Shown one piece after another: positions 1 to 64,000 of a stretch of DNA of 64,000 nucleotides. Every line of letters begins with the position of its first letter. Position 1 is the stretch's first letter. The notes under the pieces were generated by a model. That model did no database searches. It was not told where the DNA came from and saw nothing but the letters and a program-made list of their open reading frames with translations. The position numbers and the translations under genes are program-made. The stretch lies in the sequence record NC_061448.1. One strand, 5' to 3'.

Positions 1-1455
1 CCAAAGATTAAGGAAGCATACAGGACGGCCATGATGGGCCGTCTTGGCGCTTCTCACTTTAGTTCGGAAGTCACTCGCAAAGCATTCCGCCGCATAACTA
101 AGCTGGTGGAAGTTAAGAGCGAAATAATTGAATGGGACGACTTGCTGGAAGACCCTAACCTGAGTGAAGAGTTCAGGGACAGTCTGCGTGAAGCAGAGGA
201 AACTCCAGCGAAGACCATGAAAGGGTTCGATAAGATCTACGATAGTCTGGAGAAGTATCGCCAGCGTCGTGACATTATGAACCTGGGTAAGATGATTGCC
301 AAAGACTTCGGGGAAGCTGACCCGGAAGAGTTCGACGAGCAGACGTATATGCAAGAGCTGGCCGATAAGCTCGGGCAAGCGCAGCGGGGCACACGAACGA
401 CAGAGAAGGTCTGGACGTTTGGTGGCAAGAAGTCGAACGCAACCAAGTTAGCGAAGCAGGTAATCACTAACCCGAAAGAAGTGATGTACAAGACCGGCTT
501 CACAAGCTACGACAAAAAGAACGGCGGTTGGCCGACGACTGGCGTAGTGTTGTTAGCAGGTTCAACGTCAGGCGGTAAGTCTGTGCTGTCAATGAACATC
601 GCAGACCGCATGGCGAAGATGAATGGCATACACTGTTTGAAAGTCACTCTTGAGATGACAGCCGAGCAGGAAATGAAGCGTATGCTGTCCATGATCAGTG
701 GCATCGACTTCTGGAAGATCAAGCAGGGTAAACTCTCGCAGCGTGAGCAGAAAGAACTGCTGAAAGCCGCGAAGAAGTACGACAAGATCATGAGCAAGTC
801 GAAGGGACGTAACTCGTTCACTTCACCTGAGCGTGGCATGTCGATTGATGACGTTCTGTATATGTCGATTCCATATGGCGTACACGTAACGTTCATTGAC
901 TACGTTGGTCTGCTTGAAGGTATCGACAACGACAACCAGTGGCGCGAGCTGTCTACTGTTGTTCGTAAAGCGAAAGTACACGCGTCAGCAACAGGCCAGC
1001 TTGTTGTTATCCTGTGTCAGCTTGATGATCAGTCTGGACGTATTCGTTACTCTGGCGGTATGCGTGAGCACGCCGACGTTGTGTGGGCATGGAACTACTC
1101 TGACCCGGAAGTGCGTGAAGGTAAAATCATTCCTGTTCAGGTAATGAAAGCGCGTGACGGTGAACTGTTCGAGATGCCTCTGAAAGACGTGTTTGAGAAA
1201 ATGCGTGTTGAAGATGCAGACGAGGGCACGGAGGTTCCTAAATCGAAAGCTATCTCTGCTGATGATATGGAGGGTGGCGGAGAGTCCAAGAAGAAATTCG
1301 GAAAAGGTAATTTCAAGAAGAAGGATAAGATTGAGATTAAGAAATCTCGTCGTGGTGCTGCTGCGTTCCTCAATTCAGGCAACGATAGCGATGACGACGA
1401 CGATGACGACTTACCGAAGAAAAAGAAGAAGCGTAAATCGTATGACGTAGCTTAG
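1..1455 (+). CDS. dnaB: DnaB-like (SF4) replicative helicase, 5'-truncated by the window edge
   Basis: Walker A AGSTSGGKS, TLEMTAEQ, FIDYVGLL, VILCQL and QVMKARDG motifs. The frame is open back to base 1 (PKIKEAYRTAMM), so the true start lies upstream. Confidence 0.85.
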   Translation, partial: PKIKEAYRTAMMGRLGASHFSSEVTRKAFRRITKLVEVKSEIIEWDDLLEDPNLSEEFRDSLREAEETPAKTMKGFDKIYDSLEKYRQRRDIMNLGKMIAKDFGEADPEEFDEQTYMQELADKLGQAQRGTRTTEKVWTFGGKKSNATKLAKQVITNPKEVMYKTGFTSYDKKNGGWPTTGVVLLAGSTSGGKSVLSMNIADRMAKMNGIHCLKVTLEMTAEQEMKRMLSMISGIDFWKIKQGKLSQREQKELLKAAKKYDKIMSKSKGRNSFTSPERGMSIDDVLYMSIPYGVHVTFIDYVGLLEGIDNDNQWRELSTVVRKAKVHASATGQLVVILCQLDDQSGRIRYSGGMREHADVVWAWNYSDPEVREGKIIPVQVMKARDGELFEMPLKDVFEKMRVEDADEGTEVPKSKAISADDMEGGGESKKKFGKGNFKKKDKIEIKKSRRGAAAFLNSGNDSDDDDDDDLPKKKKKRKSYDVA

Positions 1456-1463
1456 GAGTCTTC

Positions 1464-1706
1464 ATGGACAATATCGCATGGGCAGTCTTTGACGACGAAG
1501 CCCGCAACAACATAGACAAGGATTATGTCTATCACGTTCGCACCAAGGAGGGTGCTGAACTCTCTGGCATGTACCCGAATGGCAATGGGTTCCACTGTCA
1601 GAATCCCGGTGAACCTAATCGTACTGACATGAGTGACGTTTCTCACTATGCAGTGCAGATGAAGTTCGACGATCACGCCGACAAGTACGTGTTCAAACGT
1701 GGGTAA
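1464..1706 (+). CDS. hypothetical protein
   Basis: GGAG SD before ATG; overlaps the next gene. Confidence 0.7.
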   Translation: MDNIAWAVFDDEARNNIDKDYVYHVRTKEGAELSGMYPNGNGFHCQNPGEPNRTDMSDVSHYAVQMKFDDHADKYVFKRG

Positions 1707-2502
1707 GCATTACGAAGGCCCATACGGACTTGTTGAGTCTGACAACATGGTTCCCCGCTGGACGTACCCTGTTAAGCATGGACAGATACGCCGAGTAGAA
1801 GCGTGGGAACTTGATAAGATGCCAAACACCACTATGCGTGTGCGTATGGTGAATGACATTCATGCAATCCACAGTACACCTGTAGAGGAACACGATGACG
1901 ACTCACTCGACCTCGACGAAGAAGCCGCAGCGATCTCAAAAACTGAGTCCCGACTTCTTATCAAGCCTCGACTCAATGAAGTCCGTTCCCGTAAAAATAA
2001 AGACCACGTTGGTCCAGAAAACGTCTTCACAGTCCCTGCCGAAGTAATCGACGGCACACTGGACAGTGTTGACGATCACGCGAAAACGTTCCGTGACTAT
2101 CTGCTGCATCAGGTATTCAGCCCGATACTTGGGTTTGATATTGCAGCCGGTGAAGTAGAAGCAATCTCGAAAGACTGTCTCAAAACAGACCTAGAGATTG
2201 ATAGCGAGCTTGTGCCTTACATTGAGCGCGTAGGGCTTGCTAACATCATCGGTGTGATGCTGTCGAAGTCGCAGTCAGTGCCTGAGTCTGTACGCACAGA
2301 CGTGCTGAAAGACTGGCTAATCAAATCGTTCGATGACGTGCGAGCAGAGCACAAAGCGAAGACAGGCAGTAATACGTTACGTGCCCAGCTTCGTCGCTTG
2401 ATGCACGGTAACGACGAGCTGGTTGCCAAGGGTGCTGGCATAGGTACAACACGCGGATTTACTGAATACAGGAAGAAACAGAACGAGAATGGCCAAGCCT
2501 AA
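1699..2502 (+). CDS. hypothetical protein; candidate terminase small subunit by position only
   Basis: 267-aa ORF overlapping the terL start; no diagnostic motif recognised. Confidence 0.55.
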   Translation: MGKHYEGPYGLVESDNMVPRWTYPVKHGQIRRVEAWELDKMPNTTMRVRMVNDIHAIHSTPVEEHDDDSLDLDEEAAAISKTESRLLIKPRLNEVRSRKNKDHVGPENVFTVPAEVIDGTLDSVDDHAKTFRDYLLHQVFSPILGFDIAAGEVEAISKDCLKTDLEIDSELVPYIERVGLANIIGVMLSKSQSVPESVRTDVLKDWLIKSFDDVRAEHKAKTGSNTLRAQLRRLMHGNDELVAKGAGIGTTRGFTEYRKKQNENGQA

Positions 2503-5317
2503 AAAAGGCCCAGCGTTCACGATACGTCCGAAACGAATAGCTGCATTCGATGCGCTGCTTGGTGACGACGTTAAAGTGGACGCCTCATCCGACGTAGATT
2601 TTTTGTCGGAGAATAGTTCGAGTGCGATTAACTTTCTCGAAAAGGGCGAGGTTAACATTGTTGACCTCGTTGAAGGTGCTTTAGAACAACGCACACTTGT
2701 GCCGCGTGATTTGAAGTTTGATGACAGTTCAATGCCCCGCGCCAAGAACTTCCTTGAGTGGTGTACTAGTCCCGACTTCTTAAAAGCCGACCCGTATCTC
2801 GAACAGGCCATGATTGGTCTGCGCTTGTTTGGTGAGATCTGCGTTAAGTGCTCACCGAACTTGCAATGGATGTACACTGAAAACCATGAGCCACAAGAAA
2901 CGACTGCCGCGATAGAGACACACTTACACCTGCTACACAATGGTGTGTGCCCTCATTGCGGCGCTCGTCGTTCTGAGATGATTCGCAGGAAAGAGATGAA
3001 CTTCTACAACGAACTGGCGGTGAACGCCGGACAGCGTTGTGTGATTGCTTCAACTCCTGTGTTGACCTCTCGTGGCGTCATGCCTATCGGACACATGATG
3101 ATTGGTCATGACAGTCCTGGGTTCCACAAGCCGCAGCGTAACTTCAATGCGCATAACGGTCGTGAGATCAAGAACGTCAGTCAAGTCTACGTGTCCGATG
3201 AAGCACCAACCAAAGTCGTCACGCTCGCTAACGGCATGTGGATTGAAGCAACCCATGAGCACCCTGTGCGCACTGAGCAAGGCTTTAAGAAAGTGTCTAA
3301 GCTGCGTGGCGGTGAGCGTATCGAAATCAAACTCGGTACGAACTCATGGGGCAAGATACAGCGTCCAGTCTCTATCTACGATGCTGGTCTGTCTACGCGA
3401 GAAGAAGCGCTGCGCTATATTGCTGAACGCAGTGTGCCTCTCGGCGAAAAGATGCAGTACGTTACCGAAGACCCAGATGCACTTCAAATGGTGTGGTCGA
3501 TTCTAATCAACGCTGGTCACATGCCGCAGATCGTTCACGGTACGCGCATGTGGAGCTTGGTGTATGACTTGACTGAACAACCAGAATGTCGCTCTGTTCA
3601 CGTTGAGGTAATCTCCGTTGATGATGGTACTCCGCAGGTCACGTATGACTTGCAGATGGAAGGACTGCCGCAGTTCGTTGCGTCTGGCCTTGTGCACCAC
3701 AACAGCGGGAAGTCAGTTGTAGTAGCGATGATCTCGACCTATCTTACGCACAGGCTGCTTATGTCGCAGTCGCCTACTGGCATCTTGGGTATCGACAGCA
3801 CAACCGTATTGCACGGTACGTTCGTTGCCCTGACCCAGAAGCAAGCGTCTGATACACTCTGGACTCCGTACTTCAACTACATCATGGGTAGTCCGTGGTT
3901 CCAAGCATATCATGATCTGATTCGCAAACACGAGCGTCGTTATGGCATCGAGGTGATGAAGATTCGCGACACGTTCGTACTATACGGACACAGGAACTTC
4001 GTTATCTATCCTGCCGGGCCTGATGGTCGTATTCTTCGTGGTCGAACCCGTGTACTGGCGGTAATCGACGAAGTGGCGTATTTCGACAACGACGCCCAAT
4101 CCAAGAAGATCAAAGTCAGTGCTGGTGCAGTGTACGGCGCACTCGACCGTTCACTCGCAACTGTTCGTTCTGCCGAGATGCGGCAAGTCGAATCTGGTTA
4201 TGATGAAGCATTCACGGGATATTTCTGTAACATCAGTAGTCCGGTTCACGCCCGTGATAAGATTAACGAATTGCTTCGTATGTCAGTAGGATCTGAGAAG
4301 CTGCTGGGTATTCATGCTCCTACATGGAAGATGAACCCGACAATGCCGCGCACCTCTGAGTTCTTAGTCGAAGCGTTTCGTCGTGACCCGGTAGGTGCAG
4401 CCCGAGATTACGGAGCAGAAGCACCGTTGTCTGCTAACCCATTCATCACGCAGCCTACGTTTATCGCAGATGCTATACGTGAGAAAGGTCGTTCGATGTG
4501 TACGTATACCCATCACATCATTCGACACAAAGACGGTGAACGCCAGCGCTATGGTAGTCTCGTCAAAGCGGCAACGACAACCAAAGCGTCGATACTTGCA
4601 ATTGACGCAGGCTTCTCGAACAACAGCTTCGCACTCGTCACAGGCTCACGCGATGACGCAGGGATTATCAGTGTCGATTGTCTGGTAGAGATCGTACCGA
4701 AGCCCGGCATCCCTCTGAACTACACCCTCATATTTGACGAGCTATTGATTCCGCTATGTCGTGCGCGTAACGTTCGCGTAATGCTTGCTGACCAGTGGCA
4801 GTCACTCAAGTTGTTGCAGGATGCGAAACTGAAAGTGGATTCCATCGAGGAGTCCGACCAGTACAGCTTGAAGTATCAGGATATGTGGACTGTTAAGACG
4901 ATGTTCGAATCGCAGCCTAGTCGTATCAGTCTGCCTCGAATGACTCACGCTAAGACTATCGCTGACACTTTGAAATACGATGGTGATGAATACCCTCAAT
5001 GCTTCGAGAACAAACCAACAGAGCACTTGATCATGCAGTTGCAGACTGTGCAAGATACAGGCCGCAGCGTAATCAAGAACACAGGGGCAACCGATGACTT
5101 GTGGCGAGCAATGGCACTCATGGTCTACGGATTCGAGTGTGGTGAGTACGACGAGTATCTGACGAAAGCGCCAGAGGTAGCTATGAATCGTGACCCGAAT
5201 CGCTTGGGTCGCGTGGCACATAGACTCAACTCTGGCACTGCGGGTAGTTCACGACAGGCGCTGTCTGGTGGTCGAGTTCTTGGTTCTGCTCGTACCCGAA
5301 TGATTGGCCGTAAATAA
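2489..5317 (+). CDS. terL: terminase large subunit precursor containing an intein
   Basis: After intein removal, Walker A reads AGQR-SGKS. Walker B VLAVIDEVAY, RNase H-like nuclease motif ILAIDAGFSNNSFAL and C-terminal DDLWRA are present. Confidence 0.9.
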   Translation: MAKPKKGPAFTIRPKRIAAFDALLGDDVKVDASSDVDFLSENSSSAINFLEKGEVNIVDLVEGALEQRTLVPRDLKFDDSSMPRAKNFLEWCTSPDFLKADPYLEQAMIGLRLFGEICVKCSPNLQWMYTENHEPQETTAAIETHLHLLHNGVCPHCGARRSEMIRRKEMNFYNELAVNAGQRCVIASTPVLTSRGVMPIGHMMIGHDSPGFHKPQRNFNAHNGREIKNVSQVYVSDEAPTKVVTLANGMWIEATHEHPVRTEQGFKKVSKLRGGERIEIKLGTNSWGKIQRPVSIYDAGLSTREEALRYIAERSVPLGEKMQYVTEDPDALQMVWSILINAGHMPQIVHGTRMWSLVYDLTEQPECRSVHVEVISVDDGTPQVTYDLQMEGLPQFVASGLVHHNSGKSVVVAMISTYLTHRLLMSQSPTGILGIDSTTVLHGTFVALTQKQASDTLWTPYFNYIMGSPWFQAYHDLIRKHERRYGIEVMKIRDTFVLYGHRNFVIYPAGPDGRILRGRTRVLAVIDEVAYFDNDAQSKKIKVSAGAVYGALDRSLATVRSAEMRQVESGYDEAFTGYFCNISSPVHARDKINELLRMSVGSEKLLGIHAPTWKMNPTMPRTSEFLVEAFRRDPVGAARDYGAEAPLSANPFITQPTFIADAIREKGRSMCTYTHHIIRHKDGERQRYGSLVKAATTTKASILAIDAGFSNNSFALVTGSRDDAGIISVDCLVEIVPKPGIPLNYTLIFDELLIPLCRARNVRVMLADQWQSLKLLQDAKLKVDSIEESDQYSLKYQDMWTVKTMFESQPSRISLPRMTHAKTIADTLKYDGDEYPQCFENKPTEHLIMQLQTVQDTGRSVIKNTGATDDLWRAMALMVYGFECGEYDEYLTKAPEVAMNRDPNRLGRVAHRLNSGTAGSSRQALSGGRVLGSARTRMIGRK
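3038..3703 (+). mobile_element. 222-aa intein in the terL Walker A motif, no intact homing endonuclease
   Basis: Block A CVIASTPVLTSRG, block B ATHEHP, blocks F/G YDLQMEGLPQFVASGLVHHN, +1 Ser. Confidence 0.9.
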
Positions 5318-5357
5318 GCTAATTTAATCGGGACAAGTTATTACGAGGAATAAGATC

Positions 5358-5573
5358 ATGAGTAAGCACTACAACCCGTTGCTGAACAACAACACTGTAA
5401 AGTCAGAGTCAAGCGCTACACAGGTGGACAGTACGAGTGCCGCATTCGTTGTTGAAAGCGCTAACGTCTGTCCTAAGTGCAGTTCTTCTACAGTGCCGAC
5501 ACAATTGCTCTCAGGTGAGGGCGTTATGTTTTGCACTAGCTGCCGCGTGAGTCTCGCAATCCCTTTGAAGTGA
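5358..5573 (+). CDS. small zinc-ribbon protein
   Basis: CPKC...CTSC; GAGG SD; lies between terL and the portal. Confidence 0.75.
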   Translation: MSKHYNPLLNNNTVKSESSATQVDSTSAAFVVESANVCPKCSSSTVPTQLLSGEGVMFCTSCRVSLAIPLK

Positions 5574-5580
5574 GGTAAAG

Positions 5581-7515
5581 ATGGGTATTCAGGTTGGTCG
5601 TCGTCAACTGGGCGGCGCACCCCAAGAGCCTGCGAAGAAGAAACAAAGTTCTCTCGGAGCAGCCTCTTTACCACGCGAGATAGGCAAAGCAATCCGCAGT
5701 GAGAGTTCACGTCGTCACAGTGACTTCGTATCTCAATCTGCGGGTGGCGCAGGAATGGCTGCCGGTAATATGCAAATTGGTACCGTACCCCTTGATATCG
5801 ACTTAGAGCCGATGATGGAAGGTATGGACTATGATGCTGACGACCGACAGCTATTCAACGTCTACCGCGATATGTATCACTTCGACCCAATCTGCGGCTC
5901 ATACGTAGACTTGTTTTCAACGCTGCCATTCTCCGATGTGAGTTTCAGTGGCGCGAAGGACAGTGTGCTTGAGCCGTACTACGAAGTGAACGAACGTCTG
6001 TCACTGACCACCAGTATGCCGAACATCACAACTGATATTCAGGTTACTGGCGCGTTCGTTGGCAGTATGATCTACAACAAAGACCGTAAGAAGTTCATCG
6101 ACCTGATGACGCACCGTTACGACAACATCGACGTAACGCCATTGCCGTTTATCAGTCAGGACCCTATGTTCGAGCTGCGCATCCCTCAGTACGTGAAGTC
6201 TGCTTTCGCTAAAGAAGGTAAACGTATTGACGCGCTGAAAAAAGAGCTGGGCAGTGGGTTCGTTGATAAGTTGATGAACGACACGACGATGGAACTCGAC
6301 CCCATCGGCACAATCTATATCCCACGTAAGACATTCAGCTTTGGCGAAGGTATCTCGGTGTTGCGCCGTGTGTTGCCTATCTGGTTGATCGAAAAGAACC
6401 TGTATCGTGGTACGCTGATTGAGTCTGGTCGTCGTCAACGCGGTATCTTACACGCCCAGCTGGGTGATGGTGATCAGTGGGAACCGTCGCAAGAAGAAAT
6501 GGACTTTATGACCGACCTTCTTCTGTCTGCGGATAGTGACCCGATTGGATCTATCATCACAACCCGACTCGGTGTGAACATCAGTGAGTTCCGTCAAGGC
6601 GGTGACTTCTGGAAAATCACGGACATCTGGGACCAGACTGCTCAATTCAAAATGCGAGCTATGGGTATCAGTGAAGCGTTCCTCAGCGGTGAAGCGAACT
6701 ATGACTCGGGCGCTGCTGGCCTGACGATCTTCGTTGAAGCGATGCGAGCGTTCCGTGATCATCTGACGCGTAAAGTCTACTATGAGAAAGTCTTCCCGCT
6801 TATCAGTATGATGAATGGCCTTGCTGTTCAGCGTAACGGTAAGATCATCAAGAAGAACAATCTCATGGAAGGTGGCCTGACCGAAGTAATGTACAAACTG
6901 AATGACGGCAGCAAGCTGTTTATTCCGAACGTGCATTGGTCTAAGCAACTGCGTCCTGACGTTGACCAAGCGATGATGGAAAACTTACGTGCGATGACTG
7001 AGCTGGGTGTTCCGGTTCCGTTACGTGCTATCGCTGCGGCTGGCGGGTATAACTTCGACCAGATTCTTATGGATCAGGATGAAGACCTCGCAATGCGTCG
7101 CAAGCTGATGGCGTATCGCAAACGTCAGTCTGAAATCGACGCTGAGTTCGCTCCGCCTGAGCCGGGCGCTGGTGGTGAAGGTGATAGCTTTAGTTCGACC
7201 AGTAGCATGTCTGCTGATCTCAAACGTCGCCGTCGTCACGTAGCTGGTATTGGTCTGTCGTCTGCTGTTCTCGGTGGCGAGCCGCGTAAGCTGCTTAATC
7301 GCGACTGGGGTGAGCGTTCTGAAATCTTCGAACTGTCCAAGACAGGTAAGAAGAAGCACGTCTTCCGTCAGTCTGTCGCTAACTCAAAAGCTAACGACCA
7401 GATCTGGAAAGCTGCGAAGAACTACGAAGCCAACAAAACGATGCCTCTTGACAATGGCAAGGTGTCATTCCAGCCGACTGCTCATGAGCTTCGTGCAATG
7501 TCGAGAATCCGTTAA
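5581..7515 (+). CDS. probable portal protein
   Basis: 644 aa, helical, directly downstream of terL; GAGG SD. Call rests on position and size. Confidence 0.65.
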   Translation: MGIQVGRRQLGGAPQEPAKKKQSSLGAASLPREIGKAIRSESSRRHSDFVSQSAGGAGMAAGNMQIGTVPLDIDLEPMMEGMDYDADDRQLFNVYRDMYHFDPICGSYVDLFSTLPFSDVSFSGAKDSVLEPYYEVNERLSLTTSMPNITTDIQVTGAFVGSMIYNKDRKKFIDLMTHRYDNIDVTPLPFISQDPMFELRIPQYVKSAFAKEGKRIDALKKELGSGFVDKLMNDTTMELDPIGTIYIPRKTFSFGEGISVLRRVLPIWLIEKNLYRGTLIESGRRQRGILHAQLGDGDQWEPSQEEMDFMTDLLLSADSDPIGSIITTRLGVNISEFRQGGDFWKITDIWDQTAQFKMRAMGISEAFLSGEANYDSGAAGLTIFVEAMRAFRDHLTRKVYYEKVFPLISMMNGLAVQRNGKIIKKNNLMEGGLTEVMYKLNDGSKLFIPNVHWSKQLRPDVDQAMMENLRAMTELGVPVPLRAIAAAGGYNFDQILMDQDEDLAMRRKLMAYRKRQSEIDAEFAPPEPGAGGEGDSFSSTSSMSADLKRRRRHVAGIGLSSAVLGGEPRKLLNRDWGERSEIFELSKTGKKKHVFRQSVANSKANDQIWKAAKNYEANKTMPLDNGKVSFQPTAHELRAMSRIR

Positions 7516-7850
7516 TGTACAACGTGTCAACGTGTCCAATTGACGGTGAGGAAAAGGTGGTTGTGTATCGCCACCCTATCTTTACCGATTACGGTTTAGG
7601 CTTAAAGATTAATCGCGATGGCGAGATGACAGTTGTAGAATGCAACATCGTCACTGGCGTAATCGACGGTCAGTCTAAGCTGGAAACCATCGCAGATCAC
7701 AGCGCTCCACTTGATGTTCAATTGTGGTGTTTTACGTGCATGGTGACTCTGCGAGAATCTGTAAATAGACAGAGCCTATCATTAGATGCTTCATTCCCGA
7801 ATAACGGGGGCATCGTTTATTACAACCAAAATCAGGAGAGTACATCGTGA
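7515..7850 (+). CDS. hypothetical protein
   Basis: TAATG coupling to the portal stop. Confidence 0.65.
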   Translation: MYNVSTCPIDGEEKVVVYRHPIFTDYGLGLKINRDGEMTVVECNIVTGVIDGQSKLETIADHSAPLDVQLWCFTCMVTLRESVNRQSLSLDASFPNNGGIVYYNQNQESTS

Positions 7851-8233
7851 GTGGATTATTCCCGCATCGCGTTATCGATCAAAAAGAAGGTTTCGTATTC
7901 ATCGTTCAGCCTGCTGACGATAACGATCCTGATGCAGTAGAAGCGGCACAGGAAGTTGAAGCCGTCCTGATAGAAGCGTGGCCGACTGCACCTTCTGAGC
8001 TGACCGTCGAAAACGTGAAAGACCCAGAAGAAGCAGAACTGATTTACGCTGACATTGCGCAACTGCTGGAAGAAGCAGAACGCGAAGAAGCGAAACAGAT
8101 CGTAATCACCAGCGTCGTTGTTGCTGGCAAACTGGCAATCGTCAACTGTATGCTCACCGGTGAGGATCTGGAAGACGAAGATGAAGACGAAGACGATGAT
8201 TCCGTTGAAGCCGACGAAGAAGACTTCGATTAA
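7847..8233 (+). CDS. highly acidic hypothetical protein
   Basis: GGAG SD, GTG start, D/E-rich C-terminus. Confidence 0.75.
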   Translation: MSGLFPHRVIDQKEGFVFIVQPADDNDPDAVEAAQEVEAVLIEAWPTAPSELTVENVKDPEEAELIYADIAQLLEEAEREEAKQIVITSVVVAGKLAIVNCMLTGEDLEDEDEDEDDDSVEADEEDFD

Positions 8234-8242
8234 CGTCTGTCG

Positions 8243-8262
8243 TGAGGACCTTCGGGTCCTCA
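8243..8262 (+). promoter_or_regulatory. UUCG hairpin covering the SD and the A of the AUG of the 8262 gene
   Basis: TGAGGACC-TTCG-GGTCCTCA(TG); no U-tract follows. Confidence 0.55.
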
Positions 8263-8396
8263 TGAATCTAGCCGACGCGAATGTCGCATACGCAGCAAAG
8301 TTCCTTACGAACAAGACAGATGACGAAGCCCGCGCTCTGCTTGCTGCAATCAAGAATGAGGAAGTAGAATCACTGTATAACTTCTTGGTGGCGTAA
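8262..8396 (+). CDS. 44-aa hypothetical protein (start corrected)
   Basis: MNLADANVAYAAKFL...; TAATG overlap with the next gene. Confidence 0.55.
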   Translation: MNLADANVAYAAKFLTNKTDDEARALLAAIKNEEVESLYNFLVA

Positions 8397-8893
8397 TGGA
8401 AACAAATTCAGTGGACGAAAGTCCTAATAACGCAAGGCATCGCATCTTCTACAAGCAGCCGAAACGAGTCCCTCCCTTCGATACAGCTTTCGTTCGTTCC
8501 TCAAACAAGGAAGGTCTGAAAGTTCTCCTATCGGCTGCTCCTGAACATTGTCAGATTATTTTGTTTACGGACGGTCCCGGCGCTGCTTACGCCATGAAAC
8601 GCCTCTTTAAGCGCAACTTCAAACTCTGTTCACATGCTCCACAACTTGACCTCAGGACTCTTACGTTCACAGGTCAGGTCGTTTTTCAGTTCGTTCGTGG
8701 TGGCGCGATGGTTGACCCACTATCGCGTTACTTCTGTGCTGGCGAAAGCTATCTGCATGAGCTTGCCCAGACGACGAAGATTGCCGAAGTCGATACAGAC
8801 ACGATTGATATGTTCTGTTGCGGCTTAGGGTTTCATAATGCGTTACGTGAGCGTGGTCGAGGTCGTTCTCTCGTATTCGCGGAGGAACAATGA
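8396..8893 (+). CDS. hypothetical protein
   Basis: coupled ORF in the + strand run. Confidence 0.7.
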   Translation: METNSVDESPNNARHRIFYKQPKRVPPFDTAFVRSSNKEGLKVLLSAAPEHCQIILFTDGPGAAYAMKRLFKRNFKLCSHAPQLDLRTLTFTGQVVFQFVRGGAMVDPLSRYFCAGESYLHELAQTTKIAEVDTDTIDMFCCGLGFHNALRERGRGRSLVFAEEQ

Positions 8894-9921
8894 GTGGTAG
8901 ATCGTTTGCCAGTATAGGGAAAACCCCTACACCTGGCTCAGTGCCAAAGATGAAGATCAAGTACGGCAAGAAGCCGATGCTTCACGTTGTTGATGCGTCG
9001 AACTGGATGTGCCGTGCTTACTTCGCTACGCAGAAAAGTCCTACGTATGCAAAAGACGGTACGCCGACTTATGGTCTGCGTCAGTTCCTGTATATGGTCA
9101 AGGACCTGATTGATATTGCTGCGAAAGACCCGAACGGTGCGTATCTCGCTTTCTGCTTTGACCCAAGCTCAAGCGATACGTGGCGCTATCGTGCAATTCA
9201 ACAATGGGCTTCTGAACACAAGAAGAAATACATTCGTCAAGTGTTCAAGAAGTCGAGCGACTACAAGGGCAACCGCGACCGAACTCAAACAGTAGAGCTT
9301 GGTCCGCAGATGACTCTTGCGCGTGAGATACTCCAAATGGCGGGGTACTATGTAGGGATTAAAAAGCCTTACGAGTGCGATGACCTTGTCGGTACGTTGA
9401 GCGACCGCTTCAAGCATGACTATCTGATCAAGCTGTATTCGCGTGATAAAGACTATGTGCAGTTGGTCGACCACAAGAACGTTGAGCTTATCATGCAAGC
9501 GCAGTCGAACGCTGCTGAACGCCGCTTCGATCTCAAAACAGCACAGGGCTTCTTCGGTGTTCCCGCCAATCGCGTTACTGATATGCTTGCACTGTGTGGT
9601 GACGGCGTTGATAACGTGCCCGGCATTCCTGGTCTTGGCGAGAAGACCTCGATTGAGCTTATCAACAAGTGGGGAGGCGCGTTAGGTATTCGTGACGCTC
9701 TGCTCAGTGGTAAACTCAAATCAAATGCTGGTTGGGCGAAAGCGCTGACCATGCAAGTACCAGCTATGGATATTGAATTGCAAATGGAGCTTGTAACTAT
9801 CGACCGTAACGTTCCGTGTTTGCCTCGCAACATCGAAGCGTTCGCCCCGAGCAGACCAGACATAAAAGCGCTGAAAGCAACTAAGAAGCGCCTGGCTCTG
9901 CCTCAACTATTACACGTCTAG
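8890..9921 (+). CDS. 5'-3' exonuclease / flap endonuclease (Pol I N-terminal, T4 RNase H family)
   Basis: VVDASNWMCRAYF, YECDDLVGTL, SRDKDYVQLV, helix-3-turn-helix GDGVDNVPGIPGLGEKTS. Confidence 0.92.
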   Translation: MSGRSFASIGKTPTPGSVPKMKIKYGKKPMLHVVDASNWMCRAYFATQKSPTYAKDGTPTYGLRQFLYMVKDLIDIAAKDPNGAYLAFCFDPSSSDTWRYRAIQQWASEHKKKYIRQVFKKSSDYKGNRDRTQTVELGPQMTLAREILQMAGYYVGIKKPYECDDLVGTLSDRFKHDYLIKLYSRDKDYVQLVDHKNVELIMQAQSNAAERRFDLKTAQGFFGVPANRVTDMLALCGDGVDNVPGIPGLGEKTSIELINKWGGALGIRDALLSGKLKSNAGWAKALTMQVPAMDIELQMELVTIDRNVPCLPRNIEAFAPSRPDIKALKATKKRLALPQLLHV

Positions 9922-9932
9922 TAGAGGATAGC

Positions 9933-10475
9933 ATGACGGAAAAGATTACGCAGTTGGAGAAATGGTATGATGCGGCGAAAGTCGCATTCAAGATGGGCAC
10001 AGTCAATCCTGATGGTGACGCTGCGCTGCTGTTGGCAATCCATAAACGTCTGGTGAAAGAAGCCGAAGACGCAGGTGACGAAGACACTGTGACCGCAGCT
10101 CGTCTGAATCTGGAAGAGTTCCTTGCAGACTTGCGCAAAGAGCTTCGCATGTACGACCTGATCTGTCGTCGCTTCAACACTGACCTGTACCCGAACATCA
10201 AAGTCGGTGATGACGTCAAAATCTATATCGCGCTCATGGCTCAAACGCCGGGTAGTGCTGTAATGGCAATGACGTACCTGTATCTCGCTCGCTGCTACAC
10301 GCTGCAAGACATGATACTGAACTTTCTCCCGAACGGCTTCCCTGCTCACGATGCTCTCGGTCTTACGTGGAGCATTCAGAAAGGGAACAGTGATGCGTTT
10401 ACCGGAAATCTGGTGGACGATATTGAAACTGTAAATAGCCTGTACAATAAGATGTATAGCTCGGGAGATAAGTAA
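9933..10475 (+). CDS. hypothetical protein
   Basis: GAGG SD, 180-aa ORF. Confidence 0.75.
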   Translation: MTEKITQLEKWYDAAKVAFKMGTVNPDGDAALLLAIHKRLVKEAEDAGDEDTVTAARLNLEEFLADLRKELRMYDLICRRFNTDLYPNIKVGDDVKIYIALMAQTPGSAVMAMTYLYLARCYTLQDMILNFLPNGFPAHDALGLTWSIQKGNSDAFTGNLVDDIETVNSLYNKMYSSGDK

Positions 10476-11068
10476 TGGATTTGTCCGCTATCGGTTACGC
10501 CCCGAAGCAGTTTCGAGTAATCCCCGTTGAGAAGGGCAATCTCGTTACTGACTTCATTCAAGGTAAGTTCCGCGTTATCGGCGTTGAGTGCAACGCTCGT
10601 GGTGCTTACGGTAGTCCTATTCAAAAGAGTATTGCACGTCGCTTCCCGGAAGTTGTGCGCAAGGTCGAATCAATCGACTACGAGCACGAACTGACAATCG
10701 GTAAGACGCACATGATCCGTGTCGGTACTCAATATCGCCGCAATCTGTTTGTTGCTAACATGCACATTGCTCGCGGTTTTGGTTTGGGTCTCAATGGTTC
10801 TTCTGCTGGTGCTCACAAGCCTATCAATCGTTTCAGTGAGAAGTTCCTCACGCGAGCGTTTGAAGACTTGCTGGAGCAGTGCGATAGAGAGAACATTGCA
10901 GTTGACCGGCAGATCGCTATTCAGCGTTTCTATGGCGGACTCGGCGGGGTTTCGTGGGAAGAAGTATGTGTGGTGCTCGACGCTATCTGCGAGAAGTATC
11001 AGTTCAACATGTACGCCTATCTCCCTCGTAACTACAACACTAACTTTGTGCGGGGCGTTGCGCAATAA
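10475..11068 (+). CDS. macrodomain protein (TARG1/DarG-like)
   Basis: EKGNLV, ECNARGAYGSPIQKSIARRFPE and FYGGLGGVSWEEV resemble GDL / NCxGxMGxGIA / GCGLGGLxW. Confidence 0.65.
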   Translation: MDLSAIGYAPKQFRVIPVEKGNLVTDFIQGKFRVIGVECNARGAYGSPIQKSIARRFPEVVRKVESIDYEHELTIGKTHMIRVGTQYRRNLFVANMHIARGFGLGLNGSSAGAHKPINRFSEKFLTRAFEDLLEQCDRENIAVDRQIAIQRFYGGLGGVSWEEVCVVLDAICEKYQFNMYAYLPRNYNTNFVRGVAQ

Positions 11069-11083
11069 CTCTGGGGTGTATTG

Positions 11084-11425
11084 ATGAATACAATACGCGG
11101 ATTTGATTGGCTCTTTTACGGAGATGGAACCGATAGTGGCCAACACTCAATTTTAAGTATCGTCGTTGAACAAGCGACGAAATCAATACAGGTAGAAGTG
11201 AAGCCGGGATGCGCCGTGCCTGTAATTCAAGCGATTCAGGAAAATGAAGTCCTGTACGCTCAAGCTGATAACGGTCTGTATCGAGTTCGCTATAGTTGCT
11301 CGTTCCGCAATCTTGATGCTAACGTTTTCCCGAAAGACAAAACAACCTTCCGTTTGAAACTCATTGCATGTGATTTTCTTGCGGGCGTAACAACGCACGA
11401 TAAGATGTCGGAGTACGTGCCATGA
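11084..11425 (+). CDS. hypothetical protein
   Basis: ORF in the + strand run. Confidence 0.65.
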   Translation: MNTIRGFDWLFYGDGTDSGQHSILSIVVEQATKSIQVEVKPGCAVPVIQAIQENEVLYAQADNGLYRVRYSCSFRNLDANVFPKDKTTFRLKLIACDFLAGVTTHDKMSEYVP

Positions 11426-12183
11426 TTACTGTACAGAAAATTGAAGCCCGTTTAAAGAGACTGGACTATACTCGGCCCTCACCTAGTCGTGAGATGCTTG
11501 AGGGACTTATGAAAGATGGACGCACACGCATTCTTAGCAAATCAGCTACGAGTGATCTGTGCAAAGACTCGTTGGAATACTTCGAGTTCTGTCTTTCTCA
11601 GGTCGGCTCTTTCTGTACTGCTTCGTACAATGCTGTGGAGATTGGTCTGTCTCTCAACATTCAACCTATCTACATCGCTGCTGCAATTCATCTTTACGGC
11701 AGTGACTGGGAGTTCCGTTTCCTTGAGCTTAAACGCTTCGGCCAGTTAGCTCGCGGTGATTACTCTGTGTGGAAATCTGCGGGCAAGTGGTTTGGTTTGG
11801 GTGAATGTCGTCGTCGCATGGTACGCGCTGGCGCAACATCTGAAATCTCAAGCGGACAGTCTATTCTGCGTATGGCAGTACGCAAAGGTGAGATGGACAA
11901 GATTCGTGAGATAGCAGAGAAGCATCCGCATCGCATGATGTCCATTCTCGATCCGAAACGCGAACCACTGTACACTGACCCTCGTATCGTTGCGTCTAAG
12001 AAAGCGCGTGAGAAAGCAAAAGCTGATGCCGCTGCCACCGGTAAGAAGTTAGCCGAGCCTCGTGCGTACAACGATCTTGCTGCTGTGTTCAACGGTCCTA
12101 TCACTCCTCCTGATAAGACTCGTGGCTTTAGCGATTCGTCTGAGACACGCGGTACAGTTAACGGTCGTCGTTTTCGCGTCTAA
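11422..12183 (+). CDS. hypothetical protein, basic
   Basis: GGAG SD, 253 aa. Confidence 0.75.
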   Translation: MITVQKIEARLKRLDYTRPSPSREMLEGLMKDGRTRILSKSATSDLCKDSLEYFEFCLSQVGSFCTASYNAVEIGLSLNIQPIYIAAAIHLYGSDWEFRFLELKRFGQLARGDYSVWKSAGKWFGLGECRRRMVRAGATSEISSGQSILRMAVRKGEMDKIREIAEKHPHRMMSILDPKREPLYTDPRIVASKKAREKAKADAAATGKKLAEPRAYNDLAAVFNGPITPPDKTRGFSDSSETRGTVNGRRFRV

Positions 12184-12233
12184 CATCTGCGAACGGTAAT
12201 TTCTGCTGTCAAAACAAATAACGGAATTTAATC

Positions 12234-13004
12234 ATGAGCAACGTTGATAAAACAATGCCTGTCGGCCGCTGGGAGTTCAATGAGCCAGTTGCTTCTGTGT
12301 TCGATAACATGCTGCAAAACTCAATCCCCTCCTACGACCGTATGCGTGATCTGACCTATCGTCTGGGTCGTCAGTTCGTAACTCCCGGTACTGCTATCGT
12401 TGACCTCGGTGCGTCACTCGGCCGCGCTATCGAACCGTTCTGTGCTGAGTTCGGTGAGTATCGTTACCATCACGCAGGTGACCGTCCTATTCCTGACGAA
12501 GAAGTCGGTAACCTGTACTGCTGCTACGAAGTCGCGCCAGCAATGCTTGAGCGTCTGCGTGAAAACGAAGTGCTGAAACAGGCTAAAGCGAAAATCAGTA
12601 GCGAGTCGCTGGTGGAAGTAGACACGTTCCGCTTCGACGAACAGGTTGAGTGTTCACTCATTCTGTCTGTGCTTACTCTCCAGTTCACGCCGATTGAACA
12701 TCGTCAGCACATTCTGGAGAAAGTGTACGATAGCCTTGAGAAAGGCGGCGCGTTCATCCTCGTTGAGAAAGTTCTCGGTGATGACAACTTCCTCGACCGT
12801 CTGCTGGTAGATACGTACTACGGCATGAAAGGCGATAACGGTTACTCGCAAGAAAGCATTGCGACGAAACGTAAAGCGCTTGAGGGCGTACTCGTACCTG
12901 TCAAAGCCGCGTGGAACGAAGAACTGCTGCGCAAAGCTGGCTTCGACCGCGTTGAATGTTTCTACCGCGATCTTAACTTCGCTGGATGGATCGCAATTAA
13001 GTAA
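12234..13004 (+). CDS. cmoA: carboxy-S-adenosyl-L-methionine synthase (CmoA homolog)
   Basis: Aligns by eye end to end with E. coli CmoA: WEFNEPVASVFDNMLQNSIPSY, DLGASLG, LTLQF, GGAFILVEK, NGYSQESIATKRKALEGVL, LRKAGF, LNF. The Arg199-equivalent is retained (12870-12872). Confidence 0.88.
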   Translation: MSNVDKTMPVGRWEFNEPVASVFDNMLQNSIPSYDRMRDLTYRLGRQFVTPGTAIVDLGASLGRAIEPFCAEFGEYRYHHAGDRPIPDEEVGNLYCCYEVAPAMLERLRENEVLKQAKAKISSESLVEVDTFRFDEQVECSLILSVLTLQFTPIEHRQHILEKVYDSLEKGGAFILVEKVLGDDNFLDRLLVDTYYGMKGDNGYSQESIATKRKALEGVLVPVKAAWNEELLRKAGFDRVECFYRDLNFAGWIAIK

Positions 13005-13011
13005 GGGAAGT

Positions 13012-14277
13012 ATGATGAAAGTAAACGGGCGTATCTTAGCAATCGTGCCTCACAAGACTCTTCTGGACAGAACCAAGTCTGGTGTTGGTGCGTACATTGA
13101 TGGACTCGAAGACTATGGCTTCTGCGACTTCATCACTGACGGTGAAAACAGCTCTGTTACCAAGAGCCAGTGGTTTAACTACGGTGATACCACTCTGAGC
13201 GACGGGTACAAAGTTGGTCACATTCAAAGTGCTCTGCTCGAAGCGCTTGATCGCACTCCGTATCGTGCAATCATCTGTAGCACCTACGAAGCTGTCGAAG
13301 CTGCTGTCGGCCTTGGGCTGCCTAAGATTATGCCTGTTTACTACCGTTCGCATAACAGCTTCCTGTTGACGCAAGACCTGAACGGACTTGGTGCTGAGAA
13401 GATGCACCGTGCGCTGCTGCAAGCTCCTGTTACAGGTCTGCGTATCTTAGCGAACTGCGACTCGACTGCGCGTGTGCTGTCTGAGATTTATAAAACTGAG
13501 GCTGCTGTCGCGTACAACGCATTCAGTGTATCAGACTACAATCCACCAGCGAAGCGTAAACCCTCGCTGCTGATTATCTGTCGCTACGAAAAGGTTAAGC
13601 GTCCTACGTTTGCTGCGCGTATCGCTGCTGCGTCTGGTCTGCCTGTTCGTGTGATGACCGGCTCTGACCGTCAAGTCAAGAGCTGGGAGAAAGAGCTTGC
13701 TGATGCAGGCGTGAAAGATTACCAAGTCGTTAGCGGTCTGTTCGGTGACGAGAAGATGGCGTTCATCGGACAATGTACCGTAGCGCTTTCGTGTGCCGAA
13801 GTAGAGTCATTCGCTAACGGTGTACGTGAGACTATCCCGTACTGCCCTACGTTCGTTGTGCAAACTTCTAAGTACGATTGGGCGCGAGACTATACGCGCT
13901 TCTGCTCTGAGAACAAGCACATCCACATTCGCACTGTTGATCGTGTGACTGCGAAAGAGGTGGAAGAACTCGGCAACGAGATTGCTTACTGGGCTTGCAC
14001 TAAGTACCTGACAAAAGCTGAACGTACTACGCTGCTGACCGAATGGTGCAAGCGCGTAGACAAAGGCTGGGCTGACTTCATGAAGAATGCAGTCGTGCCC
14101 GATGACGGCAAGCCGATGAAGACCGACCTGTCGAAAGAACTCGAAGAAAAAGGCGTAGTAGACTGGTCGAAGACGCAGACGTTAATGCGTACTGTAAAAG
14201 CTATACACAAGTGTCATGCTCGTATGGGCCTGACGTTCGATGGCACCAAAATCAAAACGAAAGGGAAGAAGAAATGA
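13012..14277 (+). CDS. GT-B fold glycosyltransferase (GT4-like or phage DNA alpha-glucosyltransferase-like)
   Basis: SGVGAY near the N-terminus, ICRYEKVKRP, ESFANGVRE (ExFG...E-like). Start corrected to ATG 13012. Confidence 0.7.
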   Translation: MMKVNGRILAIVPHKTLLDRTKSGVGAYIDGLEDYGFCDFITDGENSSVTKSQWFNYGDTTLSDGYKVGHIQSALLEALDRTPYRAIICSTYEAVEAAVGLGLPKIMPVYYRSHNSFLLTQDLNGLGAEKMHRALLQAPVTGLRILANCDSTARVLSEIYKTEAAVAYNAFSVSDYNPPAKRKPSLLIICRYEKVKRPTFAARIAAASGLPVRVMTGSDRQVKSWEKELADAGVKDYQVVSGLFGDEKMAFIGQCTVALSCAEVESFANGVRETIPYCPTFVVQTSKYDWARDYTRFCSENKHIHIRTVDRVTAKEVEELGNEIAYWACTKYLTKAERTTLLTEWCKRVDKGWADFMKNAVVPDDGKPMKTDLSKELEEKGVVDWSKTQTLMRTVKAIHKCHARMGLTFDGTKIKTKGKKK

Positions 14278-15308
14278 ACGTGATTGGTGATATCTATAAT
14301 ATTCCGCAACCGTACGCGATGTTCTGTGGTAACGCCACGACGAAAGCAATGGCGAAGATCACTGCCGGTATGGTTGAGTGGGCGTCAGAGAAAGTCTGCT
14401 GTGTAGTTGACGACGCTAACAACCTGTTCCCTGAAATGCCTCACGTTGAAATTCGTGACCTCGATAAGACCGATGCAGAAACTCTGGTTATCGGGTTTGC
14501 CCCGTTCGGCGGTCAGATTAACGAAGACATTGATCGCGCTATTCGCTCTGCGCTGTCTCGTGGCCTGAACGTTGCTGCTGCGCTGCACGTTAAGCTGGCA
14601 GACAATGCTGAATACTGCGCTCTGGCTAATCAGTATGGAGTGAAGCTGTATGACTTCCGCCACCACCCTGAGCAATATCCTCTGGGCACTGGTCTGCCTC
14701 GTGCCGGTGTTCGTGTTCTTACTGTTGGTACTGACTGTTCGTGCGGTAAGAAATACACTGCACTCGCACTGACCAAGAAGCTGACCGAGCTGAAACAGAA
14801 AGCTGTGTTCTGCGCTACAGGCCAAACGGGTTTCCTGATTAGCGGTCGTGGCATCAACAACGACACTGTGGTTGCTGACTTCCTTGCTGGTGCTGCTGAG
14901 TGGCTGTCACCTGCTGACGAAGAAGCTATCTATCTGATTGAGGGTCAAGGTGCGCTGCGTCATCCAGCTTACACTGGTGGCAGCATGAGTCTGATTGCTG
15001 GCTCTCAGCCCGACGCTCTCGTTGTCTGCCACACTGTTGGCCGCAACTTCATGCTGAACACCGAGCGTGAGATCAACCTCGTTGACGAGATCGCTGCTAA
15101 CATCGACGCTGCTGCGATGCACGACTGGTACCCTAAAGTTGTTGGTATCAGTATCAATTTCTGCGAAGTGAAGATGACGAAGAAAGAGCGTGAAGTATAT
15201 CTGCGTAGTCTTTCTTTGAGCAGTGGCTACGTGGCTTTCGACCCACAAGCCGGCGGTGAAGAGTTCGACCGCGTTGCTCACTACATCACGACGCTGAAAC
15301 GCCGATGA
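14274..15308 (+). CDS. DUF1611 family protein (DgcN-like, P-loop)
   Basis: VGTDCSCGKKYT, ATGQTGFLI, ADFLAGAAEWL, IEGQGALRHPAY, GSQPDALVVCH. Confidence 0.85.
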   Translation: MNVIGDIYNIPQPYAMFCGNATTKAMAKITAGMVEWASEKVCCVVDDANNLFPEMPHVEIRDLDKTDAETLVIGFAPFGGQINEDIDRAIRSALSRGLNVAAALHVKLADNAEYCALANQYGVKLYDFRHHPEQYPLGTGLPRAGVRVLTVGTDCSCGKKYTALALTKKLTELKQKAVFCATGQTGFLISGRGINNDTVVADFLAGAAEWLSPADEEAIYLIEGQGALRHPAYTGGSMSLIAGSQPDALVVCHTVGRNFMLNTEREINLVDEIAANIDAAAMHDWYPKVVGISINFCEVKMTKKEREVYLRSLSLSSGYVAFDPQAGGEEFDRVAHYITTLKRR

Positions 15309-16249
15309 AAGTCTTAATCGACCGTGCCGCGTTAGCGAGTAATGCGGCCTATTTAAACTCACTCGCTCCGTCCATGATTCCGGTTGTGAAAGGTAATTTC
15401 TACGGACATGGTTTAGATTGCGTGACAGCATTCGCCTTAGGGTTTGAGGTGCTCGCAGTTCATAGCGACCGCGAAGCACTTGCGCTGCGTCAGTTAGAAC
15501 TCGACAACACGCTGTTAGTTCTCGGCGGCACCGACAGTCTCATGTGGAATACAGTGCCTGTGCTGAACGCAGAGCAAGTCGGTACGTATGGAGGCCGATA
15601 CGCTGTGTTTGCTGATTGGGGTTGTCGTCGTATCAACGTCAAACCTGAACAGCTTACGCATCCACCAGCGTTGATTCTCGTTCACTCGGATGACTATCGT
15701 GTGCCTGTGTCTGAGTACGACGCTAACGAGATCGCCCAGCGCTACAACGTGCCTCTGTCTATGCTGTCTGTTGGTTCGAGCATGAACGTGCTTAATCAAT
15801 ACGCACCGAAGTTGAAGCCGCGTGTTGGCATGGCGCTTACCGGATATAGTAGCGATGAAACTGTGAACGGTAATTTGTGCGTAGCGAAGACAGTGCTTGC
15901 TCGTATCTGCGATAAGCTGGATGCGGGCCGAGTATTCGGTTACGGTGCATTAGTACCGAACTGCGCGGACAAGTTCTTGTACTCGATTGATGTGGGTTAC
16001 TACGACAACCTGTATCAGTCTGACAACAACACACCTGTGCATTGCCCTGACGTGCCACACGCGCAAGTCACGTTGCTCACAGGCGTTGCCCACGCAATCA
16101 GCATGAACCATGCCTTCGTATTGTCAGATACTGAGCTACCGTTTGACTCCGATATTGAACTACTCGGACCTAACGTTCGCGCAGACTATCTGGCTAAACT
16201 TCACGGAACAACAACTGCGAATATTTTAAGGCTGGGTAATCATGGCTAA
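15305..16249 (+). CDS. alr: PLP-dependent alanine racemase-like enzyme
   Basis: VVKGNFYGHG (PLP Lys29), PRVGMALTG, GYG, VGYYD, ISMN (vs VCMD). Confidence 0.82.
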   Translation: MKVLIDRAALASNAAYLNSLAPSMIPVVKGNFYGHGLDCVTAFALGFEVLAVHSDREALALRQLELDNTLLVLGGTDSLMWNTVPVLNAEQVGTYGGRYAVFADWGCRRINVKPEQLTHPPALILVHSDDYRVPVSEYDANEIAQRYNVPLSMLSVGSSMNVLNQYAPKLKPRVGMALTGYSSDETVNGNLCVAKTVLARICDKLDAGRVFGYGALVPNCADKFLYSIDVGYYDNLYQSDNNTPVHCPDVPHAQVTLLTGVAHAISMNHAFVLSDTELPFDSDIELLGPNVRADYLAKLHGTTTANILRLGNHG

Positions 16250-17111
16250 ACACGTTTTGCGCAAGCTGTTTGAACAGCACGTTAAAGCAGAGGTCAAAGA
16301 CAACAAGGTGGCAGTGCTGCTGTCCAGTGGTCTTGACGGACTCGTTAGCGGGCTTGCTGCCCATGACTTAGGAAAGAAGGTACACGCCTTTACTTTCCAG
16401 ATGGGCGACAACGAAAGTTTCGACAGCAAACACGCGCGTAAAGTCGCAGAGAAGATGGGCTGGGAGTTCACGCTTGTGAAAGTACCGACGTCTGACAGCG
16501 CTATCGTGCAGGGTTGGAAAGCGCTTCACGCGAAGTACCGCTGTGTTAAGAAGCGTGACTATGAGTGTGCATATCCTATGGTGTATTGCTACAAGGCAAT
16601 CAAGGATGCAGGTTACAAGTACGTACTGAGCGGCCTTGTCGCTGATGCTTACTTCTGTTTTGCGCGTAACACTCACATCGCTAAAATCAGCGGCCCGCAT
16701 AGCGTACTCGAAAAGTTCGACGAGTATCGCAAAGCATACTGGGCACCGTGGTTCAAGAACGGTAAGAAGTCTCTCGGCGTTGACGGTTATAACCCAAGCG
16801 GTATGCTGCAACACGAAATGCTGTGCGACTCTTTCGGCCTGACCCACGTTAACCCGTGGCTGATGAAGAAAGTCCATGACTACTTCATTGGTCGTTCGTG
16901 GCAAGAACTAAATCAACCCAAGCAGAAAATGCCAATAACAGAAGCATGGGCTGATCACATCGCGGTTGTAGGCCATCGCCCGCATCGCGGTTATCAAACA
17001 GAAGCTGGAGTACCTGCGTACTTCGAACGCTTACTGGATAATCCTGAGATCAACTTCAACGGTCGCAAGCGTGTTATGGATCTTGCGCGTGATTGGTCAA
17101 CGAGGACTTAA
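16242..17111 (+). CDS. asparagine-synthetase-like ATP-dependent amide ligase lacking the glutaminase domain (CmoY-like candidate)
   Basis: PP-loop VAVLLSSGLDG, FTF, D...ARKVAE, YVLSGLVADAYF; only 289 aa with no Ntn domain. Confidence 0.75.
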   Translation: MAKHVLRKLFEQHVKAEVKDNKVAVLLSSGLDGLVSGLAAHDLGKKVHAFTFQMGDNESFDSKHARKVAEKMGWEFTLVKVPTSDSAIVQGWKALHAKYRCVKKRDYECAYPMVYCYKAIKDAGYKYVLSGLVADAYFCFARNTHIAKISGPHSVLEKFDEYRKAYWAPWFKNGKKSLGVDGYNPSGMLQHEMLCDSFGLTHVNPWLMKKVHDYFIGRSWQELNQPKQKMPITEAWADHIAVVGHRPHRGYQTEAGVPAYFERLLDNPEINFNGRKRVMDLARDWSTRT

Positions 17112-17112
17112 T

Positions 17113-17733
17113 ATGTTTGTACACATCATTGACGGCAGTGTAGGCGGAAACTACGTAGCGGAGAAACTGCGTGAGGCAAATATCAATTGCCGCGTTCACT
17201 CTCCAAACAACCCACGTGTTCGTGCTGTTCATGCCCCGTACCCTTCTCTTTCGATGGGTCACACAGAGCAGGAGATTGACCATCATATCAGTCAAGTGCT
17301 CGGTACGTTTCGTGGTCTGTTCTTGATTAGCAGCTACGTGGGTTCGCTGGTGGCTCGCAACATGATTGACCAATGTGGCCAGAGTCACAACATCATTTAT
17401 TGCGATGATCTGCAATGTGGATCTATGCCTGTTGTTGCTTCCTCGATTTCTGTAAATGTATATCAGAAGCAACGACGACTCGGACGTATCGCTGGTCGAC
17501 TCAAGCACTTCGATGTTGACCACGAGTTCATTGTCGCAGACAAGGCTGTGCGTTTCGCGGCAGGGTCAGAGTTCGATGAACACGATGCACGTAAAGAACT
17601 GGACGACACGCCTAAGTTCTTATCGAGTCCGTCAATGATTGTTGCTGCACACAAACTCGGTGTGAAGCGCAGCATGTATCACAACTATGCAGGTCTGGTG
17701 CGAGAGTTCCTTGAAAAGCGCCAGCAGCAATAA
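17113..17733 (+). CDS. possible divergent Asp/Glu racemase (MurI)-fold protein
   Basis: N-terminal HIIDGSVGGNYVAEKL resembles MurI IGVFDSGVGGLSVL; the catalytic ACNTA motif is not clearly retained. Confidence 0.4.
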   Translation: MFVHIIDGSVGGNYVAEKLREANINCRVHSPNNPRVRAVHAPYPSLSMGHTEQEIDHHISQVLGTFRGLFLISSYVGSLVARNMIDQCGQSHNIIYCDDLQCGSMPVVASSISVNVYQKQRRLGRIAGRLKHFDVDHEFIVADKAVRFAAGSEFDEHDARKELDDTPKFLSSPSMIVAAHKLGVKRSMYHNYAGLVREFLEKRQQQ

Positions 17734-17745
17734 CGCGAGGGCACG

Positions 17746-18009
17746 ATGATTAATCGCTTTCAGTTAAAACGAGTTCCGGTGATTCAAGCCTGTCAGTGGA
17801 ACGGAGAAAACGTTGAGGAGATGAATGAGTTTCTCAACGGCAGCGGTTACGTTGTAGGGCGTTACGTTCAAATCGGAGTGACTGACCAGTATGGTAAGCC
17901 GACTCTTGCAAACGTAGCAGTTGGCAACTACGCAGTGAAAAACGAAGACGGTAAATACGACGCGATCACTGCGTCTGACCTGCACACTAATTACGTGTTG
18001 GCAGATTGA
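17746..18009 (+). CDS. conserved phage hypothetical protein
   Basis: KRVPVIQACQWNGEN N-terminal pattern common in phages; GAGG SD. Confidence 0.7.
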   Translation: MINRFQLKRVPVIQACQWNGENVEEMNEFLNGSGYVVGRYVQIGVTDQYGKPTLANVAVGNYAVKNEDGKYDAITASDLHTNYVLAD

Positions 18010-18013
18010 GGGA

Positions 18014-18472
18014 ATGATGAATCTTTTTTCTATTCTGAAACAGCAAGTGAAGAAAGCGCTGTCTACCGAAGCGAACCACGAACCGGAAGTACGCGCTCTG
18101 TTTGACTGGCGATACTCTGTTGAGATCAAAGGTCAGATGTACATTGTCGGCAAGACAGGGGCGAACACCTGCTTCTATATCGAGCCGGGAACGTCTGAGC
18201 CTATCGCGTGTTATCCTGACAAGTTGATCGAGAAGATTGACGAGTGGGGAGGCAGCAAGTACGTGTCGTTTGCAATCTACTTCAAACACTTCGACAGCCC
18301 GGTCGCCGAGAACTTAAAGACTCTCGAAAAGGCAATGTCCGGCAAGCCGAAGACGTTTAAGAAGGGTTACTTCATTTGCGGTGTAACTCCGAAAGGCAAG
18401 CGCATCAAACTCTATCGACTGCAACAGGGACTTAGCGGTATGCAGTGGGTGGAAGTCGAACCTAAAAAGTAA
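18014..18472 (+). CDS. hypothetical protein
   Basis: GAGG SD. Confidence 0.75.
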   Translation: MMNLFSILKQQVKKALSTEANHEPEVRALFDWRYSVEIKGQMYIVGKTGANTCFYIEPGTSEPIACYPDKLIEKIDEWGGSKYVSFAIYFKHFDSPVAENLKTLEKAMSGKPKTFKKGYFICGVTPKGKRIKLYRLQQGLSGMQWVEVEPKK

Positions 18473-18500
18473 TCACGGTCTGTCCGTGTGAGGAGCAAGT

Positions 18501-18794
18501 ATGATTAGTGACATTACAGAAGGTCACATTTATAAATCCCCAGGCAATAATCCCTATCAAGTGGACAGCATTGCCGCACACGGACAACATCAAGAACTCC
18601 AGATGATCGTCTACACTAACCTGTCAGACACTTCTGGTTTCCCTATCGGAAAGAAGTTAGTTCTTGAGCGTCATGTGTTCTGCAATCTGTTCTCTGAGTA
18701 CAATTCAGGAGAATACCATGAGCACAACAACGCTGTATCAACATCTGCTGACGAGAGGCCTAAATCCTGGCTCTTATCATTGCTGGCTAAGTGA
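18501..18794 (+). CDS. DUF1653-like SH3-fold protein
   Basis: GHIYKSPGNNPYQVDSIAAHGQHQELQMIVYTNL. Confidence 0.6.
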   Translation: MISDITEGHIYKSPGNNPYQVDSIAAHGQHQELQMIVYTNLSDTSGFPIGKKLVLERHVFCNLFSEYNSGEYHEHNNAVSTSADERPKSWLLSLLAK

Positions 18795-19234
18795 AACGCA
18801 AATGACCGTGCCGCTGTTCGGCTTTGACAGAGCACTGCGTGGTCTACAGGTCTACACACCAGATGCACCAAAGCACGACGCTAACCCGAAAGCATGTCGT
18901 TACTTCACGCAAGCATTCGGTGGCAAGCAGTTGGTGTGGGGATCAGAAATTAAACCTGTGCGGGTCGACCGTTTTCTTAACTGAGTCAGTATTCAAGGCA
19001 TGTGCGCTTCATCGTCTTGGACTCAACGCTTGGTCCGTTCTGGGTTCTGATGTTAGTCTACATCTCTATCGTCAGTTGCGTCTTCTAGGTCTACGCTTCG
19101 TTTGTCTCGGTGACGACGACGCAGCGGGTGAGAAATTCAGTCAGACGTTTAGACTGGGTGCCACCAGCAAAGACCTCGATGAAATGACAGACGAGGAACT
19201 TCTCGATTTAACAATGCCCTTCGTGAGGAAGTAG
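18718..19234 (+). pseudogene. primase-related Toprim protein split by a +1 frameshift (about 171 aa if joined)
   Basis: Frame A from ATG 18718 runs to LVWGSE and stops at 18984. Frame B continues LNLCGSTVFLTESVFKA...LGDDDAAG...KDLDE. Removing one A from GAAATTAAA (18946-18954) restores a single ORF. Confidence 0.65.
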
Positions 19235-19257
19235 CCCTGAAAACTTTCTGCGTGATA

Positions 19258-19422
19258 ATGTATGTCATCTGCATCATCTTTCTTGTACTTGCAGTCGGCA
19301 CTCTTGTACTGAATCTTTGGTTGAAGTGGGACCCTTCCTGCAATTTATCAATTGTTGGACTTGTCGCTGTGGGTCTCGGTAACTTCATGGTCTTTCGTTA
19401 TCTCCTTAAAGGATGTTCGTAA
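19258..19422 (+). CDS. 54-aa two-TM membrane protein (not in the ORF track)
   Basis: MYVICIIFLVLAVGTLVLNLWLKW...; fills the gap and has a TAATG overlap with the next gene. Confidence 0.6.
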   Translation: MYVICIIFLVLAVGTLVLNLWLKWDPSCNLSIVGLVAVGLGNFMVFRYLLKGCS

Positions 19423-19856
19423 TGGAAAAGAAACATAAAATCATCGTGCGTATTCTCGGTGATGTAGGTAGCGGTAAGTCTGCTGCGTACTGTCGCATTG
19501 CTGCGATGTTGAAAGACAGTGGCGCGACTGTTATTCATGCTGACGAGAAAGCGTGGAACATGTTGCAGAATGCAGGAGAAGCAGCCTCGGCCCAAGCGGA
19601 CCTGTATCAGTTTGCTCCTGAGATTACTCTGGAGGAAGCCTGCATTCGCACCGACTCTGCTATGTCGAAAAATCAGATCATGCAGTATTTCGCATACGCA
19701 CACTTACCGGCACATCTGCAACGTGTTAGCAAACCGTTCGCGCTGCTGGCGCAAGAGATGGATCAGTATCTGCCTGACGGTGCTGAGAAGTCTGCCGGTC
19801 TGCGTAAACTTCTCGAAGCCAAAGACTGCGCTGTTCGTGCAGTAGTCGCCAAGTAA
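19422..19856 (+). CDS. two-part protein: P-loop-like N-terminus and conserved helical-hairpin C-terminus
   Basis: GDVGSGKS; QYFAYAHLPAHLQ...GLRKLLEAKDCAVRA. Confidence 0.7.
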   Translation: MEKKHKIIVRILGDVGSGKSAAYCRIAAMLKDSGATVIHADEKAWNMLQNAGEAASAQADLYQFAPEITLEEACIRTDSAMSKNQIMQYFAYAHLPAHLQRVSKPFALLAQEMDQYLPDGAEKSAGLRKLLEAKDCAVRAVVAK

Positions 19857-19870
19857 TTCGGAGCGCAAAC

Positions 19871-20251
19871 ATGCCGCACTTTATTCGTCCTCCTGTTATT
19901 GTCAAGTCTGTGCCTACTGTATCTACTGCCTCGGCGACCGATGTTTTCGGTCTGTGCTCTCCAGTTAACCACGTCGTTAATCTTGGTGCAGTACAGGCGT
20001 TACATCGTGAGATGGTAGGCGCTGGCCACATCGATCAGTTTACTGCGGATATCGGTCTGCATCCAGACGACGTTCGTCCAGACAACGATCACGTAAGTGT
20101 TCCATCTCTCGCATTCTTCCTTGAAGGTGGTGAGTGTGAGATCTGGTACTTCTGCGGGCCTGAGCGCACTCTGGCTGAATGGGCTACTGTGCGTGATAAA
20201 GTTGAGCAAGCTGTGTTTGACAACTCGTATCATCATGAGATCGAAGCCTGA
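19871..20251 (+). CDS. hypothetical protein
   Basis: GGAG SD. Confidence 0.7.
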   Translation: MPHFIRPPVIVKSVPTVSTASATDVFGLCSPVNHVVNLGAVQALHREMVGAGHIDQFTADIGLHPDDVRPDNDHVSVPSLAFFLEGGECEIWYFCGPERTLAEWATVRDKVEQAVFDNSYHHEIEA

Positions 20252-20583
20252 TGCAATTGAATCTTATCTGCCCTCCGATTGACCTGCGTGAAGCGTATTA
20301 TATGCGGCACGACTTTACCAACGACCCGATCAACATTCAGAATATCCTCTCTGTTAAGGCTGATAAGTTTTGCGCCTACCCTGATGAAGAAGGTACGCCT
20401 GCGATCTTCTTCACGGTCACAGGCGCTAAAGAGCCGCTGATTTGGTTGTTCCCGAAACATCGTTTTGGTTTTGAGAAAGCCACTGCATTGCGCGATGCGG
20501 TACTCGAACAGATCGAGCGTGGTGATTACTCGCCTGACTTCACGACTACGCAATATCTTGAGGCGTTAAAAACAACCGGCTAA
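20251..20583 (+). CDS. hypothetical protein
   Basis: TGATG coupling. Confidence 0.7.
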   Translation: MQLNLICPPIDLREAYYMRHDFTNDPINIQNILSVKADKFCAYPDEEGTPAIFFTVTGAKEPLIWLFPKHRFGFEKATALRDAVLEQIERGDYSPDFTTTQYLEALKTTG

Positions 20584-20594
20584 AGGAGGCGATC

Positions 20595-20621
20595 ATGAAC
20601 GATTGGTTCTACGACTGGTAA
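20595..20621 (+). CDS. 8-aa micropeptide MNDWFYDW
   Basis: AAAGGAGG SD 5 nt before ATG, double TAA stop, terminator directly after. Confidence 0.45.
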   Translation: MNDWFYDW

Positions 20622-20627
20622 TAACTC

Positions 20628-20654
20628 AAAGGGTGGCCTAATGGCTGCCCTTTT
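20628..20654 (+). terminator. intrinsic terminator
   Basis: AAAGGGTGGCC-TAAT-GGCTGCCCTTTT. Confidence 0.8.
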
Positions 20655-20776
20655 CTGATCTTAGACAACTAAAATAAGCCCGTAGGGATAGCAAAGAACC
20701 ATGCGTAAAGCGTATAGAACCATGTGTAGACAGCGTAGAAACACCACCTTTTTCTTGAGCAGTGTCAAGCGCTTAA

Positions 20777-20788
20777 AATCTGTAAATC
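20777..20788 (+). promoter_or_regulatory. recurrent AATCTGTAAAT motif (putative phage promoter) before dam
   Basis: intergenic, 18 nt before the ATG; at least 15 CTGTAAA copies on the + strand. Confidence 0.55.
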
Positions 20789-20806
20789 AAGAGAAAGGAG
20801 AGCAAA

Positions 20807-21649
20807 ATGACCGTAATCAGTCCTATTCGTTATCAGGGCAATAAGCGAAGCCTTATCCCTCTTATTCTCGAACACACACCAAGCGTACAAGACTGTCCGC
20901 GTATGGTTGATGTGTTTGGCGGTAGCGCTACTGTCTGTGCGAACATGCCGCAGAAGTTTCGCGTCTACAACGAACTGAGTCCTCAGGTGTTTGAGATCGT
21001 CAAGATGCTTGTCGAGCAAGACCCGAAGAAAACTCTAGGTCAAGTCAAGCGTCTGGTGAAGCACTGGTGTCTGACAAACAGCAACGAAGAAAACTACGAT
21101 GCGTTCCGCGAAGTCGTCCAGAAGAAGCGAACGCCTATCTTGCATTACGTTGCGCACAGACACGCGCACTCGAACATGCTGCGATTCAACCAGCAGGGTA
21201 TCTATAACGTAGGCTTTGGCGATCGTGGTCTGATTGGTAAGTTCGATGAACTCGCCGATGAACTCACAACGTTTCACAGTCACATGCAGGGCGTTCACCT
21301 GACGAACATGAAGTACGGTAAGCTACTCGGTCGTCTAGGCAAACAACTGGACTGCAACACGTTCTGTTACTTTGACCCGCCTTATCTTGCGAGCGGTGCG
21401 ATGCAGTATGGCAAGTGGACTGAAAGCAATGAGCGCAACCTGCTTGCTACTCTCGAACATCTCAATCGTCTTGGCGTACCGTGGATGTTGAGCAACGTGA
21501 CAGAGCACCGACACTTCTCAAACGATTTGTTGAAGCGCTGGTTAAAGAAACACGCGACAACCGTGCTCTATCCAAACAAAAGCTATGCGATGAACAACGG
21601 TCAGAGTGGCTCGCATGGTACTGTTGAAATTCTGGCAATGAACTATTGA
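20807..21649 (+). CDS. dam: DNA adenine methyltransferase, T4 Dam-like (D12 class)
   Basis: YQGNK, VDVFGGS, HSNMLRFN...FG, YFDPPY. Confidence 0.88.
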   Translation: MTVISPIRYQGNKRSLIPLILEHTPSVQDCPRMVDVFGGSATVCANMPQKFRVYNELSPQVFEIVKMLVEQDPKKTLGQVKRLVKHWCLTNSNEENYDAFREVVQKKRTPILHYVAHRHAHSNMLRFNQQGIYNVGFGDRGLIGKFDELADELTTFHSHMQGVHLTNMKYGKLLGRLGKQLDCNTFCYFDPPYLASGAMQYGKWTESNERNLLATLEHLNRLGVPWMLSNVTEHRHFSNDLLKRWLKKHATTVLYPNKSYAMNNGQSGSHGTVEILAMNY

Positions 21650-21656
21650 GGTAATC

Positions 21657-21965
21657 ATGGACGCACCAATCGGTACAAATATGAAGTTGTGGAGTATTCT
21701 CTGTTCTCTTACGCGTGAGCTTGAGCGCATTAACACAGAGGCGTGGGGATTGTCGAAAGACCCGAAAGATACTTGCGGTGCAATCGGTATTGCTCTTCCT
21801 GACTACAACGAACCAACGTTGATCAAGGAAATTGAAATGCGAGCCACGCAGATCGAAAAGCGTAAGCGCTACATTGCAGGTATACAACACGGGGATGCAG
21901 CATATACCTTAGCGTGTGAGCAACGCGCTGACGAGCTGTACCAGAAATACTGCGGCAAGCGTTAA
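21657..21965 (+). CDS. hypothetical protein
   Basis: GAGG SD. Confidence 0.7.
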   Translation: MDAPIGTNMKLWSILCSLTRELERINTEAWGLSKDPKDTCGAIGIALPDYNEPTLIKEIEMRATQIEKRKRYIAGIQHGDAAYTLACEQRADELYQKYCGKR

Positions 21966-21975
21966 TCTGTAAAAC
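21964..21975 (+). promoter_or_regulatory. AATCTGTAAAA motif (putative promoter)
   Basis: at the stop of the upstream gene, about 40 nt before ATG 22017. Confidence 0.5.
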
Positions 21976-22016
21976 AATAACGTACCAACCATTTGACTAC
22001 ACATTAAGGATATAAG

Positions 22017-22598
22017 ATGAAAGAGTTTCTGTCTAAGTATTTCGACCTGCGTGAATACGATAGCTGGCCACTGGCTGCGCTGTTTATCGGTGCTGCGTTC
22101 GCAATCGCAAGTGACTTCCTGTTTGACTATAGTGCGCTCTGGCCTATGCTGGTGGTCTTCGCAATCTACTCGGTTGCTATCATCCTCGACATACGCAAAA
22201 TCATGGACGCAGGTAAAACTGCACCTTCGTGGGGTTGGCTGTTGTTCGTTCCCATCTACCTGTGGAAACGCGACACGCTTACGCAGAAGAAGAACCGCAA
22301 TATCTTCGCTGCATGGATGGTACTGTGTGTCCTGTCGTTTGGTAGCGGCTTCATCGCAATGGCGCAAGATAACACCAAGCTGGTCGAACAGGATGTGTGT
22401 CAAACTCTGGCTACACTTGACAGTCTGAAAGACAACAACATCTCCTGCGTTCGTGCGTACAACATGAAAGAGCAGTACGAGGGATACTGGAAGGGTACTG
22501 CCCATCTGTCTAACAACCGCGACGTAAACGTAAGTGCCGACTACAACAAACAGAAAGGCATGGTGTACGTTCAAATTCACAGTCTGCTGGAGGAATAA
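22017..22598 (+). CDS. multi-pass inner-membrane protein with a periplasmic C-terminal domain
   Basis: 3-4 hydrophobic segments, WGWLLFVPIYLWKR motif. Confidence 0.75.
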   Translation: MKEFLSKYFDLREYDSWPLAALFIGAAFAIASDFLFDYSALWPMLVVFAIYSVAIILDIRKIMDAGKTAPSWGWLLFVPIYLWKRDTLTQKKNRNIFAAWMVLCVLSFGSGFIAMAQDNTKLVEQDVCQTLATLDSLKDNNISCVRAYNMKEQYEGYWKGTAHLSNNRDVNVSADYNKQKGMVYVQIHSLLEE

Positions 22599-22599
22599 T

Positions 22600-23298
22600 A
22601 TGGAACAGGAACAAGATCTGCGTGATATGCCTCAGCATATCGTTAACGGCTTTTCATTCCGCGAAGGTTCAACCAAGCTCATGTCCTTCGCGTTGGACGT
22701 TGTGCGCCTAGGCGGTAAGATTGAAGAATCTTTCTGGACCGATCATCTCGTTGAAGACCTGAATAAGATTGACTTCATGAGTCTTGTTCACGTTACTGGC
22801 CCTGTGATTGATCGTCGTCAGTTTGATTTGTTCGAGTCGCTTGAGCGCTGTCGCAAGAACGCACACGTCCTGCTTGAAGCGATTATCTACGGTTACGATT
22901 TGCTGATGCAGGAACTGGAGACTGCTTTCCTCGAAGAAGACGGTGCCTCCCGTTTCATTCGTCGTAACAAAACGAACATGTTCAGCCGCGAACTGATTCA
23001 GTATCTGACGCGTCCTGCCGAAGAGAAAGACATTCTGATGCTTCACGCGTATCGTCGTCAGTCTGCTGGCCTGTGTGACGCCGAGCCTGTTCTGTTAGGC
23101 ATTCGCACAACTGACAGCAACCAGTTCGTTTGGAACGGTGAGTGGCGGGCGCTTCTGACTCTGCCGCTGGAAACGCGTAAGCACCATCTCAACACATGGT
23201 ACTTTAACCACGCGCTGACTGAACATCGCATGAAAGCAATGATCAGCGCGTATCTGCATCACAAATTCCCTGAGCAGTTCGGAGGCAAGAGTGCATAA
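22600..23298 (+). CDS. hypothetical protein
   Basis: GGAGG SD; start corrected. Confidence 0.75.
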   Translation: MEQEQDLRDMPQHIVNGFSFREGSTKLMSFALDVVRLGGKIEESFWTDHLVEDLNKIDFMSLVHVTGPVIDRRQFDLFESLERCRKNAHVLLEAIIYGYDLLMQELETAFLEEDGASRFIRRNKTNMFSRELIQYLTRPAEEKDILMLHAYRRQSAGLCDAEPVLLGIRTTDSNQFVWNGEWRALLTLPLETRKHHLNTWYFNHALTEHRMKAMISAYLHHKFPEQFGGKSA

Positions 23299-23761
23299 CA
23301 TCGCTGAACTGCGCGAGCGTCTGGTCAAGGCGCTCGACCTGTCTATCGTAAGCAGCGGTCCTTCTGCTTGTTACGTTGATGCAACAGGTAACCCGATGGG
23401 TCTGGTGAGTCACTGGCGCCCTGAGTCTGCTGAAAACATTGTGCTGATTATCGAGCGCTATGGTCTGCATGTCGAACGCACTGTCTCTCCGTATCATAAA
23501 CCAAAGCCCGGCGAAGAAGACAAAATTGTGTGGCAGTTCAACGTGTGGTCACGCAACCCAATCTATCGCACACTGTCTCAGGACTACGGACGTGCTCTGC
23601 AACACGGTCCGCGTATCGTTGGTCCTGATCTGACTACTGCTGTGTTCACATGGGCAGTGCTTCGTGCCGAACGTGTTAAACAACTGCGCGGATCGCCGGA
23701 AGCGAAGCACTACCACTTCGGTGCGCTGCGGGAGAAGGTGTATGTATCACCAGCTCAGTGA
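23291..23761 (+). CDS. hypothetical protein
   Basis: GGAGG SD, GTG start. Confidence 0.7.
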   Translation: MHNIAELRERLVKALDLSIVSSGPSACYVDATGNPMGLVSHWRPESAENIVLIIERYGLHVERTVSPYHKPKPGEEDKIVWQFNVWSRNPIYRTLSQDYGRALQHGPRIVGPDLTTAVFTWAVLRAERVKQLRGSPEAKHYHFGALREKVYVSPAQ

Positions 23762-24152
23762 CGACGCAACGTCCGATGAAATCCGCAAGTATTACGAGCA
23801 GATTCATCAGGACGCCGAAGCTATCATGCAGCAAGTGTGGTCGCTTCGTGGTTGGACTGTTCGATGGGAATGGCATAACGGCATTTGCGATGACTGCGAG
23901 TTCGTCTTCGATGAAACAGGCAAGTGCCGTGGCACGAAGTCAGATGCTATTCCCCAACAGGTTGGTATTGCTGACCGCATCGACGCGTTAAAGCTGACAG
24001 TCACGCATACCAAGAAATCTGTAAAGATCAGTAACAAGTTTGCTGATAAGCCAGTCGAAGGAAAAGGCCGTAATGTAAGGCTTGCCTATCTCGACTGGCT
24101 GCTTAACCTTGAAAAGCAGAAAGCTGAGGAGAAAAAGTGCGCTGCAACTTAA
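23742..24152 (+). CDS. hypothetical protein
   Basis: AAGG SD; start corrected. Confidence 0.65.
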   Translation: MYHQLSDDATSDEIRKYYEQIHQDAEAIMQQVWSLRGWTVRWEWHNGICDDCEFVFDETGKCRGTKSDAIPQQVGIADRIDALKLTVTHTKKSVKISNKFADKPVEGKGRNVRLAYLDWLLNLEKQKAEEKKCAAT

Positions 24153-24658
24153 ACGAATTACCGATGAACCTCGATCAAGCTGAACACATCATGGCCAGTG
24201 TGTTTACGCTTGCTGGTGCGTCGAAGTCAAAGCGTCGTGCTACTGCTGCGATGCTCATTCATTTCCATCACGGCTTTCCGACTGTAATCAGTAGCGGCGT
24301 GAACGGTACACAGCCGGGCGCGAGCAACGTCATGGAGAACGAAGACCTGACGCTTTCGCTCGACACTGTTATTCATGCTGAGGTGAATTGTCTCAATCGC
24401 ATGGAAGAACACAGCATGTGGGCAGAAGAAGAGGACATCTTGTTCTGCACTGATTCGCCGTGTCCGAACTGTCTCGCTGACCTCGAAGCTGAGGGCGTTA
24501 AGACAGTTGTGTATGCGCGTGAGTATCGCCTGACTGATCATCTCGACGCATCGAAGATCAAGATGTTCTGTCTCGATATGGACAGCGTTGTCCGACGTAT
24601 GCAGCACGGTATCGACCGCATCAATGACGTAATCGCAACAACACCAGCGTCTAACTAA
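24137..24658 (+). CDS. dCMP deaminase (zinc-dependent cytidine deaminase family)
   Basis: SGVNG, HAEVN, SPCPNC. Confidence 0.85.
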   Translation: MRCNLNELPMNLDQAEHIMASVFTLAGASKSKRRATAAMLIHFHHGFPTVISSGVNGTQPGASNVMENEDLTLSLDTVIHAEVNCLNRMEEHSMWAEEEDILFCTDSPCPNCLADLEAEGVKTVVYAREYRLTDHLDASKIKMFCLDMDSVVRRMQHGIDRINDVIATTPASN

Positions 24659-24683
24659 GACCAATAACTGAGAGGCTCTCAAC

Positions 24684-25430
24684 ATGAAATTTAGTTATCA
24701 ACCGTTTCAAGACTGGTCTAAGCCTAATGACGCGCAAGTGAAAGAAGTGGCAGATCAGGAAGACCGTATCTTTCTGGATTCGTTACAGGAGTTCGAAGAG
24801 ATGCAGCGGCGCAACATGCAGCGTTTTGCGCGTATGGTTGAATCTGATCCAAAGTTGAGGGCCCAAATGGAACAAGCTCGTCGTCACGACCACCGGCAGA
24901 AATTCGGTCCTATGGATTTTTCCAAAATCGAAGCGCGTGTAGCTGATACGTTTGCTCATTCGTCTGGTGTCGTTCGAGGTGTTGTTCAACGCTATCCGCG
25001 TATGTCAGATAATCTGCCTCGTGACGTTCTTATCAAAGCTGACGTAGCTCCGGGAAAACGTATGCTGCAAACTGATATTCATTTAGGCGACGTGAAGACT
25101 GATGACCTGTCGATGGCGATGATCACCGCAGCATTCGCTCTTAGCGGCGAGCAGCTTGGAGTAATCCCTGCTCCTGGTGGCGGTCAGTTCGTGGAACCGG
25201 AAACGCATCTGCCTCTGCACTATCTGCACTCTGATACAGGACCTATCGTCGATTTCAAAACATCAGGCGATCCAAAAGGTCCTCAGCCGACTGGTCGTGC
25301 GCTACGTGTTAGCCGAGGCTCTGATTGGTCTGCTGAACGTCGTGATCGTGCTGCAACGTCTGCGTCAGATCGCAAGAAACTCCGTGCTAAGACACGCGCC
25401 CAGAAGAAAGCACGTCGTAAACAACGTTAA
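24684..25430 (+). CDS. hypothetical protein with a basic C-terminus
   Basis: GAGG SD. Confidence 0.75.
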   Translation: MKFSYQPFQDWSKPNDAQVKEVADQEDRIFLDSLQEFEEMQRRNMQRFARMVESDPKLRAQMEQARRHDHRQKFGPMDFSKIEARVADTFAHSSGVVRGVVQRYPRMSDNLPRDVLIKADVAPGKRMLQTDIHLGDVKTDDLSMAMITAAFALSGEQLGVIPAPGGGQFVEPETHLPLHYLHSDTGPIVDFKTSGDPKGPQPTGRALRVSRGSDWSAERRDRAATSASDRKKLRAKTRAQKKARRKQR

Positions 25431-25439
25431 GGAACAGCC

Positions 25440-25928
25440 ATGTCTGATTTTAATGAGTTCAAAGATGGTTTTCTTCGAGCAGTTGGCGTAGACCCAAAGT
25501 TGCTCGACTTACCAGAAGACCCAGATGGTGCTGAAATCTTTAACAGCCTGTCTTCTAAAGATCAGCGCAAAGTCCGAGCAGGTCTTGCGCTGATGCAACT
25601 CCAAATTCCGGATGAAGTTCGTTATGAGTTACTGACGAACCATCTCGATGAAACTGAGCGTCTGGTAGATAACGCGTTTCAGGACCTGAGTGCCTCGCTT
25701 GTGAACAAGTTGGCGCAAGCAGGTAACGCGGAAACTAAATCGACACTCGGTAGTGTTCGTCTTGCTATGCTGATGAACATTCTGGGTTTTGATGATGCCA
25801 CTCTTAATGGCGTCTTGACTGACCCAAGTCTCGCTCGTCGCGCCAGCCTCGTTGCTGTGACGTGTATGAACGAGATGGGTCAAAAAATCCAACAATTGTA
25901 CGACGAGAAAAACAATGAGCCAACCTAA
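25440..25928 (+). CDS. hypothetical helical protein
   Basis: AAGGA SD. Confidence 0.75.
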   Translation: MSDFNEFKDGFLRAVGVDPKLLDLPEDPDGAEIFNSLSSKDQRKVRAGLALMQLQIPDEVRYELLTNHLDETERLVDNAFQDLSASLVNKLAQAGNAETKSTLGSVRLAMLMNILGFDDATLNGVLTDPSLARRASLVAVTCMNEMGQKIQQLYDEKNNEPT

Positions 25929-26061
25929 CGAAGCACCTAAAGCAGACGACATGGACCTGAGCATGAACATCCCAGGTCTTGACCCTGATGCAGTAGCACC
26001 TAACGGTGTTGATGCAGCAGCATCTGATGAAGGTTGTGAAGGCGGCGCCTGTAAAATCTAA
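25915..26061 (+). CDS. 48-aa peptide ending in a ribonucleotide-reductase-type tail GCEGGACKI (not in the ORF track)
   Basis: MSQPNEAPKADDMDLSMNIPGLDPDAVAPNGVDAAASDEGCEGGACKI; 14-nt overlap with the upstream stop. Confidence 0.65.
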   Translation: MSQPNEAPKADDMDLSMNIPGLDPDAVAPNGVDAAASDEGCEGGACKI

Positions 26062-26101
26062 CTCATGGGGCCTAGTGCCCCATTTCTGTTTGGGGAACAG
26101 T

Positions 26102-26629
26102 ATGCAAACAGCGTATCGTTGTAAGCACTGCAAGTATGTCCACATTGGCAAAGTCAGTAGCTGTGACTGTCAGGGCAGCACAAAATTCGAATACACGTTG
26201 GTGCAAATCATCGACGTGCCTGAGAACGAGGAGCAAGTCCCTCAGTTCAAAGATCTCAAACACTCTCGCGCTCAACGTTACGTCAATGTGAAAGACGGTA
26301 CGTATGGCAACGGCATTTATGAGTTGCGTGAGAAGCGTGAAGGTGAGCGTTATTGGTGGACGCATCTCGGTCAGATGCAGAGTGGTCTGGACAGCACTGA
26401 CGCAGGCTATCAGATGTGTGAAGATAACCGCAAAGCTAACTGTGTGTTGGCCGCCGCTGGTCCTGTGATGCTCGAAGCACTGTACATGACCTATCAGTAT
26501 TTCCATCGTAAGCGTCTGGTGCAAGGCTCTACGCCTCAGACAGATATGCGCATCTCGATCATCGCTGATGCTATTCGTCAGGGCACTGACCTGTCTGTGT
26601 TCGACACCTATCAACATCCTAAGGAGTAA
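26102..26629 (+). CDS. hypothetical protein with an N-terminal Cys cluster
   Basis: CKHC...CDC; start corrected. Confidence 0.7.
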   Translation: MQTAYRCKHCKYVHIGKVSSCDCQGSTKFEYTLVQIIDVPENEEQVPQFKDLKHSRAQRYVNVKDGTYGNGIYELREKREGERYWWTHLGQMQSGLDSTDAGYQMCEDNRKANCVLAAAGPVMLEALYMTYQYFHRKRLVQGSTPQTDMRISIIADAIRQGTDLSVFDTYQHPKE

Positions 26630-27229
26630 GTGATGTACCAACAACTAAAAGAAAAGCTGGTGGCATACGGCGTTGCTATTCATAATCGTCGTCAGGAGAA
26701 GCGCAGACGCGAAGCAGCGGATCGTGTGCTCAAGCACGATGACATTCGTGGCGGTCAGGTGTGGACGAACATCAAAAACAACTCACCGTATCAGGTGCTG
26801 TTCCTGACCAATCTTTACAACGACGGTCCTATTCAGGTTGTGTATTCACAGCACTGGGCCTACATCTACTCTATGCCCGTTGAAGACTTCTTCGAACAGT
26901 TCACGCACAACCTGACGATAGACAACACTCTGGCCAGTGCGCATGATGACCTGATGGCTATGGCAACGAACATGCGTGGCAGCACTCGTCTGCGTCTGCC
27001 ACAGGAGGGTGAACGCTGGACGCGTGTTGATCAAATACCGAATGGTTTCAGTGAAGACCGTATGCCTGTGTTTCGCAAACAGCCTGTCACTGTTGAAGTG
27101 CAGGGCATAGTTGAACAGAGTCCGGCGCATCCATTCGTGTTGTTCAAAGAAGGCGGTGAGCGCAAAGTCCTGAACCTGTATATGTTCTTAAACTGCTATA
27201 GCCCTGAAGGTGAAGCCGATGCTGTTTGA
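26630..27229 (+). CDS. DUF1653-like domain protein
   Basis: WTNIKNNSPYQVLFLTN...VVY...; AGGAG SD. Confidence 0.7.
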   Translation: MMYQQLKEKLVAYGVAIHNRRQEKRRREAADRVLKHDDIRGGQVWTNIKNNSPYQVLFLTNLYNDGPIQVVYSQHWAYIYSMPVEDFFEQFTHNLTIDNTLASAHDDLMAMATNMRGSTRLRLPQEGERWTRVDQIPNGFSEDRMPVFRKQPVTVEVQGIVEQSPAHPFVLFKEGGERKVLNLYMFLNCYSPEGEADAV

Positions 27230-27866
27230 TATCCTGAAAGCTATTCCTGCAATCATCCTGTGCTATCTCGTCTGGCGTTATGTCACTAAGAAAGTCGAAC
27301 GTGATCGCCACTTGATTAAGGCGCAAGAGCAATACAATCGCGGTCGTCTTGATCGCGGTAACGTCTGGATTCATTTGAAGACAGGTCGTCCTTATACAGT
27401 GCTCGGTCTGACCAACACAGGCGTGAATAAGTCCAACTGGCGTAATGATTGGGAAATCAATGTCATCTACACCAACGACTTCGAACAGATCTGGAACAGA
27501 CCGTTCAGTGAGTTCTGCCACAAGTTCACGCACGTTAGTCGCGGTGAAAATGAAGAACATTTCACTATTACACTGATGGGTATGCAGATGGAGGCCAACA
27601 CTCGCATCCTTATTCCTCGTGAAGGTGAGATGTGGTTTGAAGGTACTGTACACGCAACACCGCCAGAATTAGTAGCGCAGGGTCATGCACCACAGGTTGT
27701 GTCTCAACGTCGTGCGCACATTGATATGGTGCTAGGCGTAGGCGAAGCGCATCCGGTCGTTGTATATACTGTAAATGAAAAGCAGACAGCAATGTTGCTT
27801 TCGCAATTCATTTTCATCTATCGCAAAGAGGTGTCCTTCGATGGAACAACCAGCTCTTGTGTTTAA
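27219..27866 (+). CDS. membrane-anchored DUF1653-like protein, paralog of the upstream gene
   Basis: N-terminal TM; WIHLKTGRPYTVLGLTN...VIY; IPREGEMW vs LPQEGERW. Confidence 0.7.
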   Translation: MLFDILKAIPAIILCYLVWRYVTKKVERDRHLIKAQEQYNRGRLDRGNVWIHLKTGRPYTVLGLTNTGVNKSNWRNDWEINVIYTNDFEQIWNRPFSEFCHKFTHVSRGENEEHFTITLMGMQMEANTRILIPREGEMWFEGTVHATPPELVAQGHAPQVVSQRRAHIDMVLGVGEAHPVVVYTVNEKQTAMLLSQFIFIYRKEVSFDGTTSSCV

Positions 27867-28188
27867 ATATGTGATGTTCGTTAGGACGCGCAACAAAGAG
27901 CGTACTGACGGCGTTCACTTGCCTGTTATCTTCCCGACTCATATCATGCACTCTGATATGGGGGATGCGATGCGTGGCTACGGTATGTCTAATGGTTATC
28001 AGGACAATCACTACCACCAGCGTGTTGAACCAATCTCTGCGGGCTTCATCAATCTGCGAACGCTTCAATGCTTCGGTGAGTCTGAATCTCTGGAACTGAA
28101 ATCACGTCCAGAAGACAGCGCGATTATCGCAGAGTACATGAAGACTCAGGGTAAAGGTGCAGAAGCTCCGCCGGAGGATGACGAGTAA
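27841..28188 (+). CDS. hypothetical protein
   Basis: GAGG SD; start corrected. Confidence 0.65.
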   Translation: MEQPALVFKYVMFVRTRNKERTDGVHLPVIFPTHIMHSDMGDAMRGYGMSNGYQDNHYHQRVEPISAGFINLRTLQCFGESESLELKSRPEDSAIIAEYMKTQGKGAEAPPEDDE

Positions 28189-28526
28189 TGGACATTCTCA
28201 AAGCATTCCTGAACAGTCCGTTTTGGGCCAGCCCGGCCTCAGCGTTCGTCGTGCCTGTCGTGCTTATCGGTTTCTTTATCACGACCGAGTATCTTGAGCG
28301 CAGAACGTTTCGTTTGTCTCGCAAAGCATTCGCAGACGGCTGGGACCCGAAGAAGAACACACGCTTTCGTCACAAGTGGTTTCCATTCATGACGTGTCGC
28401 GTTGACTTCTATTCGAACAGTCCGAACGACAAGTTCACGCCGTCAGTATTCGTTCAAAGGGGTGGTGGGCGTTACGTTGAATTGCCCGCCTCTGTCTTAC
28501 GTTATCGCTATAACGAGATCAAATAA
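28188..28526 (+). CDS. small membrane-anchored protein
   Basis: N-terminal hydrophobic helix; TAATG coupling. Confidence 0.7.
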   Translation: MDILKAFLNSPFWASPASAFVVPVVLIGFFITTEYLERRTFRLSRKAFADGWDPKKNTRFRHKWFPFMTCRVDFYSNSPNDKFTPSVFVQRGGGRYVELPASVLRYRYNEIK

Positions 28527-28876
28527 TGCCTCCTGTAATTCGTTTCAACGAGCAAACCCGCGAACTGCTGAGAAAGACATTCGGCATTGATTCACCTTTC
28601 ATTGTCGTGCGTCGTGAGCGCATCATCGAAGACGATAAGCCTTTCGGTGAGCGTGTCTATTTGAACAACGGCATTTACACCGTGACCGTACCTAACGTAC
28701 AGGGTCTCGATCTCGGCGATAAGCTGTATCTCGCAGAAGATATGGAAGTGTATGAGTGGCACCCGCACTTCGGTCTTCATCCTACCATCTATCCTTCTGT
28801 AAGCAACAACCAGAAGACTGCGCTCTCATTCGGCCTTCATCCTATCATCTATCATAAAGACAGTCGGAACTCTTAA
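28526..28876 (+). CDS. hypothetical protein with a short internal repeat
   Basis: FGLHPTIY / FGLHPIIY. Confidence 0.7.
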   Translation: MPPVIRFNEQTRELLRKTFGIDSPFIVVRRERIIEDDKPFGERVYLNNGIYTVTVPNVQGLDLGDKLYLAEDMEVYEWHPHFGLHPTIYPSVSNNQKTALSFGLHPIIYHKDSRNS

Positions 28877-29979
28877 TGAACAAGCAACCTCTTGATCTGC
28901 GCGATCCAAATCAGTACGAAGTTTATTCTCTGCATTGCGTAGACGAACAGTACATCAACCTCGGTAACGCTATTCTGGCTTGTGGTACTGACGAGCACGA
29001 CAACGGCCGCACCAACGATTCGTGGCGTACTCTGATTGGCATCGGCTTCCAGTTATCTAACACGTTGATCGCTTTCCCTGCGTTGCTGTCTGCGCGTAAG
29101 AACTGGTACGCTGCTGTTGATGAAACCTGCTGGTTCATGCGCGGCGACACGAACATCAGTTCGCTCAACTCCAAAATCTGGGACAGCTGGGCAGACGAAG
29201 ACGGTGAGTGTGGTCCTATCTATGGTCTGATGTGGCGCATGTGGCCTGACATTAAAACGTTCCCGACTATTGAGTCGATGAAAGAGCGTCAGATCAGCGA
29301 TGCAGAAATCGAGCGCATCGCCAAAGAAATCAATCGCATGAAAGCGGCAGGCTACACTGAAACAGAAATGGCCGATGGTCGTGTATGCTACGAAGGTACG
29401 ATTGACCAGTTCGCTAATGCGCTGCGTGACGTTATGGATCGTTCGCGCTCCCGTCGTATTCGCGTTCAGGCATTCAACCCAGGCTATCAGCATATGCAGG
29501 GTCTGCCTCCGTGTCATACGGAGTTTGAGTTCAATGTGACTCAACCAACTCCGTATGAGATTGCTCAGATGGAGGCGCGTGGCATGGCATCTTCCGACGC
29601 ATCGTTGCATATCGTTGTGACCATGCGTTCCAATGATGTGCTGCTGGGGCGTCCCTTCAACATCATGGGCTACAGCGCAATGCACCAACTGATTGCCAAG
29701 TGGGCTGGGTTGAACGTCGGTAGCTTCACGCTCAACACGACGAACACGCACCTGTACACGCATCACTTCGAAGCGTTCGAACAGCAGAAGCAACAGTGGG
29801 CAGCGCTCAGTGATCTGATGAAGAAAACTGGTCAGCCTATTCAGTACCCGCTGCTCGAAATCAGCGACGACATTCTCGGCCTGACGCCGGAAGAGTTGTT
29901 GGACAACGCAAACGCCGAGTGGTTCCAACTTCTCGACTACTCCCCTGCACCAATGGTTAAAGGACGTGTGACCAAATGA
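28876..29979 (+). CDS. thyA: thymidylate synthase (ThyA/Td type)
   Basis: GPIYG, SRRI, LPPCH, MRSND, GRPFN, NTHLYTHH. Confidence 0.92.
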   Translation: MNKQPLDLRDPNQYEVYSLHCVDEQYINLGNAILACGTDEHDNGRTNDSWRTLIGIGFQLSNTLIAFPALLSARKNWYAAVDETCWFMRGDTNISSLNSKIWDSWADEDGECGPIYGLMWRMWPDIKTFPTIESMKERQISDAEIERIAKEINRMKAAGYTETEMADGRVCYEGTIDQFANALRDVMDRSRSRRIRVQAFNPGYQHMQGLPPCHTEFEFNVTQPTPYEIAQMEARGMASSDASLHIVVTMRSNDVLLGRPFNIMGYSAMHQLIAKWAGLNVGSFTLNTTNTHLYTHHFEAFEQQKQQWAALSDLMKKTGQPIQYPLLEISDDILGLTPEELLDNANAEWFQLLDYSPAPMVKGRVTK

Positions 29980-30617
29980 GCTTCATTCTGATTAAGCGCC
30001 TCAGTGCGTTCATGTACGTAGGCTACGCAGAGAAAGAGCTGTATATTCCTCGTCGTGGTGTTGAGCAAGTTCACGTTGTCATCCCTGACCCGAAAGGCGA
30101 CGACGAACCTATTCTGGACATGCGAGCGCGTTGCATCTATCATCTGCCGCACAACTGTTTCATTCTGCAAGCAACGCAGGACGACGAAGCCTCTGAGACA
30201 ATGTGTGCTATGAAGTCGCATTGTCAGTACAACGAAGGTCTGTTCCAGAAGTCAGTGCATGGTCGTGAACAAGCTGCCCTTAGCCTGATCATGAACGAAC
30301 TGCGCGATGCAGAAACAGACCATCCGACGTGGCCGGAAGAATGTATTCACGCTGCGTCTATCGTCGTCGAAGAAGCAGGTGAGTTGTTGCGTGACTGCGC
30401 TACGTTTGAAGAAAACGGTGATGAACGTCTGATCGTTAACATGCAGATGGAAGCGGTGCAGACAGGCGCAATGGCTGTGCGTTTCCTCAAGAATCTGCCG
30501 TTCAGCCAGAAGCGTACAATCCCGCACAACGCACTGCGTTCTATCCTCGATTCTGAAATGACACCAGAAGAACAACTGATCGAGTTGCGTCGTCTGGTGC
30601 AAAATGGAGTGAGCTAA
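29976..30617 (+). CDS. protein with a C-terminal MazG-like NTP pyrophosphohydrolase domain
   Basis: IVVEEAGELLRD...EAVQTGAMAVRFL. Confidence 0.6.
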   Translation: MSFILIKRLSAFMYVGYAEKELYIPRRGVEQVHVVIPDPKGDDEPILDMRARCIYHLPHNCFILQATQDDEASETMCAMKSHCQYNEGLFQKSVHGREQAALSLIMNELRDAETDHPTWPEECIHAASIVVEEAGELLRDCATFEENGDERLIVNMQMEAVQTGAMAVRFLKNLPFSQKRTIPHNALRSILDSEMTPEEQLIELRRLVQNGVS

Positions 30618-31507
30618 TGAAGCTATTAGGATATGCTGCATGTGGCGGCACACCCTTTCGTATTCTGCGCGTAGAAGACAATGGCCAACTCACTGACGGT
30701 ACACACGAACGTATTGACCTGTTCGGTTGTATCTTCACTAACGTTGACGTGTCACACGACATTGATACCGGTCTGGCTATTCTCGCTCTGCCTACAGCGA
30801 ATGACTGGCGTGTTAATCTGACCAACCCTATGTTCACTAAAGAGTACATGGACTGGTTCAATGGCTACTCGCCGACAATCGAAGTCCTGCTCGATGCACA
30901 CAAGCTGAAAGCACTTCTGCCTAACATCACGCAGGAGTTTGACCAGTTCGTTGCGTGGCTGAAAGAGCAAGTAGCGAAGATGCCTACGCTCGAAGTTGTC
31001 TTTGATCGTGACACACTGAAAGCGGTTAAGACAGGAAACAAGTACGACATTTGGATGTTGTACAAACACTACCTGATGGTCGACGGCAATCTGATTGTGA
31101 CGCGCAACCCTGAAGGCGATGTTATCTTCCACGATGCGCACATCTCTGAAAAGGGTACGCAGCATTGGTTGCTTGAGCACAACAAAGAGATGATGCGCCT
31201 TGCAGCGGAAAACGATCTGCTTGCAGCGTACATCACTTTCGGCGTTGACCGTGGCAGACCTAACTACCAGTACACGTTCGTTGCGCACGATGGTGGCTAC
31301 ATGCACCGTCCAGTAGATGATGCAGAGTTCACGCACATCTCAATTCGCGGTCAGAGGCCTGTCGTGTTGTTCAAAGATGAAGGTGCTAATCTGAATCTCA
31401 CTGTCAACATCGACCAGCACTTCCCGCAGAAGTATCTGGACTTCACGCGTACTGCTCGCCCTACCATCGGCTACAATCACGCGCTGAATCTGATTCGTTT
31501 CATCTGA
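30617..31507 (+). CDS. hypothetical protein
   Basis: 296 aa, TAATG coupling. Confidence 0.75.
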   Translation: MKLLGYAACGGTPFRILRVEDNGQLTDGTHERIDLFGCIFTNVDVSHDIDTGLAILALPTANDWRVNLTNPMFTKEYMDWFNGYSPTIEVLLDAHKLKALLPNITQEFDQFVAWLKEQVAKMPTLEVVFDRDTLKAVKTGNKYDIWMLYKHYLMVDGNLIVTRNPEGDVIFHDAHISEKGTQHWLLEHNKEMMRLAAENDLLAAYITFGVDRGRPNYQYTFVAHDGGYMHRPVDDAEFTHISIRGQRPVVLFKDEGANLNLTVNIDQHFPQKYLDFTRTARPTIGYNHALNLIRFI

Positions 31508-31557
31508 GGCGCTGTCTCTTGTTCAGCATAATTTAAGTGTCTAACAGGAGACTTGCC

Positions 31558-31893
31558 ATGAAATATGATCCGAAGAAAGACTTCCATCCCTTCCAGTATC
31601 TGGGCGCGCCTAAAGTTCCGCACACAGGCTTCTTAGGCAGTACAGTGAACTTAGTCGAGAACGACGTAAACATCGGTCAAGACGAATGCACGTTTGAGTT
31701 CACTGTCGCCCAGATGAATGAGATGGACAGAGGTACTGTTACGTTCCGGGCGAAAGACTCGGGCGGAGGTATCGACATTAAGAAATGCTCGGTCTCTGGT
31801 CTGAAAATGGTAATTAAGCTGGACCGTCGCGTTGTACAGTTCGGCAAAGTTCAGGTCGAATGGCAAACGACACCCCGACACTATTACTACTAA
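31558..31893 (+). CDS. hypothetical beta-rich protein
   Basis: AGGAG SD; start corrected. Confidence 0.7.
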   Translation: MKYDPKKDFHPFQYLGAPKVPHTGFLGSTVNLVENDVNIGQDECTFEFTVAQMNEMDRGTVTFRAKDSGGGIDIKKCSVSGLKMVIKLDRRVVQFGKVQVEWQTTPRHYYY

Positions 31894-31903
31894 TCTGTAA
31901 AGA
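31892..31903 (+). promoter_or_regulatory. AATCTGTAAAG motif (putative promoter) before the ParB-MTase pair
   Basis: about 32 nt before ATG 31936. Confidence 0.5.
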
Positions 31904-31935
31904 CAGAGAAAGAGCAACCGATAAGAGATACGACA

Positions 31936-32640
31936 ATGGCAAAAACTGCTATCAAAGCAAAGGACGGAAAAAAGAAAGACGGGTTGAAGTTTGATCTCAA
32001 AAAACTCAACTCAGTCGCTCAACTGAAAGGCGCTGACTATAACCCGCGTTTCATTACAGACAGTCGCTTGAAAGCACTCGAAGGTTCTTTGGGTAGCTTC
32101 GGCGACTTGTCTGGTATCGTGTTTAACAACAACGTCAAATCCGGTGTGTTGATCTCAGGCCACCAGCGTCTGAAATCTATCGACGGTTGGAAGACTCGTA
32201 TCGAGATCCAAAAGACCGTTGACAAACACGGCACTATCGCTCTGGGCTACATCCACGCGACGCATCCGAAGAAGTCTGATAAAGTGATCAGCATTCCTCT
32301 GCGTATCGTGAACTGGACCGATAAGAAAGCGGAGTACGCAGCGAACATCGCAGCGAACGCCCACGGCGGTGAGTTCGATAACAAGAAGCTCGCCAAGCTG
32401 GTGGAAAAACTCGATCTCAACACAATCAAGCCGCAGTTACTCGGCCTTGACCCGTTAGAGATTCGCGGTCTGCAACAAAAGCTGAAAGTACAGGCTGTTG
32501 TGCAAGACGACAAACGCGCTGGCAAGACTACCGGCCAGATGAACGGTAGTACCGGTAAGTTCAATGAGTACAACGCTGACGATGTTGGCGATACTCTGAA
32601 CTGCACCTGCCCGCGCTGTGGATTTAAGTTCGAGGGATAA
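31936..32640 (+). CDS. ParB/Sulfiredoxin-like N-terminal domain protein with a C-terminal zinc ribbon
   Basis: YNPRFI, SLGSFG, ISGHQRL, NAHGGEFD, CTCPRCGFKF. Confidence 0.8.
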   Translation: MAKTAIKAKDGKKKDGLKFDLKKLNSVAQLKGADYNPRFITDSRLKALEGSLGSFGDLSGIVFNNNVKSGVLISGHQRLKSIDGWKTRIEIQKTVDKHGTIALGYIHATHPKKSDKVISIPLRIVNWTDKKAEYAANIAANAHGGEFDNKKLAKLVEKLDLNTIKPQLLGLDPLEIRGLQQKLKVQAVVQDDKRAGKTTGQMNGSTGKFNEYNADDVGDTLNCTCPRCGFKFEG

Positions 32641-32641
32641 T

Positions 32642-34771
32642 ATGATCATCAAGCCGCCTACGATGAAGGAAATCAACAAGCTGGATAAACCCTGGCGTGG
32701 TATGAGTTTCTTCGCAGGTTGCGGTGGTTCTTCTACCGGTCACAAGATGGCCGGTATCAATATCTTGCTGAGTAACGAGTTTGTTGACCCAGCAAGAGAG
32801 TCATACGAAGCGAACCACCCGACAACGAAAGTGCTGCCTCATGACATTCGCCGCCTCGACCCCGGTAAGCTGTTACGTTACTGCGGTCTGGATAAAGGTG
32901 AACTTGATTTACTTGACGGTAGTCCTCCTTGCTTTACCGAAGACACTATCATTCATACAGCAGACGGCATGAAGTTCATCTCGGACATGAACGTCGGCGA
33001 CAGAGCGATGACCAGTGTCGGGCAGTATTACCCTGTATACGACACAATGGTCAGACCGTATGTCGGTACGATGCACAAAGTCGAAACGCTGATCAGCAGC
33101 AACAACGCAACGCCTGAGCATCCGTTCTTTGTTAGACGTGCGCTGGCGGAAGGCGGTTACTCTGATCCGTTCTGGTGTGATGCGAAAGACGTGCAAGAAG
33201 GCGACTTGCTTGGCACTCCTCGCGTTACGCCTGATCAACAGCCGGGCGTGTATTACGATCAGATTGCGCAACTGCCGAAGATGATTCAGCAGTGGGTGTG
33301 CATCCCTGAGTTCTGGTGGATGGTAGGACACTGGTGTGATCGCGGTTCAATCGAAACAGTTAGCGGCGTTGAAGTCGTTAGCTTCGAATCGCACACCAGC
33401 CTTGAAAACGCGATGATTGAGCAGGCGTTTGACGCGCTTAAACTCAGTAGCCTGAATCGCATTGACACGATGACTGCGCAACGCAAAACGTTCCGTACTG
33501 TTATCGACGCAGAGCTGGTGCAGTTCTTACGCCGCTTCGTCAGTCAAGGCAACAACACGTTCTCCCGTCGTCTGCCAGCAATGATGTTCCACATGAACAC
33601 CGAGTTGAAACAACAATTCATTCTCGGTTGTGCGGGGCATGACTATGTGACTGCGATGGGCACTGGCCTTGCTATCACATCAAACAGCAAACGCTTCCTG
33701 CTTGAGCTTAACTACCTGTGCTGTTCTGCATTCAATCGTCCTCTGTTTGACGGAATGATTTGGGGAGATGTTTACTTCGGTAGTCCACTGACGCCGCGCG
33801 AGCGTAACAGTTCGCGTGAGCACATCGGCTACCTGTTCTTGCAGGACGAGCACAACTTCTTCCACGAGTTCAGCGATAGCGATTCACATCTCTGGACCGA
33901 AGTGATTGAGAACCTTGCGTATCAGGCAACGTGCGACGTGTACAACTTCTCTGTTGAAACAGACGAAACGTATGTGGCTAACGGTGTTGTCGTTCACAAC
34001 TGCAAAGGCTTCTCGACTGCTGGCGTGAAAGAAGAAGGCTGGGGCAAAGAAGTTAAGTACAGCGACAATAAATATCAGCAGGTAGATGACCTGTTCGATC
34101 AGTATTGTCGTATGCTGCAAGGTATGCAGCCTAAAGTGTTCACTGCGGAAAACGTTAGTGGTCTTGTGAAGGGAATCTCGAAAGGGTACTTCCTTGAGAT
34201 CATGAAGACGTTCGACAAGCTCGGCTACTACGTGCGAGCACCGATGTTGAATGCGTGTTGGCTCGGTGTACCGCAGTCGCGTGAGCGTATCATCTTCATG
34301 GGTGTGCGCAAAGACGTAGCACATGCGCTTGGTTATAAAAATGCGCGTGAAGCTGTGCCTGATGTTATCCCGTGCGATACGCAAGCCTTCCTCGGCGATG
34401 CGTTGCCTCACATCTTACGATACAAGACGACGCAGAAAGACCTGATCAAGTATCTGCCCTCAGTTAACGGACCGATGCCAACGATTACAGCGTCTGATGC
34501 AATCGCGTATGAAACAGCGCGTTTCTCGTCTGCTGGGTTTATCGAAGACAACAAAGGTCATCGCCGTAAACTGACTATCGACGAACTGCTGGTAGTTTCG
34601 GGAATGCCGTCTGACTATAAGCTGGTTGGCAAATTCGAAGAACAGTGGGAACGTCTTGGTCGTGTCTGTGTGCCAGCAATGACACACGCAGCATCGAAGG
34701 CTTTCATCGAACATATTCTTTTGCCTTACGCGAAGAAGAAAAAGAAAAAGCCAGGCGATATATTTAAGTAA
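32642..34771 (+). CDS. C5-cytosine DNA methyltransferase-fold enzyme with an intein; predicted carboxymethyltransferase (CmoX-like)
   Basis: Motif I FAGCGG, IV SPP-C-KGFS after splicing, VI ENV, VIII QSRERI, IX RKLTIDE...GMPSDY, X LGRVCVP (Arg at the canonical GN Asn). Confidence 0.88.
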   Translation: MIIKPPTMKEINKLDKPWRGMSFFAGCGGSSTGHKMAGINILLSNEFVDPARESYEANHPTTKVLPHDIRRLDPGKLLRYCGLDKGELDLLDGSPPCFTEDTIIHTADGMKFISDMNVGDRAMTSVGQYYPVYDTMVRPYVGTMHKVETLISSNNATPEHPFFVRRALAEGGYSDPFWCDAKDVQEGDLLGTPRVTPDQQPGVYYDQIAQLPKMIQQWVCIPEFWWMVGHWCDRGSIETVSGVEVVSFESHTSLENAMIEQAFDALKLSSLNRIDTMTAQRKTFRTVIDAELVQFLRRFVSQGNNTFSRRLPAMMFHMNTELKQQFILGCAGHDYVTAMGTGLAITSNSKRFLLELNYLCCSAFNRPLFDGMIWGDVYFGSPLTPRERNSSREHIGYLFLQDEHNFFHEFSDSDSHLWTEVIENLAYQATCDVYNFSVETDETYVANGVVVHNCKGFSTAGVKEEGWGKEVKYSDNKYQQVDDLFDQYCRMLQGMQPKVFTAENVSGLVKGISKGYFLEIMKTFDKLGYYVRAPMLNACWLGVPQSRERIIFMGVRKDVAHALGYKNAREAVPDVIPCDTQAFLGDALPHILRYKTTQKDLIKYLPSVNGPMPTITASDAIAYETARFSSAGFIEDNKGHRRKLTIDELLVVSGMPSDYKLVGKFEEQWERLGRVCVPAMTHAASKAFIEHILLPYAKKKKKKPGDIFK
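32930..34000 (+). mobile_element. 357-aa intein inserted just before the catalytic Cys; degenerate LAGLIDADG-like region
   Basis: Block A CFTEDTIIHTADG, block B ATPEHPF, relics MVGHWCDRGSI and FILGCAGHD, blocks F/G VYNFSVETDETYVANGVVVHN, +1 Cys. Confidence 0.92.
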
Positions 34772-34779
34772 GGGCGTGT

Positions 34780-34884
34780 ATGTTCTATGCAGGGTTAGGA
34801 ATAGGCATCGTGATTGGAATCGTCCTCACGTTGTTCTGTCTGTGGTTTTTCTTCCTGAAGGACTTCGCGGTATTCAGACCGTGA
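34780..34884 (+). CDS. 34-aa single-TM membrane peptide (not in the ORF track)
   Basis: MFYAGLGIGIVIGIVLTLFCLWFFFLKDFAVFRP; AAGGG SD. Confidence 0.5.
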   Translation: MFYAGLGIGIVIGIVLTLFCLWFFFLKDFAVFRP

Positions 34885-34917
34885 TCAACGAGGACAAGGA
34901 CGTCCGGGAGAATTGAA

Positions 34918-35478
34918 ATGTCATACTGTTTAGTTCGTTCAATGATGATTGCGCATGTGCAAGATGGCCAGCTGGTTTGTTCTAAGTACAAGATCAAACT
35001 CGGTGGCGATAACTCAACGCATTTGTTCAACTTCATGCACCGCATCTTCTTTGAGTTCAATGGGCACATCCTGTTGGAAGACGAAGCGGACCGTGACCTG
35101 ATGCCTACGCTTAACTATCGCAAGATGGCCAAAGTGCTCGAAGGTAATGGCAGCGTGTTCAGTCGTATCGTTCAGCTCGCGTTAAAGCATGGCGTTAACT
35201 GTCGTCTGGTCAATTGCTTCAAAGACAGCGACGTGGGCTTCATGTTCTATTTGCTGCAACCTACCGCAGTCGCCTGTCAGATTCTTGAGACAGACAAAGA
35301 AGAACTGATTGGCAAAACGTTGCTGGTGGGTGCAGACACTGACGTTGATTACGTTGGTCGCAATATCGTGCCTGTTATCTGCGATGAAAACTTCGACGTG
35401 GATGACAAGCTGTTAGGCAACAACATGTTCTCGCTGTACGATGATAGCAGCAAGCTCATGGTAATGGTCGGTAAGTAA
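34918..35478 (+). CDS. hypothetical protein
   Basis: GGAG SD. Confidence 0.7.
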   Translation: MSYCLVRSMMIAHVQDGQLVCSKYKIKLGGDNSTHLFNFMHRIFFEFNGHILLEDEADRDLMPTLNYRKMAKVLEGNGSVFSRIVQLALKHGVNCRLVNCFKDSDVGFMFYLLQPTAVACQILETDKEELIGKTLLVGADTDVDYVGRNIVPVICDENFDVDDKLLGNNMFSLYDDSSKLMVMVGK

Positions 35479-35479
35479 C

Positions 35480-35647
35480 ATGATACGCTACCCGATAATC
35501 TTCTTCGCTACATGGATTCTGGTAGCGTACTCATTATCGACAATGGACGTTACTTACGAATGGTGTGAGAAGATTGGCATGGTGTCTGGTGCTGTTCTCA
35601 CGCACTTTGAAATGAAATGGCAGCGCTTCATTAAGGAGCATTGCTGA
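35480..35647 (+). CDS. 55-aa membrane or secreted peptide (not in the ORF track)
   Basis: MIRYPIIFFATWILVAYSLST...; begins 1 nt after the upstream stop. Confidence 0.5.
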   Translation: MIRYPIIFFATWILVAYSLSTMDVTYEWCEKIGMVSGAVLTHFEMKWQRFIKEHC

Positions 35648-35720
35648 AACCCGCCGAGTGATCGGCATCTCGGTGTGTAGCACAAACGTGACTGCACCCT
35701 CTACCTAAAAGGTATGTACT

Positions 35721-36389
35721 ATGACTAAGCAACACACTTCGTATTCTTCTGCTTTTGCAATCGGTGAAATGGCTCTGCTGTCTCTCGATAACTTCGGTGA
35801 GAACAAAGTACCGTACGGCGTTATTGAAGGCTGCATGTTCTACGGCGAGCAGCGCATGTTTCGCGTCAGTCTGTTTGTGAACGACGGATCAGAGAACAAG
35901 CCGTCAGCGTTCCTGCATCAGGGTCGTCCTGTTGACGGTTTCCTTGCAGACGATCTGAAAGCTATCACCGACTATCAGTACGCAGACCACATTGGTCATG
36001 TCGGCCGCTTCGAAGATCCAAAGCACGAAGCTATCGGTGACACTCAGTTCAAGACAGGTCAGCTGGTAGAAGTTGATATTGACCTTGAGATTCCGGGTGA
36101 GTACGACAAGTTCAACATCCCTGTGATGATCACTGGTGTTACTTACGTTGAAGGTAAAGTGCTGTACGAAGTGAGCATTCAACGTGCTTACTACGTTGAT
36201 GGTCGTATCACTGGTGGACGTCTGGTGCGTGATACTCTCAGCAACATCGACAGCATCTATATCAAGCCTATGCACGGCTGGCCGAAGACCTGTCTCGAAA
36301 CAAAAGATGACTTTCGCCTGAACGGTACTGTCACTGGTCGTGTGAGTTGTGCGACTGAAAACCAGAGCGCTGAACCGCGTTCTAAGTAA
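35721..36389 (+). CDS. hypothetical protein with two tandem SH3-like repeats
   Basis: FAIGEMALL...FRVSL vs FKTGQLVEV...YEVSI. Confidence 0.7.
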   Translation: MTKQHTSYSSAFAIGEMALLSLDNFGENKVPYGVIEGCMFYGEQRMFRVSLFVNDGSENKPSAFLHQGRPVDGFLADDLKAITDYQYADHIGHVGRFEDPKHEAIGDTQFKTGQLVEVDIDLEIPGEYDKFNIPVMITGVTYVEGKVLYEVSIQRAYYVDGRITGGRLVRDTLSNIDSIYIKPMHGWPKTCLETKDDFRLNGTVTGRVSCATENQSAEPRSK

Positions 36390-36396
36390 CATCATG

Positions 36397-36421
36397 TGGG
36401 TGGCTTCGGTCGCCCATTTTT
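36397..36421 (+). terminator. intrinsic terminator
   Basis: TGGGTGGC-TTCG-GTCGCCCA-TTTTT. Confidence 0.85.
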
Positions 36422-36429
36422 GTATCTGA

Positions 36430-36441
36430 ATACTGTAAATA
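36430..36441 (+). promoter_or_regulatory. ATACTGTAAATA motif (putative promoter)
   Basis: directly after the terminator, 16 nt before ATG 36458. Confidence 0.55.
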
Positions 36442-36457
36442 TCTGACAGGAGGAAAC

Positions 36458-36802
36458 ATGAAAGAAGATCCGTACGGCATTCGAGACTTCATTAAGGGTC
36501 GCCTCGATGAAGAAACGAAGGACATTGCTATGAGCGATGACATGGTGCTTAGTCGCACTCGTGATATTGCTGGTGGCGTTGTCCGAGCTATCACGCGCAC
36601 TATGCGTAGTGATGGTTTCAGCATTACCTGCGACAGCACCAACAACACGCAGGAGATGATCGATAGCAATGTTCTGGCTGTTAACATCGTTGTCAACGAT
36701 CCACTACTGGTCAATCAATTACTCAGAGGGAACGACAATGCTAAAACGTCTATTAGCCTTGTTCTGCCGGAAAAAGAAGAAGCCCGCTCAAAAGAGCTTT
36801 GA
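36458..36802 (+). CDS. hypothetical protein
   Basis: AGGAGG SD. Confidence 0.75.
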   Translation: MKEDPYGIRDFIKGRLDEETKDIAMSDDMVLSRTRDIAGGVVRAITRTMRSDGFSITCDSTNNTQEMIDSNVLAVNIVVNDPLLVNQLLRGNDNAKTSISLVLPEKEEARSKEL

Positions 36803-37184
36803 AGAAAAGCTGCACCAGCTCGGCGGGTATCAGCCTACCGAGAAGACTAGCGACTATGATCTGACTGCGCGAGTTGATCGTCACGGCCGAACGCATTTTG
36901 CCAAAGACGAAAAGCCATTTAAGACTACGCCTATGCCTCCACGTAAAAACTTCAATGGTCAGACTCGTCGCGGTATGACAGTCGATCAGAACTCGTTGCG
37001 TCTGCACCAACAAGACGACATGATGCTGGGAATGTCTCTCATAACGCCTCCGCCCATTCGTGCGCACGAAGATATTTGCCGTGTAGATAGCACACCGAGC
37101 TATCGTCATAGTGATCCAGACCCAAGCCCCTCTTATGATGGCGGTTCTGATTCTGGCTACAGTGGAGGAAGTGGTTGTGATTAA
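36738..37184 (+). CDS. hypothetical protein with a Ser/Gly/Asp-rich C-terminal tail
   Basis: GAGG SD; PSYDGGSDSGYSGGSGCD. Confidence 0.7.
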   Translation: MLKRLLALFCRKKKKPAQKSFEEKLHQLGGYQPTEKTSDYDLTARVDRHGRTHFAKDEKPFKTTPMPPRKNFNGQTRRGMTVDQNSLRLHQQDDMMLGMSLITPPPIRAHEDICRVDSTPSYRHSDPDPSPSYDGGSDSGYSGGSGCD

Positions 37185-37545
37185 ACGTCTAGCTAACTGG
37201 ATAGGCTTGATGCTTATCTCAGAACAGAACAAGCGCAAGCTGCGTCAGCACGAAGCAATGATGCGCGCCTGTACTGACGTGTATGACTGGTGTGGTGCAG
37301 ACCTGCCTCAGACTGCCGAAGCTGTTGAGTATGTTCGCACACGCGCTCTCGGTTATGAGAACCGTTTGAATATCCACAACGGTAAAATCATGACGCCGTA
37401 TGAAGCGCACACAGGAATCAGTAACTGGCGTGACGCCATGCGTAGTAAGTATCTGCACAGTGAAGTGGACTTTGACGGCAAGACGTTCAGCGCGCCTAAG
37501 TCAGAAGAGAAAGACTGGACTGTCAAAAGCGTTTCTGTAAACTAA
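37177..37545 (+). CDS. hypothetical protein
   Basis: GGAGG SD, GTG start. Confidence 0.65.
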   Translation: MIKRLANWIGLMLISEQNKRKLRQHEAMMRACTDVYDWCGADLPQTAEAVEYVRTRALGYENRLNIHNGKIMTPYEAHTGISNWRDAMRSKYLHSEVDFDGKTFSAPKSEEKDWTVKSVSVN

Positions 37546-37574
37546 CAGCACGATCAACATATACCGAGAAAAAT

Positions 37575-37784
37575 ATGCTTCTAGTCAATTGTGCTTTTGC
37601 TTGGGTTATTGTGGGATTGTTTGTCTCTATGGCGGCGACAATGAGCTTGCTGGGTGAGATGACTTTTCGCAGACGAAACAGAACCATGTTGATGATTATC
37701 GTCCACATGTTCGCTGTAGTCATTGTCTGGCCGATCGTCCTGTTAGCCAACCGTAAGTACCAGAAGATACTGAATCGTTTTTAA
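37575..37784 (+). CDS. two-TM membrane protein
   Basis: two hydrophobic helices. Confidence 0.7.
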   Translation: MLLVNCAFAWVIVGLFVSMAATMSLLGEMTFRRRNRTMLMIIVHMFAVVIVWPIVLLANRKYQKILNRF

Positions 37785-37802
37785 CTATACCGAGAATAAA
37801 CT

Positions 37803-38270
37803 ATGGAACGTAACACTGACGAAAAGACTGTTGTGCTGGATGTAGACGTGTACAACACTCTTGTACGATACGCAGAGTGCGGTGAGCGCGACTGCGGGAC
37901 TAACTTCTTTGGGAAATCCGTGAAAGAACTCGAAAGACATGCACGACATTTCAACCCGCATCTACGTCCTCCATTCGAGCAGATGCTTGAGAACGAGCGT
38001 CTGGGTAAAGCAGAACGTCGTCGCCTCGTGAAGAAAGCTCGTCGCCTCAGTTCGCAGCGTGAGCCTGTTCGTTTCCTCGTTGACCACCAGCACAAGGTCA
38101 TCTATCCGATTATCATTACCGGCGTGTCGTCTGACAATCAACTGCGTTTGAAGTATCACGCACTGTCTGACGGCTGGGACTCATGTGCTATGGTTGATCG
38201 CATCTTCGAAACACCAGAAGAGTTGCCTCAGTCGTATCGTATGCTCCGTGAAGGAGAGAAGACAGAATGA
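37803..38270 (+). CDS. hypothetical protein
   Basis: 155-aa ORF in the + strand run. Confidence 0.7.
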   Translation: MERNTDEKTVVLDVDVYNTLVRYAECGERDCGTNFFGKSVKELERHARHFNPHLRPPFEQMLENERLGKAERRRLVKKARRLSSQREPVRFLVDHQHKVIYPIIITGVSSDNQLRLKYHALSDGWDSCAMVDRIFETPEELPQSYRMLREGEKTE

Positions 38271-38668
38271 AAGCACTGTCTATTCGCCAACCATGGGCGT
38301 GGCTGATTACTCAAGGCCATAAGAAGATTGAGAACCGTACGTGGGACACAAAGAAGCGCGGACGTTTTCTTATTCACGCCAGCTCGAAGCGTCCCTCAGA
38401 TGACGACATGCAGAAGGCCAAAAAGATCTGCGACAAACTGCATATCAAGCTGCCTGAGAAGCATGAGTTCGTGTTAGGCTCTATCGTTGGTTACGCTACG
38501 CTGTGTGGCACGACAACGAAATCCGATGACCCATTCTTCTTCGGTCCTGTTGGTCTGCAACTGAAAGACTGTCGCGCTACCGAGCCTGTTCGTTTCAAAG
38601 GCGCTCTCAGTTTCTTCAACACACCGTACTGTGTCGTAGGCGGTAATGTGATCTTGTCGCCACGATGA
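38267..38668 (+). CDS. ASCH domain protein
   Basis: MKALSIRQPWAWLI, GHKKIENRTW, RGRFLIHAS, GSIVG, FKGALSFF. Confidence 0.9.
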   Translation: MKALSIRQPWAWLITQGHKKIENRTWDTKKRGRFLIHASSKRPSDDDMQKAKKICDKLHIKLPEKHEFVLGSIVGYATLCGTTTKSDDPFFFGPVGLQLKDCRATEPVRFKGALSFFNTPYCVVGGNVILSPR

Positions 38669-38877
38669 GGCCCATACTGGTTGTCCATAACGGCAAGATG
38701 CTGCCCGCGCAACTGGTAAACGAAGATCGCAATGACGTGTACTTTGTTCGGCATATAAAAGTGCGGGACGTGAACATGTACGTTACAGGACTCGCACCAG
38801 TTGCTGCTGTTGTGTTTCTCTATGGCTACTCGCCTACTGCTGATGACTATGAGGTTGTCAGGCAGATGCGTCATTAA
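38665..38877 (+). CDS. hypothetical protein
   Basis: ATGA overlap. Confidence 0.6.
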   Translation: MRPILVVHNGKMLPAQLVNEDRNDVYFVRHIKVRDVNMYVTGLAPVAAVVFLYGYSPTADDYEVVRQMRH

Positions 38878-38881
38878 AACT

Positions 38882-38908
38882 AAGGGTGGCCTCCGGGTCG
38901 CCCTTTTT
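38882..38908 (+). terminator. intrinsic terminator
   Basis: AAGGGTGGCC-TCCG-GGTCGCCCTTTTT. Confidence 0.85.
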
Positions 38909-38944
38909 GCGTAATTTCTCCGTAATTAACAGGAGGATTTGCAC

Positions 38945-39916
38945 ATGTTATTCACATTGGGTTCATGTAGAAAGCGTTTCGATAACCACCAGAACACTGC
39001 ACTGAACTTTGGTATCGTATTTGACCAAAACATTTCGAAAGACCAAGCGTTCTCAGATTGGCCGGGCTGTGTGCCACGCGCTATTGCTGCGTGTACAACT
39101 AAGAATGGAAATCAACTGGCTACTGGACAAGTGCAGGGTATGCGAGGCAATCGCTTGTACGCAGCAACCATGTACAGTCCATCACGTAAGAAGTCCTATT
39201 CTGATTCTATTCCTGCGCTGACTCTGGCCGACCTGAGACTCGTGCTTCCTGCGCCTATGGTAAGTTCGTCAGATGCACCTGCATTTGGTGAAGGTGGATA
39301 TGTACTGGCAGAACGTTCAGTCACGTACATGTTCCGAAGCCCAGGCACACCACAAGCGTACGGTACTTACTCTACGTATCAAGGGTACACGTCACACTCA
39401 GGGTCTGATGTTATCTACACCGATACGTCTGTTAACTCTGTACTCTATACTCTTAGCGGTCGTATACCTGCTACTGTTGAAGGGTCCGTGGTGGGTTCGT
39501 ATCAGAGCTACACAGCGTCTGCTATTGTCGGCTACATGGCCGTAGGTCCTTCGCAAGGTGCTGGCTACATGTTCGGTACTATCGACGGTGGCTATCGTCT
39601 ACAGCAGTCAGGACGTAACGCACAAGGTCAGTTCTGGTCTAACCCTGCGCAGTTTCTTGACGGCAATGGCATTAGCGGCAGTGTTGCTGCGAATGCTGAC
39701 ACTAACCTCAGAATCTCTATGGCTGTATCTGGTGCGAACGAAACGCCAGTACCTAGCTGGATGGGCGCTCTTATCTACATCGGTAAAAGCTACTTCATGA
39801 TGCGCTATGACTTCGATACTGACCTAACAAGCAACGCAACACTCGTCCCAGGCAATAGCGCCAGCTTCACATTCAACGGTCAGAACTACGCTTATCCTGA
39901 TCGTATCAATCTATAA
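38945..39916 (+). CDS. probable virion or fibre-type protein, distant relative of the 48-61 kb array
   Basis: S/G/T/Y/N-rich; C-terminal NATLVPGNSASFT resembles array DATVVPGQEQSVGAFT; AGGAGG SD. Confidence 0.55.
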   Translation: MLFTLGSCRKRFDNHQNTALNFGIVFDQNISKDQAFSDWPGCVPRAIAACTTKNGNQLATGQVQGMRGNRLYAATMYSPSRKKSYSDSIPALTLADLRLVLPAPMVSSSDAPAFGEGGYVLAERSVTYMFRSPGTPQAYGTYSTYQGYTSHSGSDVIYTDTSVNSVLYTLSGRIPATVEGSVVGSYQSYTASAIVGYMAVGPSQGAGYMFGTIDGGYRLQQSGRNAQGQFWSNPAQFLDGNGISGSVAANADTNLRISMAVSGANETPVPSWMGALIYIGKSYFMMRYDFDTDLTSNATLVPGNSASFTFNGQNYAYPDRINL

Positions 39917-39924
39917 GGAACACT

Positions 39925-40341
39925 ATGCTACCGTTTGCACCAAAGACCCGCGTAGTCAGTATGCGTAATGGCAACAAGGACTACGACGTGCGTATCGACC
40001 GTGAGACTAAGTGGGGCAACAAGTTCTATATGACCCATGAGACTGTGGCCGAACGCGATAGAGTATGCGACGAACACGAAATAGATTTGTGGTTAAAGAT
40101 CTACGACGGTGAGATACGCATAGGACATTTGCTTGAACTCTACGGCAAGCGTCTTGGTTGTTGGTGCAGCCCTAAGCGCTGTCATGGTGACGCGTTAGCA
40201 AGAGCAGCAGAATGGGCGTACAATGCAAACTGTAAATGGGAACGTATAAAAGCCACTTACAGGAAGCGTCGCCGTGCCGCAGCTAAAGCCAATCGTCAAA
40301 AAGACAGGAAGAAAGTTCCTCGCAAAAAGTCCCTCTCTTAA
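39925..40341 (+). CDS. DUF4326 domain protein
   Basis: YDVRIDRETKWGNKF, LYGKRLGCWCSPKRCHGDAL. Confidence 0.85.
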   Translation: MLPFAPKTRVVSMRNGNKDYDVRIDRETKWGNKFYMTHETVAERDRVCDEHEIDLWLKIYDGEIRIGHLLELYGKRLGCWCSPKRCHGDALARAAEWAYNANCKWERIKATYRKRRRAAAKANRQKDRKKVPRKKSLS

Positions 40342-40840
40342 AGCAGTCAATTGGGAAGTGTATGTGAGTCCATTCAGCGGTACTGCTTACGGGCAGTTCG
40401 CTGTAGCGTGGGGAGATTCCTACGTTGTGATTCACACACTCGACGCAACTGACGCACTCCGCGATACCTGTGATCAACTCTATCTGGACAAGTTAGACAA
40501 GATCATTATCAGCCTTAGCACATTCATGGATTTGTTGGGCACCACAAATACCGGCCATTGCCGTGAGTGGTTGAACCCGATTGAAACTGGAGCCACAGGG
40601 AGCGTGGCATTCTGCTATTCTGTTGCCCCAAAAGAAGCCACCATATATTTCGAACTTGCCTCATGCACGGAGAAGATCCGCTTCTACCCTGCACCTACAG
40701 GCCGTAGTAGACTACGTAATCTCAAGACCTACCTTGGACGTCTGCACAAAGAGCTGGTGGTGCATAGACAGGCCATGTCTGAAACTATGAGCGTAGTCAA
40801 CGAAACAAGGGCTATGTTGAAATCTGTAAATAAAGCATAG
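40274..40840 (+). CDS. hypothetical protein (start uncertain)
   Basis: ORF in the + strand run. Confidence 0.6.
   Translation: MPQLKPIVKKTGRKFLAKSPSLKAVNWEVYVSPFSGTAYGQFAVAWGDSYVVIHTLDATDALRDTCDQLYLDKLDKIIISLSTFMDLLGTTNTGHCREWLNPIETGATGSVAFCYSVAPKEATIYFELASCTEKIRFYPAPTGRSRLRNLKTYLGRLHKELVVHRQAMSETMSVVNETRAMLKSVNKA
40821..40832 (+). promoter_or_regulatory. AATCTGTAAATA motif (putative promoter)
   Basis: about 37 nt before ATG 40870. Confidence 0.55.
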
Positions 40841-40869
40841 AATCACTATACCTAGAATAAGGACCTATT

Positions 40870-41196
40870 ATGGCTATGACAGAATTGCAGTTCGCACTAT
40901 CCTTGTTTTCTCAGAAATGCTCTGAGGCAGCGGTCCTCGCTAATGAGGCCCAGCAGTTTGGACTTGAGCACAGAAACAGTAGCGGCGAGACGGTTGAGGA
41001 GCGCCTGTACAGCAACATGCGAGATATTGAAGCATCACGGTATCTGGTTGAAGAAAAGACGCGTGGGTTTGAATACGTGCCTGACCTGATTCGTTCTTTG
41101 GATCGCATGGATGAAATGAAAGCACTCATGGAACAGGCCAAAGATAATGGTCAAGTGTTCCGTGAAGATGAAGACCTTGAAGACGAGGACGAATAA
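40870..41196 (+). CDS. hypothetical protein, degenerate MazG-like pattern
   Basis: KCSEAAVLANEAQQFGL...ERLYSNMRDI resembles EECAEV...KALRFGL...ERL..E..DL. Confidence 0.55.
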   Translation: MAMTELQFALSLFSQKCSEAAVLANEAQQFGLEHRNSSGETVEERLYSNMRDIEASRYLVEEKTRGFEYVPDLIRSLDRMDEMKALMEQAKDNGQVFREDEDLEDEDE

Positions 41197-41198
41197 TA

Positions 41199-41711
41199 AT
41201 GGGCTACACACTGATCGTTCAACACAACATCAAGCTGAAACCAAATACGCCAAAGCGCGTCCTGAATAAGATTCGTGCGTGGCATCGTGAGCCATGGGCG
41301 TTCGACCATCTATTTATCCACTTCGGAATCGACGTCCACAAAGCGCTTGGTGCAGGTTGTGGTGGTAAGTGGGGAAGTCTTAAAGCCAAACGCGTCTTCA
41401 ATACAGGCAGTGGTGTTGTGCCTCACATCAAAACTACCGCACTGTTTAGTCGCGGCGAAAAGGGTGTTGACGCGTTGCTGCCGTTCTTCGACTGTCTGGC
41501 CGAGTATGTAGCGAACACAGACGAAGTGATTGCTGTCATTCGCGGCGAAGACGGTCTGTTTGATCATAACGAAGGGCAGTCTAATATGTTTGAAGACGTG
41601 CCTAAAGCCTATGGCTACTATGAAGTGCGCATCGTAAACGACCACGCCAAAATCGAATGGGTGGTTAATGATATTTATGAACAATTACCTTGGGTAACCT
41701 ATGCTTACTAA
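41199..41711 (+). CDS. hypothetical protein
   Basis: GAGG SD. Confidence 0.7.
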   Translation: MGYTLIVQHNIKLKPNTPKRVLNKIRAWHREPWAFDHLFIHFGIDVHKALGAGCGGKWGSLKAKRVFNTGSGVVPHIKTTALFSRGEKGVDALLPFFDCLAEYVANTDEVIAVIRGEDGLFDHNEGQSNMFEDVPKAYGYYEVRIVNDHAKIEWVVNDIYEQLPWVTYAY

Positions 41712-42375
41712 CATCGCTCGCCTCGTCGCTACACAAGCTCACACCGGTCAGGTACGCAAGTACACTAACGAACCCTACATCAATCACCCGCTGCGTGTTG
41801 CACAATGGCTGTCGCAGTTTAACGTTGGTGAATTGATTGAAGCCGCTGCTATCTGCCACGATGTTATCGAAGACACAGGCGTAAGCCACAGTGCTCTCGA
41901 ACTGACTGTCGGTACTCAGGTCGCTGATTTGGTCCTTGAAGTGACCAACAACGAATACCCTGAAGGTACGCCGCGCGTTGAGAAATACTGGGGCAACATC
42001 ACCAAGCTGCTGCAAGCGAGTCATCAGGCGCAGACGCTCAAGTGCGGTGACATTTACGATAACTGCAAAGACGTGTACGAGCTGGACGCTTCATATGCTG
42101 CACGTTACATCGCAGAGAAGTTCTTCCTCGTTCGTCTGTTCACTCGCGCACAGGGCGACGTCCGCACTGCTACGCTGAACCTGCTGTCTGAAATCTATAA
42201 CAGCATGTCTGACGGTCATCGCATCTACTGTCTGGAGTATATGCAGCGTCTGGAGCGTGAATGCCCAGACAGCCTGTTGATCCATTTCCACAATGCGCTG
42301 ACCGAAGCACAGAACTACAACGGCTACACGCTGCGTATCGGAGATTCATATGGAACTGAAACTGCCTCCGTTTAA
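41701..42375 (+). CDS. stand-alone RelA/SpoT-type HD hydrolase (small alarmone hydrolase / MESH1-like)
   Basis: AHTGQVRK...PYINHP, AAICHDVIEDT, LVLEVTN, LKCGDIYDN. Confidence 0.85.
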   Translation: MLTNIARLVATQAHTGQVRKYTNEPYINHPLRVAQWLSQFNVGELIEAAAICHDVIEDTGVSHSALELTVGTQVADLVLEVTNNEYPEGTPRVEKYWGNITKLLQASHQAQTLKCGDIYDNCKDVYELDASYAARYIAEKFFLVRLFTRAQGDVRTATLNLLSEIYNSMSDGHRIYCLEYMQRLERECPDSLLIHFHNALTEAQNYNGYTLRIGDSYGTETASV

Positions 42376-42724
42376 AACGCGTGATACCCGCGTCGAGCAC
42401 ATGACCATTCGAGACAAACAAGCCACTGCTATCATGCGCGTCAACGAGACTCGCTGGTGGGGTTTCAAAAAGCGTGAGCTGTGTGTTGTCATCAACTGCC
42501 GTAAGATAACGCGCAAAGAACCTGAATGGGCATCGTATGTTAAATGGGAAGACGGTTATATGGTCGCTCCTGTTTGCAGCGATAGTGATGTGCTCGAAGT
42601 AGCGAACCGTACGTTGCGTGATATGCGTAACCTGCACTTTAAAGACTTCGACCAACTACTGGCTTATCGTCTGTCGATTCACATAAGGAAACATCATGGC
42701 CGCCTTATCACTGCATCTGTTTGA
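42350..42724 (+). CDS. hypothetical protein
   Basis: GGAG SD. Confidence 0.7.
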   Translation: MELKLPPFKTRDTRVEHMTIRDKQATAIMRVNETRWWGFKKRELCVVINCRKITRKEPEWASYVKWEDGYMVAPVCSDSDVLEVANRTLRDMRNLHFKDFDQLLAYRLSIHIRKHHGRLITASV

Positions 42725-43079
42725 GAACGTAGCGAACGAACAGGAGTTTGCTGAACGTCGCTTCCACAAAAGCATTATGTTCATGCACGGTGTGTCGTCG
42801 AATAGTCCGTACGCAAAAGACAGTCTGCCTGTAACGTTCGCTGTGTACGAAATCGGAGACACCCGCACGTATGCTGCAACTGTTGGGCACAAGCTGTCCG
42901 AACAGCTACAGAATGCGATGAACCTTGAACCTGTGCGTGTGTGGCAGTTGGTTCGTCGTGGTAACAACGTGTTCTTTGTAGGCGAAAGCTCCGAAGCAAT
43001 CGTCGCAGATAACGTTGTGCCTTTAGAGATTCGTGTTGAAGGAGGGCAAGATGCTGAACGCTGCTGGTCCCGCGCTTGA
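42696..43079 (+). CDS. hypothetical protein
   Basis: AAGGA SD. Confidence 0.7.
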   Translation: MAALSLHLFENVANEQEFAERRFHKSIMFMHGVSSNSPYAKDSLPVTFAVYEIGDTRTYAATVGHKLSEQLQNAMNLEPVRVWQLVRRGNNVFFVGESSEAIVADNVVPLEIRVEGGQDAERCWSRA

Positions 43080-43707
43080 GCTGACAACCAAAGATGTTGA
43101 AGCGTACTGGCGTGGTCGTGCGTACATTGAAGCGGCTCGTTTAGCGCACGATGCGCACGACGACAAGACCGCTAACACAATGACGTATCAGGCGATTGAG
43201 CCTTATCTCGAACAGGGTCGTGCTGCTATTGCTGAGGAACGCGAAGCGCATACAGGTGATGATTTACCTGACGCTGTGTTTGAAGAAGGGCAGACGCTTG
43301 AAGCACGTTTCGTTGTGCTACTTGCTCTGATGCTTGATAGTGATCGACAGGAAGTTGGCGGGAAGACGATTCTTTCTATGGCGCATCTGTCTGCGGCTGC
43401 GCGAGATAAGAAGATCGTTTTAGTGCTTAACGGTCATGACACGGCGCTTGCTCGTAGCCTTGCGCTTGAGTCGGGCTACGAAGTGTCTGAGGCAGGTCTG
43501 GTTAGTCTGGCTGAAATGTCGGCTAAGATGATTCGACGCACTGAGATGACGGGTTTCTTTGAACTAGATACTCCTCGTGTGCGCAAAGAGCCTGACCATA
43601 ATCTGAATGCAGTACGTCAGAAGCACAATCGTGTAGGCAGACATTCAGGCCACCAGCGTTTCAACGCGAAGCCTGCTCGTCAGAACTTCAAAGGCCGAGG
43701 CCGATGA
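43051..43707 (+). CDS. hypothetical protein with a basic C-terminus
   Basis: GGAGG SD; start corrected. Confidence 0.7.
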   Translation: MLNAAGPALELTTKDVEAYWRGRAYIEAARLAHDAHDDKTANTMTYQAIEPYLEQGRAAIAEEREAHTGDDLPDAVFEEGQTLEARFVVLLALMLDSDRQEVGGKTILSMAHLSAAARDKKIVLVLNGHDTALARSLALESGYEVSEAGLVSLAEMSAKMIRRTEMTGFFELDTPRVRKEPDHNLNAVRQKHNRVGRHSGHQRFNAKPARQNFKGRGR

Positions 43708-44084
43708 TTCACGAAATGTATGCGATTGAGTACGCGAACAATATTCCCACGCGTATTCACGTATTCAAAGCAGAAGCAGACTCACAGCAATCTGATTATC
43801 GTGCGCTCGTCAGCATGGGCGCTTTCGATAAGCGTATGGGTTTGATATGTGCGCGTGACCTCACGGCAAAACGTTTCTGGTTGAAACGCAAGTTCGAATG
43901 GGAACAACTGGTGGAGAGCGACAGGCGTATGATGCGTCTACGTCATTCTCCTATTTGGGTTAATCTTCCAAAGCAGATACACGAAGACCTCTGGACCTTC
44001 TATCGTGCAGTCGGCTGGGACTACAAGCAGAAGAAATTCGTTGACCAAAAATCCACTATCTCTGCCACAACAGCACCCGCTTGA
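43704..44084 (+). CDS. hypothetical protein
   Basis: GAGG SD, ATGA overlap. Confidence 0.7.
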   Translation: MIHEMYAIEYANNIPTRIHVFKAEADSQQSDYRALVSMGAFDKRMGLICARDLTAKRFWLKRKFEWEQLVESDRRMMRLRHSPIWVNLPKQIHEDLWTFYRAVGWDYKQKKFVDQKSTISATTAPA

Positions 44085-44197
44085 TGTGGTATCGACGCGC
44101 ACAGGGGTTTTCCTTGATGTGCTTAATAATGAAAAGACACCAGCAGGTGAATGTATCAGCCGTGTTGTAGATGCTGTCCTTGCTGAGGGGAACGACC

Positions 44198-44542
44198 ATG
44201 TTGAAAGATTGGTTGATAACAACGGAGACAGTCGTACACACGCTGACAGTTGATACCAAAGAAGGTACAGCAGTTGGTCTTGTCGAGACTATCTACTACG
44301 GTCCTAAACGTTTAGGCAAGCGCATCATTCACAGCACAAGCATCGCCTGCACCTGTCATGATATTTATCGTCGTCACTTGACGTGGACAGATGCAAACAG
44401 CATGTCTGACTTGCTTCCTAAGTACAACACAGCGAAGTCATTGTGTCGTAGACTACGCACGGAACTTAACAAACTCGTTGCAGAAGGTAAAGTAAATGGC
44501 GAGTCCATTAGCGGAAATCAACATAGGCAGCCCGTTGCCTGA
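44198..44542 (+). CDS. hypothetical protein
   Basis: GAGGGG SD; start corrected. Confidence 0.65.
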   Translation: MLKDWLITTETVVHTLTVDTKEGTAVGLVETIYYGPKRLGKRIIHSTSIACTCHDIYRRHLTWTDANSMSDLLPKYNTAKSLCRRLRTELNKLVAEGKVNGESISGNQHRQPVA

Positions 44543-45221
44543 TAGCGGTGATCTGATCTTCAAGCAGATTCTCGACGGTAGCATTGAGATTCTGGATAGC
44601 ACACTCGACCTGCATAAGCAAAGCAGTGTGCTACTGCGTAGCACCAAAGAGCTGGGTATTGATATACTCAACGGTACTTGGACTTATACGCCTCAATACA
44701 CGTATGAGAACAGACACCCTCTGGCGTATACGTTCGGCCACATGATGGCTGACCCGAAAAGCACGTATCAAGATCTGGCAAAAGAGCTTACAACCAAAGC
44801 GGAGCAGGACATGTTCTATGCGCCGTTGCGTAAGCTCCGTGCTTTCATGATCAATCACGACACAGTTACAGGCAAAACTGATCTGCGTATGCCTGATGCG
44901 TGGGTAGTGAAGATTGACGAAACGCTGACCATGCGCGACTTCATGGGTGTAGTTGAAGGCTACGTCCAGTCAGAACAACGCCAAGAAATCTCGGCTGTTG
45001 TCTTTGAGAAGTATTACGCTACAGGCGAAAGCACGAAAGAAGCCAAAGCGCGTCTGGTCTTCCGTGACGATAAGCTGCACATCGTTGACTATGACCGTTT
45101 CATTCCGGGCGTGAACATGATGTTTCCCATGACGTCCATCTTCAAGTTCATATCACGCCCGTGGGATCACGGTATGACGCAGAGCGTGTTTAAGCTGTAT
45201 CGCTCGTTAGTAAATCTGTAA
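44496..45221 (+). CDS. hypothetical protein
   Basis: 241 aa, AAGG SD. Confidence 0.7.
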   Translation: MASPLAEINIGSPLPDSGDLIFKQILDGSIEILDSTLDLHKQSSVLLRSTKELGIDILNGTWTYTPQYTYENRHPLAYTFGHMMADPKSTYQDLAKELTTKAEQDMFYAPLRKLRAFMINHDTVTGKTDLRMPDAWVVKIDETLTMRDFMGVVEGYVQSEQRQEISAVVFEKYYATGESTKEAKARLVFRDDKLHIVDYDRFIPGVNMMFPMTSIFKFISRPWDHGMTQSVFKLYRSLVNL

Positions 45222-45224
45222 ATA
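45213..45224 (+). promoter_or_regulatory. AATCTGTAAATA motif (putative promoter)
   Basis: overlaps the upstream stop; about 53 nt before ATG 45278. Confidence 0.55.
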
Positions 45225-45277
45225 CTAACTGCTAAAGTTATCTGTCTAATCTAACTATCAAACGAAAGGAACGAAAC

Positions 45278-45982
45278 ATGGCTTCTAAAGAACGCGGCGG
45301 TGTTGTGGACAATTCAAGCAAATCAGCAAAAGCTGGTGGTGCTGGTAAACGTGTCACTGCACCTGTATACAACGGTGCCCAAACTTCTGCTCACGTAGCA
45401 TCTGCTGCATCAACAGCAAGCCCGGTCGCTGGTGTATCTCTCGCGGCGCAACTCTACAGCCGAGCTGATAGCCTGCGCTACGCCACTTCTACTCTGGCCG
45501 ATACGTTGCAGCGTCTGGGCCTGTACGAACCGGCTCCTGCCAAAGGCGAAGATCTGGCATCTGGTGCACACGATAACGTGCTGCGTGTTATCAACGAAGA
45601 CCTGAACAGTGCGATGCGTTTCGCCAACAACGTTGTGTACTCGTCTGTCTACGGTGACGGCGAAGAAGAAGATTGCGGCAAAGACTGTGACGCAGAGAAA
45701 GAAGTTCAGGGCGCTATTCACAAAACGCAATTCGGCCGCAGCGTCTATGGTGATGCACAAAGCGCCATCGTGCGTCTGCTGTCTATTCAGAGCATGGCCA
45801 ACCGTATCAATCTGTCTCTGGTTGGCGTTGAAGGTCCTGCTGACTGCCGCGCTTCTCAGGTAGTTGACAGCGTTCACAACTGTCTGTGCAATCTGGCGGA
45901 TCACATCGACGATACCGTCACGACGCTGCACCGCGTTAACTCTGACCTGACCATCAACCTGCTGGGAGTTATTTCAGAATGA
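45278..45982 (+). CDS. hypothetical helical protein
   Basis: AAGGA SD, strongly biased codon usage. Confidence 0.8.
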   Translation: MASKERGGVVDNSSKSAKAGGAGKRVTAPVYNGAQTSAHVASAASTASPVAGVSLAAQLYSRADSLRYATSTLADTLQRLGLYEPAPAKGEDLASGAHDNVLRVINEDLNSAMRFANNVVYSSVYGDGEEEDCGKDCDAEKEVQGAIHKTQFGRSVYGDAQSAIVRLLSIQSMANRINLSLVGVEGPADCRASQVVDSVHNCLCNLADHIDDTVTTLHRVNSDLTINLLGVISE

Positions 45983-46995
45983 TCGACTTCGCTACTGTTA
46001 AATTCGACGAAGACCGTCAACCGTACGTTGTTGAGCGCGGTGCGAAAGGCAAGTTCACTCGTCGCTATCTGAACGACGCCGAACAACAAGCGCACAAAGA
46101 GTGGGACGTCAAGCGTGTTAGCAAACTGAACGAAGCTGCTGTTCGTCCGGCTCGCGGCCAGACTGAATCTTTCCAGCACGTTGATACTGTGGGTACTGAT
46201 CGTGCCTCAGCGCGTAACTCTACTATGCGTACCGGCTACGGTTTGGCAGACGGTCCTACTGGTCCTGTGGGTCCTGGGCCTTGTCCTCGTGGTACCTGCG
46301 GTACGGAAGGTGAAGCAGGTTTTCCTATTCCTCCGTCAATCGAAAGCGGCCCAGATACAGAAGTGCCAATCGGCCCGCGTGTTGCACGTCGCTCTGTCAA
46401 TCTGATGGACAGCATTGCGCATCTGACTATCGCTCTGTATGAGTTCGGTGCGATTGACAACGCCTGTGTTGCTGATCTGCGTTCTCGCGTCCTTGACCTG
46501 TTTAATGGTCAGAACGAAGCTGATTCAGAAGATCGTATTCTCCCAGAAGACGAGCTGGTTCCTGCATACGACTATGTCCGCAGCATGGCATATTACATGC
46601 ACACTGCGTACTCCGAATCTCGTACTCAGGCTCCGTTGAAAGTTACAGGCTGGCACGCCGCGCCAATCATCACTTTGACTCAGTTCCTGATGGGTCAGGT
46701 ATTCCCTGACGGTGACATGGCATCTCGTGCTCAGTCTGGTGTGCTGCTGAATCGTGCAGACGAAGATATTCGTGCGCTCGCTCTGGACATCGTTACTGTC
46801 TACAACAACATTCAGGCTGACATTAGCGAAGCAGGTAATCGTCTGCTGGGTGAAGCACCTGAAGAAATCGGCGAAATCAATGTAGGCTTCGGCGAACTGT
46901 CTAAGATCGATGTTGTGCGTGGCGTTGACGAAATGCTGGAGTATCTGGTGATTCGTATCGACAGCCTGACGCAGATGATCAACGACCAACTGTAA
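45979..46995 (+). CDS. hypothetical protein with a short Gly/Pro-rich linker
   Basis: GPTGPVGPGPCPRGTCGTEGEAG segment. Confidence 0.8.
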   Translation: MIDFATVKFDEDRQPYVVERGAKGKFTRRYLNDAEQQAHKEWDVKRVSKLNEAAVRPARGQTESFQHVDTVGTDRASARNSTMRTGYGLADGPTGPVGPGPCPRGTCGTEGEAGFPIPPSIESGPDTEVPIGPRVARRSVNLMDSIAHLTIALYEFGAIDNACVADLRSRVLDLFNGQNEADSEDRILPEDELVPAYDYVRSMAYYMHTAYSESRTQAPLKVTGWHAAPIITLTQFLMGQVFPDGDMASRAQSGVLLNRADEDIRALALDIVTVYNNIQADISEAGNRLLGEAPEEIGEINVGFGELSKIDVVRGVDEMLEYLVIRIDSLTQMINDQL

Positions 46996-47011
46996 TCTGC
47001 TGTGGAAATAG

Positions 47012-47048
47012 AAAAGGGCGGCCCTCGTGATTGAGAGTCGCCCTTTTT
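47012..47048. terminator. bidirectional intrinsic terminator at the +/- strand junction
   Basis: AAAAGGGCGGCCCTC...GAGAGTCGCCCTTTTT between convergent genes. Confidence 0.85.
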
Positions 47049-47051
47049 GCG

Positions 47052-47516
47052 TTATAGCGCTAAACCTATTCCGATAGCTGCTGCAATACGCGTCAACCAC
47101 AATTGAAAATCTGCTGACTTCTGATCTTCAATTCGTGCCTTACGCTCTGCTGCTAAGTCATCGGATAATCCATTCGCTCTCACCTCTTCGGCTTGAGCCA
47201 AACGCAGTAGTTTGTTGCGTTCATCAATCGTCAGATTCAGCACATCGAGTAGCTTGTTTCGTTCCTCGGTGCGCGTCTTGCCTGACTCATACAGATTAAT
47301 CAAATCAACCATTCCCTTGTTATCGAGCACTGCAACCTTCTTGTCGTCTACAACTTTGATAACGACCTGTGGCTTGGCAGGAACAGCTTCCTTTTCCCAC
47401 TCGACTTTGTTGATCTGCTGAATATCTTGCATGGTTGTTTTCTTGGTCGCGTCGATGTTAGACAACGAACTGCAACCAGTCACTAGCAAGCACAGGAGTA
47501 ACGTGATTATTTTCAT
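47052..47516 (-). CDS. outer-membrane lipoprotein, spanin-like
   Basis: lipobox LVTG-C with +2 Ser, coiled coil, hydrophobic C-terminus. Confidence 0.7.
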   Translation of the reverse strand: MKIITLLLCLLVTGCSSLSNIDATKKTTMQDIQQINKVEWEKEAVPAKPQVVIKVVDDKKVAVLDNKGMVDLINLYESGKTRTEERNKLLDVLNLTIDERNKLLRLAQAEEVRANGLSDDLAAERKARIEDQKSADFQLWLTRIAAAIGIGLAL

Positions 47517-47809
47517 AGCTTATTGTACCTGTCCACCAGCTCGTCCATGCTGTCATCTTCACTAGGAGGCTTAACGTCAGTCTCAGGCTTCCGCGTGTTC
47601 AGATCTTTCACCGCATCGTTAACAGTCTTGCTGTCTTGGACTTGGTTCTCGATTGCTGCTTCACGCGTATTCTCAGCGGCTTTCTGCTCACCTGTAGTCG
47701 TTGAAGGACTTGTCTTCGGACGGCGGAACAACAGCACACCGACAACAAGCACAACAACAGATGCGAAAACCTTCCAGTATTTCATAAACACTTCAATAGC
47801 CTTAGACAT
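47513..47809 (-). CDS. inner-membrane-anchored protein, i-spanin-like
   Basis: N-terminal TM followed by RRPK and a hydrophilic helical domain; overlaps the lipoprotein gene; start corrected. Confidence 0.6.
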   Translation of the reverse strand: MSKAIEVFMKYWKVFASVVVLVVGVLLFRRPKTSPSTTTGEQKAAENTREAAIENQVQDSKTVNDAVKDLNTRKPETDVKPPSEDDSMDELVDRYNKL

Positions 47810-47823
47810 AATCACGCACTCCA

Positions 47824-48132
47824 CTATTCGTCTGTCTTTTCTTCCTGCTTCTGCGCTTTAGACGTTTGCGTGTTGATAAGGTTCTCAACAGTGAATGCCA
47901 AAGAGAAGTAGGTGAGATGGTCCGTCTGGTTGTTCACCAGCATACCGATAAACATACCGGTAGAAACAAACACGGCGCCAATGGAAGCGATTGGATTCAG
48001 CGTCCAATACTCTTTCCAGTTCAGGCCTTCCCGCTTAGTCTTGACAACATAGTTAGTCAAAACCCCGCCGATGTATGAGAACAGGAAGGCCACAATTTGA
48101 ATCGTCGGCATTTGTGACAGTGCATCAGTCAT
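47824..48132 (-). CDS. probable holin (about 3 TM)
   Basis: three hydrophobic helices and a charged C-tail, next to spanin-like genes; start corrected. Confidence 0.55.
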   Translation of the reverse strand: MTDALSQMPTIQIVAFLFSYIGGVLTNYVVKTKREGLNWKEYWTLNPIASIGAVFVSTGMFIGMLVNNQTDHLTYFSLAFTVENLINTQTSKAQKQEEKTDE

Positions 48133-48154
48133 TGTGCAATACTCCATATTAGAC

Positions 48155-48183
48155 AAAAAGAAAGGGCAGCCGAAGCCGCCCTT
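48155..48183 (-). terminator. intrinsic terminator
   Basis: AAGGGCGGC-TTCG-GCTGCCCTTTCTTTTT on the - strand. Confidence 0.85.
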
Positions 48184-48188
48184 ATCGA

Positions 48189-48428
48189 TCAAAGTTGATC
48201 AGCTGTAATCTGACCATCTTGATACAGTTCACGCTTACGCGTTTTCCACGCCGAGGAGACTTCTGAGAAGAACTCCTTCATGCGGTCGTCGTCAAGTTCA
48301 AACGGTTGCTGTACGCCATACTTCTCGCACATACCGTTAAACGTTGTCGCATACTCCTGTTGGAGCAGGGATTTGTCTGCGCTCACGCTCGTGTATTGCT
48401 GCGCTTTTAACGCTACTGTTAGTTGCAT
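48189..48428 (-). CDS. small hypothetical protein
   Basis: GAGGA SD; KYGV..P.ELDDDRMKEFF pattern. Confidence 0.75.
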   Translation of the reverse strand: MQLTVALKAQQYTSVSADKSLLQQEYATTFNGMCEKYGVQQPFELDDDRMKEFFSEVSSAWKTRKRELYQDGQITADQL

Positions 48429-48463
48429 GATACCGTCCTCTTAATGTGTACTCGCATAAATTA

Positions 48464-49063
48464 TCATGCGAATTTCAAAACGAGGTCGTTGACAATCACT
48501 GCTTTCGACTGGTCAGTGACAGCGGTATTGTTTGCATACACTTTACCACCAACAAGTTTCAAGTCAGCGTTTGAGTTCTCACTGCCAACACTACAGATAG
48601 CGAGGAACGCGACACCTGCATCGTTGTTGCCTGTCTGCAAGTTAATCGTGTTTGAGTACGCACCCGCAACGATACACCAAGTAGGCGTTTCATCTTTCAG
48701 GAAGTAACACGAACGATTATCACTGTACGAAACAGCAAGACGCATGTTCATCGCAGACGCAAGCAGCACAGGAACGTTAGCGGCGTTGAGAGTCATCGCA
48801 GCTTTGTTACCTGTCACACCGCCAACGTAGTCAGCAACGCGAGCGGACAACAGAGGACCGATGCGCGTATAGATTGCGTTGTTACCCGCCAACTGAGTTG
48901 CCTCTGCAAGCAGCTCCTGCACTTCTGCTTTAGTCGGCATCGCACCTGTATAAAACAGAATTGAGTTGGTGGTATTGGTGAACGATGTAGGTACTGCTGT
49001 TCCTACAAGACCGTTATACGCGTTACGCATCATCGCGTTTGCAGTAGCAGGGAGCATTTTCAT
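48464..49063 (-). CDS. array virion protein, short type
   Basis: FYTGAMPT...SVGSENSNADLKLVGG...DLVLKF. Confidence 0.75.
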   Translation of the reverse strand: MKMLPATANAMMRNAYNGLVGTAVPTSFTNTTNSILFYTGAMPTKAEVQELLAEATQLAGNNAIYTRIGPLLSARVADYVGGVTGNKAAMTLNAANVPVLLASAMNMRLAVSYSDNRSCYFLKDETPTWCIVAGAYSNTINLQTGNNDAGVAFLAICSVGSENSNADLKLVGGKVYANNTAVTDQSKAVIVNDLVLKFA

Positions 49064-49974
49064 TACACACCCTCCAGGAAGTTATCCGCGATACGAATCG
49101 TGAAATCAGATACAGCCATAGTACCATACTGACCAATCGAAGACGTGCCCAGAGTAATGTCAGTACCTACATCAAGCACAATGCCGTAGTAATCTTCCGG
49201 CACAGAACCCATATAAGTAGCGACGCCGGTAGGCACTGCGAGAGTCAGCGGCACAAGCACCACATGCGTGAATGCAGCAACAACGAAGTCACTCGCTTTC
49301 TCTGCATACGGCGTGAACAACAACTGGTTGGTTGTTGACGTGCCGTTCATGCTCAGGCGAAGTTTACGCGCAACAATATCAAGACCGTCGTTCATGCCAC
49401 TGACAACAACGATACGCGTCCAGACGAGAGTAGTAGGGTCCTGATACTCAAGACGGATGTTGCCTACGTTCAAGATGCTTGCGTTGGGCACAAAGAAAGA
49501 ACGGAAGCGCAGAGTACGACCGTAATCGTATTCAACCGTATCGTTAGCATCCCACGAAGGAGTTATGCCGGTAGTCACATCAGAACAAGCAGCAACGTTT
49601 GCCAGCACCTGTTGAGGAGTCTTCGACCAACCCGCTTGAGGAGTATAGCGAGAATACTCAGGGTAGACCGCATACGTCTGCACAGCTTGCTTGGTCAGTG
49701 GGTCAAACGTAACACGACCCTGGCCATATCCACCGATAGGCATCAGACTACGCACACGCGAGAACTGACGACACAGAATACCGTTAGCGTCTGCTACTTG
49801 CGTTTGGTACTTTAACTCAACAGCAGCGCGTGAACTCGCAACCAAATCGACGAACGCTTTAGGTACGCTGTTACTATTGCCGTTGCGAAAGAACGCTGCC
49901 CAGCCACTGGTATTAGCTGACGTACCGACTGTTTGCAGTAGCTGATACAGCGCTTGCTTTTCAGAGGTAATCAT
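49063..49974 (-). CDS. array virion protein, long type with a discoidin-like insert
   Basis: VEYDYG...VWTRI...ARKLRL. Confidence 0.72.
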   Translation of the reverse strand: MITSEKQALYQLLQTVGTSANTSGWAAFFRNGNSNSVPKAFVDLVASSRAAVELKYQTQVADANGILCRQFSRVRSLMPIGGYGQGRVTFDPLTKQAVQTYAVYPEYSRYTPQAGWSKTPQQVLANVAACSDVTTGITPSWDANDTVEYDYGRTLRFRSFFVPNASILNVGNIRLEYQDPTTLVWTRIVVVSGMNDGLDIVARKLRLSMNGTSTTNQLLFTPYAEKASDFVVAAFTHVVLVPLTLAVPTGVATYMGSVPEDYYGIVLDVGTDITLGTSSIGQYGTMAVSDFTIRIADNFLEGV

Positions 49975-49983
49975 AGATCCTCC

Positions 49984-50517
49984 TTAGAATTTGATACGCA
50001 GATCAGCAAGACGCACAGGCTGGTTGAGCGCAACAGTACCGCCGAAGATTCGCAGGTCAGCTGAGGAGTTTTCATCACCCACAGTGCCAGTAATAACTAC
50101 CGTGGCGTTGGTGCCAGCAACAAAGCCCGCCCAAGTATCCGCCGCAGAGGCAGCGGTAGTCATACGTAGCATGAACCACGTAGGAGTTCCGGCAGCCGCC
50201 ACAGTAGCGAGATTAGACTGACCGCCAATGGGCAGCGACAGAATGTTGTTGTCGTAGTCCATGACAGGCTGAATAGACTGAACTACACAGTTAGCCAGCA
50301 TCTGCGTCTGAGTTGCGAAAGCAGCGATAGCGGCGGCGTTCCACGTAAATTGAGAGGCAGTTGTTGTGTTCAGTGCAGTTAACTGGTCGTCAGTAGGAGG
50401 AGTGCCTGAGAACAGCGCAACATGAATCAAGTTTGCTGCGATGTTTGAGCCGGGAGTCATACGCTGAAAGAGAGCAGCCATTGCCTGAGTGCTATTGTAT
50501 GCTTTAGACGCGCGCAT
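49984..50517 (-). CDS. array virion protein, short type
   Basis: LFSGTPPT...GTVGDENSSADLRIFGG...DLRIKF; start corrected. Confidence 0.75.
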   Translation of the reverse strand: MRASKAYNSTQAMAALFQRMTPGSNIAANLIHVALFSGTPPTDDQLTALNTTTASQFTWNAAAIAAFATQTQMLANCVVQSIQPVMDYDNNILSLPIGGQSNLATVAAAGTPTWFMLRMTTAASAADTWAGFVAGTNATVVITGTVGDENSSADLRIFGGTVALNQPVRLADLRIKF

Positions 50518-50518
50518 A

Positions 50519-51583
50519 TTAGTAAACCTCCAGTGTTGCAGGACGGTAGGTGACAGTGAACGCACCGACAGATTGTTCTTGCCCAGGCACAACGGTAGCG
50601 TCGTTGAGCAGAAGATCGAAGTTAGTGCTCTGTTTGAGGTCGTCAGTAACCGTCAGTCCGTAATGAGAGAAGATGCGGCTGAACGACACAGGGTTGATGT
50701 TCATACCGATTGAGATACTTCCCCATGAAGAGCCGTAGATAACAGGCATCATCACTGCATGTTGGATCTTGCCCAGAGTACGAGGTGCAGTACCCGCAGC
50801 GTAGTCGCCATAGAAGTGCAGAGCAAACACACCGTAGCCCGTAGACGCAAACGGGTTAGTCGCAGCTTTAGACACAAGGCGGAAGCGACGTCCCTGAATA
50901 GTTGCAGGAAGCTGGTAGAACTTCTCTGAGTTGGCCGTGTTGATAGTCAGATTTGCAGTTACGTTGGCAACATCAGTCCAAGTGCTACCTACCTGCATCT
51001 GCAACCAGATAGCGTTTGCTACGGCTGTGTTTAAAACGTTGTTCGTACCTGCGGTCTGCGTGAATGCTCCGAGAGAGTTAACAACAACCTCAGCACCAAA
51101 ATCATATTCAGCAATAGTCCACGAACCATCCGCGTTAGCAGTCTTAACAGGCATTACAGAAGAAGTCGCAGACGGCGCAGCACACGGTCCCTGAACAGCA
51201 GATGTTGTTGAGCAGCAGCGATGCCACAAGATAGAAGCGAACAGCATGTCCAGTTGATACTGGTAGTTCGTGACGTTGGCGATAAGATCTTGGTACGACG
51301 CACTGTATCCCGCAAAAGTAACTTTAGGCAGAACGCGTTTACCACGGAAGCCTTGAGCAGTAGTCCACGCCGGTGGAGGTGAAGTCTGGTAGCTGGTGCT
51401 GTTAGGAATAAGGTTCTGTTGGCCGCCACCCGCTTGGGACTGTAAGAACGCGCGGCCAGATACCATGTTGTTCAGCAGCGTTTGCATGTCGTAGTTGACG
51501 GCAGCAGGAAGATTCCCTTCCATGAATGCACCGTACACGACGGTCAGTGCGTTTTGGTAAATCGGTAGAATTTTCATATTCAT
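50519..51583 (-). CDS. array virion protein, long type with a discoidin-like insert
   Basis: IAEYDFGAE...TWTDV...LPATIQGRRFRL. Confidence 0.75.
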   Translation of the reverse strand: MNMKILPIYQNALTVVYGAFMEGNLPAAVNYDMQTLLNNMVSGRAFLQSQAGGGQQNLIPNSTSYQTSPPPAWTTAQGFRGKRVLPKVTFAGYSASYQDLIANVTNYQYQLDMLFASILWHRCCSTTSAVQGPCAAPSATSSVMPVKTANADGSWTIAEYDFGAEVVVNSLGAFTQTAGTNNVLNTAVANAIWLQMQVGSTWTDVANVTANLTINTANSEKFYQLPATIQGRRFRLVSKAATNPFASTGYGVFALHFYGDYAAGTAPRTLGKIQHAVMMPVIYGSSWGSISIGMNINPVSFSRIFSHYGLTVTDDLKQSTNFDLLLNDATVVPGQEQSVGAFTVTYRPATLEVY

Positions 51584-51614
51584 GCCCTTGGTTTAAAGAC
51601 AGTTCAAATTAATG

Positions 51615-51638
51615 ACGTGGCAGCCGAAGCCACCACGT
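51615..51638 (-). terminator. UUCG hairpin between cassette pairs (weak terminator or processing site)
   Basis: ACGTGGTGGC-TTCG-GCTGCCACGT, no strong U-tract. Confidence 0.55.
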
Positions 51639-51643
51639 GTGTC

Positions 51644-52168
51644 TTACAGTTGAATGGTAAGATCGAGGAAGCGATATGCTTGACCTGTCTTAATCGTGCC
51701 GCCAATGAACTGTAGTTCTGCATCACTGCCTTGAGCACCGACACTACCAATCCAGAACGGACCAGTAAGACTCGCACTATAGTTGAACCCAGCCCAGTTG
51801 TTCGATGCGTTTGCAGGCAGAATGCGAGCTACATAGAACGTCGGTGTACCATCCGCAATGCCTGTCAGTGTAGAAGCCTGGCCAGCAAGGGGCAGCGTAA
51901 CGGTACGCGCATTGACGTTGACGATAGGCGTGATTGCAGCAGACGCAAGAACACCAAGAAAGTCAGCAGACGTCAGACCTAAGTTAGTAACAATCGTGCT
52001 CCAGTTGAGCAAGCTGTTCACAGTCCCTGGTCCCATCAGATCGAGTGCTTTACTGATCTTAGGCGCAGTGCCTTTGAACAGACCGATGTGAAGCCCGTTA
52101 GCTACAATCGCCGTAGCAGGAAACGCAGCATTCATCTGAGCAAGCGAAAGACCTTTGTTACTAATCAT
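51644..52168 (-). CDS. array virion protein, short type
   Basis: LFKGTAP...GSVGAQGSDAELQFIGG...DLTIQL. Confidence 0.75.
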   Translation of the reverse strand: MISNKGLSLAQMNAAFPATAIVANGLHIGLFKGTAPKISKALDLMGPGTVNSLLNWSTIVTNLGLTSADFLGVLASAAITPIVNVNARTVTLPLAGQASTLTGIADGTPTFYVARILPANASNNWAGFNYSASLTGPFWIGSVGAQGSDAELQFIGGTIKTGQAYRFLDLTIQL

Positions 52169-53241
52169 ACGCCCCTCCCGACGATTGCATCTTGTTTAAC
52201 ACGGAACATCGGCACAGGCGGTTCACCAAGCGCAGTGCTGTACGTTGTGTCAGGCATCACCACGTCATACGAACCTGCTTGCTTGAGATCGTCTGTGACA
52301 GTGAAGTGCGTCATGCTGAAATACCGTCCTGCAACAGTCGCTTCTACAGCAGGCCAGTTGAAGTGCCACTGGGTGCTATTCGCGTAGCTGGCGTTTGCTA
52401 TCAGGTTCAGTACAGACATATGCTTATACTTACCTAACGTGCGCGGTTTCGTTCCGGTATAGTTACCATAGAACTGCAAGCTAAACGGATAATGCCCTGT
52501 AGTAGACCACGGCCACGCGACTGTTTTGTTAATCAGGCGGAACTTCTGTGCCTTAACAGAAGTCGGCAGAGTGTAGGCCACGGCAGACCAGTTAGACGTA
52601 GTGCGCACATTCGCATAGCAGTCAACAGCATCTACCCACTGACCATCGACGTATGCTTGCAGCCAAGTACCGTTAGTGCCAAGTACCATAAGAGCAGCAA
52701 CAGCAGCACCGATAGAGACACCAACCAGCCCTTTTACTTCCATCTCAGCGCCAAAGTCATATTCAGCGATCAGCCAGTTGCCAGCTTCTGTCAGACTGTA
52801 CTGAGGACTCAAAAACAGAGCGGTATTGATTGAGAACTGAGTACCAACTGTGCCCATCTTGTGTGCTAAGATGGTTGTGGCAACACTCTCATTATACTTG
52901 CCGACAGTGGCAGGAAAACGTGCGTCCAGAGCAGGTAGACGAACTTTAGGCACGACACGCTGCATCGCATTGATAGCAGCACCGTAACCCAAGTTACCAC
53001 TGAACTCTACCCACGCAGGATAGAAGTTCGTGCTCAGGAATGTTGATGCAGTTACAGGAGTAAACTGCCAGCGAAACGGTGCACCCGACACAGGTTGCTT
53101 TTGAAGCAGACGAATAGCGATAGCATCATTGAACGTGCTGTGAATGCCACGCTCGCCACCAGCAGGTACATCCGTGTCGTACAACAGACCGAGAGAAAAC
53201 ACGGAGGCTACGTTCGCTGATTGATACGGAAAGAGTTCCAT
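52165..53241 (-). CDS. array virion protein, long type with a discoidin-like insert
   Basis: IAEYDFGAE...QWVDA...LPTSVKAQKFRL; clear paralog of 50519-51583. Confidence 0.75.
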   Translation of the reverse strand: MELFPYQSANVASVFSLGLLYDTDVPAGGERGIHSTFNDAIAIRLLQKQPVSGAPFRWQFTPVTASTFLSTNFYPAWVEFSGNLGYGAAINAMQRVVPKVRLPALDARFPATVGKYNESVATTILAHKMGTVGTQFSINTALFLSPQYSLTEAGNWLIAEYDFGAEMEVKGLVGVSIGAAVAALMVLGTNGTWLQAYVDGQWVDAVDCYANVRTTSNWSAVAYTLPTSVKAQKFRLINKTVAWPWSTTGHYPFSLQFYGNYTGTKPRTLGKYKHMSVLNLIANASYANSTQWHFNWPAVEATVAGRYFSMTHFTVTDDLKQAGSYDVVMPDTTYSTALGEPPVPMFRVKQDAIVGRGV

Positions 53242-53250
53242 AGCGCGTCC

Positions 53251-53829
53251 TTAGCTGAATGTGATGTTGTTGAGAGAGATAGTGCCATTCAGGTTGAACG
53301 TACCATCACCGTTGTCAGTGAGCGAAGCACCCATGCTGATCAAATCTTGCGGGGTGAACTCAAGCACGGAGGCAATCGTCGCAGTACCTGTAGTCATAGC
53401 AGTTGTGTTACTGCCGAGCATCAGATACATACGATTGAATGCTTTTGCGTAGCTGAAACGACCGAGCAGGTTGTTCAGGTCCAGTGTACGCTTACCACCA
53501 CCAGCATTAATGATGCGGACGTTACCGGAAGAAGCAAATGCAGTGTCCATGACGACACCCGGCGCGTTTGCTGTCAGATAAGTACGCAGCGTGTTAAGAC
53601 TGAACAGGGCTTGTGCTTGGTTATGCCACACTGAATCAGGTATCGTGTCACCCGAAGAAAACACAATCACTGCGGTAGGCTCTGTCGAGATATGACTGCC
53701 ACCCGCTTGTAGCGTGTTTGCGTTGTAGCTGGCCAGAGTGGACGGGGCCCACGGTTGGTCTATTGTAGGGTTGACAGCAGACCCTAAAGAATCGCCACGC
53801 ATATTGAGCATCGCTTTAGAGATATACAT
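53251..53829 (-). CDS. array virion protein, short type (divergent)
   Basis: IVFSSGDTIP pattern; coupled to its long partner. Confidence 0.7.
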   Translation of the reverse strand: MYISKAMLNMRGDSLGSAVNPTIDQPWAPSTLASYNANTLQAGGSHISTEPTAVIVFSSGDTIPDSVWHNQAQALFSLNTLRTYLTANAPGVVMDTAFASSGNVRIINAGGGKRTLDLNNLLGRFSYAKAFNRMYLMLGSNTTAMTTGTATIASVLEFTPQDLISMGASLTDNGDGTFNLNGTISLNNITFS

Positions 53830-54734
53830 CAGCTACTCCTTTGTGTGAAGCGAAGTTTAGGACAGTACATCATGTTCTTCCGATTAGGGATAACCTGATC
53901 AGTTAACTTGAATGGACCCTGAGTACCTACAGCGCCCGCAGTATACATGATCTCGTCGCTGTAATTAATGTCACCGTGCGTGAACGTGTTGCAGTGCGCG
54001 AGTGCTGCCCACGTAGGTGAAGTCACAACACTCGCAGAAGGTACGTCCACAGAACTAAGCAGAATGCGCATAGCACTCTGAGTAGTCAGGTTTGCAGATT
54101 TAAAGCGATAACGCTTAGACGCTTTAGGTGCAGACAGAGCCAACACCGTAGCGTCACCCGTGATAGACGTTGCAGTACCGAGTGTCGATTCAGTCTGACC
54201 ATCATCTGATAGTGCAACCAACTGGAAACCATCAGTCACGGTGCTATTGAATTTCAGGTGAGTCACAGTAACAGCAGCGTCGAACTCAACGTCAATATCA
54301 ACGCCAGCAAAACGAGTAGCAGGAACAGCAACGCTACCAGCACCCATAATCAAGGAGATGTTACGATCAGTAAGGCCTGAACGAGTGATACGATTAGGCA
54401 CAAGTTGAGATACCACAATAGCAGCAGTGCCAACGGTCCCATAGTACGATACCCCTTTAGGGATGTACTGAGATTGAAGGGCAAGTGCGATGACGTTGCC
54501 GTTCTCAATTCCAGTAATAGGGTTTCGCACGATACCGATAGACTGGTTGTACATATCGGCAAGTGACTTATTGTTGAAGGCCGCATCAAAGCCTTCTTTC
54601 GACGTAGGCAGTTTGCCACTGAACGCGAAGATATTCCAACCAGCGCCAACGTTAGGGTCGTTGACCAAGTTGGCCGTGTTCGCGTTAGAGCCAACAACTG
54701 ACTGCGCCATAGTACGTGTGTTAATGATCTTCAT
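53829..54734 (-). CDS. array virion protein, long type with a discoidin-like insert
   Basis: AFSGKLPT...DVEFDAAVTV...SAPKASKRYRF. Confidence 0.72.
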   Translation of the reverse strand: MKIINTRTMAQSVVGSNANTANLVNDPNVGAGWNIFAFSGKLPTSKEGFDAAFNNKSLADMYNQSIGIVRNPITGIENGNVIALALQSQYIPKGVSYYGTVGTAAIVVSQLVPNRITRSGLTDRNISLIMGAGSVAVPATRFAGVDIDVEFDAAVTVTHLKFNSTVTDGFQLVALSDDGQTESTLGTATSITGDATVLALSAPKASKRYRFKSANLTTQSAMRILLSSVDVPSASVVTSPTWAALAHCNTFTHGDINYSDEIMYTAGAVGTQGPFKLTDQVIPNRKNMMYCPKLRFTQRSS

Positions 54735-55189
54735 TAGCTCACCACCGGTGCAACAGATTTGTTATTTGCTTTCGTGTCAGACAGGTCAAGCGCAGGAACC
54801 GACACACGGAATACGATGTTGTCGTACAGTGGATCGATTGTCTGGTCAGTGACGAAAGAGCCTGTGACGAGAGCAGCATCAATACGAGTAGCCGGAAGAC
54901 TAGACGCGAACGTGCGTGGCGTAAACTTCGACTGCACCTGAGTAACGAGAGCACCCACCAGAACAATCTGATCAACCATGTTGACTTGTTGCGCCTTGAT
55001 CTGTGTGCGATGATACATAACAAGGCTAAGCTGGTCAGCGTCAGTTAGTTGCTGGCGCGTTGTTGCCGAAACACCTTCTGACGTGCTGCGCTTAAGGGGC
55101 TGAGAGTTGGCACTGATCTCAATCTGCGACATAACGAACACGAAGTCAGCAAAGAGATCCGGGTCATACGCAATAACTGGTACGAACAT
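54734..55189 (-). CDS. array virion protein, short type (divergent)
   Basis: 151 aa, coupled. Confidence 0.65.
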   Translation of the reverse strand: MFVPVIAYDPDLFADFVFVMSQIEISANSQPLKRSTSEGVSATTRQQLTDADQLSLVMYHRTQIKAQQVNMVDQIVLVGALVTQVQSKFTPRTFASSLPATRIDAALVTGSFVTDQTIDPLYDNIVFRVSVPALDLSDTKANNKSVAPVVS

Positions 55190-55190
55190 G

Positions 55191-56282
55191 TTATGCTCCT
55201 TGTCTCAGACGATAGTTGTTGATGATAGGAGTGTACGCTGCATTTGCACTCGCACCATAACCACCATTCACCTGCTGTACGGTCGTAGACACAGGTTTCT
55301 GAATTGCGTAGACAAACTGATCCACTTGCGTTCCATCGAGGAAGACTGTGTGCGTGTTGGTGGACGCATCGTACACATATTTGAAGTGAACGACACTGCC
55401 GGACCATAGAGCGGCATACGGTGAGATGGGACGAACAACCTTTGCAGGCGTACTGCTCTGGTTTGCGTTGTTCCAAATCAACAGACCCTTCTCGTTAGAG
55501 CGGTCGAATGCAATAGACAGTCGGTCTGTCAGACCTGTGCCAATTCGAAGCGGCGACCATTCAGCATAGTCAGCGTTACCTGACTGGTGATAATCACACT
55601 CGATAGTGAACGACTTGCTGCAATCGAAGTTCGGTACAGATGGGGTAGAGATGATACCGTTAGTACCCAAGTCGAAGCCTGAACCGTCGGCCATGATTTT
55701 GACATTCGAGGTAGTGAATGCAAGACCGGTGTAGTCAGTGAACGCACCAGTGTTGAAGCTACCTGTATCGAACGCTATTACTTCTGTGCCTGTCAAACCA
55801 GTAACGCCTGTAGTCTCAGTCCACATCTGCGTCAGGCTAATAGAGAACGCGAGAATGGTAATCTGCGTCTTGTAGCCGTTCGGGTCGAACTTAATGTTCA
55901 GGTCAGGATAGAGCAGAGTAACGTCAGTGCCCACAGTCAGACAGATAGGCAGGATGCCACCGAGAATCAGATTGGTTGGAACACCCTCTGCGGTTGCAGT
56001 AAGCAAACAGTCAGAGATAGACAGCTTATTACGGTCGATAGTGCGAACGCAGTTAGTGCCTTTAGCAAGCACGGTACAGATACCACTTGACGCAGCGAGA
56101 GCAGCATCGAACACATACCCAGCACCAGTAGCCGCCTGAAAGTTCAGGCACTTGTTAATGTCTGCTTCGGTGTAACCAGCATTGAGCTTCACCAGATAGC
56201 ATGACTTATCGTCCGCTGTAGTCTGAGCAAACAGGCGCGTCAACTGAGGCACAGCAGAGTTTGCGAATAACTTATAGTTCAT
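55191..56282 (-). CDS. virion protein with a C-terminal LamG/concanavalin-A-like domain
   Basis: SFTIECDY...WSGSVVHFKYVYD...TVFLDGTQV...INNYRL; start corrected. Confidence 0.7.
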   Translation of the reverse strand: MNYKLFANSAVPQLTRLFAQTTADDKSCYLVKLNAGYTEADINKCLNFQAATGAGYVFDAALAASSGICTVLAKGTNCVRTIDRNKLSISDCLLTATAEGVPTNLILGGILPICLTVGTDVTLLYPDLNIKFDPNGYKTQITILAFSISLTQMWTETTGVTGLTGTEVIAFDTGSFNTGAFTDYTGLAFTTSNVKIMADGSGFDLGTNGIISTPSVPNFDCSKSFTIECDYHQSGNADYAEWSPLRIGTGLTDRLSIAFDRSNEKGLLIWNNANQSSTPAKVVRPISPYAALWSGSVVHFKYVYDASTNTHTVFLDGTQVDQFVYAIQKPVSTTVQQVNGGYGASANAAYTPIINNYRLRQGA

Positions 56283-56283
56283 G

Positions 56284-57240
56284 TTATACCTCGGTAGACA
56301 GACGAAGCTGGGCGACAGAAGCGAACTCACCAGGACCGAGCGAAGTAGTCATCAACTCGATAGGCTTGCCACTACCAATCGCACCCACCTCACAGGCGAA
56401 GTAAGTAGGGACATAGCTGCCGTTAGCAAGAGCACCGTAGTTAGTGTCTTGGATAACCACCAGCGCTGTCTTGATTGTCTTGTACGCAGCATTGCGGCCA
56501 ATATCAGATGAAGTCACAGGCAGCACACGACGAGAGCCTGACGTCTGAATGAAGCGATAGCGTTTCGCAGCAGGAACAGCAGTGGCAATCATGTTGCCCT
56601 CTTGGTTCGCAGCAAGCGTCCACGCGACAGCAGTACCAACGACACCTGCATCGTCGATAGGAGCAATCGTACCAGCACATGCTGTAGACATATCGCTAAC
56701 GTCAGACAGCACAGAGTCAATCGTCACAGTGTAATCATAGGTCAGGTCGACAGTAGACAAGTGAATGCCCGGCATCAGTGCGTCGTGTGGAATACCTGCG
56801 TAATCCCACGGACGATAACCGGCAGCACCGATACCCCACAGTGCTTTGTTACCTGCATCGTTGCTGTTCGTGTACCCTGTTTGAATCTGAACAGACGCAG
56901 CGCCGTTATATCCGATAGGTCGTGCTTTAGAAGGGTAGTGGATAGTCGCACCGTTCTTGATCTCATACACATGACCTGAACGAGCTTTCCAACCTTCCTG
57001 CTGATCCATCAGAGGCAACAGACCTTCTGTTATAGGTCGAAGTGTCAGACGAGTAGCAGCAACAGCGTTATCGAACAGGTTGCGCATGTCGAGCAAATGC
57101 TGGGAGAAGTTACCCTGATCAGCCATCTCAGTGTCAAAGAAGAACACGTTGACAACATGACCATTAGCAGCGTTCGATGCCCAGCCGGAGCCAAGCGACA
57201 GCACACTGAAAGGCAGTAAGTTGTGTCCTAAGATGCGCAT
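56284..57240 (-). CDS. array virion protein, long type
   Basis: FFFD...LTYDYTVTIDSV...AAKRYRF...EVGAIGSGKPIEL. Confidence 0.7.
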   Translation of the reverse strand: MRILGHNLLPFSVLSLGSGWASNAANGHVVNVFFFDTEMADQGNFSQHLLDMRNLFDNAVAATRLTLRPITEGLLPLMDQQEGWKARSGHVYEIKNGATIHYPSKARPIGYNGAASVQIQTGYTNSNDAGNKALWGIGAAGYRPWDYAGIPHDALMPGIHLSTVDLTYDYTVTIDSVLSDVSDMSTACAGTIAPIDDAGVVGTAVAWTLAANQEGNMIATAVPAAKRYRFIQTSGSRRVLPVTSSDIGRNAAYKTIKTALVVIQDTNYGALANGSYVPTYFACEVGAIGSGKPIELMTTSLGPGEFASVAQLRLSTEV

Positions 57241-57737
57241 TAGAACTCCTTAGAATCTTTGACAACGGTAGCGAGGAACTTACCGTTACGCAGGTTGGAT
57301 GCAGACAGAATCAAGTCAGCACCGGAGCCAGCAGCACCGATAGTCAGAATCAAGAAGCCACCGTAAGGCGTGCTTGAGATATCCTTGTTGAAGACAATCA
57401 CGTTGTACGTGTTCAACAGGTCGCTGATAGTTCCAGCGAAGGTACCTTGCAGCGTAGCGCTCAGACGGAACTTATACTTATTTTCCTGACCGTGAATCCA
57501 ACGCACAGGGTTAACAGTAACAGAAGTCAGGTCAAGCACCGCTGTAGCACCTATTGCAGTCTGCACTGTAGTGCCGTCGGCAACAACAATGTTCGCAGGG
57601 TCAGGTACTTTAGCGAGGCAGATTGTCTTCTGCATGTTCGATAGGCCGTACTTCAACGGAGGATCAGTTGCAGGACGTTTACCCGCATCTGGAATCACAA
57701 TACCGTTGGCGACCAAAGGGAATGAAACTATTTCCAT
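57240..57737 (-). CDS. array virion protein, short type
   Basis: LTIGAAGSGADLIL motif. Confidence 0.72.
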   Translation of the reverse strand: MEIVSFPLVANGIVIPDAGKRPATDPPLKYGLSNMQKTICLAKVPDPANIVVADGTTVQTAIGATAVLDLTSVTVNPVRWIHGQENKYKFRLSATLQGTFAGTISDLLNTYNVIVFNKDISSTPYGGFLILTIGAAGSGADLILSASNLRNGKFLATVVKDSKEF

Positions 57738-57808
57738 TGTATATCTCCAGTTGACTCGCTTTAAATTACTGACAAGTGATCTTCATCAGGAATCAGTGTA
57801 GATGTTTA

Positions 57809-58702
57809 CTAAAGTTTAACAACAGGTGCATCGAGAAAGAATTTCTCATTCAGCATATTCTGTAGGCTAAGATTAATCACTTTGGTTCCACCAGCGCCTG
57901 TACTTGCGCTGTCATCATAATCTTCGCCTCGCTTGAGCACAATCATTTCATACTCTGTGGCGTCACCTGTTATCTTTCTTCGACGCGTACGGACAGCACC
58001 CATCCATGTGCAATAACTACTGCCACCGGAAACAACACCAGACATAGTGACGTTCTCTACTGGTCCTGAGTCTTTAGACACAGAGGTAACTGCCGCACTT
58101 CCGAATTGAAAGTTACTGAACGCACCTATACCCCACGCATTATTTGTCGTAATGTAGAATTTTCCACTAACAGATCTGTAGTTACCGAACTCGCTGCCGC
58201 TGTATTGAGTTTTTGACGACATACCTGAAAGTGTGTTCACATTAATGGTGGTTGTATAGAGACCGGCAATCGAGCCTCCTGCTTCGTACTTGTACGTTGT
58301 GAAGTTACCAGTTGCGAGTTGTCCGGTTCCTGTAGGAGGAACAAGAAAATACTTTATCTGACCGCCCGTGATTCTGGCATCAGTAGGAACTGAGTACCCC
58401 TTTCCATACGCGTAGCTATCTTCGAACAAAGTCCAACGTTGCCAATAATCTCTGACAGCACTAGTAATACCGAACGTAGGGATTTTATGTAGAACTACTG
58501 GGATGGTCGTGCTACGTACCGGACCAGACTGCACATAACTGTTAGTGGCTGCCACAGTCAGTGCAAAACAGTTAAAGGCTTGCTTGTACCAATCATCAAT
58601 GCTTTTAATAGAAGCAACATTGGTGCCACTATCAAACAGAAATAAACCATTCTGTAGAGAATCAGGTCGTACCGGCCTGTTAGAGAAGCTAACGAATTGC
58701 AT
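57809..58702 (-). CDS. array virion protein (G/S/T-rich)
   Basis: LFLFD N-terminal pattern. Confidence 0.7.
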   Translation of the reverse strand: MQFVSFSNRPVRPDSLQNGLFLFDSGTNVASIKSIDDWYKQAFNCFALTVAATNSYVQSGPVRSTTIPVVLHKIPTFGITSAVRDYWQRWTLFEDSYAYGKGYSVPTDARITGGQIKYFLVPPTGTGQLATGNFTTYKYEAGGSIAGLYTTTINVNTLSGMSSKTQYSGSEFGNYRSVSGKFYITTNNAWGIGAFSNFQFGSAAVTSVSKDSGPVENVTMSGVVSGGSSYCTWMGAVRTRRRKITGDATEYEMIVLKRGEDYDDSASTGAGGTKVINLSLQNMLNEKFFLDAPVVKL

Positions 58703-58712
58703 GGCATTTCCC

Positions 58713-59762
58713 TTAGAGCCTGTACCGACTCTCTATAAACAAACTTGAATATCCCTTAAGTGTAGCGCTCGGTATTTCATTCGGTACAATGTCGGACACA
58801 ACATCAAAGTCCACACTTGCCTTAGTCACGACAACATACACAGGTGCACCTTTCGCAAACGCGATTGCCATTGCTCCCCACTTGATTGCGTAAGCAGGAG
58901 TATCTGCATGAGTGCCTTGACCGAAGTAGCATTTGTCTACAGTGCTCGGTGAGTTGCTGTAGGCACCTGCGCTGTATGTCGTTGAATAAGACCAACCGCC
59001 ACCAGAGAAATAGTTCGTACCATACACACGAGTCTGATAGGGTTGAAACAGTCGAGGGAACGTTGTGTTTGCAAAGTTACCGTGATTATACGGCGTGTTG
59101 GCACTAGTGTTATTCAACGGCATTGTATTGACCGTAACAGTCGCAGTGTCCGCAGCAACATTGAACGAAGTAATGCCGACGTTCTGCAAGGACGACGTGA
59201 TGTTGTTTGACCAATAGCCTATTCCACTACCACCGCCACCCGTAATTGTACCGCTTGTACTCTGACTCATACCGACAGATGTTGTTGGTACAGAATACAC
59301 GCTCATGCTGTAGCCTGAACCATCAATAGCAGGCATCACCATATCGTTGTATGCAGGTACAAGAGGTGCAGGGTTGTTGTATGTGTCGAGCAGACTGCCT
59401 GTTCCCCATTGGGTAGTGCTTGTGTCATCATCCTTGCCAATAGCGTAGTATCGACAGAACATATCGAACGCAGACACAACACGGTTGCCGCCTGTATCAG
59501 AGTAGCCTGCTTTACGCACACCAGGAACATAGTTGTAGTACAGGTTGTTTCCCTTCCATCCTGCACCGCGAACACACTGCATCTGATTCTGGTCATCCAC
59601 CAGCGCACAGAACGAGCGAGACAGATTGAACTTACTGATTACATCAGGATAAGCTGACTTGTCTGTAGGAGGTTCCACGTCATCAGAGAACAAGAACATA
59701 CGGCGTCTGGCCATTTCGATCTTCTTCTCCAGCAACTGAGCTCCGTTAGATATGAAAAGCAT
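58713..59762 (-). CDS. array virion protein (G/S/T/Y/N-rich)
   Basis: MFLFSD N-terminal pattern; IKWGAMA. Confidence 0.7.
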   Translation of the reverse strand: MLFISNGAQLLEKKIEMARRRMFLFSDDVEPPTDKSAYPDVISKFNLSRSFCALVDDQNQMQCVRGAGWKGNNLYYNYVPGVRKAGYSDTGGNRVVSAFDMFCRYYAIGKDDDTSTTQWGTGSLLDTYNNPAPLVPAYNDMVMPAIDGSGYSMSVYSVPTTSVGMSQSTSGTITGGGGSGIGYWSNNITSSLQNVGITSFNVAADTATVTVNTMPLNNTSANTPYNHGNFANTTFPRLFQPYQTRVYGTNYFSGGGWSYSTTYSAGAYSNSPSTVDKCYFGQGTHADTPAYAIKWGAMAIAFAKGAPVYVVVTKASVDFDVVSDIVPNEIPSATLKGYSSLFIESRYRL

Positions 59763-59772
59763 AACTATTCCC

Positions 59773-60873
59773 TCATAGATTGATTGCTGTAGGACTATTC
59801 ACGTATGCAACAACACTGTCAGATACGATCAAGTCAGATACAGCAGCAATGTCCGTGCCAACCTGTTTTAGATCATCCTGCTCAGTGTCACCGATAGACA
59901 GAGACAGCAACTGTAGGCCAAAAGGATTCTCAAGCGCTATGGCTGCATGTTTAAGTATGCACGGAGGACTATCTTCGTTAGAGCCTACCATCTGTACATA
60001 CACAGGTTCATCATTATACATTGTGGGCCACGTCCCACCTAAGCCACTATAGGAGAAACGCACAGTCCCACCTCCTATAGGCCACATCTGTGTTTCGTTC
60101 TGAACGGCCATGAACATAATCGCAGGTATAGCGACTGAGTAAAACGCAGGCTGAACTATCTGCAACGCAGAACCATTACCGTAACTTTTAGATGTGTCCT
60201 GAGTCGTCAGATTTGTCTGAGTGAGCAAAGAGTTATTGCTCGGTGTATACGCACCAGCAGAAAACTGAATTGTATAACGATAGTTCCATCCAAGCCATGA
60301 ACTTGACTCACTCTTGGTAAGAGGCTGAGCCTGACCTCCAGCAAAACGGGGCACACACCAAACTCCACCTGTTGCGGCTTGTCGAATAGAAGCATTGACT
60401 GCTTGGGGAACGAAGTACATTCTGTTCTCAAGTTCATCCATCAGATTGCCGTATACTTGACCTATCACTTTGTTTATGAAAGGCGTAGACATATCAATGA
60501 GTGTGCCTTGAACAGTAGCACCTGCAACAACGGTACAGAAGCGTCGTGCATGGTCATCAAGTGTCTTGTTATCCGTGTTAGACCCGTAATAATACCAGTC
60601 TTTGCTTGTGGTATTCCTAGAGAAGCCTGACACGTCTGCGGTGTGTGCAAGATAATACTTGTTGTTCTTGATTCCTGACAGTGCAGTAGTCTTTAGCTTG
60701 TTGCCAGTTAATCCCCACGATGTTCCTCGGCAATTCGCTAGGCTCTTGAGCAACTCAGATCGAGACTGTTGCACCGTCGCTCTGTCCACAGTATCATCAA
60801 ACAGAAACATAGTGGACAGTGCATCCTTGCGCATCTTATTTGTCTTTACCGCGCCGACAGAATGAAATTGCAT
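59773..60873 (-). CDS. array virion protein
   Basis: MFLFDD N-terminal pattern; LKHAAIA...SIGDTEQDDL; start corrected. Confidence 0.7.
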   Translation of the reverse strand: MQFHSVGAVKTNKMRKDALSTMFLFDDTVDRATVQQSRSELLKSLANCRGTSWGLTGNKLKTTALSGIKNNKYYLAHTADVSGFSRNTTSKDWYYYGSNTDNKTLDDHARRFCTVVAGATVQGTLIDMSTPFINKVIGQVYGNLMDELENRMYFVPQAVNASIRQAATGGVWCVPRFAGGQAQPLTKSESSSWLGWNYRYTIQFSAGAYTPSNNSLLTQTNLTTQDTSKSYGNGSALQIVQPAFYSVAIPAIMFMAVQNETQMWPIGGGTVRFSYSGLGGTWPTMYNDEPVYVQMVGSNEDSPPCILKHAAIALENPFGLQLLSLSIGDTEQDDLKQVGTDIAAVSDLIVSDSVVAYVNSPTAINL

Positions 60874-60903
60874 ATCACACCCTTGAAAATTGTGGCACAA
60901 GGT

Positions 60904-60933
60904 AAAATGGCCCGTACCGTTAAGATACAGGCC
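60904..60933 (-). terminator. probable intrinsic terminator
   Basis: GGCCTGTATC-TTAAC-GGTACGGGCC-ATTTT. Confidence 0.6.
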
Positions 60934-60939
60934 AATAGG

Positions 60940-61521
60940 TTACACTAGCAGACGACCTGCGATAGTAATTGCGACGCCGTTCAGTGTAGTGTCAGCAGTG
61001 TCCGGTGCAATAACGCGAAGCTGATCGCCCGCGACCAGAATAATCTCTTGGTCTTGATAAGCTACTAGTGGTGCAAATACACCAGTCTTAGAGCCAGCAC
61101 CGAAAGTGATAGTACCAAGCTGAATGACAGCCTGAGTAGTCGTATCATATGCGCTTACTTTGAATGCGGAGATTGCAGTAGCAGCAACATCAGCAACGGC
61201 CATAGAGCCGGCAAAGTTTTTAATGATTGCGGTTGTGCGCACAGACAGGTAGCGAGCGATCTCCTGACCACCAGCGTAGCGCTTGAGAACACTCATGCCT
61301 ACGTCATAGGGATTTACAGACTGTAACTGATTAACCCACTTGCTGCGTACTTGAGAGTACACATACAGGCCAGGTTGACTAGCACCAGATACAGCAGTCA
61401 GGTTCCACACGCGCCCGTTGGAAGGGTTAGATGGAAAGGTAGGGCCAGATGAATTAGGGTCACCTGGTGCGCGGACGATCTGCGCTTGTTCGCCTGCGAG
61501 TTGAAGACCATACGTTAACAT
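60940..61521 (-). CDS. fibre-associated virion protein
   Basis: GPTFPSNPSNGRVW...LYVY...KWV N-terminal module and a beta-rich C-terminus. Confidence 0.7.
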   Translation of the reverse strand: MLTYGLQLAGEQAQIVRAPGDPNSSGPTFPSNPSNGRVWNLTAVSGASQPGLYVYSQVRSKWVNQLQSVNPYDVGMSVLKRYAGGQEIARYLSVRTTAIIKNFAGSMAVADVAATAISAFKVSAYDTTTQAVIQLGTITFGAGSKTGVFAPLVAYQDQEIILVAGDQLRVIAPDTADTTLNGVAITIAGRLLV

Positions 61522-61532
61522 TGTTTATCTCC

Positions 61533-61754
61533 TTAGGCGATTCGCACTTGACCCGTAACTGCATACGGGAAAGTAACTTTGACAGTATTGTCATCGACGA
61601 TAATCACATCGAGCGGAAGAACCTGATGAAGTTTCCCATCAGGCTGCATCGTTGCTGTAGTAATCGCGACCATACGACCGAAGTTATGCGTAATCGTCCA
61701 TTCAGAAGCGGCCTCTTCCTGTTTAAAGGTACGACCCATCGAATAGTTGATCAT
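61533..61754 (-). CDS. small virion protein with one W-x-I-x-HN repeat
   Basis: ASEWTITHNFG...VKVTF. Confidence 0.7.
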   Translation of the reverse strand: MINYSMGRTFKQEEAASEWTITHNFGRMVAITTATMQPDGKLHQVLPLDVIIVDDNTVKVTFPYAVTGQVRIA

Positions 61755-61765
61755 GCGAATCTCCC

Positions 61766-62362
61766 TTAGTACAGAATAACAGTACCAGACTCAGGATTCT
61801 CGAAAGTAATCGTAAGCTGGTTAGTGCTATCATGCACAATAGATTTCGGCTGTACTTCTTCCGTGCCTTGATAGACACGCACAGCAGGATTATAACCGAG
61901 GTTGTGAGTTACTACCCACGAAGCTGAATCTTCGAAAGATGCAGTGAACGCAACGGTAGGTGCAGGCTGACCGTTCTCAACACCAGACAGCAACACAGCA
62001 GTACCGGCAACGGGCTCAGGCCACAGAATGATTGTGGTGTCAGCGTCTTGTGCGTGAATAGAGGACGGCATAACAACATCACCATTCTCGTCGTAGCACT
62101 GAACGAGCGGCGTTGCGATGTTCATGTTGTGCTTCACTTCCCAGCGTGAAGATGCGGACGCTTGTGCGTAGCGGTACATCGTCATCTGTTGAGTCAGTGG
62201 AACCCAGATAGGCAGGTCACCTAACTCTACACAGAACATCAGGCGCTTGTCCATGAAGATAGCCATACCCGGTTGCGGGTTTTCAGGCCAATCTTGAACT
62301 TCTGCGAACTTGAAGTTCTTGATCGAGCCAAACTCTAAATCGAGCGTCCCGAGGACTTTCAT
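61766..62362 (-). CDS. virion protein with two W-x-V-x-HN repeats
   Basis: RWEVKHNMN and SWVVTHNLGYNPAV; start corrected. Confidence 0.72.
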   Translation of the reverse strand: MKVLGTLDLEFGSIKNFKFAEVQDWPENPQPGMAIFMDKRLMFCVELGDLPIWVPLTQQMTMYRYAQASASSRWEVKHNMNIATPLVQCYDENGDVVMPSSIHAQDADTTIILWPEPVAGTAVLLSGVENGQPAPTVAFTASFEDSASWVVTHNLGYNPAVRVYQGTEEVQPKSIVHDSTNQLTITFENPESGTVILY

Positions 62363-62381
62363 AAATCTTCTCCTGAAAGGT

Positions 62382-62410
62382 AAAAAGGGCAGGCAGATGC
62401 CCACCCCTTT
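62382..62410 (-). terminator. intrinsic terminator
   Basis: AAAGGGGTGGGC-ATCT-GCCTGCCCTTTTT. Confidence 0.75.
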
Positions 62411-62429
62411 ATTATGCTACTTAATCGAA

Positions 62430-64000
62430 TTACGCTTCTGGTTCAACGTAGGCGTTAGTACCAGTTACGAATGCGATTGCGACTTTCTTCGCAGTAGTCA
62501 GCTCGACACGCAGGCTGTTAGCGTCGATGAACACGATTTCATCAGGGATGATCTGATAACCAGTGTCATCAACAACGGTAACAGTACCGTACTTAACGCC
62601 AGCGTTGTGTGTGAAGGTGTGCGCAGTCGCAGCAGCATCACCAGCAGCAGTCTTATCGTACTGGTACAGTTTAGCAGCAGCGCCACCAGTAGAACCAGCG
62701 ATAGCGTCGTCAACGTACTTCTTGCTCACAGCAGAAGTGTCGGTCAGCGGGTCAGTACCAGTCAGGTTCAGCGCTTCAACATCACCGCCAGTTGCGTCGA
62801 TGAAGCCACCAGCAGTTTTAACCGCAGCAACGTCAACGATGATTTTGCTGTTATCGACGTCCTGTTTCAGGCCAGTGCCGAGGGCAGCAGGAGAAACTTC
62901 TGCGTAACCAACACCGCCTTCTGCGATTGCGATACCGTCAACGGTACGAGACAGACTAGAGCCGTCCAGTTTAACGCGAGTAGAACCGGCATTATCTTCC
63001 AGACCACCAGCAGCATCTAGCTTCGCAGTAACAGCGTTGCTAACGATCTGAACACCAGCGCCAACTTTAACGTTAACGACGTTGCCAGCTTTTTCCAGAC
63101 CGTCACCAGCGTTAAACTCAGAAGCACCGCCGAAGGTAGTCCAGATAGTACCGTCGAAGCGACGATATTCTTTGATCGCTTTAACCCAGGTCACAGCACC
63201 GCCAGCTTCGCTGTCAGTCGGGTCGAATACGATTTCGAACGCTGTGCCGTTGTAGCGCACGATCATGTTGTCAACCAGACCGGTGATGCTACCGAAGTTC
63301 GGGTTGATCTGGTCAGCGGCCAGAATGATGTACTGCTTGCCAGCTACCAGCTCTGGGTCGAGAGTACCGTCTTCCTGAATCGCGTCAGAGTCGTGCAGCC
63401 AGTCGATGCCAGCGATAGCGTTGTCAATATCGATCTTACGCGCAGCGTCGTTCGGGTTAGCAGGAGCAGCCAGGTTAGCAATGGTATTGCCGTCTGCGTC
63501 GAGGTCACCGGTCAGCTTGCCATTAGCAGCGTCCAGTTTACCCGCCAGCGCAGTTTCGTTCGCGTTAGCTTTGTTGCTAACAGCGGTGATCTGAGACTGG
63601 ATGTTAGAGCTTGCGCCGGACAGATAACCCAGTTCAGCAGCAGTAACGTTGGAGGTTTGCAGTTCGCTATCAGCGCCAGCAATCACAACGCCGTTCTCAG
63701 TCAGGCCGGAGATTTTGTCTTGCTTGGTAGCAACAACAGTCTCAACGTGTTTCTTAGAGACAGCAGCGTTATCACCAGAAGCAGACTGGTCAGGACCAGA
63801 CAGTTCGAGGTCAGCAGTCATCGCCACGGTACCGTCAGCAAGGATTGCACCTTCTACTGAACCGCCACCAGCGCCGAACTCTTTGATTTCAGTACCGTCG
63901 AAGTATTTGTACTTCTTATCGACGCTGTTGTACCAGATACGGGCTTCTTGCGATGCAACCAGATCGCCAACAGCCGGGTCGGCAGCCAGAACTTCTGGAC
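62430..64000 (-). CDS. long fibre or structural protein, 5'-truncated by the window edge
   Basis: The frame stays open to base 64000 (PEVLAADPAVG...). It contains IANLAAPANPNDAARK, AVSKKYVD, AGDGLEK repeats and a C-terminal HTFTHNAG repeat. Confidence 0.8.
   Translation of the reverse strand, partial: PEVLAADPAVGDLVASQEARIWYNSVDKKYKYFDGTEIKEFGAGGGSVEGAILADGTVAMTADLELSGPDQSASGDNAAVSKKHVETVVATKQDKISGLTENGVVIAGADSELQTSNVTAAELGYLSGASSNIQSQITAVSNKANANETALAGKLDAANGKLTGDLDADGNTIANLAAPANPNDAARKIDIDNAIAGIDWLHDSDAIQEDGTLDPELVAGKQYIILAADQINPNFGSITGLVDNMIVRYNGTAFEIVFDPTDSEAGGAVTWVKAIKEYRRFDGTIWTTFGGASEFNAGDGLEKAGNVVNVKVGAGVQIVSNAVTAKLDAAGGLEDNAGSTRVKLDGSSLSRTVDGIAIAEGGVGYAEVSPAALGTGLKQDVDNSKIIVDVAAVKTAGGFIDATGGDVEALNLTGTDPLTDTSAVSKKYVDDAIAGSTGGAAAKLYQYDKTAAGDAAATAHTFTHNAGVKYGTVTVVDDTGYQIIPDEIVFIDANSLRVELTTAKKVAIAFVTGTNAYVEPEA

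Follow-up and report, generated by a model that had tools for sequence, protein, structure and literature searches.

The Erwinia jumbo phage pEa_SNUABM_1 carries, in the gene for a predicted CmoX-type DNA transferase, a class-1 intein that splits the catalytic motif of its host enzyme. We consider it probable that the gene specifies an enzyme precursor with an old, immobilised and vertically inherited intein, the splicing of which is most likely constitutive.

An intein at the catalytic cysteine

Within the window, a stretch of 64,000 nucleotides from record NC_061448.1, an open reading frame runs from 32618 to 34771 on the plus strand, with a translation free of stops. The true start of the CmoX gene is likely the ATG at 32642 rather than the GTG at 32618 of the list of open reading frames. 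A Shine-Dalgarno-like GAGGGA sits just 5' of this ATG, which directly follows the stop codon of the upstream gene; the GTG is located inside the end of that gene, and the CmoX precursors of relatives are annotated from the same methionine. The coding sequence (32642..34771, plus strand, stop codon included) thus specifies 709 amino acids, a precursor identical to P0002 of our protein set. The upstream gene (31936..32640, plus strand), the stop of which adjoins the CmoX start, is labelled ParB-like in RefSeq, a label not reproduced by Pfam and NCBIfam scans, where no match was obtained.

The N-extein of 96 amino acids (32642..32929, plus strand) harbors motif I (FAGCGG) and terminates in GSPP, the first half of motif IV, thereby placing proline at both the -1 and the -2 position. 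The C-extein of 256 amino acids (34001..34768, plus strand) spans the second half of motif IV to motif X of the C5-transferase fold (PF00145, TIGR00675). In between, the intein of 357 amino acids (32930..34000, plus strand) splits motif IV, with the junctions GSPP↓C...HN↓CKGFS. Cys1 of block A (32930-32932) is invariant in the 25 sequences of alignment A1, as are T61, E63 and H64 of block B (TPEH, intein residues 61-64, 33110..33121, plus strand), which together present the T61-x-x-H64 signature. Block F reads VYNFSV..DETY, and block G is formed by H356-N357, the closing VVHN ending at 34000. All splicing residues are invariant in this alignment.

Congruent with this anatomy, Pfam detected PF00145 in two halves (E 1.3e-37) with Intein_splicing/Hint between them, and the NCBIfam model intein_Cterm scored 26.7 bits against a cut-off of 15.6. 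The AlphaFold2 model (pLDDT 85) returned the endonuclease-bearing inteins TliVMA, PhoVMA and PI-SceI as top Foldseek matches, with E down to 2.5e-14, and the Hint fold matched inteins and mini-inteins. Moreover, alignment to six intein-free orthologues (extein identity 52-70%) leaves a single gap of exactly the 357 residues, and all six read GSPPCKGFS without interruption. The insert in the CmoX gene is consequently a real class-1 intein and not a chance resemblance, and its boundaries agree with the preliminary description, which had placed it at 32930-34003.

The same description had identified the +1 nucleophile with the catalytic cysteine of the PC motif, and this too holds. Cys+1 (34001..34003, plus strand) is the splicing nucleophile and becomes, after ligation, the catalytic cysteine of motif IV (GSPPCKGFS), which in the intein-free orthologues is the cysteine of an uninterrupted SPPC. 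The further claim, that the enzyme cannot work prior to splicing, is supported: since the +1 cysteine is the PC-motif cysteine, the precursor is predicted to be inactive until splicing.

The host is a predicted carboxymethyltransferase

The host had initially been labelled a methyltransferase. This assignment does not hold, owing to an arginine in motif X, a best PDB match to 8yf3 and a CmoA gene in the window; the enzyme is predicted to be a CmoX-type DNA cytosine C5-carboxymethyltransferase and not a plain methyltransferase. CmoX enzymes are distinguished by a C5 fold with an SPPC motif and by an arginine in motif X (R350 of SpCmoX) in place of asparagine, and the HhaI nucleophile Cys81 aligns to Cys98 of SpCmoX, located in SPPC (PMC12783734). 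In pEa_SNUABM_1, SPPC is present as SPP↓C, and the arginine of ERLGR in motif X (34661..34663, plus strand) replaces the methyltransferase asparagine; an arginine here is diagnostic of CmoX, where it binds the carboxymethyl group of Cx-SAM. The best PDB match is 8yf3_A (E 4e-30), the ERVGRMVPP of which aligns with ERLGRVCVP of the host enzyme, bringing the arginine opposite R350 of PMC12783734.

A CmoA homologue, that is a carboxy-SAM synthase, is encoded at 12234..13004 (plus strand; TIGR00740 E 4e-43, below the curated cut-off; PDB 4gek CmoA E 3.5e-31) and is predicted to supply the CmoX cofactor. Together with ligase-like genes it belongs to the pathway partners that are conserved. The closest characterized system, SpCmoX of Synechococcus phage S-B43 (PDB 8yf3; PMC12783734), has the same C5-transferase fold, SPPC and motif X arginine, and likewise a CmoA partner and ParB-type neighbours, in line with the reported association of ParBc genes with CmoX (PMC12783734). 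It differs in being free of an intein; identity to the pEa_SNUABM_1 enzyme, the activity of which is predicted from sequence, is moderate. CmoX was first described in 2025, in a report where inteins go unmentioned (PMC12783734).

The endonuclease-derived domain looks dead

Intein residues 115-319 (33272..33886, plus strand) constitute a LAGLIDADG-fold domain, matched by Foldseek to PI-SceI, I-SceI, I-DmoI and WhiA and displaying two LAGLIDADG helices in an alpha/beta fold. The motifs had been thought degenerate, and closer analysis agrees. The motif 1 remnant (MVGHWCDRG, residues 131-139, 33320..33346, plus strand) aligns to G(R/Y)xxGDGW in homologues and has Arg138, not the catalytic Asp, at position 8; all members of the Erwinia/Dickeya/Yersinia clade have R, H or N here, and D is found in 41 of the full set of 75 sequences. 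The motif 2 remnant (ILGCAGHDY, residues 231-239, 33620..33646, plus strand) retains Asp238, followed by Tyr and not Gly, and position 8 is Cys in the Yoloswag/SNUABM_5/Yersinia subclade (group 2). Most homologues, on the other hand, possess GDG and (A/S)DG at motifs 1 and 2. G133 and G233 are invariant across the 25 aligned sequences.

The domain is also acidic, with a net charge of -5 and a pI of 5.8, compared with medians of +8 and 9.15 among 49 homologues; across the clade the charge ranges from -2 to -8, and it is acidic in both subclades. An active endonuclease would be expected to have an acidic position 8 in motif 1 as well as in motif 2, together with a basic DNA-binding domain, and the intein departs from this on both counts. 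No Pfam LAGLIDADG family matched the precursor protein at E <= 1, and PF14528 had no match across the whole phage genome. Aggregated, the endonuclease fold is present but looks dead, and the intein is likely immobile because both the catalytic Asp and the basic DNA-binding character have been lost.

A Hint splicing domain with an inserted LAGLIDADG domain is likewise found in PI-SceI/Sce VMA, TliVMA, PhoVMA and PI-PfuI, and the pEa_SNUABM_1 intein shares Cys1, the block B TxxH, the terminal His-Asn and a nucleophilic +1 residue with inteins of the PI-SceI type. It deviates from them in the motif 1 Arg for Asp, the motif 2 Tyr for Gly and the acidic domain, and identity amounts to only about 12%, with another host protein and another insertion site.

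Distribution and descent of the intein

All distinct relatives (27/27) carry the intein, at residue 97, and these represent at least five named genera as well as one unclassified Yersinia phage. In a protein search, every Erwinia (48/48) and Dickeya (2/2) record matching the C-extein also matched the intein. Empty alleles, proposed in the preliminary description as something to be sought, were found neither in these 48 and 2 records nor among 37 near-identical ones, and intein-skipping joints were absent from 4 public runs, a weak test as these comprised contigs only. Intein-free orthologues occur only at an extein identity of 70% or below, in other phage contexts.

For the extein trees, the two extein parts were placed in one row with X at the junction, and the exteins were searched separately. 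Descent of the intein appears to have been mostly vertical, with intein and extein trees agreeing on the main split and on most subclades. Between two subclades, intein identity is 36% versus 76% for the exteins, and the central branch measures 2.29 substitutions per site for the intein versus about 0.3 for the exteins. Given this much larger divergence of the intein, an ancient replacement by another allele is possible. In the rooted extein tree, P0036 and P0037 form a polytomy with the intein-bearing clade, which is compatible with a single gain or with losses. A terminase intein has been described in the literature for this Erwinia phage group, and in pEa_SNUABM_1 a P-loop harbors a second intein.

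It may be asked whether the insert is instead a still-mobile parasite, spreading by homing through an active endonuclease, perhaps a nickase relying on Asp238 of motif 2. Single-active-site LAGLIDADG enzymes can nick, position 8 of motif 2 remains Asp in group 1, and some discordance between intein and extein trees is observed within this group, for example for P0007 and P0012. Such mobility is nonetheless very improbable, considering that the acid of motif 1 is lost clade-wide, that group 2 has Cys in motif 2, that the domain, unlike that of homologues, is acidic rather than basic and lacks a Pfam LAGLIDADG match, and that an empty target was seen in none of the close relatives.

Homologous inteins at motif IV of C5 DNA transferases

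Homologous inteins occupy the same insertion site in dozens of ordinary C5-methyltransferases, most of them with intact endonuclease motifs. They are homologous to the pEa_SNUABM_1 intein over the full length (20-27% identity) and share the junction P↓C...HN↓C(Q/K/T)xxS, or in a wider form P or D↓C...HN↓C-x-x-[FYILVW]-[SC], with proline (or Asp) natively at -1 in all members. Hosts include Pseudomonas phage Lana (gp71), IMG/VR phage contigs, giant-virus MAG contigs, Mesorhizobium sp. SP-1A and MAGs labelled Campylobacterota, Dokdonella, Neisseria and Woesearchaeota. Unlike CmoX with its arginine, most of these host enzymes read GN in motif X, marking them as probable true methyltransferases; locus L029 is a CmoX-type host too (SPP↓C...↓CKGFS).

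In contrast to the pEa_SNUABM_1 form, most homologues have the canonical endonuclease motifs and a basic domain, and for this reason they are probably mobile. Since the homologues reside at the same site in unrelated C5-methyltransferases, mostly with an intact LAGLIDADG, homing to a conserved motif explains the insertion site. Searches of the literature for inteins of C5/cytosine methyltransferases, for a CmoX intein and for such inteins in these Erwinia phages returned nothing relevant beyond inteins of N6/N4 methylases and the terminase intein, and yielded no biochemical or nucleoside data on this phage group; the motif IV family, with members in phages, giant-virus MAG contigs, bacteria and archaea, is apparently undescribed in the literature searched.

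Inteins in phage DNA-modifying enzymes are also known from mycobacteriophage DNMT-1/2 (Kelley et al. 2016, PMC5050341) and an actinophage methylase (PMC9957025), where they have a LAGLIDADG endonuclease and a patchy distribution. The DNMT-1/2 hosts are N6/N4-type methylases (PMC5050341), unlike the C5 host of pEa_SNUABM_1, and neither text places an insert at a catalytic cysteine (PMC5050341, PMC9957025).

Selection on the enzyme and its insert

Using the codon model GY+F1X4 on a fixed FastTree topology, omega was estimated at 0.150 for the endonuclease-derived domain, 0.118 for the splicing domain and 0.090 for the exteins; pairwise values are 0.04-0.14 for the exteins and 0-0.1 for the N-extein. 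Purifying selection on the exteins argues that the enzyme is still needed and hence that the intein must splice, and from this selection on both exteins we infer that protein splicing of the CmoX precursor occurs. A broken gene, with an intein that no longer splices and a non-functional enzyme, would be in keeping with a proline at -1, unfavourable in tested inteins (PMC6486613). We regard it as exceedingly improbable, for all relatives have an uninterrupted reading frame, the splicing residues are invariant, both exteins are under strong purifying selection, and CmoA and the ligase-like partners are conserved.

The insert itself is constrained as well. Its length is almost invariant (356-359 amino acids in 18 group-1 sequences), and 10-residue blocks of the AlphaFold2 model across the endonuclease-derived domain average a pLDDT of 80-94, with low confidence at about 201-210 and 271-310. 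In the classical homing cycle, fixation is expected to be followed by endonuclease decay and loss. Purifying selection on a dead domain of near-constant length departs from this expectation, and a retained function is therefore possible. The LAGLIDADG-fold domain may, for instance, have gained a new role that benefits the phage, in the precursor or as the free 357-amino-acid product. The omega of the domain, close to those of the splicing domain and the enzyme, its well-folded model outside the two stretches of low confidence, its constant length and its consistently acidic charge in both subclades are in line with such domestication. We nevertheless hold it to be quite improbable. The invariant residues of the domain (G133, G233 and a few aromatics) all belong to the scaffold, Pfam and NCBIfam yielded no partner, motif or family match that points to a new activity, and misfolding of the insert would keep a needed enzyme from maturing, which alone would generate purifying selection.

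A splicing route and its possible regulation

The reading we prefer, a vertically inherited and immobile intein in a CmoX precursor, would involve the standard splicing route. An N-S acyl shift at Pro-Cys1 would be followed by trans-thioesterification to Cys+1, cyclisation of Asn357 and an S-N shift, releasing a 352-amino-acid enzyme with an intact motif IV (GSPPCKGFS) and the free 357-amino-acid intein. Mature CmoX, with carboxy-SAM from the phage CmoA, would then start DNA hypermodification. The element would originate from the widespread family of homing inteins that targets motif IV of C5 DNA transferases, and its LAGLIDADG endonuclease would have lost the catalytic Asp and the basic DNA-binding character in this phage lineage, ending its movement. 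It would persist because only a perfectly precise deletion spares the active site and because the sampled relatives offer no intein-free allele for recombination; the need for the enzyme would, through selection, keep the whole insert foldable and competent for splicing. Splicing is most likely unregulated.

The preliminary description had raised another option, a conditional switch in which oxidation (for example a Cys1-Cys+1 disulfide), metal or temperature holds back splicing and thereby gates DNA carboxymethylation. Redox- or zinc-sensitive splicing is documented for Cys inteins such as those of mycobacterial DnaB and of PolII from Pyrococcus and Methanoculleus, and archaeal MoaA is also known as conditional. 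The pEa_SNUABM_1 intein has the same Cys1/Cys+1 chemistry as these, in principle blockable by oxidation or zinc, and here the +1 cysteine is moreover catalytic; the two prolines that precede Cys1 (-1 and -2) may retard the first splicing step, and all relatives keep, under purifying selection, an intein that cannot home. The conditional inteins, however, are established by experiment and often depend on a specific partner cysteine, whereas the pEa_SNUABM_1 intein, known from sequence, has no such conserved residue: no non-catalytic cysteine, the candidate regulatory site, is conserved across both subclades, and group 2 has V/I, V, IA and T/V, respectively, in place of the group-1 cysteines at FWC, HWC, LCC and TCD. 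Neither are the site and the Cys/Cys chemistry special to pEa_SNUABM_1, as dozens of homologues that are mobile and reside in unrelated methyltransferases have both. That the intein is kept follows just as well from the fact that it cannot be lost imprecisely from an active site, a lytic phage gains no obvious benefit from delaying a protective DNA modification, and the same phage has its P-loop intein. The switch, for which the sequence offers no apparent support, is accordingly rather improbable in our judgement.

A broader version, in which the domesticated intein serves as a gate or timer (through redox, metal, temperature or slow Pro(-1) chemistry) on maturation of the enzyme with which DNA hypermodification begins, is unlikely. 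It rests on the loss of nuclease residues and DNA-binding charge, despite which the insert is under purifying selection, of constant length and present in every sampled relative. Natural and engineered inteins generally fail with proline at -1, many being blocked or slowed (PMC6486613), and slow or condition-dependent maturation is for that reason possible.

Implications

CmoX of the Erwinia, Dickeya and Yersinia jumbo phages is made as an intein-split precursor, which matters to anyone expressing it. A dead and de-charged yet selected endonuclease domain furthermore represents a clean test case for the fate of inteins after fixation. Finally, as the motif IV family natively carries Pro or Asp at -1, where inteins generally fail (PMC6486613), its members could widen the toolbox for protein ligation or show how nature copes with Pro(-1).

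An intein within the catalytic motif of a predicted CmoX

The window is identical to Erwinia phage pEa_SNUABM_1 (MZ443776 / NC_061448, 266,939 bp), and 32618-34771 on the forward strand forms one open frame without stops. The gene of the precursor of CmoX, the DNA cytosine C5-carboxymethyltransferase, almost certainly starts at ATG 32642, since this codon comes immediately after the stop of the preceding gene, has GAGGGA just 5' of it and is where all relatives are annotated to begin. The resulting 709-aa precursor is identical to database protein P0002. Translated junctions place Cys1 of the intein at 32930-32932, its C-terminal His-Asn as ending at 34000 and Cys+1, the first C-extein residue and motif IV catalytic cysteine, at 34001-34003 (all +), yielding a 357-aa intein with exactly the boundaries of the preliminary description.

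The assignment as an intein is upheld as well. Pfam matches the C5 DNA methylase family in two parts with Intein_splicing/Hint matches in between, and the NCBIfam model for intein C-termini exceeds its cut-off; databases already hold the domain architecture PF00145 plus PF14890. Cys1, T61, H64, H356 and N357 are invariant in a 25-sequence alignment, with the +1 Cys nearly so. Foldseek matches of the confident AlphaFold2 model of the insert (pLDDT 85, pTM 0.84) are headed by the endonuclease-bearing inteins TliVMA, PhoVMA, PI-SceI and PI-PfuI (lowest E 2.5e-14), ranked before free LAGLIDADG enzymes and mini-inteins. The cleanest proof, as judged from sequence comparison, is provided by metagenomic orthologues of 342-353 aa (52-70% extein identity) that are without exactly these 357 residues, and read an uninterrupted ...GSPPCKGFS....

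The closest intein-free orthologue, P0036 (70% extein identity), is encoded at 6001-7038 of a 20,417-bp contig (L011, logan:SRR10492797), in a genomic context that differs from that of the window: its neighbours include thymidylate-synthase, dCMP-deaminase and Dam-like (MethyltransfD12) genes, and none of the genes called just upstream has a Pfam match on record.

The host enzyme, previously labelled a methyltransferase, is instead predicted to be a CmoX. The best solved relative of the C-extein is SpCmoX of Synechococcus phage S-B43 (8yf3_A, E 4e-30), with ERLGR of the window aligned to its ERVGR, and a homologue of the carboxy-SAM synthase CmoA is present at 12234-13004 (+). The 2025 SpCmoX paper, where inteins are unmentioned, takes as defining features of the family its SPPC motif and R350, an Arg that binds the carboxymethyl group of carboxy-SAM and is Asn in methyltransferases (PMC12783734). 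With a predicted CmoX as host, the intein would therefore gate the step that initiates a DNA hypermodification pathway. Located 3' of the CmoA gene, at 14211-17111 (+), are DUF1611 (E 8e-49), alanine-racemase-N-like and asparagine-synthetase/QueC-like frames, whose products are candidates for modifying carboxymethylcytosine further. The gene directly 5' of CmoX (31936-32640, +) carries a ParB-like label in RefSeq, its product having no Pfam or NCBIfam match at the thresholds used; ParBc neighbours of CmoX have been reported (PMC12783734).

A same-site intein family in C5-transferases

Full-length homologues of the intein (20-27% identity) occupy the same site in ordinary C5-methyltransferases with a retained motif X Asn, with junctions (hyphens) including FP-C...HN-CQPFS, SP-C...-CQxxS and SPD-C...-CTHFS. 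Examples are Pseudomonas phage Lana gp71 and the metagenomic proteins P0023, P0030 and P0032, and the insertion recurs in Mesorhizobium sp. SP-1A and in MAGs labelled Campylobacterota, Dokdonella, Neisseria and Woesearchaeota. About 60 of 80 IMG/VR loci share it, contigs labelled giant-virus MAGs among them, each scan having used two search patterns, one including the C-junction, which favours this host, and one internal to the intein. A GFP-C...HN-CQ(P/G)FS junction is found in C5-methyltransferases of such 'GVMAG' contigs (L037, L039, L043, L055, L062, L063, L066, L078, L079, L081, L082 and L087), and the family thus appears to reach these as well as phages.

A CmoX-type gene is interrupted at the same site (SPP-C...-CKGFS) at 1501-2673 of another jumbo-sized viral contig, the 241,706-bp IMGVR_UViG_3300036762_000065 (L029); its 391-aa intein combines canonical LAGLIDADG motifs with a strongly basic domain (net +16), and may still be mobile. 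Given these same-site inteins across hosts, the coincidence of +1 nucleophile and catalytic Cys is a property of the whole family, not peculiar to this phage. The family targets the most conserved DNA stretch of C5-transferase genes, apparently a general homing site.

The native -1 residue of the family is Pro (Pro-Pro at 32924-32929 of the window; loci L029-L093), or Asp in SPD-C hosts. A Pro at -1 is reported to be generally incompatible with splicing in natural as well as engineered inteins, most of those tested being blocked or slowed (PMC6486613), and natural Pro(-1) inteins may hence interest protein engineers.

A conserved intein with a degenerate endonuclease

The endonuclease is predicted to be dead by three measures, namely catalytic residues, charge and family match. 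Most homologous inteins at this site have the canonical motifs ...G(R/Y)xxGDGW and ...GYxx(A/S)DG, the counterparts here being MVGHWCDRG and ILGCAGHDY. Congruent with the degeneration noted earlier, motif 1 has Arg at position 8, where relatives have His or Asn, and motif 2 keeps the Asp and has lost the next Gly; in the Yoloswag/SNUABM_5/Yersinia subclade, Cys takes the place of this Asp. The domain (intein residues 115-319) has a net charge of -5 (clade range -8 to -2, median pI 5.8), the median of 49 distinct homologues being +8 (pI 9.15), and the small number of homologues whose domain is acidic or neutral mostly have broken motifs too. The precursor has no match to any Pfam LAGLIDADG family, and PF14528 is absent from the rest of the genome.

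Empty alleles, proposed as a check in the preliminary description, were not found among the sampled relatives: the whole gene is covered in 37 of 37 nucleotide records, all 48 Erwinia and both Dickeya records with a C-extein match also match the intein, and the insert (347-359 aa) lies at residue 97 in 27 of 27 distinct proteins from Alexandravirus, Sasquatchvirus, Snuvirus, Rivsvirus, Yoloswagvirus, an unclassified Yersinia phage and metagenomic contigs of up to 267 kb. No intein-skipping joint was detected in four public runs holding relatives, where contigs, being the only and therefore weak evidence, cross both junctions.

Exteins were searched with separately, and joined in one row with X at the junction for trees. 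Intein and extein trees have the same main bipartition and most subclades in common, which argues for mainly vertical inheritance. The branch between subclades measures 2.29 substitutions per site for the intein versus about 0.3 for the exteins (identity 36% versus 76%). Within ten genes of the window's subclade, a codon model put omega at 0.150 in the endonuclease-like domain, compared with 0.118 in the splicing domain and 0.090 in the exteins, in agreement with pairwise Nei-Gojobori values.

Such constraint on a dead domain is unexpectedly strong and, together with the Pro residues that natively precede the intein at -1 and -2, could hint at a conditional splicing switch on CmoX maturation, as suggested previously. 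However, we consider this improbable, as the sequence lends it no positive support, the subclades have no conserved regulatory Cys in common, and mobile homologues use the same Cys/Cys chemistry. The best explanation is rather a homing intein of ancient origin that would have entered motif IV, become fixed in the jumbo-phage lineage and then lost its endonuclease. It would now be trapped, since only exact deletion restores the PC motif and the sampled relatives offer no intein-free allele for recombination, and the whole insert would be under purifying selection because any folding or splicing defect inactivates a needed enzyme.

Inteins at active sites

Inteins at active sites are already known, as are those in N6/N4-type phage DNA methylases (PMC5050341) and in an actinophage methylase (PMC9957025); our literature search yielded no paper describing an intein in a C5 transferase or in CmoX. 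A second intein, a 222-aa mini-intein with no room for an endonuclease domain, lies at 3038-3703 (+) inside the frame 2489-5317, with junctions NAGQR-CVIASTPV...GLVHHN-SGKSVV. The predicted spliced product thus restores a Walker-A-like GQRSGKS P-loop, and the host is probably a large terminase or packaging ATPase. Terminase inteins have been noted in this phage group (PMC7412058), and both observations fit a lineage accumulating inteins at active sites. Three useful by-products emerge: the family of inteins at motif IV, the Pro(-1) junction of that family, and an endonuclease domain that is selected but apparently dead.

Follow-up and report, generated by a model that had tools for sequence, protein, structure and literature searches.

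Candidate tail-periphery connector modules with lectin-like heads in a fifteen-gene array of Erwinia phage pEa_SNUABM_1

Gene content and layout

The window, i.e. the whole stretch of DNA analysed here, covers 64 kb from the start of the 267-kb genome of Erwinia phage pEa_SNUABM_1 (Alexandravirus; NC_061448.1). Fifteen ORFs between positions 48464 and 60873 of its minus strand match gp080–gp094 of NC_061448.1, and the lengths given for them in a first-pass annotation, made from the letters alone, are real. All features below are on this strand. Each gene is annotated 'hypothetical protein', and all fifteen consecutive genes are blank in each of about 60 related jumbo-phage genomes. Our literature search found no paper describing the gp080–gp094 array, and no proteomics or cryo-EM for the pEa_SNUABM_1 clade.

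Tail-fibre and virion structural genes are encoded just upstream, on the strand of the array, which places the array in the tail-fibre/baseplate gene block. The PaBG homolog of the array's upstream neighbour gp098 was detected in virions. Just downstream of the array are envelope-related genes (lipoprotein, small membrane proteins). A scan for terminator-like elements identified a hairpin upstream of the array in the gp095/gp094 gap (60908..60934) and, together with the intergenic sequence, a GC-rich hairpin with a UUCG loop in the gp084/gp083 gap (51615..51638). After gp079, the unit is closed by another terminator-like hairpin, which has UUCG and a T-run (48162..48183).

Five long/short gene pairs had been proposed, and all five are present: gp089/gp088 (363/151 aa), gp087/gp086 (301/192 aa), gp085/gp084 (358/174 aa), gp083/gp082 (352–354/177 aa, gp083 having two in-frame ATGs), and gp081/gp080 (303/199 aa). 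Spacing within pairs ranges from -4 to +1 nt; for example, gp084 overlaps gp085 by 4 nt, and gp080 overlaps the stop codon of gp081 by 1 nt. Since gp091–gp086 are also tightly coupled throughout, this coupling is not peculiar to the long/short pairs.

Folds and domains of the array proteins

All-versus-all hhalign comparisons yielded just four small sequence groups (gp080/gp082/gp084, gp081/gp083/gp085, gp087/gp090, and gp093/gp094), so the claim that the fifteen genes are paralogs in one family fails by this comparison. An N-terminal motif said to be shared across the array is at chance level everywhere except gp080/gp082/gp084. The C-terminal motif is significant in the same three proteins only, the best outsider being gp091, where it exceeds chance weakly (i-E 0.11).

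These three short proteins are closely related. The partner of gp081, gp080 (199 aa; 48464..49063), aligns with gp082 (177 aa; 49984..50517), the partner of gp083, at an hhalign probability of 99.1 per cent and with gp084 (174 aa; 51644..52168) at 97.2 per cent; the value for gp082 against gp084 is 99.9 per cent. Both gp080 and gp082 match phrog_17152, and gp080 bears the C-terminal motif. In the AF2 model of gp084 (pLDDT 85) we found the fold shared by gp8, gp105, arm-segment and garland proteins. Its best match is 9rkv_A (Z 10.5, rmsd 3.0, 130/139 residues; runner-up Z 6.3), which is the garland protein gp014 of phage 7-7-1 (PMC12796354). Weaker matches include A511 gp105 (6hhk_A, Z 5.3), T4 gp8 (1n7z_A, Z 5.1), and the phi812 arm segment (9fko_A, Z 5.1). 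Only 9rkv_A stands above background; the Z of about 5 seen against gp8 and gp105 is one that common beta arrangements also reach, as PRMT barrels do here. The likeness to 7-7-1 gp014 is one of fold: an extended profile of the short family gave an hhalign probability of 2.3 per cent against it (P 0.02), i.e. no detectable sequence homology, and profile searches of PDB sequences returned no phage protein and no sequence homology to any solved connector.

Two other short proteins can be related to gp084. The distant family member gp091 (165 aa; 57240..57737) aligns with the extended short profile over 126 columns (hhalign 90 per cent, E 1.4e-6) and is the most conserved protein of the array, with 95–97 per cent identity within the genus. 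The 'membrane protein' label of gp091 orthologs falls on a conserved strand motif. For gp086 (192 aa; 53251..53829), the short partner of gp087, the same profile aligns co-linearly over 140 columns at a lower score (33 per cent, P 4.6e-4). In BFVD, the gp084 model also matched a 186-aa Yoloswag protein (probability 0.95) and a 197-aa JA13 protein (probability 0.80), whose organism and length point to gp086 orthologs. It is therefore probable that gp086 shares the gp084 fold. The short partner of gp089, gp088 (151 aa; 54734..55189), has phrog_28837 as its sole match and showed no hhalign link to other array members or to the short profile.

The best-modelled long protein is gp085 (358 aa; 52165..53241; AF2 pLDDT 87, pTM 0.89), for which Foldseek found sixty-five PDB matches at E ≤ 1e-3 with probability 1.00. 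Its residues ~88–267 form a discoidin/F5-8C/CBM32-like jelly-roll, matching 216 chains at Z ≥ 8 (best Z 11.3). The insert in gp083 (352–354 aa; 50519..51583; matches phrog_22190) follows from close paralogy (hhalign 100 per cent to gp085). The smaller middle domain of gp081 (303 aa; 49063..49974) is tied to gp083 by profile, at 95 per cent over 146–301 and 96 per cent for the domain regions alone. The terminal parts on either side of the inserts in gp081, gp083, and gp085 yielded no fold assignment and no match to the short profile (P 0.06–0.3).

The other two long proteins with a middle domain, gp087 (301 aa; 53829..54734) and gp090 (318 aa; 56284..57240), align with each other at 94.5 per cent. 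With its insert removed, gp087 aligns end to end with the short profile at 46–58 per cent; gp090 does the same at 66–83 per cent (E 8.6e-6) and reaches 57 per cent against the gp083 scaffold. In ESM feature comparisons gp087 matches F5/8 type C clusters with scores of 0.92 and 0.91, which is suggestive of discoidin-like middle domains in gp087 and gp090. The five discoidin inserts claimed at first are thus borne out by fold, paralogy or profile in gp085, gp083, and gp081, and stay at the level of suggestion in gp087 and gp090. The window's own proteins had no match to F5_F8_type_C (PF00754) at E ≤ 1 and so did not attain its gathering score. Within the clade the best score was 21.3 bits against a cut-off of 28.2, from the JA13 ortholog of gp081 (E 3.2e-4), and one gp085 relative matched at E 0.016.

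A different head is predicted in gp089 (363 aa; 55191..56282), which has an N-terminal domain of ~150 aa and a putative C-terminal LamG/ConA-like domain. Four of nine gp089 orthologs match Laminin_G_3 (PF13385; best E 3.5e-5), though the window's own gp089 does not, and its Atlas structure (pLDDT 0.59) compares with Laminin_G_3 clusters at TM 0.45–0.65 over residues 160–363. Together these results support the LamG domain assigned in the first-pass annotation. The gp084 model also matched, in BFVD, a 339-aa JA13 protein (probability 1.00) and a 351-aa Yoloswag protein (probability 0.98), both of which we take to be gp089 orthologs; through these models, the N-terminal domain of gp089 would have the short-protein fold. 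A Yersinia phage encodes this domain alone, as a protein of 150 aa.

The insert-removed profile comparisons and the ortholog fold matches together link about eleven members to one scaffold. The cut points for insert deletion were chosen by hand and the underlying alignments are shallow. The same profile comparisons and ortholog fold matches found no link to the common scaffold for gp088 or gp092–gp094. The earlier proposal of one scaffold across the array is upheld by the gp084 fold, the ortholog fold matches and the profile links, but not for these four proteins. Its core idea, a common scaffold with swapped glycan-binding-type heads, holds better than raw sequence suggests.

One might still suppose that the array is non-structural, encoding e.g. 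putative lectin-like proteins that are secreted, or remain inside the cell, and target the host envelope during infection. That all fifteen genes are hypothetical and have the envelope-related genes just downstream would fit such a role. We nevertheless consider it very improbable: the best fold match is a phage virion protein, the array sits within the block of same-strand tail-fibre genes, and the 'membrane protein' label coincides with the strand motif described above.

Distribution and duplication of the pairs

The order gp080–gp091 is conserved in Alexandra-, Sasquatch-, Salmond-, and Yoloswag-viruses and in the Yersinia phage; the long/short pairs are syntenic across five phage genera. 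The gp083/gp085 and gp082/gp084 splits are both older than the split between Alexandra and Y3, and the Yersinia phage carries an additional pair of its own; each long/short pair duplicates as a unit. Array genes have diverged faster than their flanks (56–90 versus 77–100 per cent identity). Phage NCTB has a sixteen-gene array with the same folds, adjoining a tail-assembly gene. PaBG, a relative, had no match to the short-family profile.

Joint duplication, together with the order of a long gene and then a small, translationally coupled one, would also fit each pair being a receptor-binding protein and its own assembly chaperone (cf. fibre/Tfa), in which case the short proteins would assist the folding of the long ones and might not be retained in the virion. 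The gene for 7-7-1 gp014 likewise directly follows a long tail-fibre gene. The protein itself, however, is a resolved virion component with thirty-six dimers per particle. Moreover, the short fold also occurs in gp091 and in the N-terminal domain of gp089, neither of which is a downstream partner, and the long proteins themselves appear to contain the same scaffold. We regard the chaperone role as improbable.

Candidate roles at the tail periphery

One small building block, known from the garlands and arms of phage baseplates, seems to be reused by most of the genes, often with a sugar-binding-type domain added, and the array therefore probably encodes a sticky host-finding network at the tail end. 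Our preferred reading, which we hold tentatively at somewhat less than an even chance, is that the genes encode accessory connector modules of the tail periphery, built on one small beta-rich scaffold and carrying lectin-like heads. The scaffold would be the fold of T4 gp8, A511 gp105, the phi812 arm-segment protein, and the 7-7-1 and Milano garland proteins. It would occur in plain form in gp080, gp082, gp084, gp091, and probably gp086. The long proteins would add a lectin-type domain to it, as a discoidin/CBM32-like insert in mid-protein in gp081, gp083, and gp085 (probably also in gp087 and gp090) and as a C-terminal LamG-like fusion in gp089.

Solved relatives of this fold form dimers, which C-terminal beta-strand augmentation joins into arms, spokes or garlands. 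The garland proteins of Milano have the gp8/gp105 fold and are arranged as a string of dimeric beads (PMC10811340); in phi812, C-terminal strands connect dimers through a scaffold linker (PMC13433997). The C-terminal strands of the short family bear its conserved C-terminal motif, its most conserved one, and T4 gp8-type relatives chain their dimers through their own C-terminal strands. By analogy, each long/short pair may form a heterodimer-like bead. Such beads would link at the baseplate periphery and around the fibres, with the lectin heads facing outward for weak, multivalent binding of host surface polysaccharide before irreversible attachment.

The closest parallels differ from the array in several ways. 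The garland proteins of 7-7-1 (gp014, 9RKV chain A) and Milano (gp125, gp127) are ~140 aa and adjoin fibre genes; gp014 has the fold of gp084 (Z 10.5) with undetectable sequence homology (P 0.02). In Milano, the two paralogs flank the larger gp126, which has a globular domain, resembling the long/short alternation of the array. These phages have one or two such genes, in contrast to about eleven in the array. Their garland proteins are without the lectin insert of the array's long proteins and, unlike the array's short proteins (165–199 aa), lack extra N-terminal helices. T4 gp8, A511 gp105, phi812 gp118 (the arm segment), and Goslar gp32 connect the baseplate to the fibre network. The first three resemble gp084 only weakly, in general fold (Z 5.1–5.3, 126–132 residues), with no sequence match. 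All four are single-copy genes with many protein copies per virion, whereas the array consists of many diverged paralogs, several with added predicted binding domains. In its discoidin/F5-8 type C/CBM32 and LamG (Laminin_G_3) domains, the array resembles known lectin-type domains by jelly-roll fold (gp085 88–267 and, putatively, gp089 160–363); neither kind of domain reaches its Pfam threshold in the proteins of the window itself, and the discoidin domain is an insert inside another domain and not a terminal module.

Lectin heads could also project from the sheath, on chains of scaffold dimers forming 'hairs' or whiskers, as the first-pass annotation suggested, along the contractile tail of this lineage. 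Y3, AD1, and the JA phages all have the array and are called 'hairy Myoviridae' (PMC6143709, PMC13282480), and gp8-like dimers can make filaments, e.g. Goslar gp32 (PMC13742148). We give this placement a minority chance. Solved relatives of the fold are all located at the baseplate, on its arms or at the tips of fibres, none of them on the sheath, and no sheath-binding element was identified. Lu11 is likewise called hairy (PMC6143709), yet a tblastn search with gp084 matched no Pseudomonas phage record, and PaBG, a relative of Lu11, is the phage without a match to the short-family profile. That the array supplies the building blocks of hair-like appendages, as diverged gp8-like dimer filaments whose different lectin heads make up a multivalent glycan-scanning coat, seems to us rather unlikely.

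In chimalliviruses, clouds of tail-associated filaments are made by another family of paralogs (PMC13742148), which speaks for hairs. This DUF7941 family (Goslar gp22/gp23 etc.) also belongs to jumbo phages, has about ten paralogs built on one assembly module, some with carbohydrate-binding heads as in the array, and was proposed as a filament cloud at the peripheral baseplate that makes first host contact (PMC13742148). Its genes are dispersed and not in long/short pairs, and chimalliviruses are an unrelated phage family. No array protein had a relevant Pfam match at E ≤ 1, a result still compatible with DUF7941 membership, and the module is presumably a different one.

Most of the fifteen blank genes now have a testable identity. 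If the connector reading is correct, a known connector fold of the baseplate has undergone a roughly tenfold expansion and serves as a carrier of sugar-binding-type domains, a host-recognition build not described before for this fold. The array also offers candidate genes for the hairs of this lineage, as yet unexplained, and for its unclear baseplate structures.

Phages of the pEa_SNUABM_1 type are used in fire blight cocktails, and the lectin heads and the hypervariable slot gp092–gp094 are the obvious places to seek differences in host range and exopolysaccharide dependence. The slot proteins are cassette-like, combining a common N-terminus with a fast-changing remainder, a layout usual for receptor-binding proteins, which they may be. 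The first, gp092 (297 aa; 57809..58702), is an ORFan: tblastn over 50,697 phage records matched this phage alone, and there was no PHROG match, but it has the N-terminal pattern common to slot proteins. Each phage has two to five members of the slot family to which gp093 (349 aa; 58713..59762; matches phrog_21316) and gp094 (366 aa; 59773..60873) belong; ~60 aa at the N-terminus are conserved among them, while the rest of the protein diverges. Over the N- and C-terminal parts, gp094 aligns with gp093 at 89–96 per cent (hhalign); the closest relatives of gp094 share only 55 per cent identity with it.

Locus organization and gene order

The array lies within Erwinia phage pEa_SNUABM_1 (NC_061448.1; 266,939 bp, genus Alexandravirus), which matches the region at 100% identity with identical coordinates. 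It consists of fifteen minus-strand genes, gp080–gp094 (48464-60873), every one annotated as 'hypothetical protein'. Along the direction of transcription, these genes are downstream of annotated tail fibre and virion structural protein genes and upstream of a small block with lipoprotein and membrane proteins. The ORF coordinates and lengths in the first-pass annotation agree with the record, with the sole difference at gp083, where two in-frame ATGs give a protein of 352 or 354 aa. The annotation had also described five coupled long/short pairs (gp080/081, gp082/083, gp084/085, gp086/087, and gp088/089), and we found internal spacings of −4 to +1 nt in all five. The genes from gp091 to gp086 are spaced just as tightly, which makes coupling a feature of the run as a whole.

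Terminator-like hairpins flank the array at 60908-60934 and, on the minus strand after gp079, at 48162-48183. A third is inside the array (51615-51638, minus strand). The hairpins at 51615-51638 and 48162-48183 are near-identical GC structures with a common UUCG loop and core stem, and may represent a reused terminator or RNA-processing element. Among the neighboring genes, gp095 has weak PHROG matches to tail-fibre families. By hhalign (86%), the 73-aa gp096 resembles two distinct parts of gp097, and this gene pair (61533-62362) is conserved out to phage PaBG (gp258 and gp259).

The gene order from gp091 to gp080 is kept in seven IMG/VR loci and in phages Y3, JA13, Yoloswag, and Yersinia phage fHe-Yen9-02. 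Between the conserved genes gp095 and gp091 is a hypervariable cassette, occupied here by gp092–gp094 (57809-60873), that varies in content and gene number (two to five) across related phages. Proteins from this slot in related phages have a common N-terminus of ~60 aa followed by unrelated remainders. Among 50,697 phage records, gp092 was found in pEa_SNUABM_1 alone, and the relatives of gp094 reach 55% identity at most. In Salmonella phage Sen-NF (PV359490.1, locus L016), a gp091 homolog (46% identity) immediately follows a gp098-like gene. This 108-kb record, in which the CDSs abut without gaps, looks like that of a partial or unusually annotated relative.

Sequence groups and a garland-type fold

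The array had initially been described as fifteen paralogs sharing an N-terminal motif and, in many members, a C-terminal one. BLASTP and all-versus-all hhalign with ortholog alignments recovered only four small groups: gp080/082/084 (the short family), gp081/083/085 (the long family), gp087/090, and gp093/094. HMMs of the two motifs were then run over the window's full set of 286 ORFs. The C-terminal one was strong in gp080/082/084, with gp091 as the best outsider (i-E 0.11), and the N-terminal one did not rise above chance beyond the same three proteins. Given these four groups and the restricted motifs, paralogy of all fifteen is not borne out by sequence. Direct profile comparison found no relation between the short and long families, and an iterative HMM search across the arrays of eleven phages did not recruit gp086, gp088, or gp091 to the short family. 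Pfam scans of all fifteen proteins and the flanks returned nothing meaningful, PHROGs returned only families of unknown function for array proteins, and PDB searches with single sequences and profiles gave no match for gp084, gp085, or gp089. Neither the short nor the long family matches Pfam, and a word search finds both only in this phage clade.

The AlphaFold2 model of gp084 (pLDDT 85) aligns to 9rkv_A over 130 of 139 residues (Z 10.5, rmsd 3.0), well ahead of every other solved chain (runner-up Z 6.3). We confirmed the identity of this chain as gp014 of Agrobacterium phage 7-7-1, the homodimeric 'garland' protein that encircles the tail fibres in their distal portions (PMC12796354). Weaker matches (Z 5.1–5.3) are A511 gp105, T4 gp8, and the phi812 arm segment. 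Independently, the paper on phage Milano reports that garland proteins have the gp8/gp105 fold and that their dimers are strung like beads (PMC10811340). Dimers in phi812 are strung via C-terminal strands (PMC13433997), and the short family has its conserved motif on these strands. The gp091 gene (57240-57737) has orthologs in Y3, JA13, and Yoloswag that bear the name 'putative membrane protein'. This name rests on a hydrophobic segment that falls on the C-terminal strand motif conserved in the short family, and it is therefore probably wrong.

Several profile and fold comparisons point to a scaffold common to an estimated eleven or so of the fifteen array proteins. A Foldseek search of BFVD with the gp084 model returned Yoloswag and JA13 proteins that, mapped by organism and length, appear to be orthologs of gp080, gp086, and gp089. 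For the short family, a full HMM search yielded 102 cluster representatives; the profile built from these reached 33% for gp086 and 90% (E 1.4e-6) for gp091. With their middle domains excised, gp090 could be aligned with the short profile almost from end to end (83%, E 8.6e-6) and gp087 reached 58%, and the gp083 scaffold matched gp090 (57%) and gp081 (64%); we chose the cut points for these comparisons and the alignments are shallow. Across the seventy-eight comparisons made, about 0.01 would be expected by chance at P 1e-4. No comparison linked gp088 or gp092–gp094 to the scaffold, and the latter three share only their N-terminal pattern with other slot proteins. The proposal of a common scaffold with swapped heads is thus partly supported and probably applies to most of the array, with these four proteins left unlinked.

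Pair duplication and lectin-type heads

In phylogenetic trees, the gp083, gp085, and gp084 clades each hold both Alexandravirus and Y3 sequences (the gp082 group is not resolved). Yoloswag and JA13 have a single copy of each gene, and in the Yersinia phage there are additional long and short genes peculiar to it. This pattern fits duplication of whole pairs, which would have occurred at least twice.

A discoidin-like insert had been proposed for five long members. In the gp085 model (pLDDT 87), residues 88-267 form a discoidin/F5-8C/CBM32/F-lectin jelly-roll (Z up to 11.3, with 216 chains at Z of at least 8). The putative discoidin regions of gp087 and gp090 are not significantly similar to those of gp081, gp083, and gp085 (hhalign P 0.01–0.06). 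The N- and C-terminal parts of gp085 add up to ~178 residues, which equals a short protein in length, and received no fold assignment; head and scaffold are conserved alike.

The LamG domain noted in one long member corresponds to the C-terminal half of gp089, which appears LamG-like. Its homolog in fHe-Yen9-02 (L012:4222-5063, genes 314c and 313c) is the 150-aa N-domain alone, without the LamG part, and the JA13 homolog carries unrelated sequence in place of the C-terminal part. These homologs are direct evidence that heads are swapped on a constant base.

Possible location on the virion and related arrays

In the best-supported reading, the array encodes connector modules of the tail periphery that carry lectin-type heads, with assembly and location suggested by the fold. 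By analogy, the modules would build structures comparable to the arms, spokes, or garlands known from other myoviruses, and the heads, judging from their domain type, would make the first, multivalent contact with polysaccharide of the host. We place the proteins in the baseplate/fibre network with slightly less than even confidence. The first-pass annotation had instead suggested hairs, which is reasonable because this phage lineage has been termed 'hairy' (PMC6143709, PMC13282480). However, all solved relatives of the fold are located at the baseplate or fibre tips, and we regard sheath hairs as rather unlikely. Day et al. also noted that AD1 and the JA phages have structures of unclear nature where the tail ends at its base (PMC6143709).

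We found no virion proteomics in the literature for Alexandra-, Sasquatch-, Salmond-, or Yoloswag-viruses. The closest indirect support comes from PaBG gp257, a virion protein and the homolog of gp098, the upstream neighbor of the array. Genes in the equivalent position in PaBG have no detectable relation to the array; we considered the virion-detected gp261 and gp263 as proteomic support and rejected them, as neither has detectable similarity to array members.

Both the fold and the head domains are already known. For chimalliviruses, a recent study proposed a filament cloud made up of another paralog family that bears carbohydrate-binding heads (PMC13742148). We found no description in the literature of a gp8/garland-type scaffold arranged as a tandem array of co-duplicating pairs that carries inserted discoidin and fused LamG domains.

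Phage NCTB has a sixteen-gene array (L024:5236-18907, BN7874_183-198) of short (136–184 aa) and long (250–402 aa) proteins. Five of these match the short family by sequence, and nine match gp084 by fold, the latter being Foldseek hits in BFVD assigned to array members by length. The NCTB array adjoins a 'tail assembly' gene, at a genome position unlike that in the Erwinia phages.
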